Shown: piece after piece, positions 1 through 64,000 of the stretch | Position numbering within the stretch: the stretch's first letter is position 1 | How the letters are laid out: each line of letters begins with the position of its first letter | Origin: an uncultured delta proteobacterium | GTDB lineage: Bacteria; Desulfobacterota; Binatia; UBA9968 | DNA length: 64,000 nt | Direction: 5' to 3' | Assembly (NCBI GenBank): GCA_963727625.1 | Contig: CAVSHR010000002.1 | Location: 224,001 to 288,000 of the forward strand | Notes under the pieces: model-generated | Told to the model about the DNA's origin: nothing | Database searches by the model: none | What the model saw: the letters and a program-made list of their open reading frames with translations, nothing else | Translations under genes and position numbers: made by a program

Positions 1-46
1 GCAGCAGCGAAGAGAAAATAGCGATGGCCGGTCCGTGGTCATGATC

Positions 47-352
47 CTATCCCCACCTCTTGCCCAGCGCTTCCAGTCCGGCTTCTTTTAGATCTTCAGG
101 ACTCATGACAACGTGAAATTCGACGTCGGCACCGAAAGTCAAAAACCAAGGCTCCGCCAGCGCGGGAACCATGGAAGGCTTTTCCAGCTCAGCGACCATG
201 ACAATAGTCCGCCGTCCGTTCATCTCCGTGAAGTAGGCAGCCTCGGGCTTAATTGCATCAAGTATCGCCTCGGTTTTGCGGCCCACGCTTCCGTCCTTGA
301 CGGCGGCGTTGAAAGCATCGTGGGGCAGGCGAATAGTCAGAAGTATTCTCAT
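47..352 (-). CDS. small conserved hypothetical protein (DUF3303-like)
   Basis: MRILLTIRLPHDAFNAAVKDGS...IKPEAAYFTEMNGRRT...PALAEPWFLTFGADVEFHVVMSPEDL; RBS-like AAAGGAG upstream of the ATG at 352. Confidence 0.65.
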   Translation of the reverse strand: MRILLTIRLPHDAFNAAVKDGSVGRKTEAILDAIKPEAAYFTEMNGRRTIVMVAELEKPSMVPALAEPWFLTFGADVEFHVVMSPEDLKEAGLEALGKRWG

Positions 353-437
353 GGTCGGATCTCCTTTGTTGGTGTTTATCCTTTTTGATGAAAACCTCTG
401 CGGTTCGAATGGAAGCAAATCCCGCCCGGAGCCGGGT

Positions 438-852
438 TCAAGGATCACTCCAACTCATTGCCGGGGAACGCTCCGCGTCCGTCCAGTGACAGAGAAACTC
501 GCGGTAGTGTACGATCCGTGGTTCTCGCACATCGAAGTTATGTCCAACGATTCTCGAATCCAATGCCCGATGACTTGTCTTTGCCTGCCTCCTCTCCCAG
601 CACCACTACGGTTTGCCCATCAGCAATAAACTGTCGGGGAGTGAACGAACTAAACTCCCAGCTTCCTGCCAAGACATCCAGGAATTCTTGCACACCGCGG
701 CGTCCTTTGGAGGCCCGACATTTTTCGAGATTTGCCGGTCCATTGACGACCGATTCGATGTTTTCGGCACAAAGGTTTAAGAACCGATCGACGTCGCCTT
801 TAACAAAACGGCTATACACATCTTTGACAATTTCCAATGCGGACGCCATCAT
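438..852 (-). CDS. SnoaL/NTF2-like protein, frameshifted near 540
   Basis: ORF 538..852 (IVKDVYSRFVKGDVDRFL...GRRGVQEFL...FIADGQTVVVLG) continues in another frame as HNFDVREPRIVHYREFLCHW to a TGA at 438-440. Confidence 0.7.
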
Positions 853-883
853 TCCTCCGTAAAGATGCTCGGCTGATCATCCA

Positions 884-1322
884 TTATTTCCCGATATCCT
901 CATCCAGAGTCCAGGGTTATCTCGGACGAATTCTTCCATCAAATTCTTGCATTCCTGACTTACGACGACAATCAGTTCTACGCCTCTGGCTCATCAAGTA
1001 ATTCTCCGGCCCTTTGAATTCTTGTTCTCTCCGATGACCACCCTCGGAATACCATAGAGCAGGACTGCTCCGCTGCACATATCGCAGGGAGATAGGGTGG
1101 AGTAAAGAACGGATCTCTTGTAATCATTGGCTTTGATGCGGCCCGCATTCTCCAGGCAGTCCATTTCGGCATGCAACACAACACTTCCTTTTTGAACACG
1201 ACGGTTGTGGCCGCGGCCGATGAATTCTCCGTCAAGGACCAACACAGACCCTATCTGAATGCCGCCTTCTGCAAAGCCCCTCCTCGTCTTCCTCTGGCAG
1301 TGGCCTCCATGAATTCATCCAT
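884..1322 (-). CDS. cytosine/nucleoside deaminase (zinc CDA fold, FCY1-like), frameshifted
   Basis: GRGHNRRVQKGSVVLHAEMDCLENAG and LYSTLSPCDMCSGA (HAE and PCxxC motifs); C-terminus ...LWDEDIGK in another frame. Confidence 0.85.
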
Positions 1323-1597
1323 CGGCCCACATCCCTGTTTTATCGCCGGCGCGAAGTCGCGTTGCCTTGACTCAAGTTTCGGAACGGTACATAGCGTAAA
1401 TTATCGGTCCACCCCGTTTCCAGTCAAGCATGTCAAAATTTTTTCATTGTATGGTTTTCGCATCCCATCTTCACGTGTTTGTTGAAACGGCTTTGATGGT
1501 TGCTCGACCGGAATCACCGTGTAGAACAATTTGCGCAAAATTGCGCCAGGTATGTAGAACGACGATTCGTGCGGCCGGGATTGGCGGTTGTGATAGG

Positions 1598-2340
1598 ATG
1601 CGTGAAACGAGCCAAGGGAAACATCGCTTGCTTGAACATGACGCTGTAACCGATCTCGATGGCTGGGGGCTGGTGGTTGTGGATATGCAAAATGATTTCA
1701 TTGCCGCCGGGGGATATTACGCGCGGAGAACGGAATTAGACGAGCAGGTGGCGCAGCGGAAATTGACGATGGAGGCAAGGAACCAAGTTTTAAGCAACTT
1801 GGATGTTCGTTCTCCGGGTAAATTTGCCTGCCCGGACCGAAACCGTTATCGCCGATTGTGGATAACGTCTTGCAGAGTGATCGAATACGCGAGGAGCGGA
1901 CGAAGACCCATCGCCTACGTGCGGGCGATTTATGACCGCGAATTCGATGTTCGACCGCCGTCGCTTCTACTGGACCCGGAACGAAGTCATTATCCTTGCA
2001 AACCGCGGAGCTGGGGTGCAGCGCTTATCGAACCCATTGCGCAATTCGTCGGCACCAAGACTATGGATCGGTCCAGAACGTAATCGAAAAACACACATTT
2101 GACGGGTTTTACCAGACTGAGCTTTTTCGTTTCCTCAAGAATTGCAAGGTGCGAACGGTGGTGATGGTCGAAGTCGAGACCCATGTCTATGTGCTGGAGA
2201 CGGCAAAAAGCGCCGCGGCGCATCAGTTTAAGACCACGATTCTGGAAGACCGCGAATGGACCGCCCAAGACGCGCTTGGCCGGGTGCTGACAGGGAGATT
2301 TTTGGCGACGCATTCGGCTCTACCGCGTCATTGCGAGAGC
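1598..2340 (+). CDS. isochorismatase/cysteine hydrolase family protein, frameshifted; end approximate
   Basis: LVVVDMQNDF motif, C..GSWGA-like CKPRSWGA, and IEKHTFDGFYQTEL in the next frame. Confidence 0.75.
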
Positions 2341-2385
2341 TCTTGGACCAGGATGCGTTGTCGAAAAGCCCGTGTTCTACACCGA

Positions 2386-3070
2386 ATGCTTGAAGACGAC
2401 TTGATCCAAATCGCCGGCGTGAAGGACGCGGCGGAAGCGAAACTGCTTCGGCACTGCGGTGTCAGATATCTCGGTTTCCCCTTACGCCTTGCTGTTCACC
2501 CGGAAGACCTGACCGAGAAGGAAGCAGCGGGCATCATTCAAACCCTCAAGCCCCCCACGTTTGGCGTGCTCATCACCTATCTCGACGTTGGACCATGCGA
2601 TAGCGGACTTCTGCAATGATTCAGGCACGCGGATCGTTCAGCTTCATGGCGACATCGACAAAGGCGAGCTGGAAAAACTTAAAGCCCTCAGCCCGTGTCT
2701 GACGGTAATCAAAAGCCTCGTGGTTGGTTTTCACACAAACAAGGCGCTCGAGTCCATGACGAAGGAACTGTCCCCACCAATCGATGCCTTCATTACGGAT
2801 ACCTTCGACCCCTAGAACGGAAAAAAAGGGGCAACCGGCAAGACGCATGACTGGGCAGTAAGCCGGCGAATCGTAGAGGTCTCCGACCGCCCTGTTATCC
2901 TGGCCGGTGGACTGACGCCTGATAACGTCCAAAGGGCGGCACCCGGTTAAGCGGCGGCAGGGGTCGATAGCCACACCGGAGTCGAGGATGCCGCGGGCCG
3001 GAAGAGCCGGAAGGAGAACGGTTTGTTTCTGAGGCCCGCCGCGGGTTCCGCGAACTCAAAAAGAAGGAGC
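2386..3070 (+). CDS. trpF: phosphoribosylanthranilate isomerase (TrpF)-like protein, frameshifted; end approximate
   Basis: IQIAGV, IVQLHGD, AFITDT, GATGKTHDW, PVILAGGLTPDNV and GVDSHTGVE motifs spread over several frames. Confidence 0.75.
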
Positions 3071-3130
3071 CTATCGACGTGAAGCTCGTCGTACCGGCAA
3101 GCCTGCCGGCAAACGCGCATTACTTCACGC

Positions 3131-3634
3131 TCAATGCCATCCAATCAGTTTATGCGGACTCGCCGGCCCATGGAGCCGTCGGTCGTAGGTTCTCCATCGG
3201 CTGTTGCGGGATCCAGGCGGATCCTCCGTTTTGGGATCGAAGAAACGCAGTTCCAAGGTGCCTTCGACCTCGCGGCACTCTCGGGAAAACGAGATCGCGA
3301 TGTCTATTCGCGCGACCGAAGCAGGAGGGGCCCCATTGCCGATGGGGCTCGAGATGAAGTCAAAGTCGAGGGCGACCGCCTTTGCCTGGCCGCGCGTGCT
3401 CCGTCGCCATGCTCCTTGAAGGTGACTGAAATTGAAGGCGACTTCCGCCAAGCTCGTGATCTGCAAGGTGCCATCTTCCGAAAACGTCCATATGCTTTGA
3501 GTTCCGCTGCCCTCCTTGACAAGGTACGTGCCGGGAATGCAACCATCGCGCGCCTCAGACGAATGGGGGTCGAATAATTGAGCGAGAAACAAGGCCAGGG
3601 CAATAAGCGTAAAGAACTTTACAATCCCAAACAT
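3131..3634 (-). CDS. hypothetical secreted protein
   Basis: N-terminal signal-like segment (MFGIVKFFTLIALALFLAQL), beta-rich body, RBS AGGAGG upstream; C-terminus probably frameshifted. Confidence 0.6.
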   Translation of the reverse strand: MFGIVKFFTLIALALFLAQLFDPHSSEARDGCIPGTYLVKEGSGTQSIWTFSEDGTLQITSLAEVAFNFSHLQGAWRRSTRGQAKAVALDFDFISSPIGNGAPPASVARIDIAISFSRECREVEGTLELRFFDPKTEDPPGSRNSRWRTYDRRLHGPASPHKLIGWH

Positions 3635-3929
3635 GATGAACCTCCTGAGTGTAATTCATGATCTAAGTCGACTTTCTCATTTATGCAGTTACGAATGCGT
3701 CGCCAAAATCCGGTATGTCATTGCATGTTAGCGAGCGCCTGCTGTTACAGCGGGGCGGGCGGCACAAGACAGTTCCGGATGCGCGCCTTACATGTGCTTC
3801 CATGACGCGTTCAACTTCGGCGTTCAGGAGATGGACCAGAACGAGGGGGCAGGATCGCTTGCGAGGCTTGCCCGGCGTGGCACCGCATGGATTGTCGCGT
3901 GTCTTTTTCGTTTCCAGGCTGTTTCTTGC

Positions 3930-5420
3930 TTACTTGCCCTTCTTGAACCTGGCGGAGATAAGGTCGGCGGGATCGGTCACGGTTGAGACGCTGAAGGCGG
4001 CGATGAAACTATTCTTGACCGCCGCCAGGCCGTCGTAGTCGCCAAGGAAATAACCGCCGGCATTCGGCGCCTTACGAATATCAAACGATTCCTGGGTGAG
4101 CTGAAGCTCGCTCAACCCCGCGGGTCGGAACAGTCGCTCTTCGCCTGGGCCTGCAGGTGGCCGCCCACTGATCGGTCAGCCCTTCGGGTTCGGCGCCGTT
4201 GAAGCGAAAGTCATAATAAGTGATCGCGATCATACCTTTTCGATTGACCGCGATGGAAGGCACGAATGCTTGTTGGTTGGCGTTAAGCCAGCCCGGTGTG
4301 ATCGATCTGAACGGGCTCGGTCCAGGCGAAGCCGCCATCCTCGGACATGGAAAACGCCAGCGACTCGTGCGCGAAGTTGCTAAAGCGCGCGTCCTGCCAA
4401 ACTGCGTAGAGCGTGCCGTTTGTCGGGTCCACCGCTACGTCGAACAGACTGTCGGCGCTGCGCAGTGGCGCACCCGTGTCGGGGTCGCTGACGTCGAAGC
4501 TCGACTGCATGGAAGATACGAAGATCGGATCACCGGCCGGGCTCCAAGTCATTCCACGATCCAAAGATCGCTTCAAGGCCAGAGTGTTGGTCATGAATGG
4601 AGCGGTCGGAATTTCATCGATCACTTAGAAAAAATCGACCAACGCGCCATCGGGCATAACTATGACTTGGCTACCGACCGTCTGGGAATTGGGGCCCGGA
4701 TCATAGACCGTCCGGCGGTGCTTCCCAAGAGAAACCTCCATCGATGGTTCGGGAAAACAGCGCCGGTCCGCCGCCGTTGATGAAATCCAGTCGATCCCAC
4801 ACGACATAGACGGCCCGAGAGTCAAAAGGGTCGGCTGTGATCGACTGCTTGTCGTGCAAGCCTCAAAAAGTCTCGTCGATGACCGCCACCGGATTCGACC
4901 ATTCAAGTCGCCATTATTCGGCTTTTCCACTTAAAGGGCTGATTTTTCTTCGTCGGCGTGCTCTGAGGAGCAGCGGAACCAGCTGCAAAATTCAAAATAG
5001 CGAGTTAAATTTTGACGAGCGGTCGGAATGTCAGCCAGGGGTTGTCTTAGATGCGACTAAACTCGCCGCCGGTGCAAAGAGAGATGTTCGGTAGCGCCAA
5101 ATCGCTCCAGCTCTTGCCGCCATTCGAGCTTACACCAACGAGCAAACCGCGCGCGCCGCCGTTCGACCAGCGGTCTTGCTGCCACGATGCCACAATGTGC
5201 TTGGGGTTCGCCGCATTGACCGCAACCCATGGCTCGACTTCGCTGTCATTGGATACCGAGCCCGGCTGTGATTCGGGGTCGTCTGCGGTACAGGTATCGA
5301 ATGGGCTGAGGGCGCTGATCTGCGAAAGCCTTGCCGGAAATGCCCATGCTTGGAAAGGTCGATCTGGGCTGTTACCGGCTGGGGAGCCAGAATGGCACAG
5401 ACCAGGACGCCCAGCAAACT
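3930..5420 (-). CDS. secreted BNR/sialidase-like beta-propeller protein, multiply frameshifted
   Basis: Asp-box repeats (SLDRGMTWS, SEDGGFAW, SSNGGKSW), EPWVAVN...WQQDRWSNGGARG near the N-terminus, AFVPSIAV, and C-terminal YFLGDYDGL. Confidence 0.75.
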
Positions 5421-5461
5421 GGATCGATGAACAAGGCAGAGAATGGAAGCTATTTACTGTC

Positions 5462-6074
5462 CCACTCTGGGAGGGTTGAAGCCCTCGCCTTTAGGCGACG
5501 GCTTTAGCAAGTTTTTGTGACACTGTGGTAGTGTGTGCGGATGAAGGAGTATCGACGCGGAGACACACGGTATTCGAGATACATTTGCATGTGGTATGGA
5601 CGACCAAATACCATCGGGCAGCGTTGACGGGGGAAGTGGCGACGCGAGTAAGAGACATAATCCGTGAGATCTGCGGGCAACACGAAGTAACGATCCTGAA
5701 GGGACATGGTAAAGGACCATCTGCATCTGTTCGTGTCGATACCGCCGCAAGTGACAATCAGTCGGTTGATCCAATGGTTGAAGGGGAAGAGTTCGTACAA
5801 GTTGATGGGAGAATTTCCGCATTTGCAGAAGCAGTTTTGGGGTCGGCATCTTGGGCACGGGGATACTTCTGCTGCAGTAGCGGGAATGTGACCGACGAGG
5901 TGATCGCGGAATATATATCGAATCAGAATCATGATCGTGACGATGATTTCAAAGTAGACGGTTAAGACCATCAGCCGCCCATTGGGGGCGGAACTTTAAG
6001 CCGGCTTGTAGCCGGAACCCAGGACTTTGAGTCCGTTATTCGATGCCACCGCCTTTAAGGCGGTGGTTATTCAC
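5462..6074 (+). mobile_element. IS200/IS605-family element carrying tnpA only
   Basis: Subterminal hairpins GCCCTCGCCT-TT-AGGCGACGGC (5481-5502) and CCACCGCCT-TTA-AGGCGGTGG (6046-6066); ends in TCAC at 6071-6074; left boundary approximate. Confidence 0.8.
5541..5965 (+). CDS. tnpA: IS200-type Y1 (HUH) transposase, frameshifted
   Basis: HLHVVWTTKY, DHLHLFV (HUH), LKGKSS, WARGYFCCSSG and catalytic Tyr in IAEYISNQ. Confidence 0.9.
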
Positions 6075-6278
6075 TTTGGTGATGGCTTCAGTAGCCGCTG
6101 AGTTTCGACCTTCAAAAATCGATAGATGTTTTCCCTTCACCGTGCCGTTGCTTGACTCGAGTTTCGAAAGAGGACATAGCAATGCTTATAGCCGCTTTAT
6201 TTTTCAGTCAACCACGTTGATATTATCTCTTCCTAAAGCTTTTGCCACTGCGGCGAAAGATTTTCGGATCAAATTTTT

Positions 6279-8250
6279 ATGCTACCGGTGTTAAAACGAA
6301 TGGCGCTAGGCTGTTCGCTGATCATGATCGCTTCCGCGGTGTTGTTGTTTTCCGACCTGAGTCAGCGCAAGGCCGCAGGCACAAAAATCCCTCGCGTGGC
6401 GAACTTCCAATGCGCTTCCGCAGCGGTACTGGACGACGGCGTTCAGGGAATCAGAGACGCACTGAATCAGGCGGGATACGTCAATGGCAAGAACATCGAG
6501 CTTCGGATGTTCAATGCCGAAAACGATATGCCCACGGCCAATGCCATCGCGAAGCAAATCACCGACGGAAGTTTTGATCTCGTGTTCACGGTGAGCACCG
6601 TCTGCCTGCAAGTCGTGGCGAACGCTAACAAGGCTGGCAAAACCGTGCATGTCTTCGGACTGGTGACCGATCCCTACGGCGCCGGAGTTGGGATCAAGCG
6701 AGACGATCCTCTCGACCACCCGGCGCATCTGGTTGGCTTGGGCTCCTTCCAGCCTGTCGCGGAGTCGCTCCGACTGGCGAAGACACTCTTTCCCGGCCTC
6801 ACCACCATCGGAGTGCCCTGGAACACCGCGGAGCATAGCTCCGAAGCCTGCGTCATCAAGGCGAGGGAGACCGCGCCCAAGCTCGGCATTAAGCTTTTGG
6901 AAGCAAGGTCGATATTCCGCAGGGGTCTGGAAGCATCCAGCTCGTTAGTTCCCGGGGGGCGCAAGCCCTCTGGGTCGGGCGCGACATGACCGTCAATGTC
7001 GCCGTGGATCCGCGGTGGCCGCCGCCAAGAAGGGCGGGTGCCGGTTTACCAACCAACCGCCCAACGCGCGGCGCGGCGCGCTTTTCGACCTCGGCGCCGA
7101 TTACCGCGAGGTGGGACGGCTCACGGGTGTTATAGGCGTAAAAATTCTTCAGGGAGCCGATCCAAGAAAAATTCCGGTGAAGAACGTCGTTCCCGAGAGC
7201 CTGTGGCTGAATACCGTGGCGCTGACAGGACTGAATGAACCCTGGCACATCCCAGAAACTGTGGCTGCTCATGCTCAAGTGCTGGTTGACGCAAAAGGCG
7301 TCCACAAAAGTTCTCTTGCTGCTATTCCCAAAGCGGTCGAAGGGCGGACCTATAAAATCGGTCTTGCCTATTTCGCGCCCGATCCGATTGGGGAAATGTG
7401 TCGAAAGGGTCTGTTTGACGGGCTCGAAAATTTAGGTTTTGTCCGAGACAAAAACCTCCAAGCCCGATTGGCCCATGCCCAGGGAGAGATAGCCAACATA
7501 CCGACCGTTTTGCAGACCTTGGACAATCTGGGGCTGGATCTGATCGTTTCCTTCACGACTCCGGTGCTCACTGCGGCCGCAAACATAGTGAAGCGAACCC
7601 CAGTCGTCTTCACGGAAGTCTATGATCCGATAGCGGCGGGTGCCGGGAAAACCCGTACGGAACACAACCCGAACATAACCGGCGTCGGTTCGTTTCCTCC
7701 AGTCGAAGAGACCATCGATATCATGCGGCAATTGCTGCCGGGGCTTAAATCCGTGGGCACACTTTATAATGCCTCAGAAGCCAATTCACGCAAAGTTGTC
7801 GGCGTGGCGCGAGAAATTTTCAAACAGCACGGCATCCCACTTGAAGAGGTGACCGTCGGCGCATCGAGCGAGGTTTATCAAGCAGCGCAAGCGCTATTGG
7901 GTCGAGACATCCAGGCGCTCTGGATTGCCGGAGATAACACCGCATCATTGGCGTTCGAGAGCATCGTCAAGGTTGCCGCCGACAGCCGCAAGCCGCTGAT
8001 CGTCAACGACCAGAAGTTCGATGAACGCGGAGTTCTGGCCAGCGTCGGGATCGGCTGGGAAGAGTCCTGCAAAAGAGCGGCGACGTACGTGGCCCGGGTT
8101 CTCGGCGGTGAAAAACCGGCAGCGATACCCTTTGAAAATTTTTCTCGCATGCACCTCGAGCTCAATCGCGCTCTGGCAAAGAAGCTCGGCATTGCCATTC
8201 CCGCCGACCTGAATAAAGAGGCGGATCAGGCTCGCGCCGCACGGGAGTAA
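6279..8250 (+). CDS. ABC substrate-binding protein with two tandem ABC_sub_bind domains, frameshifted near 6910-7015
   Basis: N-terminal hydrophobic anchor; two repeats of NA(E/Q)-D/E, (V)TDP/YDP.AG, G.LYN.SE.NS; no RBS or start evident between the two ORF pieces. Confidence 0.8.
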
Positions 8251-8255
8251 TAATC

Positions 8256-10224
8256 ATGGGGTTCGCGATTAAACGGCTATCCCTCGGCCTTGTGTTGATT
8301 GTTTTAGCAGCGGCAATCCTCCTGATCTCCGATCGAAACCAGCGCAAAGTCGCCGCAAGTCGGCTCCCTCATGTTGCCGTTTTTCAGTTTACCTCTGCTT
8401 CGGCGCAGGACGAAAGCGTAAGAGGCATCGATGACACGCTGCGTCAGGCCGGTTTTGTGAACGGGCAAAATATTCGCATCAGTCAATTTAACGCTCTGGG
8501 CGACATGGCGACGGCCAACGCAATTGCCAAGCAGGTGACCAATGGCGATTACGAAATGGTGGTCACGGTGACGACGCCGATATTGCAGGCGGTGGCCAAT
8601 AACAACAAGAGCGGCAAAACCATCCAAGTGTTCGGCCTGGTCGCGGACCCCTTCGTCGCGGGGGTTGGTCTCGATCGCGATCACCCCGATAGACACCCCG
8701 CTTACCTAACCGGTATTGGGACATTCTTGTGGAGGATTCATTCAAGCTGGCGCGGGAATTTTTCCCGGCGCTCAAATCCTTGGGGATCGTATGGAACCCG
8801 TCAGAAGCCAACTCGGCCTCATACTTGAAACGGGCACGCGCTGCCGGCATCGACCAGGGAATAAATATATCAGAAGCGCCGGTGGACAATAGCGCGTCTG
8901 TCTCGAAGCCGCTCAGTCCTTGGTGGCGCGCGGCGCCCAGGCGTCCGGGTCGGCGGCGACTCCACCGTCAGCGTTGCGCTCGACTCGGTGATCAAGCTGG
9001 CGAAGCAGTCCAAGATTCCATTCATGACAATCATCCCGGGGAATCCGAAGCGCGGGACGCTGTTCGATTTCGGCGCGGACTTTTACCAGGTGGGACGTAA
9101 GTCCGGAGAAATAGCGGCGCAAATTCTCCGTGGCACGGACCCGAAAGGCATTCTCATCGAGAATTATGCTCCCAAGTCCCTCGTGGTGAACTCGCTCGCG
9201 CTGGCCGGTTTAAAGGGTAACTGGCATTTGCCCAGGGGGCTGAGACACGACGGAAATATTTGTCGACGCCTCGGGAGTGCACAAAAAAAAATCGGCAACT
9301 GAAACAGAAATCAAATCAATTGCGCGTCATCCGCTCGCGAAAGCAATGGCAGGCCGCCATCATCGAATACATCGACTCCGGAAACCGAGGACGGCGAAAA
9401 AGGAGTGCTGGCCGGATTGCGTGAGGCTGGGCTGGTGCGAGGGAATATTTCAAAGTGAAAATCCGCAACGCGCAAGGCGATATGGCGACGTGAGCAGCCT
9501 GGTCGATGCCGCGTTGACCGACAAAACCAATCTGTTTATCGCAATCACGACGCCCGCTTTACAAGCTGTCCTCCGGCGCGGCGGCAACACTCCGATCGTT
9601 TTCACGGTAGTCTCAGACGGAGTTGCAGCGGGCGCCGGTCGGACGACGAGATATCGTGCCAACGTTACCGGCATCGATTTCAAAGGAGCTTATCCGGAAA
9701 TGCTCGCCCTGATTCGCGAGTTCTTCCCCAACATCAAAGTTCTCGGCACCCTGTTCGTGCCCGGTGAAGTGAACATGTACGCGAAAAGGAACGCTTGATT
9801 CGGGCAGCCAAGGCAGCGGATATAAAAATCGTCGCGCTACCGGTCACGTCGAGCGCCGAAATTACCGACGCTGCCTTGGCACTCACCGCCCACAAGTTGG
9901 ACGCGATCTGTCACTTACCGGGAAACTTGGTTTCTGCCGGTTTTCCAGCGTTGTGGAAGCGGCACGCAAGGCGAAGCTTCCAATCCTCGGTTTTCAAAGC
10001 CGCCAAGCGCGCGATGGCGCCGCTCTCGTGCTCGCACGGATCTCCGATTCCGCAAGGGAGGCCGGCCTGGTGGCCGCGAGTCATGCGCGGTGAAAATCCC
10101 GCTACCATTGCCTTTCGGAATTACGATAAAAATGAACTCATCGTGAACCTTAAGGCGGCGCAGGCCATCGGCTCAGCATCCCACTGCGCTTATCAACAAG
10201 GCCAAGGAGGTCATCGGTCGATAA
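8256..10224 (+). CDS. second tandem-domain ABC substrate-binding protein, many frameshifts
   Basis: N-terminus paralogous to 6279 (KRLSLGLVLIVLAAAILLISD); VADPFVAG, WNPSEANS, then a second domain ITTPALQA, PIVFTVVSD, GTLFVPGEVN, LIVNLKAA. Confidence 0.75.
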
Positions 10225-10225
10225 G

Positions 10226-11466
10226 ATGGAAATCATCCGACAGTCGCAAGGCGATCTACTGATATTGCAGGCCACGGGCCGGCTGGATGCCTACTGGCCG
10301 GTCACCTGGGAAACGAGATTTCCGACGTGTTGCGCCAAGGCGCGCGCCATATCGTACTCAATCTCAAAGAGGTGTCCTACATCAGCTCGGCGGGCATCCG
10401 CATACTGCTTCAGTCCCAAAAGCAGCTCAAAGCCATCGAAGGGTTTTTCCGCGTGACCGAACCGTCACCGGGGGTTAAAGCCGTATCGAGCTCGCTGGGG
10501 TTGCAGAGTATTAGTTGAACGGGTCACAGCAGCTGAAGCTGCGCCTGCGGTGAAAACAGACGCCCAAACGCTGGAGCGTGGGAACGCCACTTATCAAGTT
10601 TTGCGCAGTGTTCCCGATGCGGCGTTCAAGGGACGCGTAGTCGGCAATCCGGATTTGCTGTCCGGGTGTCGCTACGTGAAGGAAAACTGCCAAGAAGTTG
10701 CCTTCGGGGAAACGGCGCTCGGCGTGGGACTCGGGGCGTTCGGCAATGACTTCGAAAATTCCATGCGCGCTTCGGAGAGTTCTTGGCGGTGGCGGGCAGT
10801 GCCGCTTATTTGCCGACGGACGGGACTAACGTTCCGGACTACATTTGTCGAAGGGGGAATTCGTGCCCCATTGCAGGTCCTCTAGGGTATTACTTGTGAA
10901 GGAGAGTTTTCCAAGGTCGTTCAGTTCGAACGAAAAAATGACACTCATAGAGTAAAGCTCCATGAGGTCGTTGAAGCATGTCAGGATATTTCGCTGCCCA
11001 AGCCATCGCCCTGGTAATGCTCGTTGAATCCGCCGGCCTGATGGGAGCTTCATTGTTGCGTTCACCGGCGCTGCCGGCACCGGCGGGCGCTCCATTTCAC
11101 CATCCCGAGATTCGCCAATGGCTCTCGTTCACCAGCGAAAGAGCTTTTTCGCGCTCCTTGACGCTCGTCGTCGGCGTTGCCGCGCCGATGGAAAAGCAAG
11201 ATCTTCGAGCGTTGCTTCGACCTCTCGGAGAAAATTCCACCGCCGGCGGTCATTTCCATGCTGCGGCGTTTTCTTATCGTCCCCTGAGGCGAGGAGAAAC
11301 CGATCTTAAAAATGCCACTACGGCGTTGTTCGAAGCCGAGACCTTGCAGGGAGTGCTGCATCTCATCAACGATGAACGGCTAATTTCGGGCGCGGGGGAA
11401 AGCGAATTTCTTCGCGGCGCCTGCTGGGTCGGTCCGATAACTGAAATTTCAACGAACGGAAACTAA
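10226..11466 (+). CDS. STAS domain fused to an ALDC-like HxH domain (paralog 1), frameshifted
   Basis: GRLDA, VSYISSAGIRILL (STAS); LGVGLGAFG, FGEFLAVAG..AYLPTDG, GGHFHAAAFSY, VLHLIND; collinear with the intact ORF at 21039. Confidence 0.75.
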
Positions 11467-11467
11467 T

Positions 11468-12417
11468 ATGGCACTCTTGATCGGCGCGCTCACTATCGGT
11501 TTGATCCTCTCCTTGCTGGCATTGGGCGTCTTCATCAGTTTTCGCATCTTTCATTTTCCCGACATTACCGCAGACGGCTCGATCACCTTCGGCGCTGCGG
11601 TGGCCGCGGTGTTGCTCGTCAAGGGCTTTTCTCCCCTCATCGCAACAGCCGCGGGTTTTTGTGCCGGACTGCTAGCCGGTACCGTCACCGGGATTCTTGC
11701 GACTAAATTCAAAATTCAAGGGCTTCTCGCCGGCATTCTGGTCATGACCGCGCTCTACTCGGTGAATCTCCACGTGATGGGAAAGAGCAACGTGCCCCTC
11801 TTATCGGAATCCACTGTGACCACCTTCGCCGAGCGTGCAGGGACGGTGGTCTTTCAAACCGCGGATGATATTAAGATTGCGGGTTGGGATGTCAGCGTGC
11901 GCGATGTCTCGACGGTCGTGCTTGCAGCGGTGGTGGTTTTGATTGTCGGACTAACTTTATATGTGTTCTTTCGCACGAATCTCGGCACCGCCATGAGGGC
12001 GCCGGCGACAACGACCAGATGATTCGGGCCCTTGGAGTCAATGTCGAGGCCGTGACGATTCTCGGTCTCGCGCTTTCCAACGGCCTCATCGGATTGGCGG
12101 GGGCGTTGCTGGCGCAGTACCAAGGATTTGCCGACGTGCAGATGGGCATCGGCATGGTGGTCTGGGGGCTGGCGAGCGTCATTATCGGCGAGGCGTTGGT
12201 CGGAAAGGGGAGCTTTGGGCTGACACTCACCGGGGCGGTCATGGGATCGGTGCTGTTCCGGCTTCTGGTGGCGATCGCCCTGCGCTGGGGCTTGGATCCC
12301 AACGATCTCAAATTGATCACCGCGTTGTTCGTGTTTGCCGCGCTAGTTCTGCCCTCTCTCTTAAAAAAGCTGGAAAGGAAACCGGTTCTTGTAACCGGCT
12401 CGGCGACGCATGCTTGA
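11468..12417 (+). CDS. ABC transporter permease (BPD_transp_2 type), frameshift near 12000
   Basis: FPDITADGS, LLAGILVMTALYSVNL, GTAMRA.GDN, QYQGFADVQMGIGMVVWGLASVIIGE. Confidence 0.9.
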
Positions 12418-13345
12418 GTTAAATCGTCTATTCAAGACCTTCAATCCCGGGACCTCCAATGAGGTCAGAGCTCTTTGCGGGCTGGATCTTTCCATTGACG
12501 AAGGATCTTGGGTCGTCGTCATCGGCACCAACGGATCGGGTAAATCGACTTTGCTCAATGCGGTAGCGGGCACGGTCATGATCGACGCCGGAAGCATTCG
12601 TTTGGATGGTCGCGAGGTGACGCGCTGGCCGGAGCATCGCCGGGCGAAATTGATCGGCCGGGTTTTTCAAAATCCTTTCAGCGGTACCGCCGCTACCATG
12701 TCGATCGCGGAGAATTTTGCTCTGGCGACGCGCAGGGGGCAGTCCCGCGGCCTGGGTTGGGCCCTTCCCGCGCAACTGCGACGAAACTTAGGAGAACGGG
12801 TGGCACAGCTAAACCTCGGCCTTGAAGATCGACTGGATAACGTCATCGGTAGCCTGTCGGGAGGACAGCGCCAAGCCCTCACCTTGCTTATGGCGACCTG
12901 GCTTAAGCCACGATTGTTGCTCTTGGACGAGCACACCGCCGCGCTCGATCCCAAGAGCGCCGACCAGGTGATTCAACTGACCGAGGAGATCGTTTCGCGC
13001 GAGAAATTGACGACCCTCATGGTGACCCATTCCATGTTCCAGGCGGCCAACCTTGGCGACCGACTGATCATGGCGCATCGCGGCCAGATTATTTACGACT
13101 GCAGCGGAGCTGAGAAACGGCGCCTGCGCGCGGAGGATCTGATGGCCCGCTTCGAGGAGGTCAGGCGTAGCGACCGGCTAGATGAGAGCGCGGCGGAGAT
13201 GTTACAGAAAGCCTATATCAGCCGCTCACGCGATCCTGGTTTTCTGTTGGCACTAAAGGCTGAGCGGGCCAACACTTGTGCTGTACGGCCACGCCGCAAA
13301 CGAGTGATCGCGCGGCACAATGTCGGCAACAATTTTTTAAGTTGA
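12410..13345 (+). CDS. ABC transporter ATP-binding protein
   Basis: Walker A GTNGSGKST, LSGGQRQ, LLLLDEHTAALDP, MVTH; the tail after ~13220 may reflect a lost stop codon. Confidence 0.92.
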   Translation: MLELNRLFKTFNPGTSNEVRALCGLDLSIDEGSWVVVIGTNGSGKSTLLNAVAGTVMIDAGSIRLDGREVTRWPEHRRAKLIGRVFQNPFSGTAATMSIAENFALATRRGQSRGLGWALPAQLRRNLGERVAQLNLGLEDRLDNVIGSLSGGQRQALTLLMATWLKPRLLLLDEHTAALDPKSADQVIQLTEEIVSREKLTTLMVTHSMFQAANLGDRLIMAHRGQIIYDCSGAEKRRLRAEDLMARFEEVRRSDRLDESAAEMLQKAYISRSRDPGFLLALKAERANTCAVRPRRKRVIARHNVGNNFLS

Positions 13346-13423
13346 AAACAGAACGATAGAATCCGCCAAGGATGCAACGGAAGCACTGAACCGTGTAGGA
13401 AGCGGTGACTTACGAAAAATTTC

Positions 13424-15136
13424 ATGGCAAAACGGCCACCCAACCTAACCTACGGCGTGAAAGATAAACCGCCGCTGGGGACATCGATTCTCCTTGGCGT
13501 TCAGCATGTATTCGTCATTTCCGTCGGCTGGGTTTTCGTGATCGTCATTGTGACCGGAATGGGAGGAACGCCGGAACAGGCGGAGCAAGTCATCCAATTC
13601 TCGATGCTCGCTTCCGGAGTGGCAACGATATTACAAGCGCGGTCGAACAGCGCGCTCGGCTCCGGTTATCTATGCCCCATAAGCTGCGGGCCGGCCTACA
13701 TCAGTGCTTCGATTCTCGCCGGCAAGACTGGCGGCTTGCCGCTGATTTTCGGCATGACCGCGATCTCCGGCGTATTTGAGGCGCTGTTGTCGCGGATCAT
13801 GCAGCGCTTATGGGCTCTTTTTCCTCCAGAGGTCACTGGCCTGGTGGTCTCAATGGTGGGATTAGAACTGATCCATTTGGCCGTGCCGCGATTTGTCGGT
13901 TTCGATGCCTCTCATCCCAAAATGGATCCGCGTTCGATCATGGTTGCGCTCCTAACGCTCGCGGCGATGATTGGTCCTTCGGTGTGGAGCAAGGGAAACC
14001 TCAAGCTTTATCCGGTATTGTTGGGGATGGTGATCGGCTATCTAAGCGCGTACGCGGCCGGCCTGTTGGGTGAAACGCAGCTCCATAGAACCATGGCCGT
14101 TCCCCTTTTTAACCTGCCGCAGCGAATCGATCCCGGCTGGATGTTTAGCGCGGCACTGCTGCCCGCCTTTCTTATCGCTTCCTTGGCGTCGACGCTAAAG
14201 AGCGTCGGAGACCTGACGCTTTGTCAGAAAATCAACGACCTCGAATGGAAAAGAACGGAGATGAAGTCAGTCAGCGGTGGAATTCTCGCGGGTTCAATCG
14301 GCACGATGCTGGCCGGTATGCTGGGGGGCGCGGGACAGTCCACATTTTCAAGCAACGTGGGGCTTTCCATTGCAACCGGAGCCACCAGCCGTCATATCGC
14401 CACGCCTTGCGGCTTAATCCTGATTGTTCTGGCATTCTTCCCTAAGCTGGCGACCCTGTTTTCGATCATCCTGCGCCAGTAATGGGAGCGATTATGATTT
14501 ACGTGGCCTGTTTCATGATCGTCGGAGGGATTCAGGTCATTACCTCGCGCATGCTCGACGCGCGCCGAACCTTGTCGTGGGGATCGCCATGGTTTTTGGC
14601 CTCAGCGTCGAGATGGTACCCCAGCTGTACACTGATCTACCGGAAGTCCCATCGATATTGTTCGGCTCCGCCCTCTCGTTGGCGACCGTGATGGTTATTG
14701 TCCTCAATTTGTTGTTCCGCATCGGCGTCAAGACCCACGTTGAACTCCTGTTGGCTCCCCAGGACGTCGCAAGCGAGAAAATCTTTGCTTTCATGGAGAT
14801 CCAAGGCGGGACCTGGGGCGCACGAAAGGAAGTCATAAGCCGCGCCACATCTGCCATGAACGAATTTATCGAAGGGGTGCGCGCACTGGAACTGGCCAGG
14901 GGAGATATCAAAGTCGCCGCGTCCTTCGACGAGCTTAACTTGGACATAGACTTTCGTTACCGCGGTACGCTTATGGAATTTCCTCTGAAACGGCCTTCTG
15001 AGGATGAGCTGTTGGTAGACGAAAAATCGGTGGCCGGTCTTGCCGGCTTTCTCATTCGCCAGTACGCTAACAGGATAAAGACGGAAACCGTTAACGGGGA
15101 TTGCCGCTAAACTCCGCCTCTCATTTCGACCATTGA
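13424..15136 (+). CDS. NCS2 (xanthine/uracil) permease with a C-terminal degenerate RsbW/HATPase-like domain, frameshifted
   Basis: YGVKDKPP..LGVQH, ATILQ, FPPEVTG, STFSSNVGLSIATGATSR (NAT signature), FPKLA; soluble tail from ~14720 ending HFDH-stop. Confidence 0.85.
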
Positions 15137-15192
15137 GAAGTCATGGCCCGCCTTTTCTGCGCGCGCAAGGGTTTGAACGGAAGTCACCGCCG

Positions 15193-17622
15193 ATGGCAAG
15201 AATTCAAACTTTTAAGACCAAGATCCTGCTCCTGGTTCTGGTCGTTCTTCTCGCGGCAGCTGTCTTCCTGATTGTCCTTTCCAAGCGGCAGATCGAAAGC
15301 GGGCTTTATCGCGTTGAGCTACAAGCTGCCAGAGACGTGCTCTATCTTGTCTCGCAGACTATCGAGAATCAGTATCAAGACCTGATGGACCACAATCGCA
15401 GAGTCCTCGATTTGCGCAAAGAGGGCATGAAGAATCTCTCTGCACTGGTCGTCTGGACCATCGACCGCTTTTATGATCTTTCCAGGAAGGGATTATTGTC
15501 TGAAGATGAGGCCAAACGGCAAGCCCTTGAGCAGGTGAAAGCCTTTCGCTATGGGCACGACGATTATTTCTTCGTATACGACAAGGATTACACAGCCATC
15601 TCCCACCCCGACCCGCTCTTCATGGGCAAGAATCTTAAGGACTACAGAGATGCCAAAGGTCTGCTTGTCGTCCAGGAGCTGATGAAAGCCTCACGAGAAC
15701 CGGCAGGCGGCTTTGTTCCTTATTGGTGGAAAAGGTTAAACGAAGGGAAGCCCGTCAGAAAGGTGGGATATGCTGTCTTTTATCCCAAGTGGAAATGGAT
15801 GATCGGCACGGGGCTCTATATCGATGACCTCGACGAGGAATATCGAAGAAAACTCGACGCGATTGTGACGCAATTAAAAACTACTTTTTCGAAGATCAGA
15901 ACCGAAAAGGGCGCCTCGCTCTTTTTGTTTGACGGACAGGGGAAGTTGGTCATTCCTCCCGCCGGTTGGGGCGATGAGAGGCCGCGTTTAGAGGAATTGA
16001 TGAGCGCTGCCGGAACCCCCGACCGGCCCTTCCGCTATCTCGTGCAGCCCACGGGACCAAGCGCAAAAAAGGCCTGGAGGCAATCCTACGTCGTTCATTT
16101 TCAGCCGCTGGATTGGTACATCGTCGGCACCTTCGATGAGACTGAACTGGAGAAACCCGGCAAAGCTCTGATGCAAAGGGCCGTGGCTTTCACGCTGGTC
16201 GCCGCAGTGCTGGCCCTTGCGCTGGCCTACATCATCGCCGCGAAAGTCACGCGTCCCCTCAGCCAGCTCGCCGGATACGCCAAGAGCCTGCCGTCGCGGG
16301 AATTCCGGCCGGAACCCGACTCAGCCGTGCAGTCACTTTCCATCCGGGGCGACGAAGTCGGGAGGTTGGCGGAGGCGTTTTTATACATGCAGAAAATGCT
16401 TCAGAGTTATCTCGGCCACCTCGAAGAGACCACGGCAGCGAAAGAGCACATCGAGAGCGAGTTGAACATTGCCCACGATATCCAGATGAGCATGGTTCCC
16501 AAGACATTTCCGCCATTTCCCGACCGCAAAGAATTTGACATCTACGCAACGCTCATACCCGCGCGGGAGGTAGGCGGCGACTTCTACGATTTTTTCTTTA
16601 TCGAGGATCAGCGGCTCTGTTTCGCCATCGGAGATGTCTCCGGCAAGGGCGTGCCAGCGTCTCTTTTTATGGCGCTCACCAAGACTCTGTTCAGGGCCAC
16701 GGGAGGCCGCCAGAACGCCACGGCTGAGTTAATACTATCGCGGCTTAACGGAGAGATCTGCCGTGATAACGAGTCGTGTATGTTTGTAACGGTTTTCTGC
16801 GGCATCCTGGACGTCCGGACTGGCAAGTTGGAGTACGGCAATGCGGGCCATAACTTTCCCCTACGTTCTATCCAATGGAGTTGTAACTGCGCTGCCCAAG
16901 ACAGGGGGCATGGCCTTAGGAGTGACGGAATCGGTGGACTATCATGCTGGCGAGCTCCTGCTCAAGCCGGGGGACCAGTTGGTTTTGTATACGGACGGTA
17001 TAACCGAAGCGATGGACACGGAAAACCGGCTCTTTTCGGAAGACCGTTTGGAGAATACGCTGGAAAAAATCAACGGAGAAACAAGCAAAGGAGTGATTGA
17101 AACGGTTGTTAACGCGGTGCAGCGCTTCTCGGCTGGCGCTCCCCAATCAGACGATATTACGATGTTGGTTCTAAGGTTCATCGGGACCCATAAAGCTCAT
17201 GAAACAATTCTATCCGTCGGTTTGAAGAACGACCTCTCCGAACTCCAACGGTTAAATCAAATCGTGACCGAATTTGCCGAGCGCCATGCCATGGCTTCGG
17301 AGTTGGTGTTTCGGGTCAACCTCGTGTTAGAGGAAGTCATCGCCAACGTGATTTTTTACGGTTATGAGGGCAGTTCGGTGCATGACATCGCCGTGCGTCT
17401 CTGCTCGGACAATGCCTCATGTAGGGCTCGAGATCGAAGATGACGGGGTCCCTTTCAACCCCCTGGACGCTCCGTTGCCGGAAATAGACAAGGACCGCTC
17501 GCTAGAAAAAAGCGGCGCGAGTGGGAATTTACCTCGCGCGGGAAATGATGGACCAGATAGAATACCGACGCGTTAACGACAAAAATGTCTTGATTCTCAA
17601 GACTAAAGTTCGGGAGACATGA
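15193..17622 (+). CDS. Cache sensor-HAMP-SpoIIE (PP2C) phosphatase-RsbW-type kinase fusion, frameshifted
   Basis: Two TM helices, Cache motif YFFVYD...HP...KNL..DAKG, HAMP DEVGRLAEAF, EVGGDFYD, GDVSGKG, YTDGITEA, SDDIT, EEVIANV, EDDGVPFNP. Confidence 0.9.
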
Positions 17623-17625
17623 CCC

Positions 17626-17965
17626 ATGGAAATCACCGACGAACACAACGCTGAGGTGTTAAAGCATTCTATTGTTGGAAAATTCGGACGCTTCCACAGC
17701 GAAGGCTCTGGAGGATAAGCGTTTACCTCTACACGTAGCGGGCCAAGGCAATCTGCTCGTTAACTTGTCACAGCTCGATTACATGAGCAGCGCCGGATTG
17801 CGCGTATTTCATTGCGCCGCGAAACGCATCAATGAGGCAAACGGGAAATTTATTCTTTGCTCACTTCAGGCTGCGGTCAAACAGCTGTTCGATATCGCGG
17901 ACTCTTCTTGCTTACTCACCCGTACGACGTCGACCGAAGAGGCGATCAAGAATTTATTGAATTGA
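17626..17965 (+). CDS. STAS anti-anti-sigma-type protein, frameshift near the start
   Basis: LSQLDYMSSAGLRVF; paralogous to 32925..33263, with the same 3-nt spacing after the upstream stop. Confidence 0.85.
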
Positions 17966-18084
17966 GGAGTCAGTCCAGCAGGATGAACCGAGCCCGCAAG
18001 TTAGTTCCAGCGTCGGCTTCGACCGTTGATCAATGAAATGAATCTGCGGCGTCAGCCAACACCGCAAACAATCTTGAGGCATAA

Positions 18085-19417
18085 ATGGAAATTAGACACG
18101 AAATAAACCAGCAATTTCTGATCCTGCGTCTACAAGGAAGGCTGGACGCCTTCGGTTGCCAAAGAGCTCGACGCAGCATTGGAAGCAAAGAATCGCGATG
18201 ATCTCTTATGCGCTGTGATCGACATGGCTGGCGTAGACTACCTGAGCAGCGCCGGCCTGCGTGTTTTCCTTAAAGCGCAAAAAATATTCAACCAGCGTGG
18301 CGGCGCGGTCATCCTCACCTCTGTGCAGCCTTATTGCGCCTCAGTTCTTGAAATTTCCGGGTTTGCCCAAGCGTTGTCGGTTTTTCCGACCCTGGAGGAA
18401 GGCGTGGCATGCTCCGGCCGTCTGCTCAGAGACAGCTTATCCAAGCAAATGTGGCAGTCGGCGGAATCCGTTAATACCAGTTGCGGGAATTTCCGCATCG
18501 TCACTGCAACGGGCGGACAAGGCGCCATCGAGGTGTTAGGGGATATTGGGTCCGTATTGCATGCTCGGATCACGCCCGCCGATTTGTCTTCGAAGCGCTT
18601 CTTCCAAACCGAATACTCGATCGGGCTCGGCGGCCTCGGTGATCGGATCGATGACTATTTCAGTATTATGGGAGAAATGATCACAATCGGCGGGACCATG
18701 GTCTGGCTCCCCACGGACGGCCACGACACAGCGGACTTCCTGATTCCCAAAGTAGACACGGACGAAGTCACTCTAAAAACCGCTTTCAACGTTTCCATCA
18801 CCGGAGGCTTCGACGAATGGATGCTGTTCAAGAGCCATGACGACAAAGACACCACGGTCGATGGCCTTTACAAAGCGCTCTTTAAATCTCCGATGCAAGG
18901 CGCGGCTTGACCACAAAGGGATTCTTGGCCTCGCCGTGCGAGCGCAAATGTCTTCGGTCTTTGGTTCGGGAGTCGAAGGAGCGGAGGTTGACCGGTTCCA
19001 CCCTGCCGATGGGGAAATGATCACTGGCCCAATCATTTCCAAAATTGGTTTGATGCCGACACTGTGCCTCGGCACACGGACACGACGGTGCAGTTTTGTG
19101 GTATCGGCGCAGATTTAAAAACAGACTTATCCTCGTACGATCAGCGGCTGCTCAATTCGGTATTTTATCTCCATCCATCCAATCGGGGTAAACAGGACAT
19201 AATGCTCCACAATCATGCAGTTATATTTCAGCGAGCTGCCGATTTCGAGCGAGCCGGCTTCGCTCGAGACCGAGATCAGCAGTGTCGTGGAAGACAAGGG
19301 AGTTGCGACATGCGCCATCTGCTGGATCGCTCGACCCTCACCCAGGCGGTCATCGGCATCAGTTATATTCAAAATTTTCGTAAGGATCCGAACGGTGAGC
19401 GGACATCGTCACGGTAA
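18085..19417 (+). CDS. STAS domain fused to an ALDC-like HxH domain (divergent paralog 2), frameshifted
   Basis: LQGRLDA, VDYLSSAGLRVFL; SIGLGGLG, MGEMITIGG..WLPTDG, LHNHAVIF, MRHLLD. Confidence 0.75.
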
Positions 19418-19460
19418 AATCCCATTGTCGATCATTACGGCTCTGATCTCTCATAGCTGG

Positions 19461-19529
19461 CGTTCCAATCGTTTCAATGGTTCCATAAGTTTGAACATTT
19501 GGAACTGAAACCACTGGAACACTTGGAAC
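19461..19529. repeat. short imperfect inverted repeat of (G)TTCCAA / TTGGAAC units
   Basis: cgttccaatcgtttcaatggttcca ... ttgaacatttggaactgaaaccactggaacacttggaac. Confidence 0.5.
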
Positions 19530-19899
19530 CTACTGACGGAGATCCGGGGTCAGAGAAGACGGATTCCTGTCCTGGAGCTGATTGCCGAGGTTCCTTAATA
19601 GCTAAACAATAAGCTCAAAAAGGTTCGTGATAGATAACAGGAGGGATTTTTCATCTGGATCGAGTTGATTTTCTCTCGCTAGATAGGTCTTGCGAATTTT
19701 ATCCATCAGGCTACCGTCGGTCCGACGTGATCTTTACGAGGGTGTCCACACCGCCTTTGTTCTGAGTTTCCGTTGCATCCACCGCCGTTAAAAAATGGCA
19801 TCGAGACCTTCGATGAAATGCAAAAAAAGCTCTTTCAAATTATCCGAGCAATTTGAGCCGTTCATTGAACCCGCGAGCCTATAGACAGTATCTTCAATC

Positions 19900-20591
19900 G
19901 CGTTCTGGTCCTGCGAACGGAGGGTGGTGGGCAAGGCCGAGTACTTGGCCAAAGGCGAAAATCCCCGCTTTATCGTCGCCTCGATTAAAACGAACAAATC
20001 GATGCCCGCGCTCTTTACGAAGATTTCTATTTTGCCCGTGGCGAGATGGAAAATCGGATCAAAGAACAACAACCGGATTTGTTTGCCGATCGGACCTCAA
20101 CCTCGTGGATGAGGTCCAACCAACTGCGGCTTTACTTCTCCTCGTTCGCTTATATCTTGGTGCATGGGCTATGTCTGTTAGGGCTAGAAGGAACCGAGTT
20201 GGCTAAAGCTCAATGCGATACGATTCGGCTTAAGTTGTTTAAAATCGGTGCGCAGATCCGAGTCAGTGTTCGCAAGGTGTGGATCTCGTTTAGCCTATCC
20301 GCATCTCGACCTGTTTCAACAGGTGCTTTTACGGCTCCAACAAATCCCTTTACGTTGTTACCCCAGCCGATCCGGATTGAAGCTAGATTTGACGGGGCCG
20401 CAAGCGGGCCAATGGAGAAATCTTGCCAGAGAGCCAAAACGTGCCGGCACCAACGGGCCGTGTGGCCGCTACAAGACTTCACTGTGCCACGATTTTTTGA
20501 TGGGCCGACATCCCTCGCCTTTGATCTATCCCCAACCCTCGCTTCCCTAAACTCAATTCCCCCACGCTATCCATCTTGTGAAAAATCCAGG
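19900..20591 (+). mobile_element. IS1380-family transposase 3' remnant with right end
   Basis: RVVGKAEYLAKGENPRFIV, RGEMENRIKEQQ.DLFADRTS, NQLRLYFSSFAY, TIRLKLFKIGA; putative terminal IR GTGAAAAATCCAGG at 20578-20591. Confidence 0.85.
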
Positions 20592-20717
20592 CTAATGATC
20601 CCGCCCTTGCGGTTCCTTCACGATTACTCGTGGTTTGTGGGGTTCGCGACCGGGGGAGGAGCTTGCCTCGGACTCATGTGGTGTCTGCCCGTGCCTTCGG
20701 AGATGCCGGAAGTGTAG
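20592..20717 (+). pseudogene. C-terminal remnant of an NCS1-type nucleobase permease
   Basis: IPPLRFLHDYSWFVGFATGG resembles the NCS1 C-terminal LYDYAWFVGF motif; begins right at the IS1380 end. Confidence 0.55.
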
Positions 20718-21038
20718 AGTGAAGCGGGCGGCGCGTAGCCAGGCTACGACGACTGGCATCAGGCATTGCGCAAGTCGCACAGAGTTGCTTTTGCACGCTG
20801 CGACTCTTGACCTCAATAAAGTAACATTTAACATTTAAAAAGTAGGCAGTGCATCTTGCGGCAAGGCGTAGCATACACGGCTTACCGGCAACCGAGGCCG
20901 CTGTCGAATCCCTATTCATCCGGCGGTATGATGGAATGCTGTCTAACGGCATGGAGTAATTGATTGCGCAAATTGGATCGACGCTATCCATAGATAGCGT
21001 TTCCGCAGAGTGATTACTTTTCTCTTGCCAATAGGTCA

Positions 21039-22256
21039 ATGGACGTACTTCATAAATCGGTCGACGGTCATGAACAGATCCGCCTGCGAGGGCGTTTGGA
21101 CGGAAATTGGGCTGACTTTCTCTCGGATCGGCTCGAGGAGATAACCCGTGTCGGAGGAACCGATTTTCGGCTCGACATGGCTGAGGTCGAATATCTGAGT
21201 TCGGCCAGCATTCGGGTTCTGCTCATCCACTACCAGCGGCTTGCTTCGCGCAACGGCCGGCTCACGATCAGCAAGGCGTCGAACCCCGTGCGCAATGTAC
21301 TTCGGGCAGTCGGACTGGAGGAGCTGCTAAGCCTGCGGGAAACTCGGGCTGCGCCTGTAAAGTCGCAGGATTTGGTTCACAAGGACGCGATCTTTAGTGT
21401 TGTCGCCTGCTCCCACGGCCAAGGGATGTTAGGCGAGATCCACGGTGATTTCACGGCATTTGGCAACGGTCCCATTAATATAAACCAGTGCCGACCCGTG
21501 CCCTACCCAAAAGGAACCTTTGGGCTAGGCTTAGGCGGACTGGGAGCGAGCTTCAACGACGCCAGAGAGCGGCTGGGGGAATTCATCGCGGTCTCCGGCA
21601 CTGCAGTTGTAATGCCGACGGACGGTAGCAGGGTTGCCGACTATTCGGCTGCCGCAGGCGATTTGGTCCCCACGGTCATCAGCCCTTACGCACTGAAGGC
21701 CACCGGCGAATTTTCGCACACCGTGCGTTTCCAGAGCCAAACGGCAGGCGATACTGTTGCGTTGCCTCGGATCGCCGAGGCCATGACGCTGTTGGCTGGT
21801 TCCGAAACAGTGGCCATGGTCATGATCGCCGTGTCCGCAGGCCTGGTGGGCGCGTCACTGAGGGTCTCGCCGGCCGGGGCGGGATACTCCGGTGCTGCGT
21901 TCGATGTTTCCAGCGTTCGACGGCTCTTGCGTGTCACCACAGAGCCGGTCCATCGGGACGGCTTGGCCTTAGTCGTCGGCATCGCCACGCTAAACGCCAG
22001 TCCGGGAGTTGCGCCGATGATCCGCCCTCTGGCGGGCACCGCCGGCCTCGGTGGACATTTTCATGCGGCCTGCCTGAGCTATCACCCATTACCCGGGGAC
22101 GACACGGAGCTCGCAGAGGCCTTACGGCAATTGTTGGCAGTCACCCGCATTTCCGATGTCCTTCATTTGCTGGACGATGTTCGGCCGGGCCAAGGTTTGG
22201 GAAGCAGCCGGTTCGAGCACGGTGTGTGCTGGGTGGCGCCGCTGCACATTGCATAA
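21039..22256 (+). CDS. STAS domain fused to an ALDC-like HxH domain (paralog 3, intact, 405 aa)
   Basis: GRLDG, VEYLSSASIRVLL; FGLGLGGLG, LGEFIAVSG..VMPTDG, GGHFHAACLSY, VLHLLDD. Confidence 0.85.
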   Translation: MDVLHKSVDGHEQIRLRGRLDGNWADFLSDRLEEITRVGGTDFRLDMAEVEYLSSASIRVLLIHYQRLASRNGRLTISKASNPVRNVLRAVGLEELLSLRETRAAPVKSQDLVHKDAIFSVVACSHGQGMLGEIHGDFTAFGNGPININQCRPVPYPKGTFGLGLGGLGASFNDARERLGEFIAVSGTAVVMPTDGSRVADYSAAAGDLVPTVISPYALKATGEFSHTVRFQSQTAGDTVALPRIAEAMTLLAGSETVAMVMIAVSAGLVGASLRVSPAGAGYSGAAFDVSSVRRLLRVTTEPVHRDGLALVVGIATLNASPGVAPMIRPLAGTAGLGGHFHAACLSYHPLPGDDTELAEALRQLLAVTRISDVLHLLDDVRPGQGLGSSRFEHGVCWVAPLHIA

Positions 22257-22270
22257 GCGCGGGGACAACC

Positions 22271-23200
22271 TTGGGGCTGATTCTCAATTCTCTGACCATT
22301 GGTCTGATCCTGTCCTTCGTGGCGCTCAGCATCTATCTGACTTATGGCAACTTCCACTTCCCCGACCTGACCACCGACGGCGCCTTCACCCTGGGCGCAG
22401 CTTGTTCCGCCAAGCTGATGATCGCTGGCGTCGACCCTGTCAGCGCGACCTTGGCGGGCGCTCTTGCCGGCGCCGCGGGTGGTGCCTTGACCGGTATCCT
22501 TCACGTCGCCTTACGCTTTCCGCCCACACTCGCCGGTATACTGGTCATGACGGCGTTGTATTCGATCAACCTGCGGATCATGGGCCAAAGCAACTTGTCG
22601 CTCTATAACGTGACGACGCTCTACGATCTTGTATCTTGGGGCTTGTCCGGATTCATTGTGAACGAGCGATTGGACCTCTTCGGCCTGTCGCTACCGATCG
22701 ATGCCCTGGCGGAGCTGATTGTCACCACAGGGCTCGTGATACTGGGTGTTCTGTGCCTTCGCTTGCTGTTGTCGACCCGGGCCGGGACCATGATCCGTGC
22801 CGCCGGCGAAAACCCGCAAATGGTCCATTCGCTGGGCGTTAGCAGTCGCTCGATGCTGGCCCTTGCCGTGACGTTGGGCAACGCCCTGACGGGCTTGGCG
22901 GGCAGTTTGCTGGTTCAATATCAGGGCTTTGCCGATATCCAGATCGGAATCGGCATGGTCGTCTCGGGATTCGCCAGCGTGTTCATCGGAAGACTGCTCA
23001 TCGCCAACCGGGGACTTTCGGCAACCCTGTCCACCGTTGTCGTGGGTGCGGTGCTGTTCCGGCTGGCACTGGCCGCGGTGCTTTGGCTCGGCGTACCGTC
23101 GGAGGACCTAAAGGTTGTGATGGTGGCGCTCGTGGTCGCCGTGCTTGTCATCAGCGACGCGAGCCAGCGCCGGTCTCGGGCCGTGAAGAGAAGGCCCTGA
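22271..23200 (+). CDS. ABC transporter permease, paralog of 11468
   Basis: FPDLTTDGAF, LAGILVMTALYSINL, QYQGFADIQIGIGMVV; TTG start after a GGGGA RBS. Confidence 0.9.
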   Translation: MGLILNSLTIGLILSFVALSIYLTYGNFHFPDLTTDGAFTLGAACSAKLMIAGVDPVSATLAGALAGAAGGALTGILHVALRFPPTLAGILVMTALYSINLRIMGQSNLSLYNVTTLYDLVSWGLSGFIVNERLDLFGLSLPIDALAELIVTTGLVILGVLCLRLLLSTRAGTMIRAAGENPQMVHSLGVSSRSMLALAVTLGNALTGLAGSLLVQYQGFADIQIGIGMVVSGFASVFIGRLLIANRGLSATLSTVVVGAVLFRLALAAVLWLGVPSEDLKVVMVALVVAVLVISDASQRRSRAVKRRP

Positions 23201-23204
23201 TCCA

Positions 23205-24027
23205 ATGGCTCACTTGGAGCTAAAATCTGTGAACCTGGTGTACAATGCCGGCAGCGCGCATGAAATTCGGGCCCTGCAAGATATCAACCTCAGCGTGGAG
23301 CAGGGCGAGTCCGTCATCATCGTTGGAAGCAACGGCTCGGGTAAATCCTCCTTGATGGACGTGCTGTCGGGGACCGTTTCCTCTACCGCCGGCACGATCC
23401 ATCTGAAAGGACACGATATCACCCGATGGTCGGAACAACGCCGAGCAGCGCTCATCGGCCGGGTTTTCCAGAGTCCTTTCGCCGGCACAGCGCCCGGTCT
23501 GACGGTCATGGAAAACCTGGCGCTCGCAGCAAATCGGGGGCGATTCCCCGGTATGGCCCGATTGCTGACCAATGATATTCGCACCCAGGTCCCAGAGCGG
23601 CTCGCTCGGTTGCAAATGGGATTGGAGGAACGGCCGGAGGTGCCGGTCGGCAACCTGTCCGGCGGCCAGCGGCAAGGAGTCACGCTGCTCATGGCCACTT
23701 GGCGGCAACTGGAGCTGCTGCTGTTGGACGAGCACACCGCGGCCCTGGATCCGCACGCGGCGGAGCGCGTGCTTCGCCTCAGTGATGAGATCGTCCGCGA
23801 CGGACACCTAACCACGCTGATGGTCAACCCGCATCCATGTACCTAGGCCGTCAACCTAGGCGAAAGGCTACTACTTCTACATCGTGGGGTGATCGAGTTG
23901 GACCTTTCCAGATCCGAAAAGCAACGCCTGCGGGCCGACGAGCTGTATGCCTTCTTGGGCTAGCTCCGCCGGCGCGATCAAGATCGACGAAACAGTGGTC
24001 CAGATGATTGCACAGCAGTATGTCTAG
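23205..24027 (+). CDS. ABC transporter ATP-binding protein, 3' end disrupted
   Basis: GSNGSGKSS, LSGGQRQ, LLLDEHTAALDP; frame breaks at the H-loop near 23826 and homology to 12410 continues. Confidence 0.85.
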
Positions 24028-24041
24028 CCGATCCGAGACGC

Positions 24042-25074
24042 CTATTGGGAACCCATGATCTCGGCCACATCACCGACTTCCTGTGGCAGCTTCCAGCGAT
24101 CCCTGTAACGCATGATCGTGTCCTTGTTGACGATGAAGGTCTTTGCCGTGGTGTAGCGCAGGGGTAAAGAACCGGGTTTTGTGCCATCGAGCAGGTCGGC
24201 GACCAACTTACCCAATTCGCGCCCATGCGTGACCGAATCGACGCCAAGATTGAAAATACCACCATGTCTGGGTGGTCGTGGTCTTGCAGGAAAACACCGG
24301 CACCCTGGCCTTGTCTGCGATTGCCAATACAGTACGGGTGGCGCTGAGAACCGTGTTGTCGGCGCACACGAAGATCGCCTCGGCCCGGCGAGCAACAAGC
24401 GCGTTGATGGTCTCGGTGATGGAGCTCGGTGCGTCCACGGTTCCTTCTAGAAGATCGTGTTTTTTTTTTTTGTGTGGTCGTTCTGGCGTCCTTGATCCAG
24501 AACTGGGGAGCTGGAAATCGATGGATTGCATTTCGCGCCTATTCGCTTCAGGCTCGGCGACAACGCCTTTGCCATGCGCAGAGCCTCCGGGGCCAGGATC
24601 GGTAGCTGTATAGCTGCAATGTAGTCTGGGCGGTCGCCCGCCTTGAGCGACTTGATCCCTATGCCAGCGGTTTCCGGGTTGACCACGATCGTAAAGACCT
24701 GAACCACTTTGCCGTCCCGGTTGGCGCGTCCGAAGGCCTGAAAGGCGGGAAACGTTGGCGTGATCATGATGTCATAGTTTTCGTCATGAACCGGGCTGAT
24801 ATCGCGGCCACGTCTATCAAACTGCTGGTGTGCATTGTAAACCTTGATAGCCAGGGTCTTGCCTTCGGTGTAGCCCCTGGTTGCCAGGATCTTGGCGCAC
24901 CGGATCGAGGACGATATCAATCTGTATGTGATTGTTGAACGGTACAACAGCGATACGCTTCTGCGTGGCGGCGCCAACAGTGACAGAAAATCCAAAGGCG
25001 CAAATCGCCATCAGAATAACAGTGAGCAACGTGATCTTCTTCACGACCATAACCGTCCTCCTTGACTGATCCAT
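24042..25074 (-). CDS. ABC substrate-binding protein (single ABC_sub_bind domain), frameshifted
   Basis: Signal peptide, GYTEGK..IKVYNA, VFTIVVNPETAG, EAIFVCADNTV, IFNLGVD. Confidence 0.75.
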
Positions 25075-25267
25075 TTATTGGCCAAACCACCCTCACTCAT
25101 CCAGTGCTCCGAATCCGGCGGGACGCGACACGACCGTTCACACCGGCGCAAAAACAAGCTCCGAAGACGACCTGCAATGCGCGAGACCACACTACCGCAG
25201 TATTGGAAAGCGCCGCCCTACGCAACAGCGAAAAAGCGCCATTATTTATTTAATGGATGAACCCATG

Positions 25268-27222
25268 TCATTTCCTCAATGGCCCCAAAGGTCCGCAGTT
25301 CTGGTCGACTTCCGCGCTTCCGGTCAGGATACCGGTGGTGCCGTTCTTGGCGTCTCTGATCACCTGGTGCGTAAACATCATTTGTGCCGTCAAAGACGAC
25401 GTGGAAGTCCGCTTCCTTGATGCAATCGCAGGACGCGTCTTCGGCCGTGCCTGTAAAAGGGAAAGGACCAGAGCCGACGTAGTTGTGATCTCTGCGGTAC
25501 CGCTCAGGACGTAGGAGAGCTTTGTCGGGGGAAACGTGGCCTGGGGAACCTGGACAAACCTGTCCCGTTCAACCCATAGATTGTTGGGGCCTCCTCGCCT
25601 GCAGACAGGGCGAGTGTCACAACAGGAGCGCCTAGCAGCCCGTGGTAGAAGTCCGATTTTTACATAACGCACGGAATCAGTGCGAAGCGGTGACTTGGGA
25701 TCGCAACTAGTCTCAGATCGAATCCTCGGCGCCGAGCGCGGTCATCGGTCGAGGAGTACCCATAGAGTAAAACAAAGAGCCCCTACGGCGGCCAAACGGC
25801 CCTGCAGGCCGCGTGGCGTTCCAATGCCGTCAACGTGCGCATCCACAGGCCCAGATTCAGGCCGCCACATGCACGAGCAGCCGTTTGAGAATATTGCCGT
25901 GCCCGCGCAGATGAGTCCGGCGCATCCCGCCGGTCTCGTAGAGGTGAGCATTGGGTCGCTCCAACAACTCGCCCCGTCGCCGCATCAACTGCTGCCCGCG
26001 CTCGCCCCGAATGCGCCGCCGATTGGCATACACCGCGTCGCGCTCGGCGTGCTGATCGATCCAGTGCTGCCGACCCCGATCCGGTTCGCCGATGTAGGTG
26101 CGCAGTCCCAGGCCTGCACATCGAGCACGGTTTGCTTGCTGTGATAGCCCTTGTCGGTGACGAGTTCCTCTCCCGTCTTCACCTTGTCGTCGGTGATCGC
26201 GGCCACGGCTTCCAACTGCTCGATCGCTTCGGGCAGCGTCGTCTGAATCGTGGTCGTGTCGCCCTGATCGGCTTCCTGTAGCGTGACAGCCACGACGGCG
26301 CCGGTCTCCAGGTCCACCGCATGCTCGGCTTTGTGCGCTAAATGGGTGCGTCCGTCCTTCATCTTGGTGATTGCGCGTCGGGGTCGTGCGGATGCTTCCA
26401 GTCCTCGTTCGACCCTTTCTTCTTGCGTTTGCGATCCAGCCTCGCCAGATCGGCCCGCGTCGGGGTCTCAATGCCGGAGGCCTTCGCCAGCTTGGTCAAA
26501 AACTCGTTATAGCTCTCCCCGGTGTCGCGCCGCACGATGCTGCGCATGGCCGCGTTCGCTTCGAGCGTCGTGGCGTCGATCGCCAGCGTTTTCCCCTTGA
26601 TCAGCCCGCGATCCCCAGACACTGAGAACCCACGTGAATACCGCCCGGTGGGTCTCCAAATCGATCAATCGCCGGGTCCGCGATATCGTCGAATGATCCG
26701 GCGCACCCTCGGTCAGCCCCAGCCCAAGGAACGACCGCACTCCCGACGAGTCCGCCGCGCGCCAGGCCATCCCGCGTTCCGAGTCCAGACCTTCGAAGTA
26801 GCCCAGCAACAGGAACCGAAAGTACTGCCCCGGCGCCAGACTCGGCCGTCCCATCTTCTCGGCATAGAACGCACGACACTGTCCCTCGACAAACTCGTCG
26901 AACCCGTGCTCGGCCAACAGCCGATTGAGTTTCTCGTAGAACGGGTGACTCACCGATTTCGGTAGTTCGCTGACCGCCACCCACATTCCTCTCTGCTCTT
27001 CTGTTTTCGTTTTCCCATCGCCATGCAAAAAACTTTACCGATGTATCCTTCGTGTCGATCCCTCACGACTCACTATTACCAATCTATTCTCGACTTTCAC
27101 CACGGGCTGCTAGTTCATCCGGCAACAGGCTGATGCAGACTTTCAAACCTTCTGCCTGAGCGGCAGGCAAGGGAGACAGTGCAAAAGACACGAAAAACAA
27201 TACCATCACGACTGCGTATCTC
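25268..27222 (-). pseudogene. secreted protein gene interrupted by the IS1182-like element
   Basis: Removing the IS and one CTAG joins MRYAVVMVLFFVSFALSPLPAAQAEGLKVCISLLPDEL in frame to GAPVVTLALSAGEEAPTIYGLNGT. Confidence 0.55.
25636..27109 (-). mobile_element. IS1182-like insertion sequence (DDE transposase, frameshifted)
   Basis: Terminal IRs CAGCCCGTGGTAGAAGT / ACTTTCACCACGGGCTG; CTAG on both flanks (25632-25635, 27110-27113); GRPSLAP, EGLDSERG, PDHSTISRTR, IDAT, HDPDA, DKGY, ERPNAH motifs. Confidence 0.88.
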
Positions 27223-27789
27223 ATAGCCTTCACCTCACGAAGCCGTCTCGTCTTGCGTCTAACGGACACCTTCTTATCTCACACCCCCTTGTCACTCATG
27301 TGAGTTGTCAACGACTTCTCTTCTTTTCAAGGCAGCATAAATTTCTGCTGTTACGAACGCAGTGCCCTAGTAAGGTCAGGATACGGCAAAAATAATTCCT
27401 GAACTGTTCTCTAAAAGTAGAGTGTCCTTAGGTTATCGTGAGATATCCTTCCCTCCTTAACTGCCTACTTAGCGCATGCCAGGTCTCCGAGGAATCATAA
27501 CGATTTTCCTTGTCGACCGTGATGGGATCTAGATGTTTGGTGTTTCAGAAAGATGTGTCGGACTGTCTATCAATGTACATCAACGCTATACCCGTAAGAC
27601 GATTGTCAAGCAATTGTTATGGAGACACTTTTTCTTCGGCATTTATCGATGTTCGCAAAATACAGTGACGGGAAATTGGGCCAAAAGTCTTTTCTTTTTC
27701 GTCACCCTAATATGCGAAAGTAGCCACACTCCCCTTCCCTTCCCCCTCCTTCCCTTTCCCCCCTCCCCTCCCTCCTCCCCCCCCCTAAT

Positions 27790-28440
27790 AGTGGACTGCG
27801 CCCCATAGACTGGCGAGAAGATCTGAGAAATTGAGGGGGAGCGATCGGCGCAACGGGCGAGTAAGATAACTCGCCACGAGGAGTCGGTCGATGGGAAAAC
27901 AAAGGCGTAAATTTACAACGGGATTCAAGCAACAGATTGTCGGCGAAATCGAATCGGGGCTGTTGTCGGTCGGTGCGGGGAGTCGTAAGTATCAGATCTC
28001 GGGCAGTGTGATCGATCGCTGGCGGCAACGAGAGCGGGAAGGCGAGTTGGAAGCGCCGCCATCGGTTCGGGAGAAGGCCCTGGAACGAGAGAACCGCGAA
28101 CTCAAGGAGAAGTTGGCCGAGCTTTATCTGGAGAACGCTCAGCTAAAAAAACTCGGGGATTGGCTACGGCGGCAGAGAAGCGTCAGTACCTCGGTGATCA
28201 CCGCTCAGAGTTTGGCTCGATCACCCAAGGACTCCAAGTCATGAAGCTTGGATCGAGCAGTTATTACTACCCGCCGATCACTGACCTCGAAGCAAAAGAG
28301 TACCAGGATATCGAGCTACGGGATCGCATCGAGCGGCTCCAGGGAGAGTTTCCCGGCTACGGCTATCGGCGCCTGGGCCGGCAGCTGCGCCGAGAAGGGA
28401 GCGTCGTCAACGACAAGAAGATCCGCCGGGTGCAGCGAAG
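27790..28440 (+). mobile_element. IS3-family element, truncated (orfA and start of orfB)
   Basis: TG-starting left end TGGACTGCGCCCC; orfA 27891..28244 (RRKFTTGFKQQIV, LERENRELK); A7 slippery run near 28145; orfB SSYYY...YGYRR...VNDKKIRR. Confidence 0.85.
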
Positions 28441-28443
28441 ATA

Positions 28444-28940
28444 AGATGTTTCATAAATTTTGTGTGTGAGGCATATCTGATTAAAGAGGAGATATGCCGG
28501 ATGGCAAGAGTGGAGAGAAAGCAGGAAGCGAAGAGCGAATCAGCATCAAGGCAGAATGGCTCGACGAGGTGATGAAAGAATACCGAGGGCCCCAAGACTT
28601 TGACGAGATCTTCAAGCTGTTCAAGAAAGCTGTGGTTGAGCGGGCCCTGGGAGCGGAGTTAACCCAGCACCTGGGTTACGACAAAGGGCAAGACAAGCCC
28701 GAGCATCAAAGCAACCACCGAAACGGCGTGAGTGGCAAGCGGATCCTGACTGACCAGGGGAGCCTAGAAATCGAAGTTCCTCGCGATCGTAACTCCCTGG
28801 AGTATAGCGGTTGGAAAGGCCGCAAAGCGGTGGTGGCCGAGCTCAAGACGATCTACCGGGCCGAGACCGCGGAAAAGGCCCTGGCCGCCTTGGAAGCTTT
28901 TTCCCAAGGCCCGTGGGGCAAGAAATACCCGCCAACCATG
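28444..28940 (+). mobile_element. IS256-family transposase remnant with a large internal deletion
   Basis: ERALGAELTQHLGY, NHRNG, EVPRDRNS joined directly to LEYSGWKGRKAVVAELKTIY...WGKKYP; IR-like GATGTTTCATAAATTTTGTGT upstream. Confidence 0.85.
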
Positions 28941-29370
28941 TCGTACAACTGGACCCCACGTTCGAGCCGTAGATAATCATCATCGTTTGGTGGACCAAAT
29001 GTCGATATTTCAAGGGGCGTTCAAAAGCGAAACTAATTCCGGATACGCCCAAGAAATAAAGCACGAACAAATCCACTCGGAGCACCGCAAAACTAACGAG
29101 CAAAGAAATCCCGGAATTGACCCACAGCACAATGGGAAAAGCTTTTCGAACGGTCATCAAGCCGCTCGAGATCATACCAATGATGATGAACGTAAGGGCG
29201 GTCATGCTTTGAGTGATCACACCAAACAAGGCCCCCATAATCCAGCGAGCCAACCATTATCCGCCTGCTTGGAAACGAACAGGCGGATTCGACGGCTAGT
29301 CAACTGTTTCAAATGCGTGCCGATTAAATGCACGCTGGTAAAAACAAGCCAAGGCCAGCTAAGAGGGTGC
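28935..29370 (-). pseudogene. Na/Pi-cotransporter family fragment
   Basis: LKQLTSRRIR...WLAGLWG, GVITQSMTA..IIIGMISSGLM, then IIYGSNVGS. Confidence 0.65.
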
Positions 29371-29730
29371 CGAGAATCTCTGGCATGTGGATGACCTTTT
29401 GTCGACTTTAAGTCTTTACGCTTTCGAGACTCGATGAGATCCGAAAGATCTTTTTTGAGTTTACCGTTCAATTCGATTATTTCGGTTGCTAAGTCAACGA
29501 CGGCCAACAGATGAAGACCCGACTTCTGTATGCCCCAGATCCCGGCGATGCGAAAACGAGCTGCGACCTTATCGACGGAAGCGGGACAATGTGGTTTAAG
29601 TAAGAAAGGTGGACCGACGCTAAATCCGGTGGCAAACATCTCAGCGAGCTGATCATCGAGGTATGTCGCTTTACCCAGGCGTTCACGAAACCGCAACCGC
29701 GACGCGTCGCCACGAGCCTTCTAGCGTCGT

Positions 29731-30969
29731 GTGGAAATGATACTTCCTATGTGGCTCCGAGCGATTTGTTTGTCTCTGGCTCTGTTAAGCTCAGCGCCGG
29801 TTTGGGCGGAAGACTTGGTCATTGGCATGTCCGCCGCCTTTACCGGAACTTCGCGGGGTCTCGGTATCGAATTGTATCGCGGTTCCATGGCCTTTATGGA
29901 GCCAATCAATCGTGCCGGCGGCGTGCACGGCAGAAAAATCGTCATCCGCGCCTACGACGACAGCTACAACCCGATTCCCGCGATCAGGAACACGATCAAG
30001 CTCATTGATGACGACAACGTATTTCTACTAGCCAATTACGTCGGCACCCCCACGGTTACACGGGTGCTGCCGCTGTTGAAGAATTATCGCAAAAAACACA
30101 TCTATCTGTTCTTTCCTTTCACCGGGGCCGCGCCTCAACGGGAGCCGCCCTATTCGGATTTTGTCTTCAACCTGCGGGCATCTTATGCAGACGAAACGGC
30201 GGGATTGGTCGATCATTTCGTCGGGTTGGGGCGACGAAAAATTGCGGTTTTCTATCAGGCGGATGCTTACGGCAGAAGCGGGTGGGAAGGTGTTCGAAAG
30301 GCGCTTACAGGCTTTGGACTGACCATCGCCGGTGAGGCGACCTATCGTAGGGGTACGAAATTTTCAACCCGCTTGAAACCTCAGGTTGATATACTCAAAG
30401 CGGGGGCTCCGGATGCGATTGTTTCAATAGGTTCCTATGCTGCCTGTGCCGCATTGATTCGAGACGCGCGCGATTCCGGATGGCAAGTCCCCATCGCAAA
30501 CGTCTCATTTGTCGGCAGCGAGGCCCTGGCTGCGCTTCTGCTCAAGAGCAGTACGACAAAGGGGATGGACTACACGAGCAATCTCATCAATTCGCAGGTG
30601 GTTCCCTCTTATGAGGACATGTCGCTGCCGGCAATCCAAGAATATCGTCAACGCATGGATGAATACGGAGCAAAGGTGCCACACCCGTGGGACGCGCCTG
30701 ACTATCAACCGCTTCGCTACAGCTTTGTCAGTTTGGAAGGTTATTTAAATGCAAAACTGCTGGTGCGCATCCTAAATGACCTGGGCCCAATGCCAGCCAA
30801 GGACCATGTGAAGCAAACCGTGGAGAGTCTCCATAACCTCGACCTCGGCATCGGAAGCCCTATCAACTTCGGACCCAACAAGCATCAGGGTTCTGATCGA
30901 GTGTATTACACAACCCTCGAGGGCGACAAATTTGTTCCGATTGTGCGCTGGGATCGCTGGAAAAGATGA
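29731..30969 (+). CDS. periplasmic binding protein (Peripla_BP_6/LivJ-like)
   Basis: Signal peptide, IGMSAAFTG, GGVHGRKI...DDSYNP, NYVGTPT, FNLRASY, SFVSLEGY; overlaps the next gene by ATGA. Confidence 0.9.
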   Translation: MEMILPMWLRAICLSLALLSSAPVWAEDLVIGMSAAFTGTSRGLGIELYRGSMAFMEPINRAGGVHGRKIVIRAYDDSYNPIPAIRNTIKLIDDDNVFLLANYVGTPTVTRVLPLLKNYRKKHIYLFFPFTGAAPQREPPYSDFVFNLRASYADETAGLVDHFVGLGRRKIAVFYQADAYGRSGWEGVRKALTGFGLTIAGEATYRRGTKFSTRLKPQVDILKAGAPDAIVSIGSYAACAALIRDARDSGWQVPIANVSFVGSEALAALLLKSSTTKGMDYTSNLINSQVVPSYEDMSLPAIQEYRQRMDEYGAKVPHPWDAPDYQPLRYSFVSLEGYLNAKLLVRILNDLGPMPAKDHVKQTVESLHNLDLGIGSPINFGPNKHQGSDRVYYTTLEGDKFVPIVRWDRWKR

Positions 30970-32921
30970 GGATGTCGAGGCTCTTTACCAAGACCCTGAT
31001 CTTGATCGTGATTCTGTTCGGCGTCATTGCGACGGCTACGTCGATTCTGACCGGATGGACCCTCTACCGGAGCTTGACCGCAGAGTACCGCAGCAAAGGA
31101 ATCGCGATTGCGCAGGGCATCGCAGACTCGAGCGCGGAAATTCTTTTGAACCGTGACCTCTCCACGGTGCAGGCGACCATCGACCAGTTTAGCGAGATCG
31201 GCGGCGTCGCTTATGTTTTTGTCACCGATAGCCAAGGAGACATCGTTTCCCACACTTTCGTTCCAGCGGTGCCCAAGGAAGTGCTCCCGATCATCATGCA
31301 ATCCCGAGCGAGCCCGACGACGGGTCACGTCATCACGACGACGCTGGAGATTCCGGGAATGGGCAAGTTCATCCATGTCTATGCGCCGATCCTGGCCGGG
31401 GTCGCCGGCTTCGTACATGTGGGGATGGATCAAGGGTTTATCCAAGCCCAGATCTGGTCCACCGTCATCCAGCAACAGGTCCTCATCTTTGTGATCTTTA
31501 TTTTGAGCATCCTGATCGCGTCCATGCTGGTCAAGCGCATTTCACAACCGTTGAATCAGCTGGCCGATTACACCCATTCTTTTGCCTCGCAGGATTTCGA
31601 TGCCCGGATTGGCATCCCCGCCGACATCGCAGCACTTCCGGAAAAATCCAAAGATGAAATCGGAAAACTGGCCGAGTCGTTCATCAACATGAAACGGACT
31701 CTGCAACGTTACCTCGACGACTTGAAAGAGACCACGGCGAGCAAGGAAAGGATCGAAAGCGAGCTTAAAATTGCCCACGATATCCAGATGAGCATGGTGC
31801 CCAAGACCTTTCCGCCATTTCCCGACCGTAAAGAATTTGACATCTACGCAACGCTCATACCGGCACGGGAGGTCGGCGGCGACTTCTACGATTTTTTCTT
31901 CATCGACGACCAGCGGCTCTGTTTTGCCATCGGGGATGTCTCCGGAAAGGGCGTGCCGGCTTCACTCTTTATGGCGTTGACCAAGACCATGTTTCGGGCT
32001 ACGGGCGGCCGTCAAAACGTGACCGCAGAAACGATTTTGTCGCGGCTCAACGCTGAGATTTGCCGGGATAATGACTCCTGCATGTTCGTAACCGTCTTCT
32101 GTGCGCTTCTCAATGTCGGAACCGGTCAGGTGGAATATAGCAACGCAGGCCACAATTTGCCTTACGTTCTGTCCGATGGAGCTGTGACGGCGCTCACCAA
32201 TACCGGCGGCATGGCCTTAGGTGTAAGCGAGTCAGCCAGCTTTCATGCCGGCTGCATCGTCCTCAAACCGGGAGACCGCCTGGTTTTGTATACCGACGGA
32301 GTCACGGAGGCTATGGACAGGAATGATGAACTGTTTTCCGAAGACCGTCTGGAACAAACGTTGCATGGCGTGCAGGGCCAACACAGCAAGAAAATCATCG
32401 AAAAAGTCACGCAAGACGTGCAGCGTTTTGCCGACGGTGCGCCCCAATCCGACGATATTACACTGTTGGTGCTCGGTTATATCGGGCCCGACCAGGCAGA
32501 TGAACGCTATTTGACGATCTCTCTAAAAAATGATCTTGCCGAGCTCCCATCGTTGAGTGAGGCAGCGACCGAGTTCTCCGAGCGCCAGGGTCTTCCTATC
32601 GAACTAGTGAATCGCGTAAATCTGGTATTGGAGGAAATCGTAACGAACGTGATTTCCTACGGATACGACGACAGTTTGGAGCACGAAATTGCCGTCCGTC
32701 TTTCGTGGAACAAACCTTGGATCGAGATCGAGATCGAAGATGACGGACGCCCCTTCAATCCGCTGGAGGCTCCCCCACCGGAGATGGAAAAACCCTTAGT
32801 CGAAAGGCAGATCGGCGGATTAGGAATTCACCTGGTTCGGAACATGATGGATGATTTGGAATACCGGCGCGAAAACGGCAAGAATTGTTTGCGTCTCAAG
32901 AGCAATATTGGGGAGACTTAA
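30966..32921 (+). CDS. periplasmic sensor-HAMP-SpoIIE phosphatase-RsbW-type kinase fusion
   Basis: Two TM helices, DEIGKLAESF, EVGGDFYD, GDVSGKG, YTDGVTEA, SDDIT, EEIVTNV, EDDGRPFNP, GGLGIHLV. Confidence 0.93.
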   Translation: MRMSRLFTKTLILIVILFGVIATATSILTGWTLYRSLTAEYRSKGIAIAQGIADSSAEILLNRDLSTVQATIDQFSEIGGVAYVFVTDSQGDIVSHTFVPAVPKEVLPIIMQSRASPTTGHVITTTLEIPGMGKFIHVYAPILAGVAGFVHVGMDQGFIQAQIWSTVIQQQVLIFVIFILSILIASMLVKRISQPLNQLADYTHSFASQDFDARIGIPADIAALPEKSKDEIGKLAESFINMKRTLQRYLDDLKETTASKERIESELKIAHDIQMSMVPKTFPPFPDRKEFDIYATLIPAREVGGDFYDFFFIDDQRLCFAIGDVSGKGVPASLFMALTKTMFRATGGRQNVTAETILSRLNAEICRDNDSCMFVTVFCALLNVGTGQVEYSNAGHNLPYVLSDGAVTALTNTGGMALGVSESASFHAGCIVLKPGDRLVLYTDGVTEAMDRNDELFSEDRLEQTLHGVQGQHSKKIIEKVTQDVQRFADGAPQSDDITLLVLGYIGPDQADERYLTISLKNDLAELPSLSEAATEFSERQGLPIELVNRVNLVLEEIVTNVISYGYDDSLEHEIAVRLSWNKPWIEIEIEDDGRPFNPLEAPPPEMEKPLVERQIGGLGIHLVRNMMDDLEYRRENGKNCLRLKSNIGET

Positions 32922-32924
32922 CCC

Positions 32925-33263
32925 ATGGAAATCACCGAAGAACGAAGAGCGGATGTTTTGATCATCCGCATTATTGGAAAATTGGACGCTTCCACAGCGA
33001 AGGCGCTGGAGGATAAGATTTTGCCCATCATTGCGTCCAACCAAGAGAAACTGGTCGTAGAGCTATCCCAGCTCGACTACATTAGTAGTGCCGGCCTGCG
33101 CGTGTTTCTCCTCGCCGCGAAACGTATGGAAGAGTCAAAGGGCAAAATGATCCTTTGCTCCCTAAAAGATAGCGTGAAGCAAGTTTTTGATATCGCTGGT
33201 TTCTCTTCTTTCCTAAGCCTTGCTGGCTCAACCGAAGAGGCGATCAAAAGCTGTTCGGGCTGA
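32925..33263 (+). CDS. STAS anti-anti-sigma-type protein
   Basis: IGKLDA, LDYISSAGLRVFL, VKQVFDIAGF. Confidence 0.92.
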   Translation: MEITEERRADVLIIRIIGKLDASTAKALEDKILPIIASNQEKLVVELSQLDYISSAGLRVFLLAAKRMEESKGKMILCSLKDSVKQVFDIAGFSSFLSLAGSTEEAIKSCSG

Positions 33264-33303
33264 GGCCGAGCTTCCCTCATGCCGTTACACAACGGAGCGG
33301 CTT

Positions 33304-33486
33304 ATGGTGAGAAATCTTGTCCGCCGAAATTTCAACAAACTCGTTTCAACCGCTCTTGGAGGCATGCTGCCTGCGCGTTTTAGCGGTACCTTTTCGAACC
33401 GCATGGCACATATTGCCCGTTGGAATGCGGTAATGCGCGAGAACGATGATATAATCAAGCGCTGGAACGAATTCATTTTAGGGTGA
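33304..33486 (+). pseudogene. collapsed remnant of a Tat-exported solute-binding protein
   Basis: Twin-arginine-like RRNFNKLVSTALG joined to IARWNAVMRENDDIIKRWNEFI, which resembles a PotD/PotF-type SBP C-terminus (recognised by eye). Confidence 0.4.
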
Positions 33487-33562
33487 CACCTCCTCGACGC
33501 GCACTTCAGAGTCCTCGCACGAGGCCACGGCTACGCCGAACAGCTTTAACAAGCAGCGGGTT

Positions 33563-35434
33563 TCATCGCTTGGCTTGGCTTGATCCTTCGCCGTCCGCCC
33601 AGTTTTTTGATCTCCGGTTCCGTATTTCGTGTTGCCCCGAAATCGTCGGTAGACACAATTCCGCTAACTTCTTTTCCGGGACAAATCCGTTTTCGTCCCA
33701 GCCTCGCGCCCGGTAGTAGCTCAGAATCATGTCCCGGAGTTCGTCAGGACTCAATCCGACGCCCACGCCGACCCCGGTGGGGAGCACTTCGTTTAACAAG
33801 CGCTCGGGCAACCAATCGTCTTTGGGTTGCCAGCCCTCACGGACATTAAACAGTTTCTTCATCGTATGAATCCGCGCGCCGCTGCGCCTGATCTCAACGT
33901 CTGAACAGTCCCAGCCGGTGACCTTGCTCAATAGCTCAGCGGCCTCTCGATAAAAATCATTGAAACACTTGCGCAAGAATTTGCAGACGATCAATGAGTC
34001 GAGCACTGCGGCGAAATCTTCCGAATCACTCACCAACGCCCCTCGACTCGGATCTGCTTGGAAGCGGTCGACGGCTCCGGAGAAATCAGCTTCGTAGGCG
34101 CCGGAGCGATTGTGACAAGCCCCGCGCGGGCTCACCGCCAGTCCGAGCGCCATAGTCTTCAAGCTGCGCGGCTCATAGCCGGGAAGCTCCAATCCCTTGA
34201 CGTGCATAGCCCAATATAAAGCATCCCCGCCGATTTCCTGGGCGGCGCGTCGCGAACCATCGGCCAGCAACTCGCCGATGCCGTTTCGCTCCGCGGTCGC
34301 CGCAATTGCAGCAAGAAACCCATCGGCTTGACCAAATCGCAGCTTTTGAGATTGCGGCAGCTGGCCCTTTTCGCTGCACTCCATCGCCCAGGCTAGAGTT
34401 CCGCCAGCGCTGATTGTGTCCATTCCATAATGGTCGCAGAGCTGGGCGGCGCGCAACACCACATCGGGATTGTCAATGCCGCAGAGCGGTCCGAGAGCGA
34501 AAAGAGTTTCATATTCCAGGCGCTGTTCCTCGCCGTTCAAAGCTTTGAACAAGCGCTCGCACTGGATCGTGCAGGAGGCGCAACCATGCCGGCGGCTAAA
34601 ATTATTTTCCGTTAAAGTCTCGCCGCTCAGGGCTTCGGCGTGATCGAAGGTCGATTGCTGAAAGTTATGCGTCGGCAGCGTGCCGAGGCGATTGAAGACC
34701 GCCAGGTTGGCAATCGTGCCGATCTTTCGATACTTGTCGGTGAGCGAACCGAGACTCTTTTGACGCAGAGAATTCGCGATCGCTTCGACGCCCGCGGGAT
34801 CCGCCACCTGGGTCCCACGATCACCGCAAACAGCGACGCCTTTCAAATGCTTCGATCCCATCACCGCGCCGACACCGCCGCGGCCGGCATGGCGTCCCTC
34901 GTTGCTGATGGTCGCGAAGCGCACCAGGTTCTCGCCGGCTTTGCCGATGGCGGCAACGCGCAGCGCCGGCGCGCCGAGCTCGGCGCGGATCGCGGATTCA
35001 GTTTCGCCGGGACTTTTGCCGCGCAGATGGCCGGCCTCGCAGATCTCAACTTTTTGATTGTGCAGATGGATGTACGCCATCGACGCGGCACGACCGGTGA
35101 TGATGAGCGCATCGAGGCCGGCACGCTTAAGCTCCAGCGCAAAATGGCTGGAGGACAGCGAATCGGCGATGAAACCGGTGAGGGGAGACTTGGTGACCAC
35201 GGCAAACTTGGCGGTCGTGGTGAGACCGGTGCCGACCAGTGGCGCGCTGGTAAAAATCAATGGGTTGGCGGGTGCGAAGGGATCGACTCCTGCCGGCGCA
35301 TAGTCGTAGAGCAGACTTGCGCCCAAGCCGATGCCGCCGAGAAACGCCCGCAACCGCGTTTCCTCGAGATCGATCCAGGAGCTTTGTCCGGTGCTGAGAT
35401 CGATATGCAGCAGGCGGCCGTGAAATCCGTACAT
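33563..35434 (-). CDS. aor: aldehyde:ferredoxin oxidoreductase (AOR/WOR family, tungstopterin)
   Basis: GFHGRLLHIDLS, KSPLTG, AIGKAGEN, AGRGGVGAVMGSK, CASCTIQC, EYET, DHYGMDTIS, RGACH, YYRARGW. Confidence 0.93.
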   Translation of the reverse strand: MYGFHGRLLHIDLSTGQSSWIDLEETRLRAFLGGIGLGASLLYDYAPAGVDPFAPANPLIFTSAPLVGTGLTTTAKFAVVTKSPLTGFIADSLSSSHFALELKRAGLDALIITGRAASMAYIHLHNQKVEICEAGHLRGKSPGETESAIRAELGAPALRVAAIGKAGENLVRFATISNEGRHAGRGGVGAVMGSKHLKGVAVCGDRGTQVADPAGVEAIANSLRQKSLGSLTDKYRKIGTIANLAVFNRLGTLPTHNFQQSTFDHAEALSGETLTENNFSRRHGCASCTIQCERLFKALNGEEQRLEYETLFALGPLCGIDNPDVVLRAAQLCDHYGMDTISAGGTLAWAMECSEKGQLPQSQKLRFGQADGFLAAIAATAERNGIGELLADGSRRAAQEIGGDALYWAMHVKGLELPGYEPRSLKTMALGLAVSPRGACHNRSGAYEADFSGAVDRFQADPSRGALVSDSEDFAAVLDSLIVCKFLRKCFNDFYREAAELLSKVTGWDCSDVEIRRSGARIHTMKKLFNVREGWQPKDDWLPERLLNEVLPTGVGVGVGLSPDELRDMILSYYRARGWDENGFVPEKKLAELCLPTISGQHEIRNRRSKNWADGEGSSQAKR

Positions 35435-35437
35435 CCC

Positions 35438-36334
35438 TCAGCCTCCCGCATCCGCCGACAGAATTAAGATCTTATCTCCTGAACTGACTTTGGCGCCGGG
35501 AGTGCGAACAAAGTCCATACCGTTAATGTTGCAGCTATAGCCGCTCACCAGACCTTCGGCGTTGATGATGCGGCCGGCCAGTACCGGCAATTTTTCAGCA
35601 AGGGCTGAAAATACCTGTGTCAGTGTCGCATCCTGCGGCAGCGATAGCGAAACTTCTTTGGTCTTCGCCAGCAAGCGGGGGACGCCGAAAAGCTCCACCG
35701 AGACAAATATGGCATGAGAGGACTGTCGCGTTTTCCAGAGCACTAAGGCTGCTTCGTAGTCCTCAGGGCTGTTCATGTTGACAAAGCTCAAGCCCTCGGG
35801 ATCAAACCGGCGGATTTCATCTTTGTCGATTTTTCGGGTGCGGACCTTGTCGTAGAGAAAGATCGGCCGTAGCTCGCCCCGCGCAAGTTGATCTCTGAGA
35901 AGCGGCGCGACGCTGGTCCGGTACACTGCGTGCAACGGTTGAAATCGATCTTGCAAAAACGGCACGACTACATCGTAGTCCGGGATCTTCGATAGGAGAT
36001 GCGCGATCAGCGCATGGTTGAGAAACGGCGCATCGCAAGATGTTACGAAACAGACCTCTCGGGTCGAAGCCTTCAGACCGTGGTAAATGCCGCTCACCGG
36101 ACCTTGATACGCGACCGCGTCGCGCACCAGCAGGGCCGGCAAGTCGGGCAGCTCCTGCTCGGGTGCGGCCACGACGACAGTTTCGGCAAACATCTCCTTG
36201 AGGCCCCGAACGACATGGACGACGAGCGGCTTGTCATCGAACGGCAGCAACGCTTTGGGTCGCCCCATGCGTGAACTCTTGCCTCCGGTTAAGACCACCG
36301 CAGTCGCATCAGCAATCGTCCGGTGAACTTTCAT
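35438..36334 (-). CDS. mobA: MobA molybdenum cofactor guanylyltransferase fused to a C-terminal MoaD/ThiS domain
   Basis: VLTGGKSSRMG..KALL, GPVSGI, SCDAP, QPLHAVY, NMNSPED; ubiquitin-like tail ending ADAGG. Confidence 0.88.
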   Translation of the reverse strand: MKVHRTIADATAVVLTGGKSSRMGRPKALLPFDDKPLVVHVVRGLKEMFAETVVVAAPEQELPDLPALLVRDAVAYQGPVSGIYHGLKASTREVCFVTSCDAPFLNHALIAHLLSKIPDYDVVVPFLQDRFQPLHAVYRTSVAPLLRDQLARGELRPIFLYDKVRTRKIDKDEIRRFDPEGLSFVNMNSPEDYEAALVLWKTRQSSHAIFVSVELFGVPRLLAKTKEVSLSLPQDATLTQVFSALAEKLPVLAGRIINAEGLVSGYSCNINGMDFVRTPGAKVSSGDKILILSADAGG

Positions 36335-36403
36335 GATTTCGAGTACGGCACCTCTGCCGAGATCCTAGGGTCGCACGAACTGCATAGTCAAGGCGCTGGG
36401 AGC

Positions 36404-36520
36404 CTGGCGCGGCGGAGCCACAACCGCATTTCGGAGTTTCTCCCGCAAAGTTGCAAAGGCCGCAAAGAAACAGAAAAAACAATTTTCCGAACTTTGCGCT
36501 CTTGGCGCCTTGGCGCGAGA
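36404..36520. repeat. REP-like intergenic repeats
   Basis: CTGGCGCGGCGGAGCCACAACCGC (36404-36427) and the imperfect palindrome CGCAAAGTTGCAAAGGCCGCAAAG...CTTTGCGCTCTTGGCGCCTTGGCG. Confidence 0.55.
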
Positions 36521-36592
36521 AATATCCCAATCCGAGATGTTCCTTCTGGATTTAACCGACAGAGACGCGGTAGGAATCGGATGCGCACAAAA

Positions 36593-38755
36593 TTAATACC
36601 GGCCCCTTTCCACTTTTCCCTCGGGTCGCGCGAGTTGGTCTTTCGTGACCGGTACGACGCGCACGGCGCAGGCTTTGTACTCGGGGATTTTTGCGAGCGG
36701 GTCCAGGGCGTCGATAGTGAGCAAGTTGGCGGCGGCCTCATGAAAGTGCATCGGAATGAAAACCACGCCCACGGTGGTCCGCTGGGTGACCCAGGCGCGC
36801 AGGACGACGGTGCCGCGGCGCGACGAGACGCGCACGGCCTGCCCGTCTTCGATTTTCAAGCGGGCGCCATCCGCGGGATTGATTTCGATGCGTGCCTCCG
36901 GATAGAGCTCGTCGAGCTTCGAATGGCGCGTCAGCGTGCCGCCATGCCAGTGCTCGAGCAGCCGTCCGGTGGTCAAGATGAACGGGTATTCTTCGTCGGG
37001 CATCTCCACCGACGGCACGTATTCGAGCGGGTGAAACTTGCCCCTGCCGCTGGGAAAGCTCTCGGCGAAGAGATAGGGAGTGCCGGGATGACTGTCGTCC
37101 CACACCGGCGTCTGCAAACCCTCGTCTTCGATGCGCCGGTACTTTACGCCAGCATATTCCGGCACCACGCGGCCCATCTCTTCGAGCACTTCGGCGGGAC
37201 TCGGGTATGACCAGACTGAGGTCTGCGGACGGCCGAGTCGCTTTTCGATGCGCCCGGCGAGATCGCAGATGATCTCCCAATCGGCGCGCGCCTGGCCGCG
37301 CGGCTTCAACGCCTTGCGCACGCGCTGGACGCGGCGATCGGTGTTGGTGAAAGTGCCTTCCTTTTCCGCCCAGGAAGTTGCGGGCAAGAAAACGTCGGCA
37401 TAGGCGCCGGATTCGTTGATGAATAAGTCCTGCGCCGCCAAGAACTCTAACTGTTCGATCCTATGGCGCGTGTGGTTCAAATTGGGCTCGGACATCATCG
37501 GATTCTCGCCCATGATGTGCAACGCGCGCACTCCGCCCGGCCTGACTTCGCTCATGATTTCCGTCGTCGTCAGCCCTAACTTCCGGTTGAGCCCGCCCGG
37601 CTCGATGTTCCAGGCCTGCTCGAATTTACGCGCTGCCGCGTCGTCATCGACGCGTTGATAGCCGGGATAGTGCCACGGCATGGCGCCGGAATCCGAGGCG
37701 CCCTGGACATTATTCTGTCCGCGCAGCGGATTAAGACCAGTGCCTCTGCGGCCGATGTGGCCGGTGAGCAACGCAAGATGAATGAGCGACATCGCGTTGT
37801 CAGTGCCGTGGGAGTGCTCGGGAATACCCAGCGCCCAATAAATCGCCGCGTTCTTCGCCGTCGCATACATGCGCGCCGCCTGGACGATGAGATTGCGGTC
37901 AACGCCGGAAATCGCCTCGGCATATTCCGGCGAGAATTTTTCCATGGACTTGGAAAACTCTTCGAAGCCTTCGGTGCGCCGGTCGATGAAGTCCTGATTG
38001 TAGAGCCGTTCCTTGATGATGACATGGGCCATGGCGGAATAGAGCGGAACGTCGGTGCCCGGCTTCTCGGGCAGCCAGAGCGCCGCCCAGTTGACCATCT
38101 CCACCCGCCGCGGGTCGACGACAATGAGCTTCGCGCCGTGTTTTTCCACGGCGGCTTTCATCTGCAGGGCGATGATCGGATGGGTCTCCGCCGTGTTGGA
38201 GCCGGTCACGATAAAAACATCGCTGTGAATCACTTCGGCGGCGGTATTGCTCATCGCCGAGGAGCCGAGCGCCATCTGCAGGGCGACGACGGAGCCGGCG
38301 TGACACAGGCGTGTGCAGTGATCGACGTTGTTGCTGCGAAACAGGGCGCGGAAAAGTTTTTGCAGGAGATAGTTGTCCTCATTGGTCGCCTTGGCGCAGC
38401 AATAAACCGCCATGGCCTCCGCGCCGTCGCGCCGGTAAATCTCGACGAGCCGATCCGCGGTGTAATCGAGGGCCTCGTCCCACGAGACCTCGCGCCACTG
38501 GTCGCGGTCGAAGGCTTGGGTGCGCGCGCCGGGCGCCTGCGGTCTTTTGCGAATCAGCGGTGTCGTCACCCGGTCCTTGTTGTAAATAAAGTCGTAGCCG
38601 AAGCGACCTTTGACGCAGAGGTTGCCGTGGTTGACCGTCGCATCGAAAGGCGAAGTCACTTTGTAAATATAGTCGTCCTTGATGTGCAGCTCGAGATTGC
38701 AGCCCACGCCGCAGTACGGACAGGTGGTCGGGACAACGCGATCAGCGGTGATCAT
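36593..38755 (-). CDS. fdhF: formate dehydrogenase catalytic subunit (Cys ligand)
   Basis: [60 protein letters not shown]. Confidence 0.93.
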
Positions 38756-39456
38756 GGCGTTTTCCTCCGGCGTTTTTTTCCGCCGCCGCGAGTTGCTTGC
38801 AGGATTTCATCCAAAGAAACTCCCTGCTCGAGCAGCGACTCGCGCTTGGGCTTGAGCGCTCCGGTGGGGCAGACGCCGACGCACTGGCCGCAAAATACGC
38901 AGCTGGTTTCCGGCATGGGCTTGTCGAAAAATGTGCCGATGCCGGTGTCGAAACCGCGGCCTTTAAAATTAATCGCATAGGTAAACTGGGCGTCGTCGGC
39001 GCACACCTGAACGCAACGCCAGCAGAGTATACACTTGGAGTAATCGCGGACGTACATCGGGTTATCGTCGAGCACCGGATACTCGCGCCGCTCCGCTTGC
39101 GGAAAGCGCGCCGGGTTGGCGCGATACTCGCCGATGAATTTTTGAATCTCCGGCGCCTGGGAAAGATCTACGGCCGAGGCGAGCAGCTCCAGAATGGTCC
39201 GGCGGCTGCGCTCGGCGCGCGCGCTCGAAGTCGTAACCTTCATGCCTTCGCTCACCCGGCTCAGGCAAGCCGGCAGCAGCGGCTTTACGCCGTCGACTTC
39301 GACCACGCAGATGCGGCAGAGGCCATTGGCGGTGCAGTGATCGTGGTAGCAAATCGTTGGGACTTGTTTGCCAAGCCGTTCGGCTGCTTTGAGGATCATT
39401 GTCCCGGCAGGAACGGTGACGGTGTTGCCATCGATAGTGAGTGTGACGTCAGTCAT
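38752..39456 (-). CDS. 2Fe-2S plus 2x4Fe-4S electron transfer subunit (NuoG N-terminal-like)
   Basis: PTIC...GLCRICVVE...LPAC; [11 protein letters not shown]; [16 protein letters not shown]. Confidence 0.92.
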
Positions 39457-39471
39457 GCGTGCGATTAGGCA

Positions 39472-39499
39472 GTAGGGGCGAAAAATTTTTCGCCCCTAC
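39472..39499. repeat. GTAG-type REP palindrome
   Basis: Perfect palindrome GTAGGGGCG-AAAAATTTTT-CGCCCCTAC between two co-oriented genes. Confidence 0.7.
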
Positions 39500-39521
39500 A
39501 AAAATTCCTCCGTTGTGAATC

Positions 39522-41246
39522 TTATTTTGTTGCTTCAAACATCTCCGGCCAGAGTTTCATCGCGCTAAGCACCGCCGTGGGTGCCGTTTGGCCCAGGCCG
39601 CACAGGGATGCATCGATCATCGTGGCACCGACGTCCGACAAGCGTTCGCGATCGCCGGCAACGGAATGACCGGCCGCGGCCCGGTCGAGAATTTCAAACT
39701 GGCGCCGCGCGCCGAGCTGGCAGGGGTAGCATTTGCCGCAGCTCTCGTCGGCAAAGAAGTGCGCCAGCCGCTTCAGCATATCGCGCATATCAGCGCTATC
39801 GTCGAAGACCATGACCGCGCCGGAGCCGAGGGGCAAGCCCGCGGCGGTCAGGTTCTCGAACGACAGGATCACATCCAGGTCTTTCTCGATGGCAAATGCG
39901 CCCGCGGCGCCGCCCATCAGCACCGCTTGAAGCTTGCGCCCCGGCTTAAGCCCGCCGCCGAGATCGAAAAGCAAATGGCACAAGGTGACGCCGAATGGCA
40001 CTTCGTAAAGCCCGGGCCGTTGGATGTGGCCCGACAAACAAAAGAGCTTCGGGCCGGGCGAGCGCTCGGTTCCGACCTTGCGATAGTCGGCGGCGCCCCG
40101 TTCGATGATGAGCGGGACATTGCAGAAGGTCTCTACGTTGTTGATCACGGTGGGCTTGCCGAACAAACCGTGAGTCGTGGGGAAGGGCGGCTTGATGCGC
40201 GGCAGGCCGCGCTTGCCTTCGATGGATTCCAACAGCGCGGTTTCTTCGCCGCAAATGTAGGCGCCGGCGCCCAGGCGCATCTCGATATCGAAGTCCAATC
40301 CGGAGCCAAAAAGCTTCTCGCCGAGGGCGCCGGCCTGGCGAGCTTCTTTCACGGCCTCGCCCATGACATTGAACGCATAGGGATACTCGCCCCGCACATA
40401 GATGTAGCCCCGGCGAGCGCCCACGGCATGAGCTGCGATAATCATTCCTTCGATGGTGCGGTGCGGGTCATCCTCCATGAGAATGCGGTCTTTGAAGGTT
40501 CCGGGCTCGGATTCGTCGGCGTTGCACACGATATATTTGGGCTCTCCGGCTGCCTGTGCGGCTCCCTCCCACTTGATTCCGGTGGGAAACGCCGCGCCGC
40601 CGCGGCCTACCAATCCCGCGGTTTTCACCTCCGCAAGCACGTCTTGCGGCGTCATCGCCAGAGCTTTTTTCGCTCCGGCGTAGCCGCCGCTGCTGCTGTA
40701 ATCGGCGAATGAGGTCGGTCGGCCTTGGCCGCAGTTGGCTGTAAGGATGCGGATGTCGCCGCCGACGAAGCTGATCGGCCGCTCTGCACTGCCCGCGCAG
40801 ATCGCGGCTGCTTGTGCGGGATCAGCGCGTCCCAAAGCGGCTTCGCCCACTAGCACTGCCGGCGCGTGATCGCACAGACCCAAACAGGGAGCATGTTCGA
40901 CGGTGAACCGACCGTCCGAGGTGACGTCGCCCGGCGCAACTTTCAAATGGCGGCAGAGTGCGTCAGCCAAGGCTTCAGCGCTCGCGAGGGCACAAGAGGG
41001 CGCGGTGCACACCCGCGCCACGCTTCGGCCCATTGGCTCGCGCGATAGCATTTCATAGAAGTCGATGACGCCATGCACGTCGGCGAGCGGCACGCCCAAG
41101 GCGCGGCCGACTTCTGCCGCGATTTCCTCGCTAATCCAGCCGTGGAGTCGCTGCGCCGCGTGTAAGGCGGGCAGAAGCGCGGCGCGACCTTGCGGCGCTA
41201 ACTCGGTAAGAAAGGAACCTAAAGTATTGAGTTCGGTGTCAGTCAT
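39522..41246 (-). CDS. NuoE-NuoF fusion (NAD-reducing diaphorase module)
   Basis: CTAPSC, CLGLCDHAP (NuoE); GRGGAAFP, NADESEPGTFKDR, YICGEETAL, ESCGKCYPC, SLCGLG (NuoF). Confidence 0.92.
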   Translation of the reverse strand: MTDTELNTLGSFLTELAPQGRAALLPALHAAQRLHGWISEEIAAEVGRALGVPLADVHGVIDFYEMLSREPMGRSVARVCTAPSCALASAEALADALCRHLKVAPGDVTSDGRFTVEHAPCLGLCDHAPAVLVGEAALGRADPAQAAAICAGSAERPISFVGGDIRILTANCGQGRPTSFADYSSSGGYAGAKKALAMTPQDVLAEVKTAGLVGRGGAAFPTGIKWEGAAQAAGEPKYIVCNADESEPGTFKDRILMEDDPHRTIEGMIIAAHAVGARRGYIYVRGEYPYAFNVMGEAVKEARQAGALGEKLFGSGLDFDIEMRLGAGAYICGEETALLESIEGKRGLPRIKPPFPTTHGLFGKPTVINNVETFCNVPLIIERGAADYRKVGTERSPGPKLFCLSGHIQRPGLYEVPFGVTLCHLLFDLGGGLKPGRKLQAVLMGGAAGAFAIEKDLDVILSFENLTAAGLPLGSGAVMVFDDSADMRDMLKRLAHFFADESCGKCYPCQLGARRQFEILDRAAAGHSVAGDRERLSDVGATMIDASLCGLGQTAPTAVLSAMKLWPEMFEATK

Positions 41247-41580
41247 CGAATCTTCCAGGGACAAGATTCAGTTCACGTGCTGTCGCAATTGATCGCTGGC
41301 AAGTTGATGTCCGATGAAAATAATCGTGCCCGACTTGGGCGCAGTGTGCAAGCCTTTCTCTTGAATGAAAAAAGGTAACCGCCGGCGGGTCGCTTCGGAT
41401 TCACCGGATGGAGAAGAAACGGCTTAGCTGAAGCGCCTGGGGCGCGATCCCAACCCTGCGACACTTTCCGGATCCGGATATTCCGTGCACTGGGACGCAA
41501 AGGTCGCCAACGATAAAAAATCCGAGCGGCCCATTGCTCGGCTTTCGGTGCGGGAGAGTCCGAATTGCGGCGTCGCCGAG

Positions 41581-42375
41581 CTACGGATTGTATGGATGGT
41601 CCAGCGCCGCCTGTTTCATCTGGGCGTGGAGATCGACCATCGTCAAGGCGCAGTACTCGATCGAGTAGCCGGCGCGAAACTCGACGCTGTCCTGCAGCGC
41701 GCGGGTGAGCACCGTGCGATTGAATGCGCCGTGGCCCATCGCCTCTTCGTCGCTGTCGCCGAGCTTGTGCGTGTCCATGTCGGCTTCTTCGTGGGTCGAA
41801 AAATAGATCGCATCCGCTTTGCTGAAGCCATAATGGCTGGTCAACGCGGTGAACCACTGGCCCGACCACATGGACAGCGATTCCTCGAAAACATGCAGCC
41901 CCCAGAGCTCAACGATGGAGCCGTCGATGAAAATCTTATGGCAGAAGTCGTTGATCGCACGGGCGGCGGGGAGATAGGGATCTTCCAAAACTTCTTTTTT
42001 GTTGAGGCCCATCTTTTCCGCGGTCTGCAGCAAGACCAAAACATGGCCCGGCGCGCGCGGCGAAATCAACTCGTCGGCGATTTTGCCGCAGAAGGGGCCG
42101 AGCAGATCGAAATTGCGCACGAAAAAAGGTAGATGAGTGTAGTAGGAAACCGCGTTCAAGGCATTGACCTCGAGGGAAAAGTGCCCCCAATTTTTAAAAA
42201 ACTGGCGCATCACCGGGAGCGGCAACTTGCCCTCGCGCAGCTCGGTCATGAACCGGCCTTGGTAAACTTTTTCGTAGGCGTATTTGTAAAGCGTCGTGTA
42301 AAGATAGTCTACGTAGGCTTTTGCTTCCGCTGCGCTGAGCTTTTCACCGGCTTTTGGTTCTTTCGGCTTGCTCAT
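41581..42375 (-). CDS. TenA/PqqC/CADD-like heme-oxygenase-fold protein
   Basis: FMTELREGKLP, IADELISPRAPGH, HVFEE, HYGF, YFSTHEEAD..H. Confidence 0.7.
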   Translation of the reverse strand: MSKPKEPKAGEKLSAAEAKAYVDYLYTTLYKYAYEKVYQGRFMTELREGKLPLPVMRQFFKNWGHFSLEVNALNAVSYYTHLPFFVRNFDLLGPFCGKIADELISPRAPGHVLVLLQTAEKMGLNKKEVLEDPYLPAARAINDFCHKIFIDGSIVELWGLHVFEESLSMWSGQWFTALTSHYGFSKADAIYFSTHEEADMDTHKLGDSDEEAMGHGAFNRTVLTRALQDSVEFRAGYSIEYCALTMVDLHAQMKQAALDHPYNP

Positions 42376-42497
42376 ATGAGCCTCCTGAAAACAGCTTTCT
42401 CCTGCAAAGATTTCCCCTTGGGTTATCATCGGCCCCCAGCCAAGTCAAGGTAACTTGGCGATTTGGAAATGCTTTTGCGTCGCGCTAAGATCATCCC

Positions 42498-42854
42498 ATG
42501 CTGACCAGCCCAAGCCCTGAGTTAGAGACTTTCAACAATCCGCGACCGGAGCGTGATTACGAGATCAGCATGGAGTGCCCGGAGTTTACCTGCGTGTGCC
42601 CGCGCACCGGCCAGCCTGATTTTGCCACGATTCGGATCAAATACGTGCCGGCGGAACTCTGCGTCGAGCTCAAGTCGTTGAAACTCTATTTATGGTCTTA
42701 CCGCGACCAGGGAACTTTTCACGAGGCGGTGGTCAACAAAATTCTCGATGATCTGGTTCAGGCCTGCCGGCCAAAGAGTATGACCGTTGTCGGCGACTTC
42801 AACGTGCGTGGCGGAATCCACACCGTGGTCACGGCCGAGCATCTCCGGTCGTAA
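42498..42854 (+). CDS. queF: preQ1 synthase (7-cyano-7-deazaguanine reductase)
   Basis: [35 protein letters not shown]. Confidence 0.95.
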
Positions 42855-42902
42855 CCGCCGGCCGCGCGCCCCGCGGCTCGCTAAACATATTTCCTCTTCA
42901 TC

Positions 42903-44894
42903 ATGCCCGAAGTTCATTTCCTCGAAGAGCTGTTGATCGTTCTTGCCACAACGATCTCGATTGTATTTTTGTTTCAAAAGATGCGCGTGCCGGCGATCGT
43001 CGGCTTTCTTCTGGCCGGCGTGGTGATCGGTCCGGGAGGGCTGGGGCTCATCGAGAAAGTCAACCAGGTCGAAACCCTGGCGGATATTGGCGTCGTGCTG
43101 CTGCTGTTCACCATCGGCATCGAGTTCAGATTAGAAACAATTCTTGCCATGAAGCGCCGGATCATTTTGGCCGGTTTCCTCCAGGTGCTTTTAACGATCC
43201 TCGCCGTAGTCGGCATCGCGCTCGCCTTGCGCGCTTCTCTCGGTATTGGCGTCTTCTACGGTTTCCTTGTCACCATGAGCAGCACGGCGATCGTCTTGCG
43301 CGCCTTTCAAGAGCGCGGCGAGATCAACGCGTTGCATGGCCGCTTGGCGAGCGGCACGCTGTTGTTCCAAGACCTTTGCATCGTGCCGATGATGCTAACC
43401 GTGCCGTTCCTTGGTGGTTCGGGAGAGGGTTATGGGCTTGCCATCCTGTGGGCCATGGTCAAATCGTTGTTAGCCCTTGCCCTGATCGTCTGGACTGCGC
43501 GCAAGGTTTTGCCGTGGCTGCTGCGCCATATGGCGCCGGCAAGAAACCGGGAAATTTTCGTCCTCTTTATTATTTTAGTCTGTCTGGGCACGGCGTGGTT
43601 AGCGTCGATGGCTGGGTTGTCGCTGGCGCTTGGCGCGTTGATCGCCGGACTAGTCATTTCGGAGTCCGAGCTGAGCCACCAAGTCGTCGCCGATGTGCTG
43701 CCGTTGCGCGACTGTTTCAGCGGCATCTTTTTCATTTCCATCGGCATGCTGCTCGATCCACGCTCGCTCGGGCAGGATTGGCTCACGCCCGCGCTCGGCT
43801 TGTTGGCCTTGGTCAGTCTCAAGATGCTCGTGATCATACTGGTATTCTGGTGGCTTTATCGCTCGCTGCGGCTCGGCATCATCTTGGGCTTGAGCCTTGC
43901 GCAAATCGGCGAGTTTTCTTTTATCTTGGCTAAGGCAGGCATCGGTTACCAGCTATTAAGCGCCAGCGAGGAACAAACATTTCTCGCCGCATCGATCTTG
44001 AGCATGATCCTCACGCCGTTCTTGATCCAATCAGGGCAAGGGATTGCAGCTCGTGTGAGCGGCGCTGCCGGCTCGCGGCTAAGCGCTGAATCGTTGACCG
44101 ATCCGGCGCCGAAGCAGAGCGGCGCTGAAGATCATGTCGTCATCGTCGGTTATGGACTCAACGGGCAAAACCTCGCCCGCGTGCTGCGCGAATCGGGCAT
44201 TCCCTATCGGGTCTTGGAACTGGATCCCGAGCTGGTGCGCGAAGGCATTGCGGTCGGAGAACCGATCACGTTCGGCGACGGCACCCGCACCGAAATACTC
44301 GATCAAATTCGCATCGATCGGGCCAGAGTGCTGGTGATTGCCATCTCGGATCCGGCCGCTACCGCCCGCATCGTGTCGCAGGCCCGGCGGTTGCGCCGCG
44401 ACATCGACATCATCGTCCGGACCCGCTACGTGGCCGAGATCGAGCGGCTTTACCGGCTCGGCGCCAACCAGGTCATTCCCGAGGAGTTCGAAACCTCGGT
44501 GGAGATCTTCGCGCGGGTTTTGCAGGAATATCACGTGCCCCGCAACGTCATCGCGCTGCAAGTCGATTTGATCCGCAAGGAACACTACGGCACCCTCCGC
44601 GGCTTGCGATTGCAAGGCAAACAGCTCGACGAGCTCAACCAGTACCTGGTCGGCACGACCACGGATATCTTTTCGGTGCCTAATGGTTCGCTGTTGGTGG
44701 GCCGGAGCTTGCGGGAAATCGATTTGCGCGAACGCAGCGGCGTCACGCTGATCGCCGCGGTGCGCGACGGCAAGCCGCTGCATAACCCGGGGCCGGAGTT
44801 CGTCCTCGAAGCGGGCGATCGACTGGTGCTGCTCGGCGACCACAAGGCGCTTGACGAAGCGGCGCAGATCATCTCGCCGCGCGCGGATGCTTAA
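42903..44894 (+). CDS. CPA2/Kef-type cation:proton antiporter with TrkA_N and TrkA_C domains
   Basis: GVVLLLFTIGIEF, SSTAIV, LLFQDL, LAQIGEFSF, IVGYGLNG, C-terminal RCK_C domain. Confidence 0.92.
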   Translation: MPEVHFLEELLIVLATTISIVFLFQKMRVPAIVGFLLAGVVIGPGGLGLIEKVNQVETLADIGVVLLLFTIGIEFRLETILAMKRRIILAGFLQVLLTILAVVGIALALRASLGIGVFYGFLVTMSSTAIVLRAFQERGEINALHGRLASGTLLFQDLCIVPMMLTVPFLGGSGEGYGLAILWAMVKSLLALALIVWTARKVLPWLLRHMAPARNREIFVLFIILVCLGTAWLASMAGLSLALGALIAGLVISESELSHQVVADVLPLRDCFSGIFFISIGMLLDPRSLGQDWLTPALGLLALVSLKMLVIILVFWWLYRSLRLGIILGLSLAQIGEFSFILAKAGIGYQLLSASEEQTFLAASILSMILTPFLIQSGQGIAARVSGAAGSRLSAESLTDPAPKQSGAEDHVVIVGYGLNGQNLARVLRESGIPYRVLELDPELVREGIAVGEPITFGDGTRTEILDQIRIDRARVLVIAISDPAATARIVSQARRLRRDIDIIVRTRYVAEIERLYRLGANQVIPEEFETSVEIFARVLQEYHVPRNVIALQVDLIRKEHYGTLRGLRLQGKQLDELNQYLVGTTTDIFSVPNGSLLVGRSLREIDLRERSGVTLIAAVRDGKPLHNPGPEFVLEAGDRLVLLGDHKALDEAAQIISPRADA

Positions 44895-45196
44895 GCGATT
44901 CGACCGCACGACGGTAAAGGGCGACGCCGATTGGGCTCGAACGCTGACATTGTGAATACCTCTGTGCATAACACGTTGGTATCGTTCCCAACTCCGCAGG
45001 GGAACTTCTGAACTTACCTTTTATGATTTACCAACAAGGCGATCCTCGCGATCGATCGAAAAAAAATCTTACCGCGGGCACAAAAATTTGTTGCATTTTG
45101 ATTCTGTTCAGTTGCATATTCATATTGTAACTGTTTTTTTTGAAACGACCATGAAAATTCCTTCCGCAGATTATCCCGGAATCAAATGACACAGCG

Positions 45197-46573
45197 ATGG
45201 CGGCCCTAGAAGATAACTTGCGCAAGGTTCCACCGCAGAACCTCGAAGCGGAGTCGTCCGTCCTGGGCGGCATATTGCTCGAGAACGAGGCGATCAATCA
45301 GGTCTTGGAGTCCTTGCGGCCAGAGGACTTTTATCGCGAATCGCACCGCAAAATTTTGCGCGCCATGATAGAAATCACCGATCGCGGCGAGCCGGTGGAC
45401 TTGATCACCCTGAGCGAGTTTCTCAAAAGCAAAAACGAGCTCGAAAGCGTGGGCGGCACGGCCTATCTGGCGTCTTTGGCCGACTTCGTGCCGACCGCTG
45501 CGAACATTTCCTACTACGCGCGCATCGTGCGCGAAAAGGCGATATTGCGCAGTCTGATCAGCACCGCGACCGAGATTGCCACGCGGGGTTACGAAGAGCA
45601 GGGCAACGTCGACGAGTTTCTCGATACCGCCGAAAAAGTCATCTTCGATATCTCCGAGAAAAAGGTCAAAGCATCCTTCGTCGCCGTCGGCGACATGATC
45701 ACCGATACGCTCAAGACCATCGACAAGCTTTATCAGCGTAAAGAGATGATTACCGGTGTGCCCACCGGTTATGAGGAGCTCGACAAGATTACCGCGGGGC
45801 TGCAGCCGTCGGATCTGATCATCGTCGCCGGCCGTCCGGGCATGGGCAAGACCGCGTTCGCTTTGAACATCGCCGCCAACGCCGCGTACACCGGTGTTGG
45901 CGCGGCGATATTTTCTCTGGAAATGGCCAAGGAACAGTTGGTGCTGCGCATGCTTTGCTCCGAGGCGCGGGTGAATAGCTCCAAGGTGCGCTCTGGTTAC
46001 CTCGGCGAGCGCGATTTTCCACAACTTGCAAAGGCAGCCGGCCGCTTGCACGAAGCGCCGATTTACATCGACGATACGCCGGCCATTTCGATCCTCGAGC
46101 TGCGCGCCAAGGCGCGCCGCTTGCTCCGCGACCGTACCAAAAAAGTGGGCCTGATCGTTGTCGATTATCTTCAGCTCATGCGCGGCATGGGCAACGCCAA
46201 CAATCGTGAACAAGAGATTTCAGAAATTTCCCGCTCCCTCAAAGCGCTCGCCAAAGAGCTGAGCGTTCCAGTAATTGCATTATCGCAGCTTAATCGCAAG
46301 GTTGAAGATCGGACCGGGAGAAAGCCGCAGATGTCAGACCTCCGTGAATCCGGAGCGATCGAACAGGACGCCGATGTAATTATGTTCATTTACCGGGAAG
46401 AGCTTTATGACAAGACCAACGAGGATGTGAAGGGCAAAGCCGAAGTCATTGTTGAGAAACAGCGTAATGGTCCCACCGGAACGATCACGCTCACTTTCCT
46501 CGGCGAGTATACCCGCTTCGAAAACTACACCGAACGGGACGATTACAGTTACGACGAGGCGGACGAGGCGTAG
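45197..46573 (+). CDS. dnaB: replicative DNA helicase
   Basis: PPQNLEAE, AGRPGMGKT, FSLEM, VDYLQL, LSQLNR, DLRESGAIEQDAD, KQRNGPTG. Confidence 0.97.
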   Translation: MAALEDNLRKVPPQNLEAESSVLGGILLENEAINQVLESLRPEDFYRESHRKILRAMIEITDRGEPVDLITLSEFLKSKNELESVGGTAYLASLADFVPTAANISYYARIVREKAILRSLISTATEIATRGYEEQGNVDEFLDTAEKVIFDISEKKVKASFVAVGDMITDTLKTIDKLYQRKEMITGVPTGYEELDKITAGLQPSDLIIVAGRPGMGKTAFALNIAANAAYTGVGAAIFSLEMAKEQLVLRMLCSEARVNSSKVRSGYLGERDFPQLAKAAGRLHEAPIYIDDTPAISILELRAKARRLLRDRTKKVGLIVVDYLQLMRGMGNANNREQEISEISRSLKALAKELSVPVIALSQLNRKVEDRTGRKPQMSDLRESGAIEQDADVIMFIYREELYDKTNEDVKGKAEVIVEKQRNGPTGTITLTFLGEYTRFENYTERDDYSYDEADEA

Positions 46574-46741
46574 TTAGACCGGCGCTCAGCCAATTTAGAA
46601 TTTCAGTCGTAAGATCCCACCAATTCAAGTTCGGCGGGTTGCCGGGAGGGAGCGAAGTTGCGGTTAGCCAAACCCATACGGCTCTCGATTCTGTTTTGAC
46701 GCTGTTTTTCGCTCGCCTGTTTTCACGGCGTCGCGCCGGCG

Positions 46742-46843
46742 GGCGAAGCAAACGCGCCGCCTTTGCTCCTGGCCAACGGACTGGGGCCGCGGGTCGATCC
46801 CGCCAAATATCTGGTCAGCGAGCAATACGACGGTGTACGAGGT
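46742..46843 (+). pseudogene. N-terminal fragment of an ATP-dependent DNA ligase (LigE-like)
   Basis: Translates as APPLLLANGLGPRVDPAKYLVSEQYDGVRG; motif I (SEKxDGVR) with the catalytic Lys changed to Gln, and no further homology. Confidence 0.65.
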
Positions 46844-46946
46844 AAGGAGCAGACGGCAAGCGTAAGCTCACCCGAGGGTTTGGCGATCGCTCTGAAGCGA
46901 AAAGTTGGCTAGAAAAAATAGAGTAGGCATGAAGTGCTACACGAAT

Positions 46947-47651
46947 CTATTTTTCTTTGATTGCCGACTGATCTGGAGGAGCAACGCTAGGATGTTCGGC
47001 GGACCAAGAAAAATAATCGGCCCGGCTGCGGGCCTTAAACCGCTCGGCACTGAATCGATCCGCCCAACCAGATAGCGGTTTTAGATTCATCCCGTAGGCA
47101 GGATCGAACCGGGACCAGTTGCGGGCGTGCTCTTCCGACCGGAAGAGATTCATACCCGCTCATCGGTACGCCCGGCCTTCAGGCGGTCCGCCAAATCCGC
47201 TGTAGGCGTAGCCGACCATCATTTCAGGTTGAACCGACAAAACCGCGTCGTCCCGCATCTCTACCACGATCGGCTCTCCACAATCGAGACAGGGAGCGTC
47301 CACACGTACCATTTTTCCAGGAAATAGCCAGCGAACCGCCAGCGCTTCCAGCCCTCACTGAGCGAACCACTTCTGCTGACCGTTGATGGTGATGCGATAC
47401 TGAGTAGGCAGATTGTTAAACGGGGCAAAGGAAGCGATATAATCGGTGCCCGGAAAAAGCCAGCCTGGGTAGCTCCCACCAGCGTATGAGGGACAGGGTG
47501 CTTCCATCAACTCGTGAAGCAATTTTCGACCCTCCTCAACGGAGACGCCTAGGTCCTTTGCTAGCTCGGTATAATGGGGCGCCTGCCCCGTAGCAATGAA
47601 GCGTTGAATGATTAGGTGAAATACCCTGTCGAGAAGTTTTAAATCGGCCAT
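46947..47651 (-). CDS. MerB (organomercurial lyase)-like protein, predicted selenoprotein with two Sec (U99, U164), 234 aa
   Basis: In-frame TGA at 47357-47355 (KWFAQ-U-GLEAL) and 47162-47160 (RAYR-U-AGMNLFRSEEH); the frame stays open between and after them; N-terminal HTH-like region; APCLDCGEPI segment; hairpin after each UGA. Confidence 0.85.
47130..47147 (-). promoter_or_regulatory. candidate bacterial SECIS for the second UGA
   Basis: CUCUUCC-GGUC-GGAAGAG, perfect 7-bp stem starting after a 12-nt spacer from UGA. Confidence 0.75.
47327..47343 (-). promoter_or_regulatory. candidate bacterial SECIS for the first UGA
   Basis: GCUGGCG-GUU-CGCUGGC, 7-bp stem with two G-U pairs starting after an 11-nt spacer from UGA. 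Confidence 0.65.
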
Positions 47652-47737
47652 GGGTTGTGCCTCCTTAATTCAGTCAGTTACTTCACAGCACCTTTCTTAG
47701 GCTGCTTTCGCATGCCAACCCGCGCTGCCTGTTCGCT

Positions 47738-48784
47738 TCACACTAACGGGATCTCGCTATTTTCCAGCATGTCCGATGGCATGTGTGATACTTTGATAGC
47801 TTGCTCGATATCGGCGTGGTCCCAGAGCATGAGCCGCCCTCCGTCGTATACTTCGCCGTGGTCGATGGTAATTGACTGTTGGAAACAGGCCACGTCGATG
47901 GGCGCGTGGGAGCGACCCACGTGGAAATGGACGATCATTGGGCTGCAGTGGGAGTAGCTGTACCACTCTACCGGGTTGGTCGCGCGGGCATAGGGGACCA
48001 CGGTCATCGGATTCACACCCGCATGCCAGGAATCGATGTAGCCGTCGGTCTTGTTAAGCGCCGCCAGCATGCGTCCTTCGCCGTCTCCACCTTTGACCGA
48101 AACGACACGGCCGTCCTGCAACTCCAGGGTCAGCGGATTCGTCTCGTTCATAGAGCCGAAAGCGGCGATATGATCTGCAACAATGACGCCTTCTGTCGCC
48201 ACTGCAACCGCCGGACTGTGCACTCCACCCGGAAAGTTTCGCCGCGCACGGCCACCTTCCTCCTCTACGAAATAGGCTTGTGCCACCGTGCTTTCGCGGG
48301 GGCCGAACGTGCCGCGCACGTCGGTGCCGTTGGGACTCGTGATGCGCCATGATTTGCCTGGCGCCGATAGGGTATCGATGGTCGCCGCCATGGCTTTTTG
48401 CACGGAGTACGGAAACGCCGCCCATTTCGTTGCCATGAGTTGTACCGTGCGCGCGCGATTGGGCACCCGGGTGCGTTTTTCTCCGGGAAAATGCGGATGG
48501 AGCGCCTCGCGCTTCAGCGAGGGATAGTGGGAAAAAAGCACGTCGGCTTTAGCGTAGGCGTTCAGAACATTCGCCGGAATGTCATCGGGCCGGTCTTTGG
48601 GTATCTTCGGTCCCCAGATGACGTTGACCTGTGCGCCACAGTTCTTGGCTTTCTCGGCAAGCGCAGCGGCAACCGGCTTGTCTGCCGCGCCCTCTTCGCT
48701 CACCACGTAAACCCTTTGCCCGCGCTCTACCGCGCCACAATCCTCGACACAGTTCTTTATGCCGGCTTCGAGCTTGTCAGTCAT
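47738..48784 (-). CDS. peptidase M29/NicX-like fold protein, function unknown
   Basis: RITSPNGTDV, NFPGG, EGVIVAD, PLTLELQDGRVVSVKG, SWHAGVNP, VHFHVG, ITID..VYDGG. Confidence 0.6.
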   Translation of the reverse strand: MTDKLEAGIKNCVEDCGAVERGQRVYVVSEEGAADKPVAAALAEKAKNCGAQVNVIWGPKIPKDRPDDIPANVLNAYAKADVLFSHYPSLKREALHPHFPGEKRTRVPNRARTVQLMATKWAAFPYSVQKAMAATIDTLSAPGKSWRITSPNGTDVRGTFGPRESTVAQAYFVEEEGGRARRNFPGGVHSPAVAVATEGVIVADHIAAFGSMNETNPLTLELQDGRVVSVKGGDGEGRMLAALNKTDGYIDSWHAGVNPMTVVPYARATNPVEWYSYSHCSPMIVHFHVGRSHAPIDVACFQQSITIDHGEVYDGGRLMLWDHADIEQAIKVSHMPSDMLENSEIPLV

Positions 48785-48840
48785 GGTTTGTCCGCTCCTT
48801 CCTTTCGAGATCTAGGTTATCTACGATCGTAGGAATTTCT

Positions 48841-49632
48841 CTACCCGACGCGTTCCCACTGGTTTATGCCGACTTCCCAGCCTTTACTTTGGGAGAGATC
48901 CAAACGGTTACCTTCAGGGTCGGTAATCCGATACTCCGCGTAAGGCCGGTCATCGGGCCGTTTGTTGACTTTCACGACGCTGCTCACATCCTCCATGGTC
49001 GCTTTCAAATCGCGCACGAGAAAGCCGATATGATTGATGCCGAACTTCATCTCATGTCCTTTCGAGCCAGAATTGTAGAAAGGATGGATGGCCAAGTTGA
49101 TGTGCTCGTCGCCGACGAAGCGGTTGAGCTTACCGGCCTTGCGATAGTCGAATCCGCTTGGCACTTCGACAAAACCAAAGACCTCGCTGTAAAACTCTCT
49201 CATCCCCTCCGGGTCCATGGCGTTGTAGGCGATATGGCGAATGCCCGGTATGCGATGCTCTTCGATCACGCCGAAGGACTTTTCTGAAATACTCACCGGA
49301 TTGCCATCGGGATCATGAATGCGAATGACTCCGTGATGCAAATCCCCGTCTTCCGGAATCACCGGCCCGCGCGGAAAAAGTTTCAAGTAGCGGTTCTTTG
49401 TCTGCTCGACGCTCTCGACTTGAATACCGATGTGATTGAGACCCGTCTCCATGCGCGGCTCGCAGAGCGCCGGGCGCTTCTTGAAAAAAGTCAGGTTCAA
49501 AAAGCCGTCGGTGATCGAGACATCACCCGCGGACGACCTTCCCAGTTCCTTGGTGCCCATATAGCGCCCATAAAACTTCGCCAGCTCCTCGGGGTGGTCG
49601 GAAATGAAAGCAAGGTATCGGATGGTCGCCAT
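48841..49632 (-). CDS. two-domain VOC/glyoxalase family protein
   Basis: IRYLA/IRHIA, GLNHIGI/GINHIGF, DPDGNPV/DPEGNRL repeats. Confidence 0.88.
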   Translation of the reverse strand: MATIRYLAFISDHPEELAKFYGRYMGTKELGRSSAGDVSITDGFLNLTFFKKRPALCEPRMETGLNHIGIQVESVEQTKNRYLKLFPRGPVIPEDGDLHHGVIRIHDPDGNPVSISEKSFGVIEEHRIPGIRHIAYNAMDPEGMREFYSEVFGFVEVPSGFDYRKAGKLNRFVGDEHINLAIHPFYNSGSKGHEMKFGINHIGFLVRDLKATMEDVSSVVKVNKRPDDRPYAEYRITDPEGNRLDLSQSKGWEVGINQWERVG

Positions 49633-49881
49633 TGGTTCGCCTCCGTTAGGTGAGTTGCAGAAAGTGAGGATTTCGATCGCTGCCGAATTTAAAGATCGGA
49701 ATAGATCACGCTCCGGGCTGCGTGATTCTACGCGAGTATCGAAACGCCGGATAAACCCGTGTCATGAGTGAAACCTAGTCGAGCCCGGTGTCGGGAGTCA
49801 AGGACTTTTGAAACTGTATTCCTGCCGATGGCGATCCTTAGAGCAACGACTAAAGTCCAACTGTTCCGCCGGACCGCGCCG

Positions 49882-50325
49882 TCAATCGGCAGGTCGATAG
49901 GCCCACGTTTCAACCCCGCCCCCGACGACCTTTGAAAAGAGCGCAAATTCGGGCTCCGTGGAGGTTCTGAACAGGTGAGAATCGCACTTGCAATCGCTGC
50001 AACCGAATCCTTGAATCGAAGACATCCCCTCCGTAGCCGAAAAGACACCCGCCCATCGATGCTCAAGGCGCCTTGTTTCGTAGCTGTACCAAGAGCCGAT
50101 GGGGCGTAAAAATTCTCGCAGATAGTCGATATGCCAATGCAGCCGCTTGGCCTTTCGACAATGTCGCATTACCCGGGCTCGCACGCCGCCCGGTCCGAAG
50201 GCGCTGCCGACGTAGATATAGTACCCCGGGATCAGGTCGAGTTGACCCCAACGACCAACTTGGACCATAGCCTTTGATCGACTTTTCAAAATCAGTGCAT
50301 ATGTTCCAGGTTGTGATTTCATCAT
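49882..50325 (-). CDS. GIY-YIG/Uri superfamily nuclease (DUF123)
   Basis: GTYAL, GYYIYVGSA, RVMRH, LHWHIDYL, GFGCSDCKCDSHLF. Confidence 0.85.
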   Translation of the reverse strand: MMKSQPGTYALILKSRSKAMVQVGRWGQLDLIPGYYIYVGSAFGPGGVRARVMRHCRKAKRLHWHIDYLREFLRPIGSWYSYETRRLEHRWAGVFSATEGMSSIQGFGCSDCKCDSHLFRTSTEPEFALFSKVVGGGVETWAYRPAD

Positions 50326-50412
50326 GCAGTATGGCTGGCTAACGCGAAGGCTGGGCGGCTAAAAAATGGAGTCATTCGATCACCCAATCCAGTCATCGGC
50401 TCAAGCTGCGGG

Positions 50413-50881
50413 TTATGCGGCTGGCTTCCCCCGCAACGCCTCTACCCACTTATTCGCTCGACCGGCGAAATAGTCGAGGCGCCTATCCTCCACATGTGCA
50501 AGGTCCCACACAGCAGCCTGCTTGACGTCTCTACATTCGTGGGCATCGCAGGGGTGCCAGATACACCGTCGTAAGTCAGAACAATCGAGTCTGTTTTCAA
50601 AGGGTCTTGATTGAACCGGAGAACCTTCTTGGGAAGCTCCGCCGTGATGGGAGCAAATCCAATCTTGGTCCACCTTCCTTTAGAATATGCGTGACGAATA
50701 ACCCATATAAGACTCTCTCCGATACGACCTCTTCGGGTGCTGGCATTGTCTCGCCAGAGACACGAAGTTCAATAAGCGCCTATTCAGGCTCATCAAGCAT
50801 TTGGCCGAATCCAAAGTAGCCGTCACCCAGCGAAATCGAGACTAAAACTCTCTTGGAGCATCTCTGTCGCGGCTTAGTCAT
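50413..50881 (-). pseudogene. Imm26-like immunity protein pseudogene
   Basis: ISLGDGYFGFGQML, internal TAG, GRWTKIG, RFNQDP, AAVWDLAHVEDRRLDYFAGRANKWVE across frames. Confidence 0.55.
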
Positions 50882-51172
50882 ATGGGTATCTGCACAACTA
50901 TTGAGTGAGTTGTTCAGCCTGCGCTGTTTTTGACGGCTTATACCGGCCGGATTTGCTTGATGCTCCAGAATAATTTGCTCACGTATTTCGCGCATTTCCA
51001 ACGCCAACGTCAAGCCAATCTCTCCCAACAACTGCCGCCGGCGCGGATGCTTAATCCCCAATCGGCCGGCATTCAATCCCCGAAGTAACGTCGTGTTTTC
51101 AAGTTCTCAGAACCGGTGCGCTGGATTGTGAAGCCGTAGAATTCCGAGGACGTTCTAACACTAAAATTAATT

Positions 51173-51661
51173 TTATTTAGGGACCGAGCTTTCTCGACAA
51201 CACACGAAGTTCACCATCTTCATGCTCATCACCACTTCCTTTTTCTGGTTAAGCACTTCGATGAAAGTGCGGACGATGCCGCGGTCGGGGCGGGATTCGG
51301 AGCGGCGGGCTTCCAAGACGGTTGCGCGGACCGACAATTCATCGCCGGGAAAGACCGGCTTGTCCCAGCGCAGCTCGTCGCCGCCGGGGGAGCCTAAATT
51401 CGCGACCTTGGAGAGATAATTTTCCGTGTAGATGCGCATCATCAGCGCGGCGGTGTGCCAGCCGCTGGCGATCACGCCGCCGTAGATGCTCTGTTTCGCC
51501 GCTTCTTTGTCAACGTGATAGGAAAGCGGCACGTAACGCTTGCCGAAGGCGAGGACTTCTTCTTCGTCGACGGCGATGGAGCCGAATTCGTGCACGGTGC
51601 CGGGAACGTAATCTTCAAAGTAACGATTTTCGGGGGGATGGGCAAAACCGGAATCGTCCAT
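51173..51661 (-). CDS. MaoC family dehydratase
   Basis: YFEDY, YHVD..AA, GVIASGWHT, LRWDKPVFPGD. Confidence 0.9.
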   Translation of the reverse strand: MDDSGFAHPPENRYFEDYVPGTVHEFGSIAVDEEEVLAFGKRYVPLSYHVDKEAAKQSIYGGVIASGWHTAALMMRIYTENYLSKVANLGSPGGDELRWDKPVFPGDELSVRATVLEARRSESRPDRGIVRTFIEVLNQKKEVVMSMKMVNFVCCRESSVPK

Positions 51662-51683
51662 CTTTGCCTCAACGGTGAAACTT

Positions 51684-52322
51684 TTATTGCTGTTGGCTGG
51701 TCGGCTGTTGCTGCATCACGCGTGCGACTTTGCCAGTGATGTCGTCGGCACGCAGGATGTCGCTGATGATCGCCACCGAGTTGGCGCCCGCTTGCCAGAC
51801 TTGCTGGACGTTTTGTTCCATGATGCCGCCGATGGCGACGATGGGGAGTTTCACGCCCGCGCGAATCTGCCGAAGCATGTCGAGACCGCGGGCGGCGAAG
51901 CCGGTGTTTTTCGTCGAGGTGCCGAACATCGGCCCGAAGCCAATATAGTCGGCGCCGTTTCGCTCGGCTTCTTGGGCCTGCGCAAGATCGTGGGTCGAGA
52001 TGCCGATGATTTTGTTGCCGACCAGCTTTCTGCCGGCGACGAGCGGCAAATCCTCTTGGCCCAAGTGTACGCCGTCGGCGGCGCAAGCGAGAGCGATATC
52101 GACGCGATCGTTGATGATCAGCTTGCAGTTCTGTGTGCGGGTTCGCGCCCGAACATGCCGCGCCAACTCACAGAAATCGGCCGGCGTCAGCGATTTCACC
52201 CGCAGCTGGAGCCATTGAACGCCGCTTTTTAACAATTGTTCGAGAACCACCTCGGTGGACCGTCCGGCGGTTTGCTCGGGGTCGAGAATCGCATAGAGCG
52301 CTGGAAGGTCGAGCAGCGGCAT
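51684..52322 (-). CDS. thiE: thiamine-phosphate synthase
   Basis: QLRVK, IINDRVDIA, GVHLGQED, GISTH, GPMFGTSTK, VAIGGI. Confidence 0.95.
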   Translation of the reverse strand: MPLLDLPALYAILDPEQTAGRSTEVVLEQLLKSGVQWLQLRVKSLTPADFCELARHVRARTRTQNCKLIINDRVDIALACAADGVHLGQEDLPLVAGRKLVGNKIIGISTHDLAQAQEAERNGADYIGFGPMFGTSTKNTGFAARGLDMLRQIRAGVKLPIVAIGGIMEQNVQQVWQAGANSVAIISDILRADDITGKVARVMQQQPTSQQQ

Positions 52323-52328
52323 GGGTGC

Positions 52329-53774
52329 TTAAGCCGGTTGTTTTTTAAGCTCGATACGCAGGTCGGTGATTTTTTTGCGCAGGGTATTGCGGTTGATGCC
52401 GAGAATTTGCGCGGCGCGGATCTGATTGCCGCGGGTTTTTTTGAGCGTCAACTCGATCAACGGCCGCTCGACCCTTTCGATGACCAAGGCATATAAGTTG
52501 TCGACATCGACGCCTTCGGTGCGGCGAAAATAATCTTCGAGCTTGTGGCGGATGATTTCCTCCAAGGAGAGCTGGTCGACCTCCATGGATGTCGCCGCCG
52601 GCTTGCTTTGCAGGGTGAAATCCTTGGGGAAGAGGATCGGACCCGAGGATAAAACCGCGGCGCGGATCAGCGTGTTCTCCAACTCGCGCACGTTACCGGG
52701 CCAGGAGTGTTCTTCGAGCCGCTTTTGCGCTTCGGGCGAAACCCCGGAAATCTGCAAGCCCATCTCGCGGTTGATCTTGTCGATGAAATAGCCGATCAGC
52801 AGTGAAATATCACCGCGCCGCTCGCGCAGCGGCGGCAGATAGATGGGGATTACCTTCAAGCGAAAGTAGAGATCTTCACGAAAACGTTTTTCCTTTACGG
52901 CTTTGTCGAGATCCTGATTGGTGGCGGCGAGAATGCGCACGTCGGCTTTCAGGGTATCGCGTCCGCCGACCCGGCTGTATTCGTGATCCTGGAGCACGCG
53001 CAGGAGTTTGGTTTGCAGGTCCAGCGGGATATCGCCGACTTCGTCTAAAAACAGCGTGCCGCCCTCGGCCAGCTCGAATTTGCCCAGGCGGCGATCCAAC
53101 GCGCCGGTGAAAGAACCCTTTTCATGGCCGAAGAGCTCGCTTTCCAGTAAGTCGCGCGGGATGGCGGCGCAGTTGATCGCTACGAAAGGCTGGTTCCAGC
53201 GCGGGGAGTTGTAGTGGATGGTCTTGGCGACGAGCTCCTTGCCCGTGCCGCTCTCACCCAAGATTAAGATCGTTGCCAAAGTATCGACGACTTGACCGAT
53301 GGTTTTGTAGACCGACTGCATGCTTGAGCTGGTTCCGATGATGTTGACGCCCGGCTCGAAGCGTTTCTTGACTTCTTCCTTAAGCTCGCGAAAGTCGCGA
53401 CTGAGCTTGTGGCTGTCGATGGCGCGCTTGACCAGCACCAGCACTTCATCGAGGTCGAAGGGCTTGGTGATGTAGTCGAAGGCGCCGTTCTTCATGGCGC
53501 CGATGGCGTTGCGCATGGTGTTCTGCGCGGTCATCAGGATCATCGCCGTGTCGATACCGTTTTCCTTGAGGTCTTTGAGCAGATCCAAACCATCGACGTC
53601 GGGCAGTTTGATGTCCATCAGCGATACGTCGAAGTGGCTGTCGGCGAGCAGCCGGCGGGCGGTGGCGCCGTTGGCCGCAGTCTGCACCCAGTAACCCTCG
53701 GTCTCGAGGGCCTTCTGCAAGACAAATCGCAGCGACTCTTCATCTTCGGTAATTAGAATTTTTCCTTGATCCAT
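52329..53774 (-). CDS. ntrC: sigma-54 response regulator (NtrC)
   Basis: Receiver domain, [51 protein letters not shown]. Confidence 0.88.
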
Positions 53775-53776
53775 TT

Positions 53777-54883
53777 TTAGTCGGCCACCACCAATGAGAT
53801 TCTAAATGTGCTGCCCTTCCCCTCCGTGCTTTCGACCCGGATCGTGCCGCCATGCTCCCTGATGATGCGATAACAGGTCGCCAAGCCGAGCCCGCTCCCG
53901 TTGTTTTTGGTCGTGAAGAACGGCGAAAAAATATGCGGCAAATCTTCTTCGCGAATGCCCCGGCCTTCATCGGCAAGATCAACCCATATGAAACGATTGG
54001 GTTCCGTGCCGTGCTCCCGGATATGATAATCGGTCTCCACCCTGGTGGTTACGAGCAGCGTCCCGCGGTCCATAGCTTGAAAAGCATTTTTTACCAGATT
54101 GAGAAATACTTGGGTGAGTTGGGCGCGATCACCGCGGATCGGCGGCAGGCTCGGGTCGAACCACTTCCGCACGGTGATTTCCTTGTCGTCTTTGTTTTGG
54201 CCTTCGAGCAGCAAAACGTCTTCCAAAATTTCGTGGATATTCACCGGGGCGAGCGTCAACTGCGCCGGGCGCGATAGATCGAGCAGCTGCTCGATTAGCT
54301 GATTTACCCTGTCTACTTCGCGGATCATGATGTCGGTGAACTCCCGCACCGACGGTTCGCTGTCGCTGGAACGGCGCAGTAGCTGGGCGGCACCTTTGAT
54401 GCCCCCCAGGGGGTTACGTATTTCATGGGCCAGGCCGGCCGCTAACGTGCCCATCAAGGCCAGGCGATCGGCCCGTTTGAGATCCTCCTCGAGTTCCTTG
54501 CGGCGCTTGATGTCGCGCAGTAGTAGGATCGTGCCGACAAAGTGGCCGTGGCGGTCTTGCAGCGGCGAAACCGTGACGCCGACGGGAATCTTTCTGCCCC
54601 AACGAGTGATAAAATCGCCCTCGCCGCGGGCGCGCTTTTGGCGCGGCGGATGGGTTCGTTTGACCAGATCGATGAGCCAGGGCTCGCGCTTGAAGATTTG
54701 CTCCAGCCGCTGCCCGACCGCGGCTGCCGAAGAGATGTCGGTGAGCAGCTCCGAAGCTTCGTTAAAGAAAATGATCTTACCGTCGGTGTCGAGCGAGACC
54801 ACGCCGTCGTCAAGGTTGGCGAGGATTTGCTCCCAGGAAATTTGCGCAGGCGAAATTCGTTTCGCTGGACTCGAAGCTTTCAT
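53777..54883 (-). CDS. ntrB: PAS histidine kinase (NtrB)
   Basis: LAHEIRNPLGGIKGAAQLL, FDPSLP, QVFLNLVKNA, PFFTTK..GSGLGL. Confidence 0.88.
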   Translation of the reverse strand: MKASSPAKRISPAQISWEQILANLDDGVVSLDTDGKIIFFNEASELLTDISSAAAVGQRLEQIFKREPWLIDLVKRTHPPRQKRARGEGDFITRWGRKIPVGVTVSPLQDRHGHFVGTILLLRDIKRRKELEEDLKRADRLALMGTLAAGLAHEIRNPLGGIKGAAQLLRRSSDSEPSVREFTDIMIREVDRVNQLIEQLLDLSRPAQLTLAPVNIHEILEDVLLLEGQNKDDKEITVRKWFDPSLPPIRGDRAQLTQVFLNLVKNAFQAMDRGTLLVTTRVETDYHIREHGTEPNRFIWVDLADEGRGIREEDLPHIFSPFFTTKNNGSGLGLATCYRIIREHGGTIRVESTEGKGSTFRISLVVAD

Positions 54884-55015
54884 GGACGGTGCGCCGATTA
54901 AAAACAGAATCATAGCAAATACCCGCAGGCGTGCAACGCCGCGAGCGAACCCAGGCCTTGCATTGCCGAGCTCCGGTATGGTATCAATTTTCTTACACTT
55001 TAGGAGTCAACACTC

Positions 55016-55040
55016 AAAGTGGGCTTTGCCCGCTTTTTTT
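55016..55040 (+). promoter_or_regulatory. hairpin with U-tract in the rimP leader (attenuator-like)
   Basis: AAAGTGGGC-TTT-GCCCGCTTT followed by a T run, just upstream of rimP. Confidence 0.55.
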
Positions 55041-55059
55041 GTTTTTAGAGGCCGCAAGG

Positions 55060-55548
55060 ATGGATGCGACCATTGCCCGCATTTGGGAGCTAGCCGCGCC
55101 TCTGGCGGAAACCCAGGGCATGGAGATAATCGACATTGAACTCCGGCGCGAAGGGAGCCGTACCGGTCGCGTTCTGCGCTTGTATCTCGACAAAGACGGC
55201 GGTCCGAAGATGGACGATCTAACCCTGGTGAGCCGGGAATTGAGTGCACTGCTCGATACGCACGACGTAGTGGAGGGCGCTTACACTTTGGAAGTGTCCT
55301 CGCCAGGCATCAATCGGCCGCTCAAGCTTCCGGAACATTTTGTGCGTTTTGTCGGCAAGACCGTTCGCGTGCGAACCCGGGAGTTAATCCAGGGCCGAAG
55401 GTCGTTTCTGGGCCGGCTGTTGGAGGTCTCGAACGATAAGATCGTCGTGAATCAAGACGGAACGCGTTGCGAAATCCCGTTTTCGCTGATTGAAAAATCA
55501 AATTACGAGCACGACTGGAGTGCCGAATATGCAGCAGGATCTAAATAG
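55060..55548 (+). CDS. rimP: ribosome maturation factor RimP
   Basis: LRLYLDK, YTLEVSSPGINRPL; position upstream of nusA. Confidence 0.95.
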   Translation: MDATIARIWELAAPLAETQGMEIIDIELRREGSRTGRVLRLYLDKDGGPKMDDLTLVSRELSALLDTHDVVEGAYTLEVSSPGINRPLKLPEHFVRFVGKTVRVRTRELIQGRRSFLGRLLEVSNDKIVVNQDGTRCEIPFSLIEKSNYEHDWSAEYAAGSK

Positions 55549-56908
55549 AGTCATCGAACAGGTGAGCAAGGAAAAGGGAATCGACAAGACGATTCTCATC
55601 AGCGCCTTGGAAAATGCCATGGTCTCGGCCGCCAAGAAGAAATTCGGCCACAATCGCAAGATCGAGGCGCAGTTCAATACGGAGATCGGCGAAGTCGAGC
55701 TGTTCGAAGCCAAGACCGTGGTGGAACAAATCCAAGACGAGGCGACCGAGATTACCTTAAAGGAAGCCCGGGAGACCCTCGATCCCGACGCCGAGGTCGG
55801 TGACGAGCTGTTGTGCAAGCTCGATTCGAGCCTGTTCGGACGCATCGCGGCCCAGGCCGCTAAGCAAAACATCGTGCAACGGTTACGCGACGCCGAGCGC
55901 GAGATCATCTACAACGAATTCAAGGGCCGCGAGGGCCAGTTGGTCAACGGCATCGTGCAGCGTTTCGAGAAGCGCAACATCATCGTGAATCTCGGGCGCA
56001 CCGACGCGATTCTGCCGGAAAAGGAACAGGTGCCGCGCGAGCGCTACCGCCAGGGCGACCGGATCCGCGCCTATATTGTCAGCGTCGAAATCACCAGCCG
56101 GGGGCCGCAAATCGTGCTGTCGCGCACCCATCCGGGCATGTTGATTCAACTCTTCGCACAGGAAGTGCCGGAGATTTATGAAGGCATCGTCGAAGTCAAA
56201 GGCGCGGCGCGGGAGCCGGGCGGACGGGCCAAGATTGCCGTGGTTTCGCACGACTCTGACGTCGATCCGGTGGGAGCCTGTGTCGGCATGAAAGGCACGC
56301 GGGTGCAATCCGTCGTCCAGGAGTTGCGCGGTGAGAAAATCGATATCGTGCACTGGATTCCCGATCAAGCCGAATATGTCTGCCGGGCGCTTGCGCCGGC
56401 GAAGGCTTCCAAAATCATCATTGACGACGACGATCACACCATGGAAGTCATCGTTCCGGACGATCAGCTTTCGCTGGCGATCGGGAGAAAAGGTCAGAAC
56501 GTCCGCTTGGCTTCTCGTCTCACCGGCTGGCGCATAGATGTGCGGAGCGAGGCGGAGGCTGAAGAAGAGACGCGTCGGGCTCGCCAGTCGATCGGTGCGA
56601 TCCCGGGCATCGGCGATTTTGCCTCCGAGTTGCTTTATCAAGAGGGATTTAAGTCGGCGGAAGATATCGCGGACAGCGAGCTGGCGGAAATTCTCGATGT
56701 CGAGGGTATCAGCAAGGAAAAAGCCGAGGCTTTGCATATTTCGGCAAAGCAGTACGTGGCCGAGAAGCGAGCTCAAGAAGCTGAGGCGGCGGCGAACGAA
56801 GCAGCCGCTAAAGAAGCCGCTGCGAAAGAAGCGGCTGCGAATGCGGCGACCGCTGTGGCAGAGATTCCTCCGGAGAGCGCGCCCGAGCAAGAGTCGCAAC
56901 CCGAATAG
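55529..56908 (+). CDS. nusA: transcription factor NusA
   Basis: FGRIAAQAAKQ, AREPGGRAKIAV, GACVGMKG, LSLAIGRKGQNVRLA. Confidence 0.97.
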   Translation: MQQDLNRVIEQVSKEKGIDKTILISALENAMVSAAKKKFGHNRKIEAQFNTEIGEVELFEAKTVVEQIQDEATEITLKEARETLDPDAEVGDELLCKLDSSLFGRIAAQAAKQNIVQRLRDAEREIIYNEFKGREGQLVNGIVQRFEKRNIIVNLGRTDAILPEKEQVPRERYRQGDRIRAYIVSVEITSRGPQIVLSRTHPGMLIQLFAQEVPEIYEGIVEVKGAAREPGGRAKIAVVSHDSDVDPVGACVGMKGTRVQSVVQELRGEKIDIVHWIPDQAEYVCRALAPAKASKIIIDDDDHTMEVIVPDDQLSLAIGRKGQNVRLASRLTGWRIDVRSEAEAEEETRRARQSIGAIPGIGDFASELLYQEGFKSAEDIADSELAEILDVEGISKEKAEALHISAKQYVAEKRAQEAEAAANEAAAKEAAAKEAAANAATAVAEIPPESAPEQESQPE

Positions 56909-56910
56909 GC

Positions 56911-57180
56911 GTGACGCAAACTAGATGGCAGCCGCAGCGAACTTGCCTGGGCTGTGGGGCGCGAGACGATCAAAGACGGCTGCTGCGCTTGGCGGTGACG
57001 GAGCAGGGCCGGCTGGTTGTCGATCGCGCTAACGGACGCGGCGGGTATTTGCATCGTTACGAGCAGTGTTGGCGAAAGTTCTTGGGACGAAAAGGATTGT
57101 ATCGCGCCTTTCGGGTTGAAGTTAGCCGAGCCACGAAGGAACAGTTGATGAAGGAACTCAAGGGTCGAGACTGGGAGTAA
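56911..57180 (+). CDS. ylxR: YlxR (DUF448) RNA-binding protein
   Basis: PQRTCLGC, LLRL, GRGGYLH; synteny. Confidence 0.9.
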   Translation: MTQTRWQPQRTCLGCGARDDQRRLLRLAVTEQGRLVVDRANGRGGYLHRYEQCWRKFLGRKGLYRAFRVEVSRATKEQLMKELKGRDWE

Positions 57181-57186
57181 GCAGAG

Positions 57187-59922
57187 ATGGGGAAGACAAG
57201 AGTCCATCTATTAGCCAAGGAATTGGAAGTTGAGACCAAAGATCTCATCGCTCAGCTTGATAAGCTGGGCATAAGAGGGCGGAAAGCCCAGAGCGCGCTT
57301 GAAGACGACGACGTGGTGCGCGTGCGCGCAGCTTTTGCGGCTCAGGAAAAACCTCAAGTCCATGTCGGCGAGGAAAAAATTGTCGCCGATCGCTTGGTTA
57401 AAAGCGAAGACGAAGGCGACGGAACCGAAGCCCGTGAAACCGTCGTCGAGCGCCGCGTGCGCGCCAACGTGATTCGCCGGCGGGTCAATCGCACGGAGGT
57501 TGCACCGAGCGAAACTGCGACCGCCGCGACTGAAATTGCAAAATCTCCGTTCCCAGAACCCGCCGCCCCAGAGATCGAAACGGCCGCGCCGGAAACCCCG
57601 GCTGATATAAACCCAATCGAGATGACACCGGTGATCGAATCTCCCTTTGAACCGGCCACGCCATTGGAGCCTCCAGAAGAGTCTCAAGCGCTTCCTTTGG
57701 AGCATGAGACCCAGCCGTCTTTGGCTGTTACACCGGCGCCGCAACCAGCGTCGTCGCAGAGCGAAGCCGCTGCGCCGGAAGCGCCGCGGGGCGCGCGCAT
57801 TCTTGGCCGCATTGATCTGAAACAAACCATGCGCATTGAACCGGCGCCGACGCCGTTGCGCAAACCGCCGCCAGGCGCTCCGGGAGCCGCCGGCGCGCGC
57901 GCGAGCGAAGCCGATCGAACCCGCCCGGCTGACGGCACGGTCGTGCCAGCGGGCGAGGACAAGCCGAAGGCTGGGCGCCATAAGAAGCGCGTCGTTAAGA
58001 AACAAGACGTGCTGGAAACCAGAGAGAAAGAGCTGCGCGGCGGGCGTTTCCCGCGGAAGAAAAGAGTTTTGCCCGGCAAAGAGGTCAAACAAACCGAGAT
58101 TACGGTTCCGAAAGCGAGCAAGCGGGTCATTAAAATTTCCGAAGTCGTCACGGTCGGCGATTTGTCCAGAGAAATGGGCGTCAAAGCCGGCGAGGTTATT
58201 AAAAAATTGATGGGCATGGGGATGATGGCGACTATCAACCAAGTGCTCGACACCGACACGGCAACTTTGATCGCCTCGGAATTCGACCATCAGGTCGAGA
58301 ACGTCGCCTTCGATGTCGACAGTGCTTTGGAGGTCGAACATCAAGTCGAAGATCAGGAAAGCGCGCTCTTGCCGCGTCCACCGGTGGTAACGATCATGGG
58401 CCATGTAGACCATGGCAAAACTTCTCTATTGGACGCGATCCGCAGCACCAACGTGACGGCGCAGGAGCATGGTGGCATCACCCAGCATATCGGCGCCTAC
58501 CATGTGTGGGTCGACGGGCGCAGCGTGACTTTCCTCGACACGCCGGGCCACGAAGCTTTTACGGCGATGCGCGCGCGCGGCGCTAAAGTGACCGACATCG
58601 TCGTGCTCGTCGTCGCCGCCGACGACGGTGTCATGCCGCAGACGGTGGAGGCGATCAATCACGCCCGCGCCGCCGAGGTGCCGATCCTCGTGGCGGTCAA
58701 CAAGATCGATCGGCCTGACGCTGACCTCGAGAAGGTGAAGCGAGGTTTATCAGAACACGGCCTGGTCGCCGAAGATTGGGGCGGCGACGCGGTCTTTGCG
58801 CCGGTGTCAGCAAAAACTCAACAAGGTATCCCGCACCTGCTCGAAATGTTGCTCTTGCAAGCCGATATTTTAGAACTCAAGGCAAATCCGGATAAGCTTG
58901 CCCGAGGCACTATCGTCGAAGCCAAGCTGGACCGCGGCCGAGGACCCGTGGCGACCGTGCTCGTGCAGGAAGGGACGCTGCGCGTCGGGGATGCCTTTGT
59001 CTGCGGCGTCTATTATGGCAAGGTGCGCGCGATGGTCGACGATCATGGGCGCAAAGTCGAAGTGGCGCCGCCGTCTTTTCCGGTGGAGATTCTCGGGCTC
59101 CAAGGGGTGCCGCTGGCCGGCGATTCATTCGTCGCGGTTGCCGACGAAGCCAAGGCGCGCCAGGTGGCGGAATACCGTCATAGCAAACAAAGAGAGACCG
59201 AGTTGGTCAAGTCGAGCAAGGTGTCCCTCGACGAGCTCTACAATCAAATCAAAGCCGGCGATGTCAAAGAGCTCCGCGTTGTGCTCAAAGCCGACGTGCA
59301 GGGTTCCGTGGAGGCTTTGACCGATGCGCTCAACCGGATGTCCACCGATGAAGTGAAACTCAGAGTCATCCACGGCTCGGTCGGCGGGATCACGGAAAGC
59401 GACATTCTGTTAGCCACGGCGTCGAACGCGATTGTGATCGGATTCAACGTACGACCGGAATCGAAGGGTGCGGCTCTAGCCGCCCGAGAAGGCGTCGATG
59501 TTCGGCTCTATACGATTATTTACGAGGCAGTGGCTGATATTCGCGCGGCAATGGAAGGCATGCTCGAGCCAACGTTCCGCGAACAAATCCTGGCCCGGGT
59601 GGACCTCCGCCAGACTTTCAATATCGCCGGCGTCGGCACGATTGCCGGATGTTACGTCACCGAAGGCAAAATCGCGCGCGGCAATCTGGTCCGCCTGTTG
59701 CGGGACCATGTGGTAGTCTTCGAAGGCAAGTTGGCGAGCCTCAAGCGTTTTAAAGACGACGTGCGTGAGGTGGCGGCCGGATATGAATGCGGTCTTTCCC
59801 TGGAAGGATATCAGGACATCAAGCAGGGCGATACCATCGAGGCCTTCGAGCGCATTCCGGTCGTGCGCCGGATCAGCACCGCGCCGTCCGGGCGCGAAGC
59901 GGCGCGGCTCGGCGGCACGTAG
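57187..59922 (+). CDS. infB: translation initiation factor IF-2
   Basis: [46 protein letters not shown]. Confidence 0.98.
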
Positions 59923-59954
59923 GCCGCCGGCAGCATGGAGATCCGTCCAGTCCA

Positions 59955-60242
59955 ATGGTCGTGGGAATCCTTAAAATCAAATTGATGATTCCCGAAAACC
60001 ATTCGCTCAAGGGAAAACGCGGAATTTTGAAACGTATTCAAGCGCGGGTTGGCAACCAATTTAACGTCTCGGTGACCGAGTGCGATGATCAGGAACTGTG
60101 GCAAAGCGCGGTGTTGGGCTTTGCCGCGGCCGGTACGAGCCACGCGATCGTCGAAGCGACGCTCCACAAGATCGTTGAATTCGTCGACGGACTCGGTTTA
60201 GCCGAGCTCGGCGAGGCAGAGGTCGAAAGCTTTCATTGCTGA
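59955..60242 (+). CDS. DUF503 family protein
   Basis: MVVG, HSLKGKR, FNVSVTE, DQELWQ; synteny. Confidence 0.9.
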   Translation: MVVGILKIKLMIPENHSLKGKRGILKRIQARVGNQFNVSVTECDDQELWQSAVLGFAAAGTSHAIVEATLHKIVEFVDGLGLAELGEAEVESFHC

Positions 60243-60292
60243 ACCCCTGATCCGTTCGCCGTCGATTTTGAATTCATCCTCCCTGTCCTATC

Positions 60293-60637
60293 ATGGAATA
60301 CCAACGATCAGATCGTGTCGGTGATTTATTGCTTGAAGTGATTGCCGATCTGTTGCGCCGCGAGATCCGCGATCCGCGACTGCAGTGGCTGAACCTCACC
60401 GGAGTGAAGGTCAGCAAGGATCTCCGGCATGCCAATGTGTATTTCAACCTTCTCAGCGCGGCGGAAGATGATAAGGATGCGGCAATGGCCGGGTTAAAGA
60501 GTGCCGGTGGATTCATTCGTTCCAAGGTAGGTAAAAAACTCAATCTGCGGTTCGTGCCAACCATTGAGTTTACCTACGACGAGAGCGAAGAAGAAGCCCG
60601 GCGCATCGACAGTTTGCTGAACAAAGTCAAGCAATAA
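60293..60637 (+). CDS. rbfA: ribosome-binding factor A
   Basis: RSDRV, IRDPRL, VSKDLRHA, LRFVPTIEFTYD. Confidence 0.95.
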   Translation: MEYQRSDRVGDLLLEVIADLLRREIRDPRLQWLNLTGVKVSKDLRHANVYFNLLSAAEDDKDAAMAGLKSAGGFIRSKVGKKLNLRFVPTIEFTYDESEEEARRIDSLLNKVKQ

Positions 60638-60696
60638 ATTCCTATCGCTCGAAGTCTTCGGTTTCATTGTGATACGCCAAATTTCCGGATTTTACT

Positions 60697-61602
60697 ATGA
60701 GCATGACGCGCAGCGGCATTTTGCTAATCGACAAATCGGAAGGGCCGTCTTCGGCGCAAGTAGTGCACCGGGTTAAGACCCTGTTGCAGGCGAAAAAAGT
60801 CGGTCATCTCGGCACGCTCGATCCCTTTGCCTCGGGACTGCTCCTTATTGGCATCAACGAGGGAACCAAAATCGCCGATCTCTTTCTCGGCGGGGTGAAA
60901 AGCTATCGCGGCGTGATTGCCTTGGGAATCGAAACCGACACCCAGGACCGCACCGGTAAGATTTTGCAGGAACGACCGGTAGGAGCGCTCGAAGATGCGC
61001 ATTTGCGCGCCATGGAACAAAAATTTACCGGCGAATTGCAACAGGTGCCACCGATGTTCTCGGCGTTAAAAAAAGACGGTGTTCGCCTATACCGCTTGGC
61101 GCGTCAGGGTAAGGAGGTCCCTCGCGAACCTCGCCGGATTCGGATAGACCATCTGTGGTTAAGCCGGTTGAGCGATTCGGAGCTCGAGTTCGAGACCACC
61201 TGTTCGCGCGGAACCTATATCCGCACCCTGGCCGCCGATATGGGCAAACAACTCGGATGCGGCGCGCATTTAAAGACGTTGCGGCGCACGGCCTGCGATC
61301 ATCTGAAGGTTGAGAATGCGGTCCGAGTCGAGGAACTTGCAAGCCGATGCGCCGCGGGTGGCTTGCCCGTGCTGACGCTGCGAGAAGCACTAAGCCATCT
61401 ACCGGCGGTCACCTGGCAAAGCCGGTATTTGTCGCGTTTGCGGTTGGGGCAGCAGGAATTATTGGCGCAAATCGGCAATCCTCTCGGCGGACAAAATTTG
61501 CTGGGAATTCTCGAACCCTGCGGCGACCTCGCCGCCCTGGTCCAGTGGACCGAAGATCTGCCGGGCGGCCGTTGGCGTCTGTATCGGCTGTTTCAGAGCT
61601 GA
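60697..61602 (+). CDS. truB: tRNA pseudouridine 55 synthase
   Basis: KVGHLGTLDPFASG, QVPPMFSALK, CSRGTYIRTLA. Confidence 0.96.
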   Translation: MSMTRSGILLIDKSEGPSSAQVVHRVKTLLQAKKVGHLGTLDPFASGLLLIGINEGTKIADLFLGGVKSYRGVIALGIETDTQDRTGKILQERPVGALEDAHLRAMEQKFTGELQQVPPMFSALKKDGVRLYRLARQGKEVPREPRRIRIDHLWLSRLSDSELEFETTCSRGTYIRTLAADMGKQLGCGAHLKTLRRTACDHLKVENAVRVEELASRCAAGGLPVLTLREALSHLPAVTWQSRYLSRLRLGQQELLAQIGNPLGGQNLLGILEPCGDLAALVQWTEDLPGGRWRLYRLFQS

Positions 61603-61753
61603 GCATTGACATCGCTGCGAGGGATCAGTTACGTTAAAATCTCTCCGAAAACACGCGACCTGAATTTGAGACCATTGAACGGTCGAGTGAAATTTGGTTT
61701 TTGTTTTCCGGAGTTAAGATCGGTGATCTTAGGAAAGGAATGATCGGAATCTC

Positions 61754-63526
61754 ATGAACCAGTCGACAGGTGCCATGCCGTCAAATTTGCATATTCAGAA
61801 TTGGGTCAAAGAAATGGCCGCGATGTGTCAGCCCGATGATATCTATTGGTGCGACGGATCGGAAGAAGAAAAGGAAAATCTGACCGAGGTAGCGGTCGCC
61901 AGCGGTGATCTCATGCCGCTGAACCAAAAGGAGTTGCCGGGTTGCTATCTGCATCGGAGCGCGGCCAACGACGTAGCCCGGACGGAAAATCTCACGTTCG
62001 TTTGCACCAGAAGCCAGGAGGAAGCCGGCCCTAATAACAACTGGATGGAGCCTGCGGAATCTTACGATCGCCTGGGTAAAATCTTCCGCGGCGCGATGCG
62101 CGGCCGGACCCTCTACGTGATTCCGTTTCTCATGGGGCCGCAAGGCTCGCCGTTTAGCAAGGTGGGCATTCAGGTCACCGACAGCGTTTACGTCGTGCTC
62201 AATATGCGCTTGATGACCCGGATGGGCAAAGTCGCTCTCGATCATCTTGGCGCCTCCGACGATTTTACCCGGTGCCTGCATTCCAAGGCCGACCTCGACA
62301 TGGAGCGGCGCTTCATTTGTCATTATCCGCAAGACAACACGATTTGGAGCGTCGGCTCGGGGTACGGCGGCAACGCGTTGCTGGCAAAAAAATGTCTTGC
62401 GCTGCGCATCGCCAGCAAGCTCGGCCAAAAAGAAGGGTGGTTGGCCGAACATATGCTCATCGTCGGTATTGAAAGCCCCGACGGCGAAATCAGTTATGTT
62501 TGCGGCGCGTTTCCGAGCGCCTGCGGCAAAACCAATCTCTCCATGTTGGTGCCGCCGCCGAGCATGAAGGGCTGGAAGATCCACACGATCGGTGACGATA
62601 TTTCGTGGCTGCGGATCGGCTCGGATGGACGGCTCTGGGCGATCAATCCGGAAGCCGGCTTTTTCGGCGTAGCGCCGGGCACGAGCTCCAAGACCAATCC
62701 GAACGCCATGGCGACGATTAAGAAAGACGCAATTTTCACCAACGTGGCGTTGCGCTCGGACGGCACGGTTTGGTGGGAGGGTCATGACGATCCGACGCCG
62801 AACAACGCGCATGACTGGAGGGGCAGAGCTTGGGACCCGCAGAGCGGTCATCCCGCGGCGCACCCCAACGCGCGCTTTACGGCGTCGATCAAACAGTGCC
62901 CGACCTATTCTCCCGAATGGGAAAAACCCGAGGGGGTGCCGATCAGCGCGATTCTTTTTGGGGCGCGGCGCAACAAGTTGATACCGCTAGTCTACCAATC
63001 GTTTAACTGGCAGCACGGCACATTTCTCGGCGCTACCCTGGCGTCAGAGACCACCGCGGCGGCGACCGGTGCGGTGGGCGTGGTGCGCCGCGATCCGATG
63101 GCGATGCTGCCTTTCTGCGGTTACAACATGGGCGACTATTGGGCCCATTGGCTTTCGATCGCGCGTCGGGCGAGCAATCCACCGAAAGTTTTTCGCGTCA
63201 ATTGGTTTCAGCGAAATGATCAAAACAAGTTTATCTGGCCGGGCTTCGGCGAGAACTTGCGTGTGCTGCGTTGGGTGATCGAGCGCTCGAAGGGCGGCGG
63301 CGCGGCGGATGAGACGCCAATCGGATTCGTTCCCAAGGCATCCGCGCTCAATGGCGGCGATTTGAAAATTTCAAAGGGCGATCTCGATCGGCTCGTTCGC
63401 GTTGATCGCGAAGGTTGGAAGAGCAATTTAAAAAGTCAGGGCGATTATTTCGCTACGTTCGGCGATCATCTGCCGACGGGTATCAAAGACGAACACAAAG
63501 CCCTGGCAAGTCGCCTTAAGGCATAG
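61754..63526 (+). CDS. pckG: phosphoenolpyruvate carboxykinase (GTP)
   Basis: DVARTE, GSGYGGN, WLAEHM, FPSACGKTNL, GDDI, NPEAGFFG, HPNARF, DPMAMLPF, VNWF. Confidence 0.97.
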   Translation: MNQSTGAMPSNLHIQNWVKEMAAMCQPDDIYWCDGSEEEKENLTEVAVASGDLMPLNQKELPGCYLHRSAANDVARTENLTFVCTRSQEEAGPNNNWMEPAESYDRLGKIFRGAMRGRTLYVIPFLMGPQGSPFSKVGIQVTDSVYVVLNMRLMTRMGKVALDHLGASDDFTRCLHSKADLDMERRFICHYPQDNTIWSVGSGYGGNALLAKKCLALRIASKLGQKEGWLAEHMLIVGIESPDGEISYVCGAFPSACGKTNLSMLVPPPSMKGWKIHTIGDDISWLRIGSDGRLWAINPEAGFFGVAPGTSSKTNPNAMATIKKDAIFTNVALRSDGTVWWEGHDDPTPNNAHDWRGRAWDPQSGHPAAHPNARFTASIKQCPTYSPEWEKPEGVPISAILFGARRNKLIPLVYQSFNWQHGTFLGATLASETTAAATGAVGVVRRDPMAMLPFCGYNMGDYWAHWLSIARRASNPPKVFRVNWFQRNDQNKFIWPGFGENLRVLRWVIERSKGGGAADETPIGFVPKASALNGGDLKISKGDLDRLVRVDREGWKSNLKSQGDYFATFGDHLPTGIKDEHKALASRLKA

Positions 63527-63542
63527 AGTATTTCTGGCGCGG

Positions 63543-63804
63543 GGATATCACGACGTCGGCGGACTTCCAGGGGCGGGAACGATAGATCAAAGCCAGCACG
63601 ATGTTTCCGACTGGGAGATTCGCGCCGACGCGGTGAACCAAGCGTCGGGTGCAAAGGGCATCAAACGAACCGAAGGGAACGGACGGTTGGACAGCAGCGA
63701 GAGCTGTCCAACTTAGCAAGTCGGGATAGCAAGATCGGCGTGATGGACGCATTACCCGCCATTCCTGAAAAGTACCGAAGAGTTTCCTCGATAATCTTTA
63801 AGCT
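63543..63804 (+). ncRNA. structured non-coding element, possibly an IS110-family non-coding end without its recombinase
   Basis: Several hairpins (e.g. GTTGGACAGC-N7-GCTGTCCAAC, 63686-63712), no credible ORF, flanked by the two halves of the REP-like repeat seen intact at 36404. Confidence 0.45.
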
Positions 63805-64000
63805 CCGCAACCGCCAGTTACGTTGGAGTACTGGCCCTCGAGAGGGCCAAGGGTGAGCTTAATTTTTAAGTTGCATTTTTCGGCTACTGTTCGTACCATT
63901 TACACTATAAATTAGGTAAATGCGTTTTTTAGAGCCTCCATCAATCCATCGACCCAATGCAAAAGCGTGCAATATGGCCCAGGTAGCCTACGCTACGGCC

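What the first reader, a model, noticed from the sequence alone, without database searches (positions are those of the whole stretch)
46947..47651. MerB-like lyase with both catalytic cysteines recoded as selenocysteine
Seen: the 98-aa and 68-aa ORFs are in one frame, joined by 64 sense codons between two TGAs, giving a 234-aa protein: ...KWFAQ-U99-GLE102ALAVRWLFPGKMVRVDAPC121LDCGEPIVV...RAYR-U164-AGMNLFRSEEHARNW. Known: E. coli MerB reads YAW-C96-ALD99...SHC117AATGAPV...F-C159-CHVHFFAS, with C96, D99 and C159 catalytic. Both UGAs fall on the catalytic Cys positions, and Asp is replaced by Glu. TGA is a normal stop elsewhere in the window (truB, DUF503) and neighbouring genes are error-free. 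A Sec-containing MerB-like family (SaoL) has been reported in Clostridioides difficile, but I do not know of a form with Sec at both catalytic sites outside a mer or sao operon. Inference: a di-selenol organometal or metalloid lyase that standard annotation would miss.
Basis: partly seen in the sequence, partly recalled or inferred. Interest (0 to 1): 0.93.

Follow-up and report, generated by a model that had tools for sequence, protein, structure and literature searches.

The report
Double-selenocysteine MerB-like lyase family
This gene encodes a mercury-lyase-like protein whose two metal-binding cysteines are both replaced by selenocysteine, and it belongs to a widespread bacterial family that databases cut short at the recoded stop codons.

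Summary
Window 47651..46947 (- strand) is one 234-codon frame with in-frame TGA at codons 99 and 164. It has the MerB domain and fold. The two TGAs align with MerB Cys96 and Cys159, and Glu102 aligns with Asp99.

It is a real selenoprotein:
- Codon 164 is TGA in all 161 homologous loci that could be aligned there. Codon 99 is TGA in 133 and Cys in 27 of 160. No locus has TGG.
- A hairpin follows each TGA. Its synonymous sites are frozen, and the first hairpin decays in the Cys forms.
- The genome has tRNA-Sec, selA, selB and a Sec-containing selD.

The family occurs in Desulfobacterota, Dehalococcoidia/SAR202, Acidimicrobiia, Binatia and Acidobacteriota. Public records hold only truncated pieces, named 'organomercurial lyase' or 'hypothetical protein'.

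It is neither canonical MerB nor SaoL: it scores below both NCBIfam cut-offs, has no CU motif, and has no mer or SAO context. A 2026 catalogue of 119 selenoprotein families lists only SaoL as MerB-like.

The function is inferred, not shown: carbon-metal(loid) bond cleavage on a di-selenolate site.

The parts
46947..47651 (-). Complete coding sequence of the MerB-like double selenoprotein: 234 codons plus a TAG stop at 46947-46949.
   Evidence: Translation with TGA=U. Pfam MerB, E 2.4e-17, residues 80-187, spanning both TGAs. AlphaFold pLDDT 92.1. Foldseek finds only MerB chains with significant scores.
47660..47666 (-). Shine-Dalgarno sequence AAGGAGG, 8 nt upstream of the ATG.
   Evidence: Read directly from the sequence.
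47502..47651 (-). N-terminal three-helix (winged-helix-like) domain, residues 1-50, as in MerB.
   Evidence: Helices 4-21, 27-34 and 38-50 in the model. Foldseek aligns 203-232 columns to MerB chains. The profile alignment to MerB2 starts at profile position 19.
47355..47357 (-). UGA codon 99, read as selenocysteine; aligns with MerB Cys96.
   Evidence: This column is TGA in 133 and TGC/TGT in 27 of 160 aligned loci.
47346..47348 (-). Glu102 codon; aligns with the MerB proton donor Asp99.
   Evidence: Glu in 82 of 82 rows and in 78 of 80 metagenome loci, the other 2 unaligned.
47327..47343 (-). SECIS-like hairpin 1: GCUGGC-GGUUC-GCUGGC, starting 11 nt after UGA99.
   Evidence: All 6 pairs form in 129 of 133 Sec forms but in 16 of 27 Cys forms. 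Loop positions 2-3 are GU in 132 of 133 Sec forms against 8 of 27 Cys forms. Codon 107 is NGC (Cys, Arg, Ser or Gly) in 130 of 133 Sec forms. The single-sequence fold is not unusually stable, z +0.62.
47280..47291 (-). Cys121-Leu-Asp-Cys124 (CxxC). Cys121 aligns with MerB Cys117.
   Evidence: Cys121 in 82 of 82 rows; Cys124 in 71 of 82, Gly in 11.
47160..47162 (-). UGA codon 164, read as selenocysteine; aligns with MerB Cys159.
   Evidence: TGA in 82 of 82 rows and in 79 of 80 metagenome loci, the other 1 unaligned.
47121..47159 (-). SECIS-like hairpin 2. The apical part CUCUUCC-GGUC-GGAAGAG lies at 47147-47130 and starts 12 nt after UGA164. In this gene a lower stem (GCGGGU/GCCCGC) extends it.
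   Evidence: All 7 pairs form in 145 of 160 loci and 6 pairs in the other 15. The loop is GGUC in 147 of 160. The closing pair changes from C-G to U-A in 10 loci. The six codons are almost fixed: CTC .98, TTC .99, CGG .94, TCG 1.0, GAA .97, GAG .89, against 0.3-0.7 for most conserved residues outside the two hairpins. MFE -25.1 kcal/mol, z -2.51.

Best explanation
What is shown. The gene encodes a genuine selenoprotein with the MerB (organomercurial lyase) fold. The ribosome reads UGA99 and UGA164 as selenocysteine. Each UGA is followed within 11-12 nt by a coding-region hairpin with a G-U-containing loop, the kind of structure that SelB uses in bacteria. The two Sec residues take the places of MerB's two mercury-binding cysteines (Cys96 and Cys159). 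An invariant Glu102 takes the place of the proton donor Asp99.

What is inferred. The two selenolates, which are deprotonated at neutral pH, clamp the soft metal or metalloid atom of an organometal(loid) compound. Methyl- or aryl-mercury is the first candidate; organotin, organolead and organoarsenic compounds are alternatives. Glu102 then protonates the carbon leaving group, so the carbon-metal bond is cleaved as in MerB. The metal stays on the di-selenolate until thiols, the nearby Cys121-x-x-Cys124 pair or an unknown partner remove it.

The enzyme acts alone. It has no MerA, no mer operon and no SAO locus. It belongs to a distinct family spread over several phyla.
For: Frame and recoding:
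- One frame with two TGAs. The Pfam MerB match spans both.
- Column 164 is TGA in 82 of 82 and 79 of 80 aligned loci. Column 99 is TGA in 133 and Cys in 27. No TGG anywhere.
- Among the best 120 database proteins, 64 have Cys99 and stop at residue 163, 47 read W/W, and 4 are Cys/Cys.
- A quick tree needs at least 5 Sec/Cys changes at column 99.

SECIS:
- Synonymous sites are frozen in hairpin 2 and partly in hairpin 1.
- Hairpin 1 is intact in 129 of 133 Sec forms against 16 of 27 Cys forms, and its GU loop is kept in 132 of 133 against 8 of 27.
- Hairpin 2 has a compensatory C-G to U-A change in 10 loci.
- The hairpin after the genome's own selD UGA has GUC in its loop, like both hairpins here.

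Machinery:
- G000 has tRNA-Sec, selA, selB and a selD with its own in-frame TGA.
- SelA and SelB are present in 5 of 5 chromosome-level carriers from three phyla.

Fold and active site:
- AlphaFold pLDDT 92.1, pTM 0.88.
- The 11 best Foldseek PDB hits are all MerB (E 3e-10 to 3e-6, TM 0.46-0.65). The next hits have E of 1 or more.
- The family profile matches MerB2 at 6.7e-11.
- Residue-by-residue alignment of U99, E102, C121 and U164 with C96, D99, C117 and C159.
- Glu102 is invariant.

Chemistry: a passage in PMC11639659 states that selone mimics of organomercurial lyase cleave Hg-C bonds faster than their sulfur analogues.
Against: - No activity, substrate or metal was tested.
- The protein scores far below the NCBIfam equivalog cut-offs for MerB (42.3 against 193; 33.2 against 200) and SaoL (38.6 against 140). 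It is only 15-18% identical to MerB structures.
- The proton donor is Glu, not Asp.
- G000 has no MerA above the cut-off and no HgcA. No metal-handling neighbour stands out: the best neighbour cluster occurs in 10 of 82 loci, and the commonest Pfam family in 8 of 138 flanking ORFs.
- From general chemistry, mercury bound by two selenolates should be very hard to release. That argues against fast turnover with mercury.
- Hairpin 1 on its own folds no better than shuffled sequence (z +0.62). Its support is comparative only.
- I could not obtain model coordinates, so the Se-Se and Se-carboxylate distances were not measured.
Confidence: 0.6

Rival explanations
1. It is a genuine double selenoprotein, but a redox enzyme rather than a carbon-metal lyase. 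Sec99 and Sec164 cycle between a diselenide and two selenols, possibly with the Cys121-x-x-Cys124 pair, to reduce or cleave a non-metal substrate.
For: The 2026 review says most prokaryotic selenoproteins are thought to be redox proteins. A CxxC motif is kept in 71 of 82 rows. There is no mer or ars context. Flavin and pyridine-nucleotide oxidoreductases and nitroreductases are the commonest flanking families, but only in 6-8 of 138 ORFs.
Against: The fold and all three catalytic columns are those of MerB. No redox role is known for MerB (from my own knowledge, not checked in a call). The invariant carboxylate at column 102 fits proton delivery. The oxidoreductase neighbours are too rare to indicate a partner.
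Confidence: 0.17
2. It is a genuine double selenoprotein that only binds a soft metal or metalloid very tightly, acting as a scavenger, chaperone or sensor without turnover. The N-terminal winged-helix-like domain could even make it a regulator.
For: From general chemistry, a di-selenolate site should hold Hg(II) or similar ions almost irreversibly. There is no MerA or other acceptor nearby. Weak Foldseek similarity of about 45-50 N-terminal residues to winged-helix regulators (E about 1-3).
Against: MerB has the same N-terminal domain and is an enzyme. The invariant Glu at the proton-donor position (82 of 82 rows) would be unnecessary for binding alone. The winged-helix matches are not significant.
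Confidence: 0.15
3. It is not a selenoprotein. The TGAs are sequencing errors or pseudogene lesions, or they are true stops that separate small ORFs.
For: Under table 11 the frame breaks into ORFs of 98, 50 and 68 aa. Public annotation treats family members as truncated proteins.
Against: Both TGAs sit at the same columns in about 160 loci from several phyla. The protein is conserved, and a confident fold runs, across and after both TGAs. Cys alternates with TGA at these columns. SECIS constraints and the Sec machinery are present.
Confidence: 0.03
4. UGA is read as another amino acid, Trp or Gly as in genetic codes 4 or 25, rather than Sec.
For: Among the best 120 database proteins, 47 read W at both columns.
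Against: The DNA of 160 loci shows TGA and never TGG, so the W is the choice of the gene caller. TGA ends 716 of 1783 long frames in this genome. The alternative residue at these columns is Cys. tRNA-Sec, SelA and SelB are present.
Confidence: 0.02

Closest known systems
MerB, organomercurial (alkylmercury) lyase of mer operons (PDB 1s6l, 3f0o, 3f0p; MerB2 5c17)
   Same: Same Pfam domain (PF03243, 63.6 bits) and the same overall fold, including the N-terminal helical domain. The three catalytic columns and the structural Cys117 column align.
   Different: Sec replaces both metal-binding Cys residues, and Glu replaces Asp. It is 15-18% identical to the structures and far below the NCBIfam MerB cut-offs. 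It has about 40 extra C-terminal residues, mostly helical, and a CxxC where MerB has the single Cys117. G000 has no MerA, and no mer-type neighbours were found around the gene or its relatives.
SaoL, the MerB-like selenoprotein of the SAO locus of Clostridioides difficile and other anaerobes (NF040728; Haft and Gwadz, bioRxiv 10.1101/2022.07.06.499078)
   Same: A MerB-fold protein in which Sec replaces the second metal-binding Cys. Databases truncate it at that UGA. It is not tied to a mer operon (passages read).
   Different: SaoL has one Sec in a Cys-Sec dipeptide (C161-U162). It keeps Cys99 and Asp102 and marks a nine-gene SAO neighbourhood. Here there are two Sec residues, no neighbouring Cys (R163-U164-A165), Glu102 and no conserved neighbourhood. 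The score is 38.6 bits against the SaoL cut-off of 140.
Uncharacterised Cys-type MerB-like proteins (for example P0121, P0124, P0127, P0174, P0199, P0230)
   Same: These are the nearest full-length relatives in the representative library. All 15 that span both columns have Cys at column 164, 14 have Cys at column 99, and 9 have Glu at column 102.
   Different: They have no Sec. The 10 that I scanned are also below the MerB and SaoL cut-offs, and their function is equally unknown.

Membership tests
MerB (organomercurial lyase) | Pfam MerB domain (PF03243) above the gathering score | tested here: met
   63.6 bits against a cut-off of 27, E 2.4e-17, residues 80-187.
MerB (organomercurial lyase) | NCBIfam equivalog or exception models for MerB above their cut-offs | tested here: not met
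   NF009710: 42.3 against 193. NF033555: 33.2 against 200.
MerB (organomercurial lyase) | MerB three-dimensional fold | tested here: met
   Model pLDDT 92.1. The top 11 Foldseek PDB hits are all MerB, E down to 3.1e-10, TM 0.46-0.65.
MerB (organomercurial lyase) | Catalytic residues Cys96, Asp99 and Cys159 | tested here: not met
   The columns align, but the residues are Sec, Glu and Sec. The chemistry is analogous, not identical.
MerB (organomercurial lyase) | mer operon context (MerA, MerR, transport genes) | tested here: not met
   No MerA above the cut-off in G000: best 380.7 bits against 454.45. No recurrent neighbour in 82 loci or 138 flanking ORFs.
MerB (organomercurial lyase) | Protonolysis of Hg-C bonds | not testable with these tools
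   This needs an enzyme assay.
SaoL (NF040728) | NCBIfam SaoL model above its cut-off | tested here: not met
   38.6 bits against 140.
SaoL (NF040728) | Cys-Sec (CU) dipeptide at the second metal ligand, with Cys and Asp at the first site | tested here: not met
   The sequence reads R163-U164-A165, U99 and E102. The SaoL features are as described.
SaoL (NF040728) | Nine-gene SAO neighbourhood | tested here: inconclusive
   No conserved neighbourhood. SaoB (NF040727) was not found in G000, but that search also rang in none of the 14 control genomes. The other Sao families were not searched.
Bacterial selenoproteins (SelB/SECIS-dependent UGA recoding) | In-frame UGA conserved among orthologues and alternating with Cys | tested here: met
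   Column 99: 133 TGA and 27 Cys. Column 164: TGA in all 161 loci aligned at that column. Four Cys/Cys proteins among the best 120 database hits.
Bacterial selenoproteins (SelB/SECIS-dependent UGA recoding) | Stem-loop just downstream of the UGA with a G/U-containing apical loop | tested here: met
   Hairpins start 11 and 12 nt after the UGAs. Synonymous sites are frozen, there is a compensatory change, and hairpin 1 decays in Cys forms. Only hairpin 2 is unusually stable on its own. The spacing and loop rule is recalled from the bacterial SECIS literature, not taken from a call.
Bacterial selenoproteins (SelB/SECIS-dependent UGA recoding) | tRNA-Sec, SelA, SelB and SelD in the genome | tested here: met
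   SelA and SelB also in 5 of 5 other carriers.
Bacterial selenoproteins (SelB/SECIS-dependent UGA recoding) | Selenium found in the protein | not testable with these tools
   This needs 75Se labelling or mass spectrometry.

The most novel reading that the evidence does not exclude
This family is a selenium-dependent, MerA-independent demethylase of methylmercury or other organometal(loid)s. It has gone unnoticed because gene callers stop at the UGAs. It sits in about a tenth of the sampled Desulfobacterota species and in marine SAR202 and sponge-associated Acidimicrobiia. It could therefore account for part of the mer-independent methylmercury degradation seen in anoxic sediments and the ocean. 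It would also be the first enzyme known to use two selenolates as a catalytic metal clamp.
Probability: 0.25. Interest if true: 0.92.

Novelty: new variant of a known kind. Interest (0 to 1): 0.8.

Why it matters
Few selenoproteins carry more than one Sec. In the 2026 catalogue of 119 prokaryotic families and subfamilies, most have one and a small subset has 2-3. The only MerB-like entry there is SaoL, with one Sec.

Here both metal-binding residues of an enzyme active site are Sec, and this is kept across phyla. That gives a natural test of what selenium adds to carbon-metal bond cleavage.

The family is common:
- 218 relatives confirmed among the 251 pattern-matched stretches of a scan of one genome per species, 185,579 species in all.
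- 38 of 401 sampled genomes of the window's own phylum carry a form with two TGAs.
- More than 570 metagenome stretches encode a relative.

Public records nevertheless hold only fragments of about 90 or 155 residues, or mistranslated W/W forms. Surveys of merB, and of mercury, tin or arsenic detoxification potential, would therefore miscount it.

If the substrate is methylmercury, the family bears directly on where methylmercury is degraded in sediments and the sea.

Tried and rejected
Gene context led nowhere:
- I clustered all ORFs within 5 kb of the gene in 82 loci. The best cluster occurs in 10 loci, mostly through synteny within one Acidimicrobiia clade, and none of the 15 largest clusters shown includes the window.
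- The window's own neighbours were found in none of the 161 other loci. These are a 348-aa protein without any Pfam or NCBIfam hit, a VOC/glyoxalase protein, DUF123 and DnaB.
- A Pfam tally of 138 flanking ORFs gave at most 8 members for any family. My script listed 141 flanking ORFs; I left out three very long reverse-strand frames (L056, L075, L077) as probably spurious.

I considered that the VOC neighbour might be an ArsI-like C-As lyase. The ArsI/CadI model scores 20.7 bits against a cut-off of 116, so I rejected this.

The roughly 150-residue C-terminal extension in the Acidimicrobiia forms has no Pfam domain.

Rfam holds nothing for the region (3 chance-level hits).

Sequencing runs gave nothing usable. 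No RNA holder is listed. The two DNA holders cover small shares (0.28 and 0.07). The contigs laid cover only parts of the gene, and several seem to come from relatives. There is no evidence either way on expression or on the TGAs in reads.

Literature:
- I read passages of the GOS paper (PMC2398784). 'MerB', 'alkylmercury' and 'lyase' do not occur in the main text.
- The main text of Peng 2016 (PMC5029168) has no occurrence of these terms either.
- The main text of deep-Sep (PMC12013277) has no occurrence of 'MerB', 'mercur' or 'lyase'.
- The 2022 review (PMC9312934) cites the GOS paper and Peng 2016 for a 'MerB-like' selenoprotein.
- Haft and Tolstoy 2025 (PMC12013261) is not held. I know its families only from Table 1 of the 2026 review.
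- Searches for 'double selenoprotein', 'organomercurial lyase' + 'selenoprotein', 'merB' + 'selenocysteine' + 'demethylation' + 'UGA' (at least 3 of the 4 terms), and 'SAR202' + 'selenocysteine' found no description of this family.

The tree is the quick version. The careful search did not finish in the time allowed.

My first regex-based extraction of family genes caught only 40 of 81 loci. I replaced it with a BLAST-based one.
Full report
**Observation.** On the minus strand, window 47651..46947 is a single reading frame of 234 sense codons. It has TGA at codons 99 (47357-47355) and 164 (47162-47160) and ends in TAG. A strong ribosome-binding site, AAGGAGG, lies 8 nt before the ATG. TGA is otherwise a normal stop here: it ends 716 of 1783 stop-to-stop frames of at least 400 codons in the genome.

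**What the protein is.** With TGA read as Cys for the search programs, the protein matches Pfam MerB (E 2.4e-17, 63.6 bits, residues 80-187), so the match runs across both TGAs. NCBIfam finds only MerB and SaoL, and all hits are far below the curated cut-offs: 42.3 against 193, 33.2 against 200, and 38.6 against 140. phmmer against PDB chains aligns codon 99 with MerB Cys96, Glu102 with Asp99, Cys121 with Cys117 and codon 164 with Cys159. A profile of 42 family members matches MerB2 (5c17) at 6.7e-11. An AlphaFold2 model built on that alignment is confident (pLDDT 92.1, pTM 0.88). In Foldseek against the PDB, the eleven best hits are all MerB chains (E 3.1e-10 to 2.7e-6, TM 0.46-0.65), and every other hit has E of 1 or more. 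The genome holds no second MerB-like gene.

**The two UGAs are conserved and alternate with Cys.** A same-genus genome (G013) has a homologue of only 50% identity with TGA at the same two columns. A scan of one genome per species, 185,579 species in all, found 218 relatives, of which 80 were kept. By record title these are 42 Desulfobacterota or 'delta', 20 Chloroflexota (Dehalococcoidia, SAR202), 14 Actinomycetota (Acidimicrobiia, Poriferisodalis), 3 Binatia and 1 Acidobacteriota.

In the 82 rows (window, G013 and the 80), column 164 is TGA in 82. Column 99 is TGA in 66 and Cys in 16. Glu102 and Cys121 are invariant. Cys124 is Cys in 71 and Gly in 11.

An independent scan of metagenome contigs found 572 relatives among 600 stretches, of which 80 were kept. 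These gave 67 TGA/TGA and 11 TGC/TGA. One locus has TGA at column 164 but could not be aligned at column 99, and one could not be aligned at either column. No locus has TGG.

Predicted proteins in the large public collection show the same picture from the other side. Of the best 120 hits, 64 have Cys99 and end exactly at residue 163. Another 47 are full length but read W at both columns; since the DNA never shows TGG, these are TGAs translated under another code by the gene caller. Four are real Cys/Cys forms, and five are other fragments. Three of the four Cys/Cys forms have lost the otherwise fixed MNLFRSEEH peptide that encodes hairpin 2.

In the 50%-identity representative library, 42 of 149 listed proteins end at residue 97-98 and 12 end at 161-163. 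On a quick maximum-likelihood tree, the Cys99 state needs at least 5 changes. Sec and Cys have therefore been exchanged repeatedly at this column.

**SECIS evidence.** Eleven nt after UGA99 lies GCUGGC-NGUNN-GCUGGC. Twelve nt after UGA164 lies CUCUUCC-GGUC-GGAAGAG.

Hairpin 2 forms all 7 pairs in 145 of 160 loci and 6 pairs in the other 15. Its loop is GGUC in 147. The closing pair changes from C-G to U-A in 10 loci. Its six codons are nearly fixed although Leu, Arg and Ser each have six codons: CTC .98, TTC .99, CGG .94, TCG 1.0, GAA .97 and GAG .89. Most equally conserved residues outside the two hairpins use their commonest codon only 30-70% of the time.

Hairpin 1 is complete in 129 of 133 Sec forms but in only 16 of 27 Cys forms. 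Its loop has GU at positions 2-3 in 132 of 133 Sec forms against 8 of 27 Cys forms. Codon 107 varies in amino acid (Cys, Arg, Ser, Gly) but is NGC in 130 of 133 Sec forms, whereas its third base is free in the Cys forms.

This is the pattern expected if the structures are needed only while the UGA is present. In the window's own sequence, hairpin 2 is unusually stable (-25.1 kcal/mol, z -2.51) and hairpin 1 is not (z +0.62). The hairpin after the UGA of the genome's selD also has GUC in its loop.

**Machinery.** The genome (98% complete) has tRNA-Sec. It also has a selA-selB-selD cluster in which selD itself carries an in-frame TGA. Five chromosome-level carriers from Dehalococcoidia, Acidimicrobiia and Desulfobacterales all have SelA and SelB.

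**Distribution.** In an even sample of the window's phylum, 44 of 401 genomes have a match at E of 1e-20 or better. Of the 52 matches, 43 carry two TGAs, in 38 genomes, and five genomes have two copies. In a sample of the class Dehalococcoidia, 23 of 301 genomes match: 11 matches have two TGAs, 7 have one and 7 have none.

On the quick tree the window's protein sits with sequences labelled Binatia and Syntrophobacteraceae inside a Chloroflexota-dominated clade. The copy of its congener G013 lies in the other, 'delta' clade. This points to horizontal transfer or old paralogy.

**Context and function.** I found no conserved neighbourhood, no mer genes and no HgcA. I looked for only one SAO gene, SaoB, and did not find it; that search is weak because the same family also rang in none of the control genomes. 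The function therefore rests on homology alone.

The best-supported model is MerB-like chemistry on a di-selenolate site. Two Sec residues bind the metal(loid) of an organometal compound, and Glu102 delivers the proton that releases the hydrocarbon. Model selones are reported to cleave Hg-C bonds faster than their sulfur analogues (passage in PMC11639659). Against fast turnover with mercury is the expected tightness of Hg-Se binding (general chemistry, not tested here). Organotin, organolead or organoarsenic substrates, a stoichiometric scavenger role, or diselenide redox chemistry therefore remain open.

**Comparison with what is known.** SaoL is the one MerB-like selenoprotein described by Haft and Gwadz; I read passages and section 34 of the bioRxiv version. 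It has a Cys-Sec dipeptide with a single Sec, keeps Cys99 and Asp102, and marks a nine-gene SAO locus. The present family differs in each of these features.

Table 1 of the 2026 review of prokaryotic selenoproteins lists 119 families and subfamilies (PMC13188914; I read parts 1 and 2 of 3 of section 7). SaoL is its only MerB-like entry. NCBIfam release 20.0 has no model that claims this protein. Public names for members are 'organomercurial lyase' (truncated, 154-155 aa) or 'hypothetical protein'.

The nearest full-length relatives are uncharacterised Cys-type MerB-like proteins, 9 of 15 with Glu at column 102. The 10 that I scanned are also below the MerB and SaoL cut-offs.

I could not read the supplements of the GOS and Peng 2016 papers, nor Haft and Tolstoy 2025. 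An earlier sighting of the family cannot be excluded.

**Verdict.** The finding is real. That it is a selenoprotein is close to certain on comparative grounds (about 0.93). That it is a carbon-metal(loid) lyase is the most likely function but is unproven (about 0.5). The overall confidence of 0.6 is for the combined statement, taking the lyase model in its broad form (a catalytic di-selenolate metal(loid) site).

Noticed in passing
G000 contig C5:715340-719466 and C5:768830-768924 (outside the window): selA, selB and selD lie in one cluster, and selD itself has an in-frame TGA (Sec). tRNA-Sec lies about 50 kb away. The hairpin after the selD UGA has GUC in its loop, like the two hairpins in the MerB-like gene.
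   Followed up: partly
L053, L056, L063, L064, L069, L071, L072, L075, L077 (all 5965-7107); similar in L054 and L059: In the Acidimicrobiia/Poriferisodalis clade the protein is 381 aa long. It has Cys at column 99, Gly in place of Cys124, and a C-terminal extension of about 150 residues that matches no Pfam family.
   Followed up: partly
Proteins P0002, P0005, P0006, P0008, P0016 and others: Many metagenome gene calls of this family read W at both Sec columns, although the DNA of 160 loci never shows TGG. Gene callers appear to have chosen a TGA=Trp code for short contigs, producing mistranslated full-length records.
   Followed up: yes
window 47738-48784 (- strand): The 348-aa ORF directly upstream of the MerB-like gene, on the same strand with an 86-bp gap, has no Pfam or NCBIfam match. 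It is absent from the other 161 family loci.
   Followed up: partly
Tree; L005 (G013) against the window: The window's protein groups with Binatia and Dehalococcoidia sequences (65-85% identity). The copy in a same-genus genome is only about 50% identical and falls in the other main clade, which suggests horizontal transfer or ancient paralogues. Several genomes carry two copies (G372, G433, G429, G214 and G342; G598 and G635).
   Followed up: partly
G370:C14:4059-4754 and L150: Two family members seem damaged. One has a TAA in place of one of the TGAs. One metagenome copy could not be aligned past an in-frame stop. These may be pseudogenes or assembly errors.
   Followed up: no
window 46894-46929 (+ strand): A weak sub-threshold Rfam hit to the DUF805b RNA (17.7 bits against a gathering score of 35.6, E 0.041), just downstream of the gene's stop codon. 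Probably chance.
   Followed up: no
window 48841-49632 (- strand): A two-domain VOC/glyoxalase-family protein lies two genes upstream on the same strand. Its match to the ArsI/CadI heavy-metal model is far below the cut-off (20.7 against 116 bits), so no link to organoarsenic cleavage is supported.
   Followed up: yes
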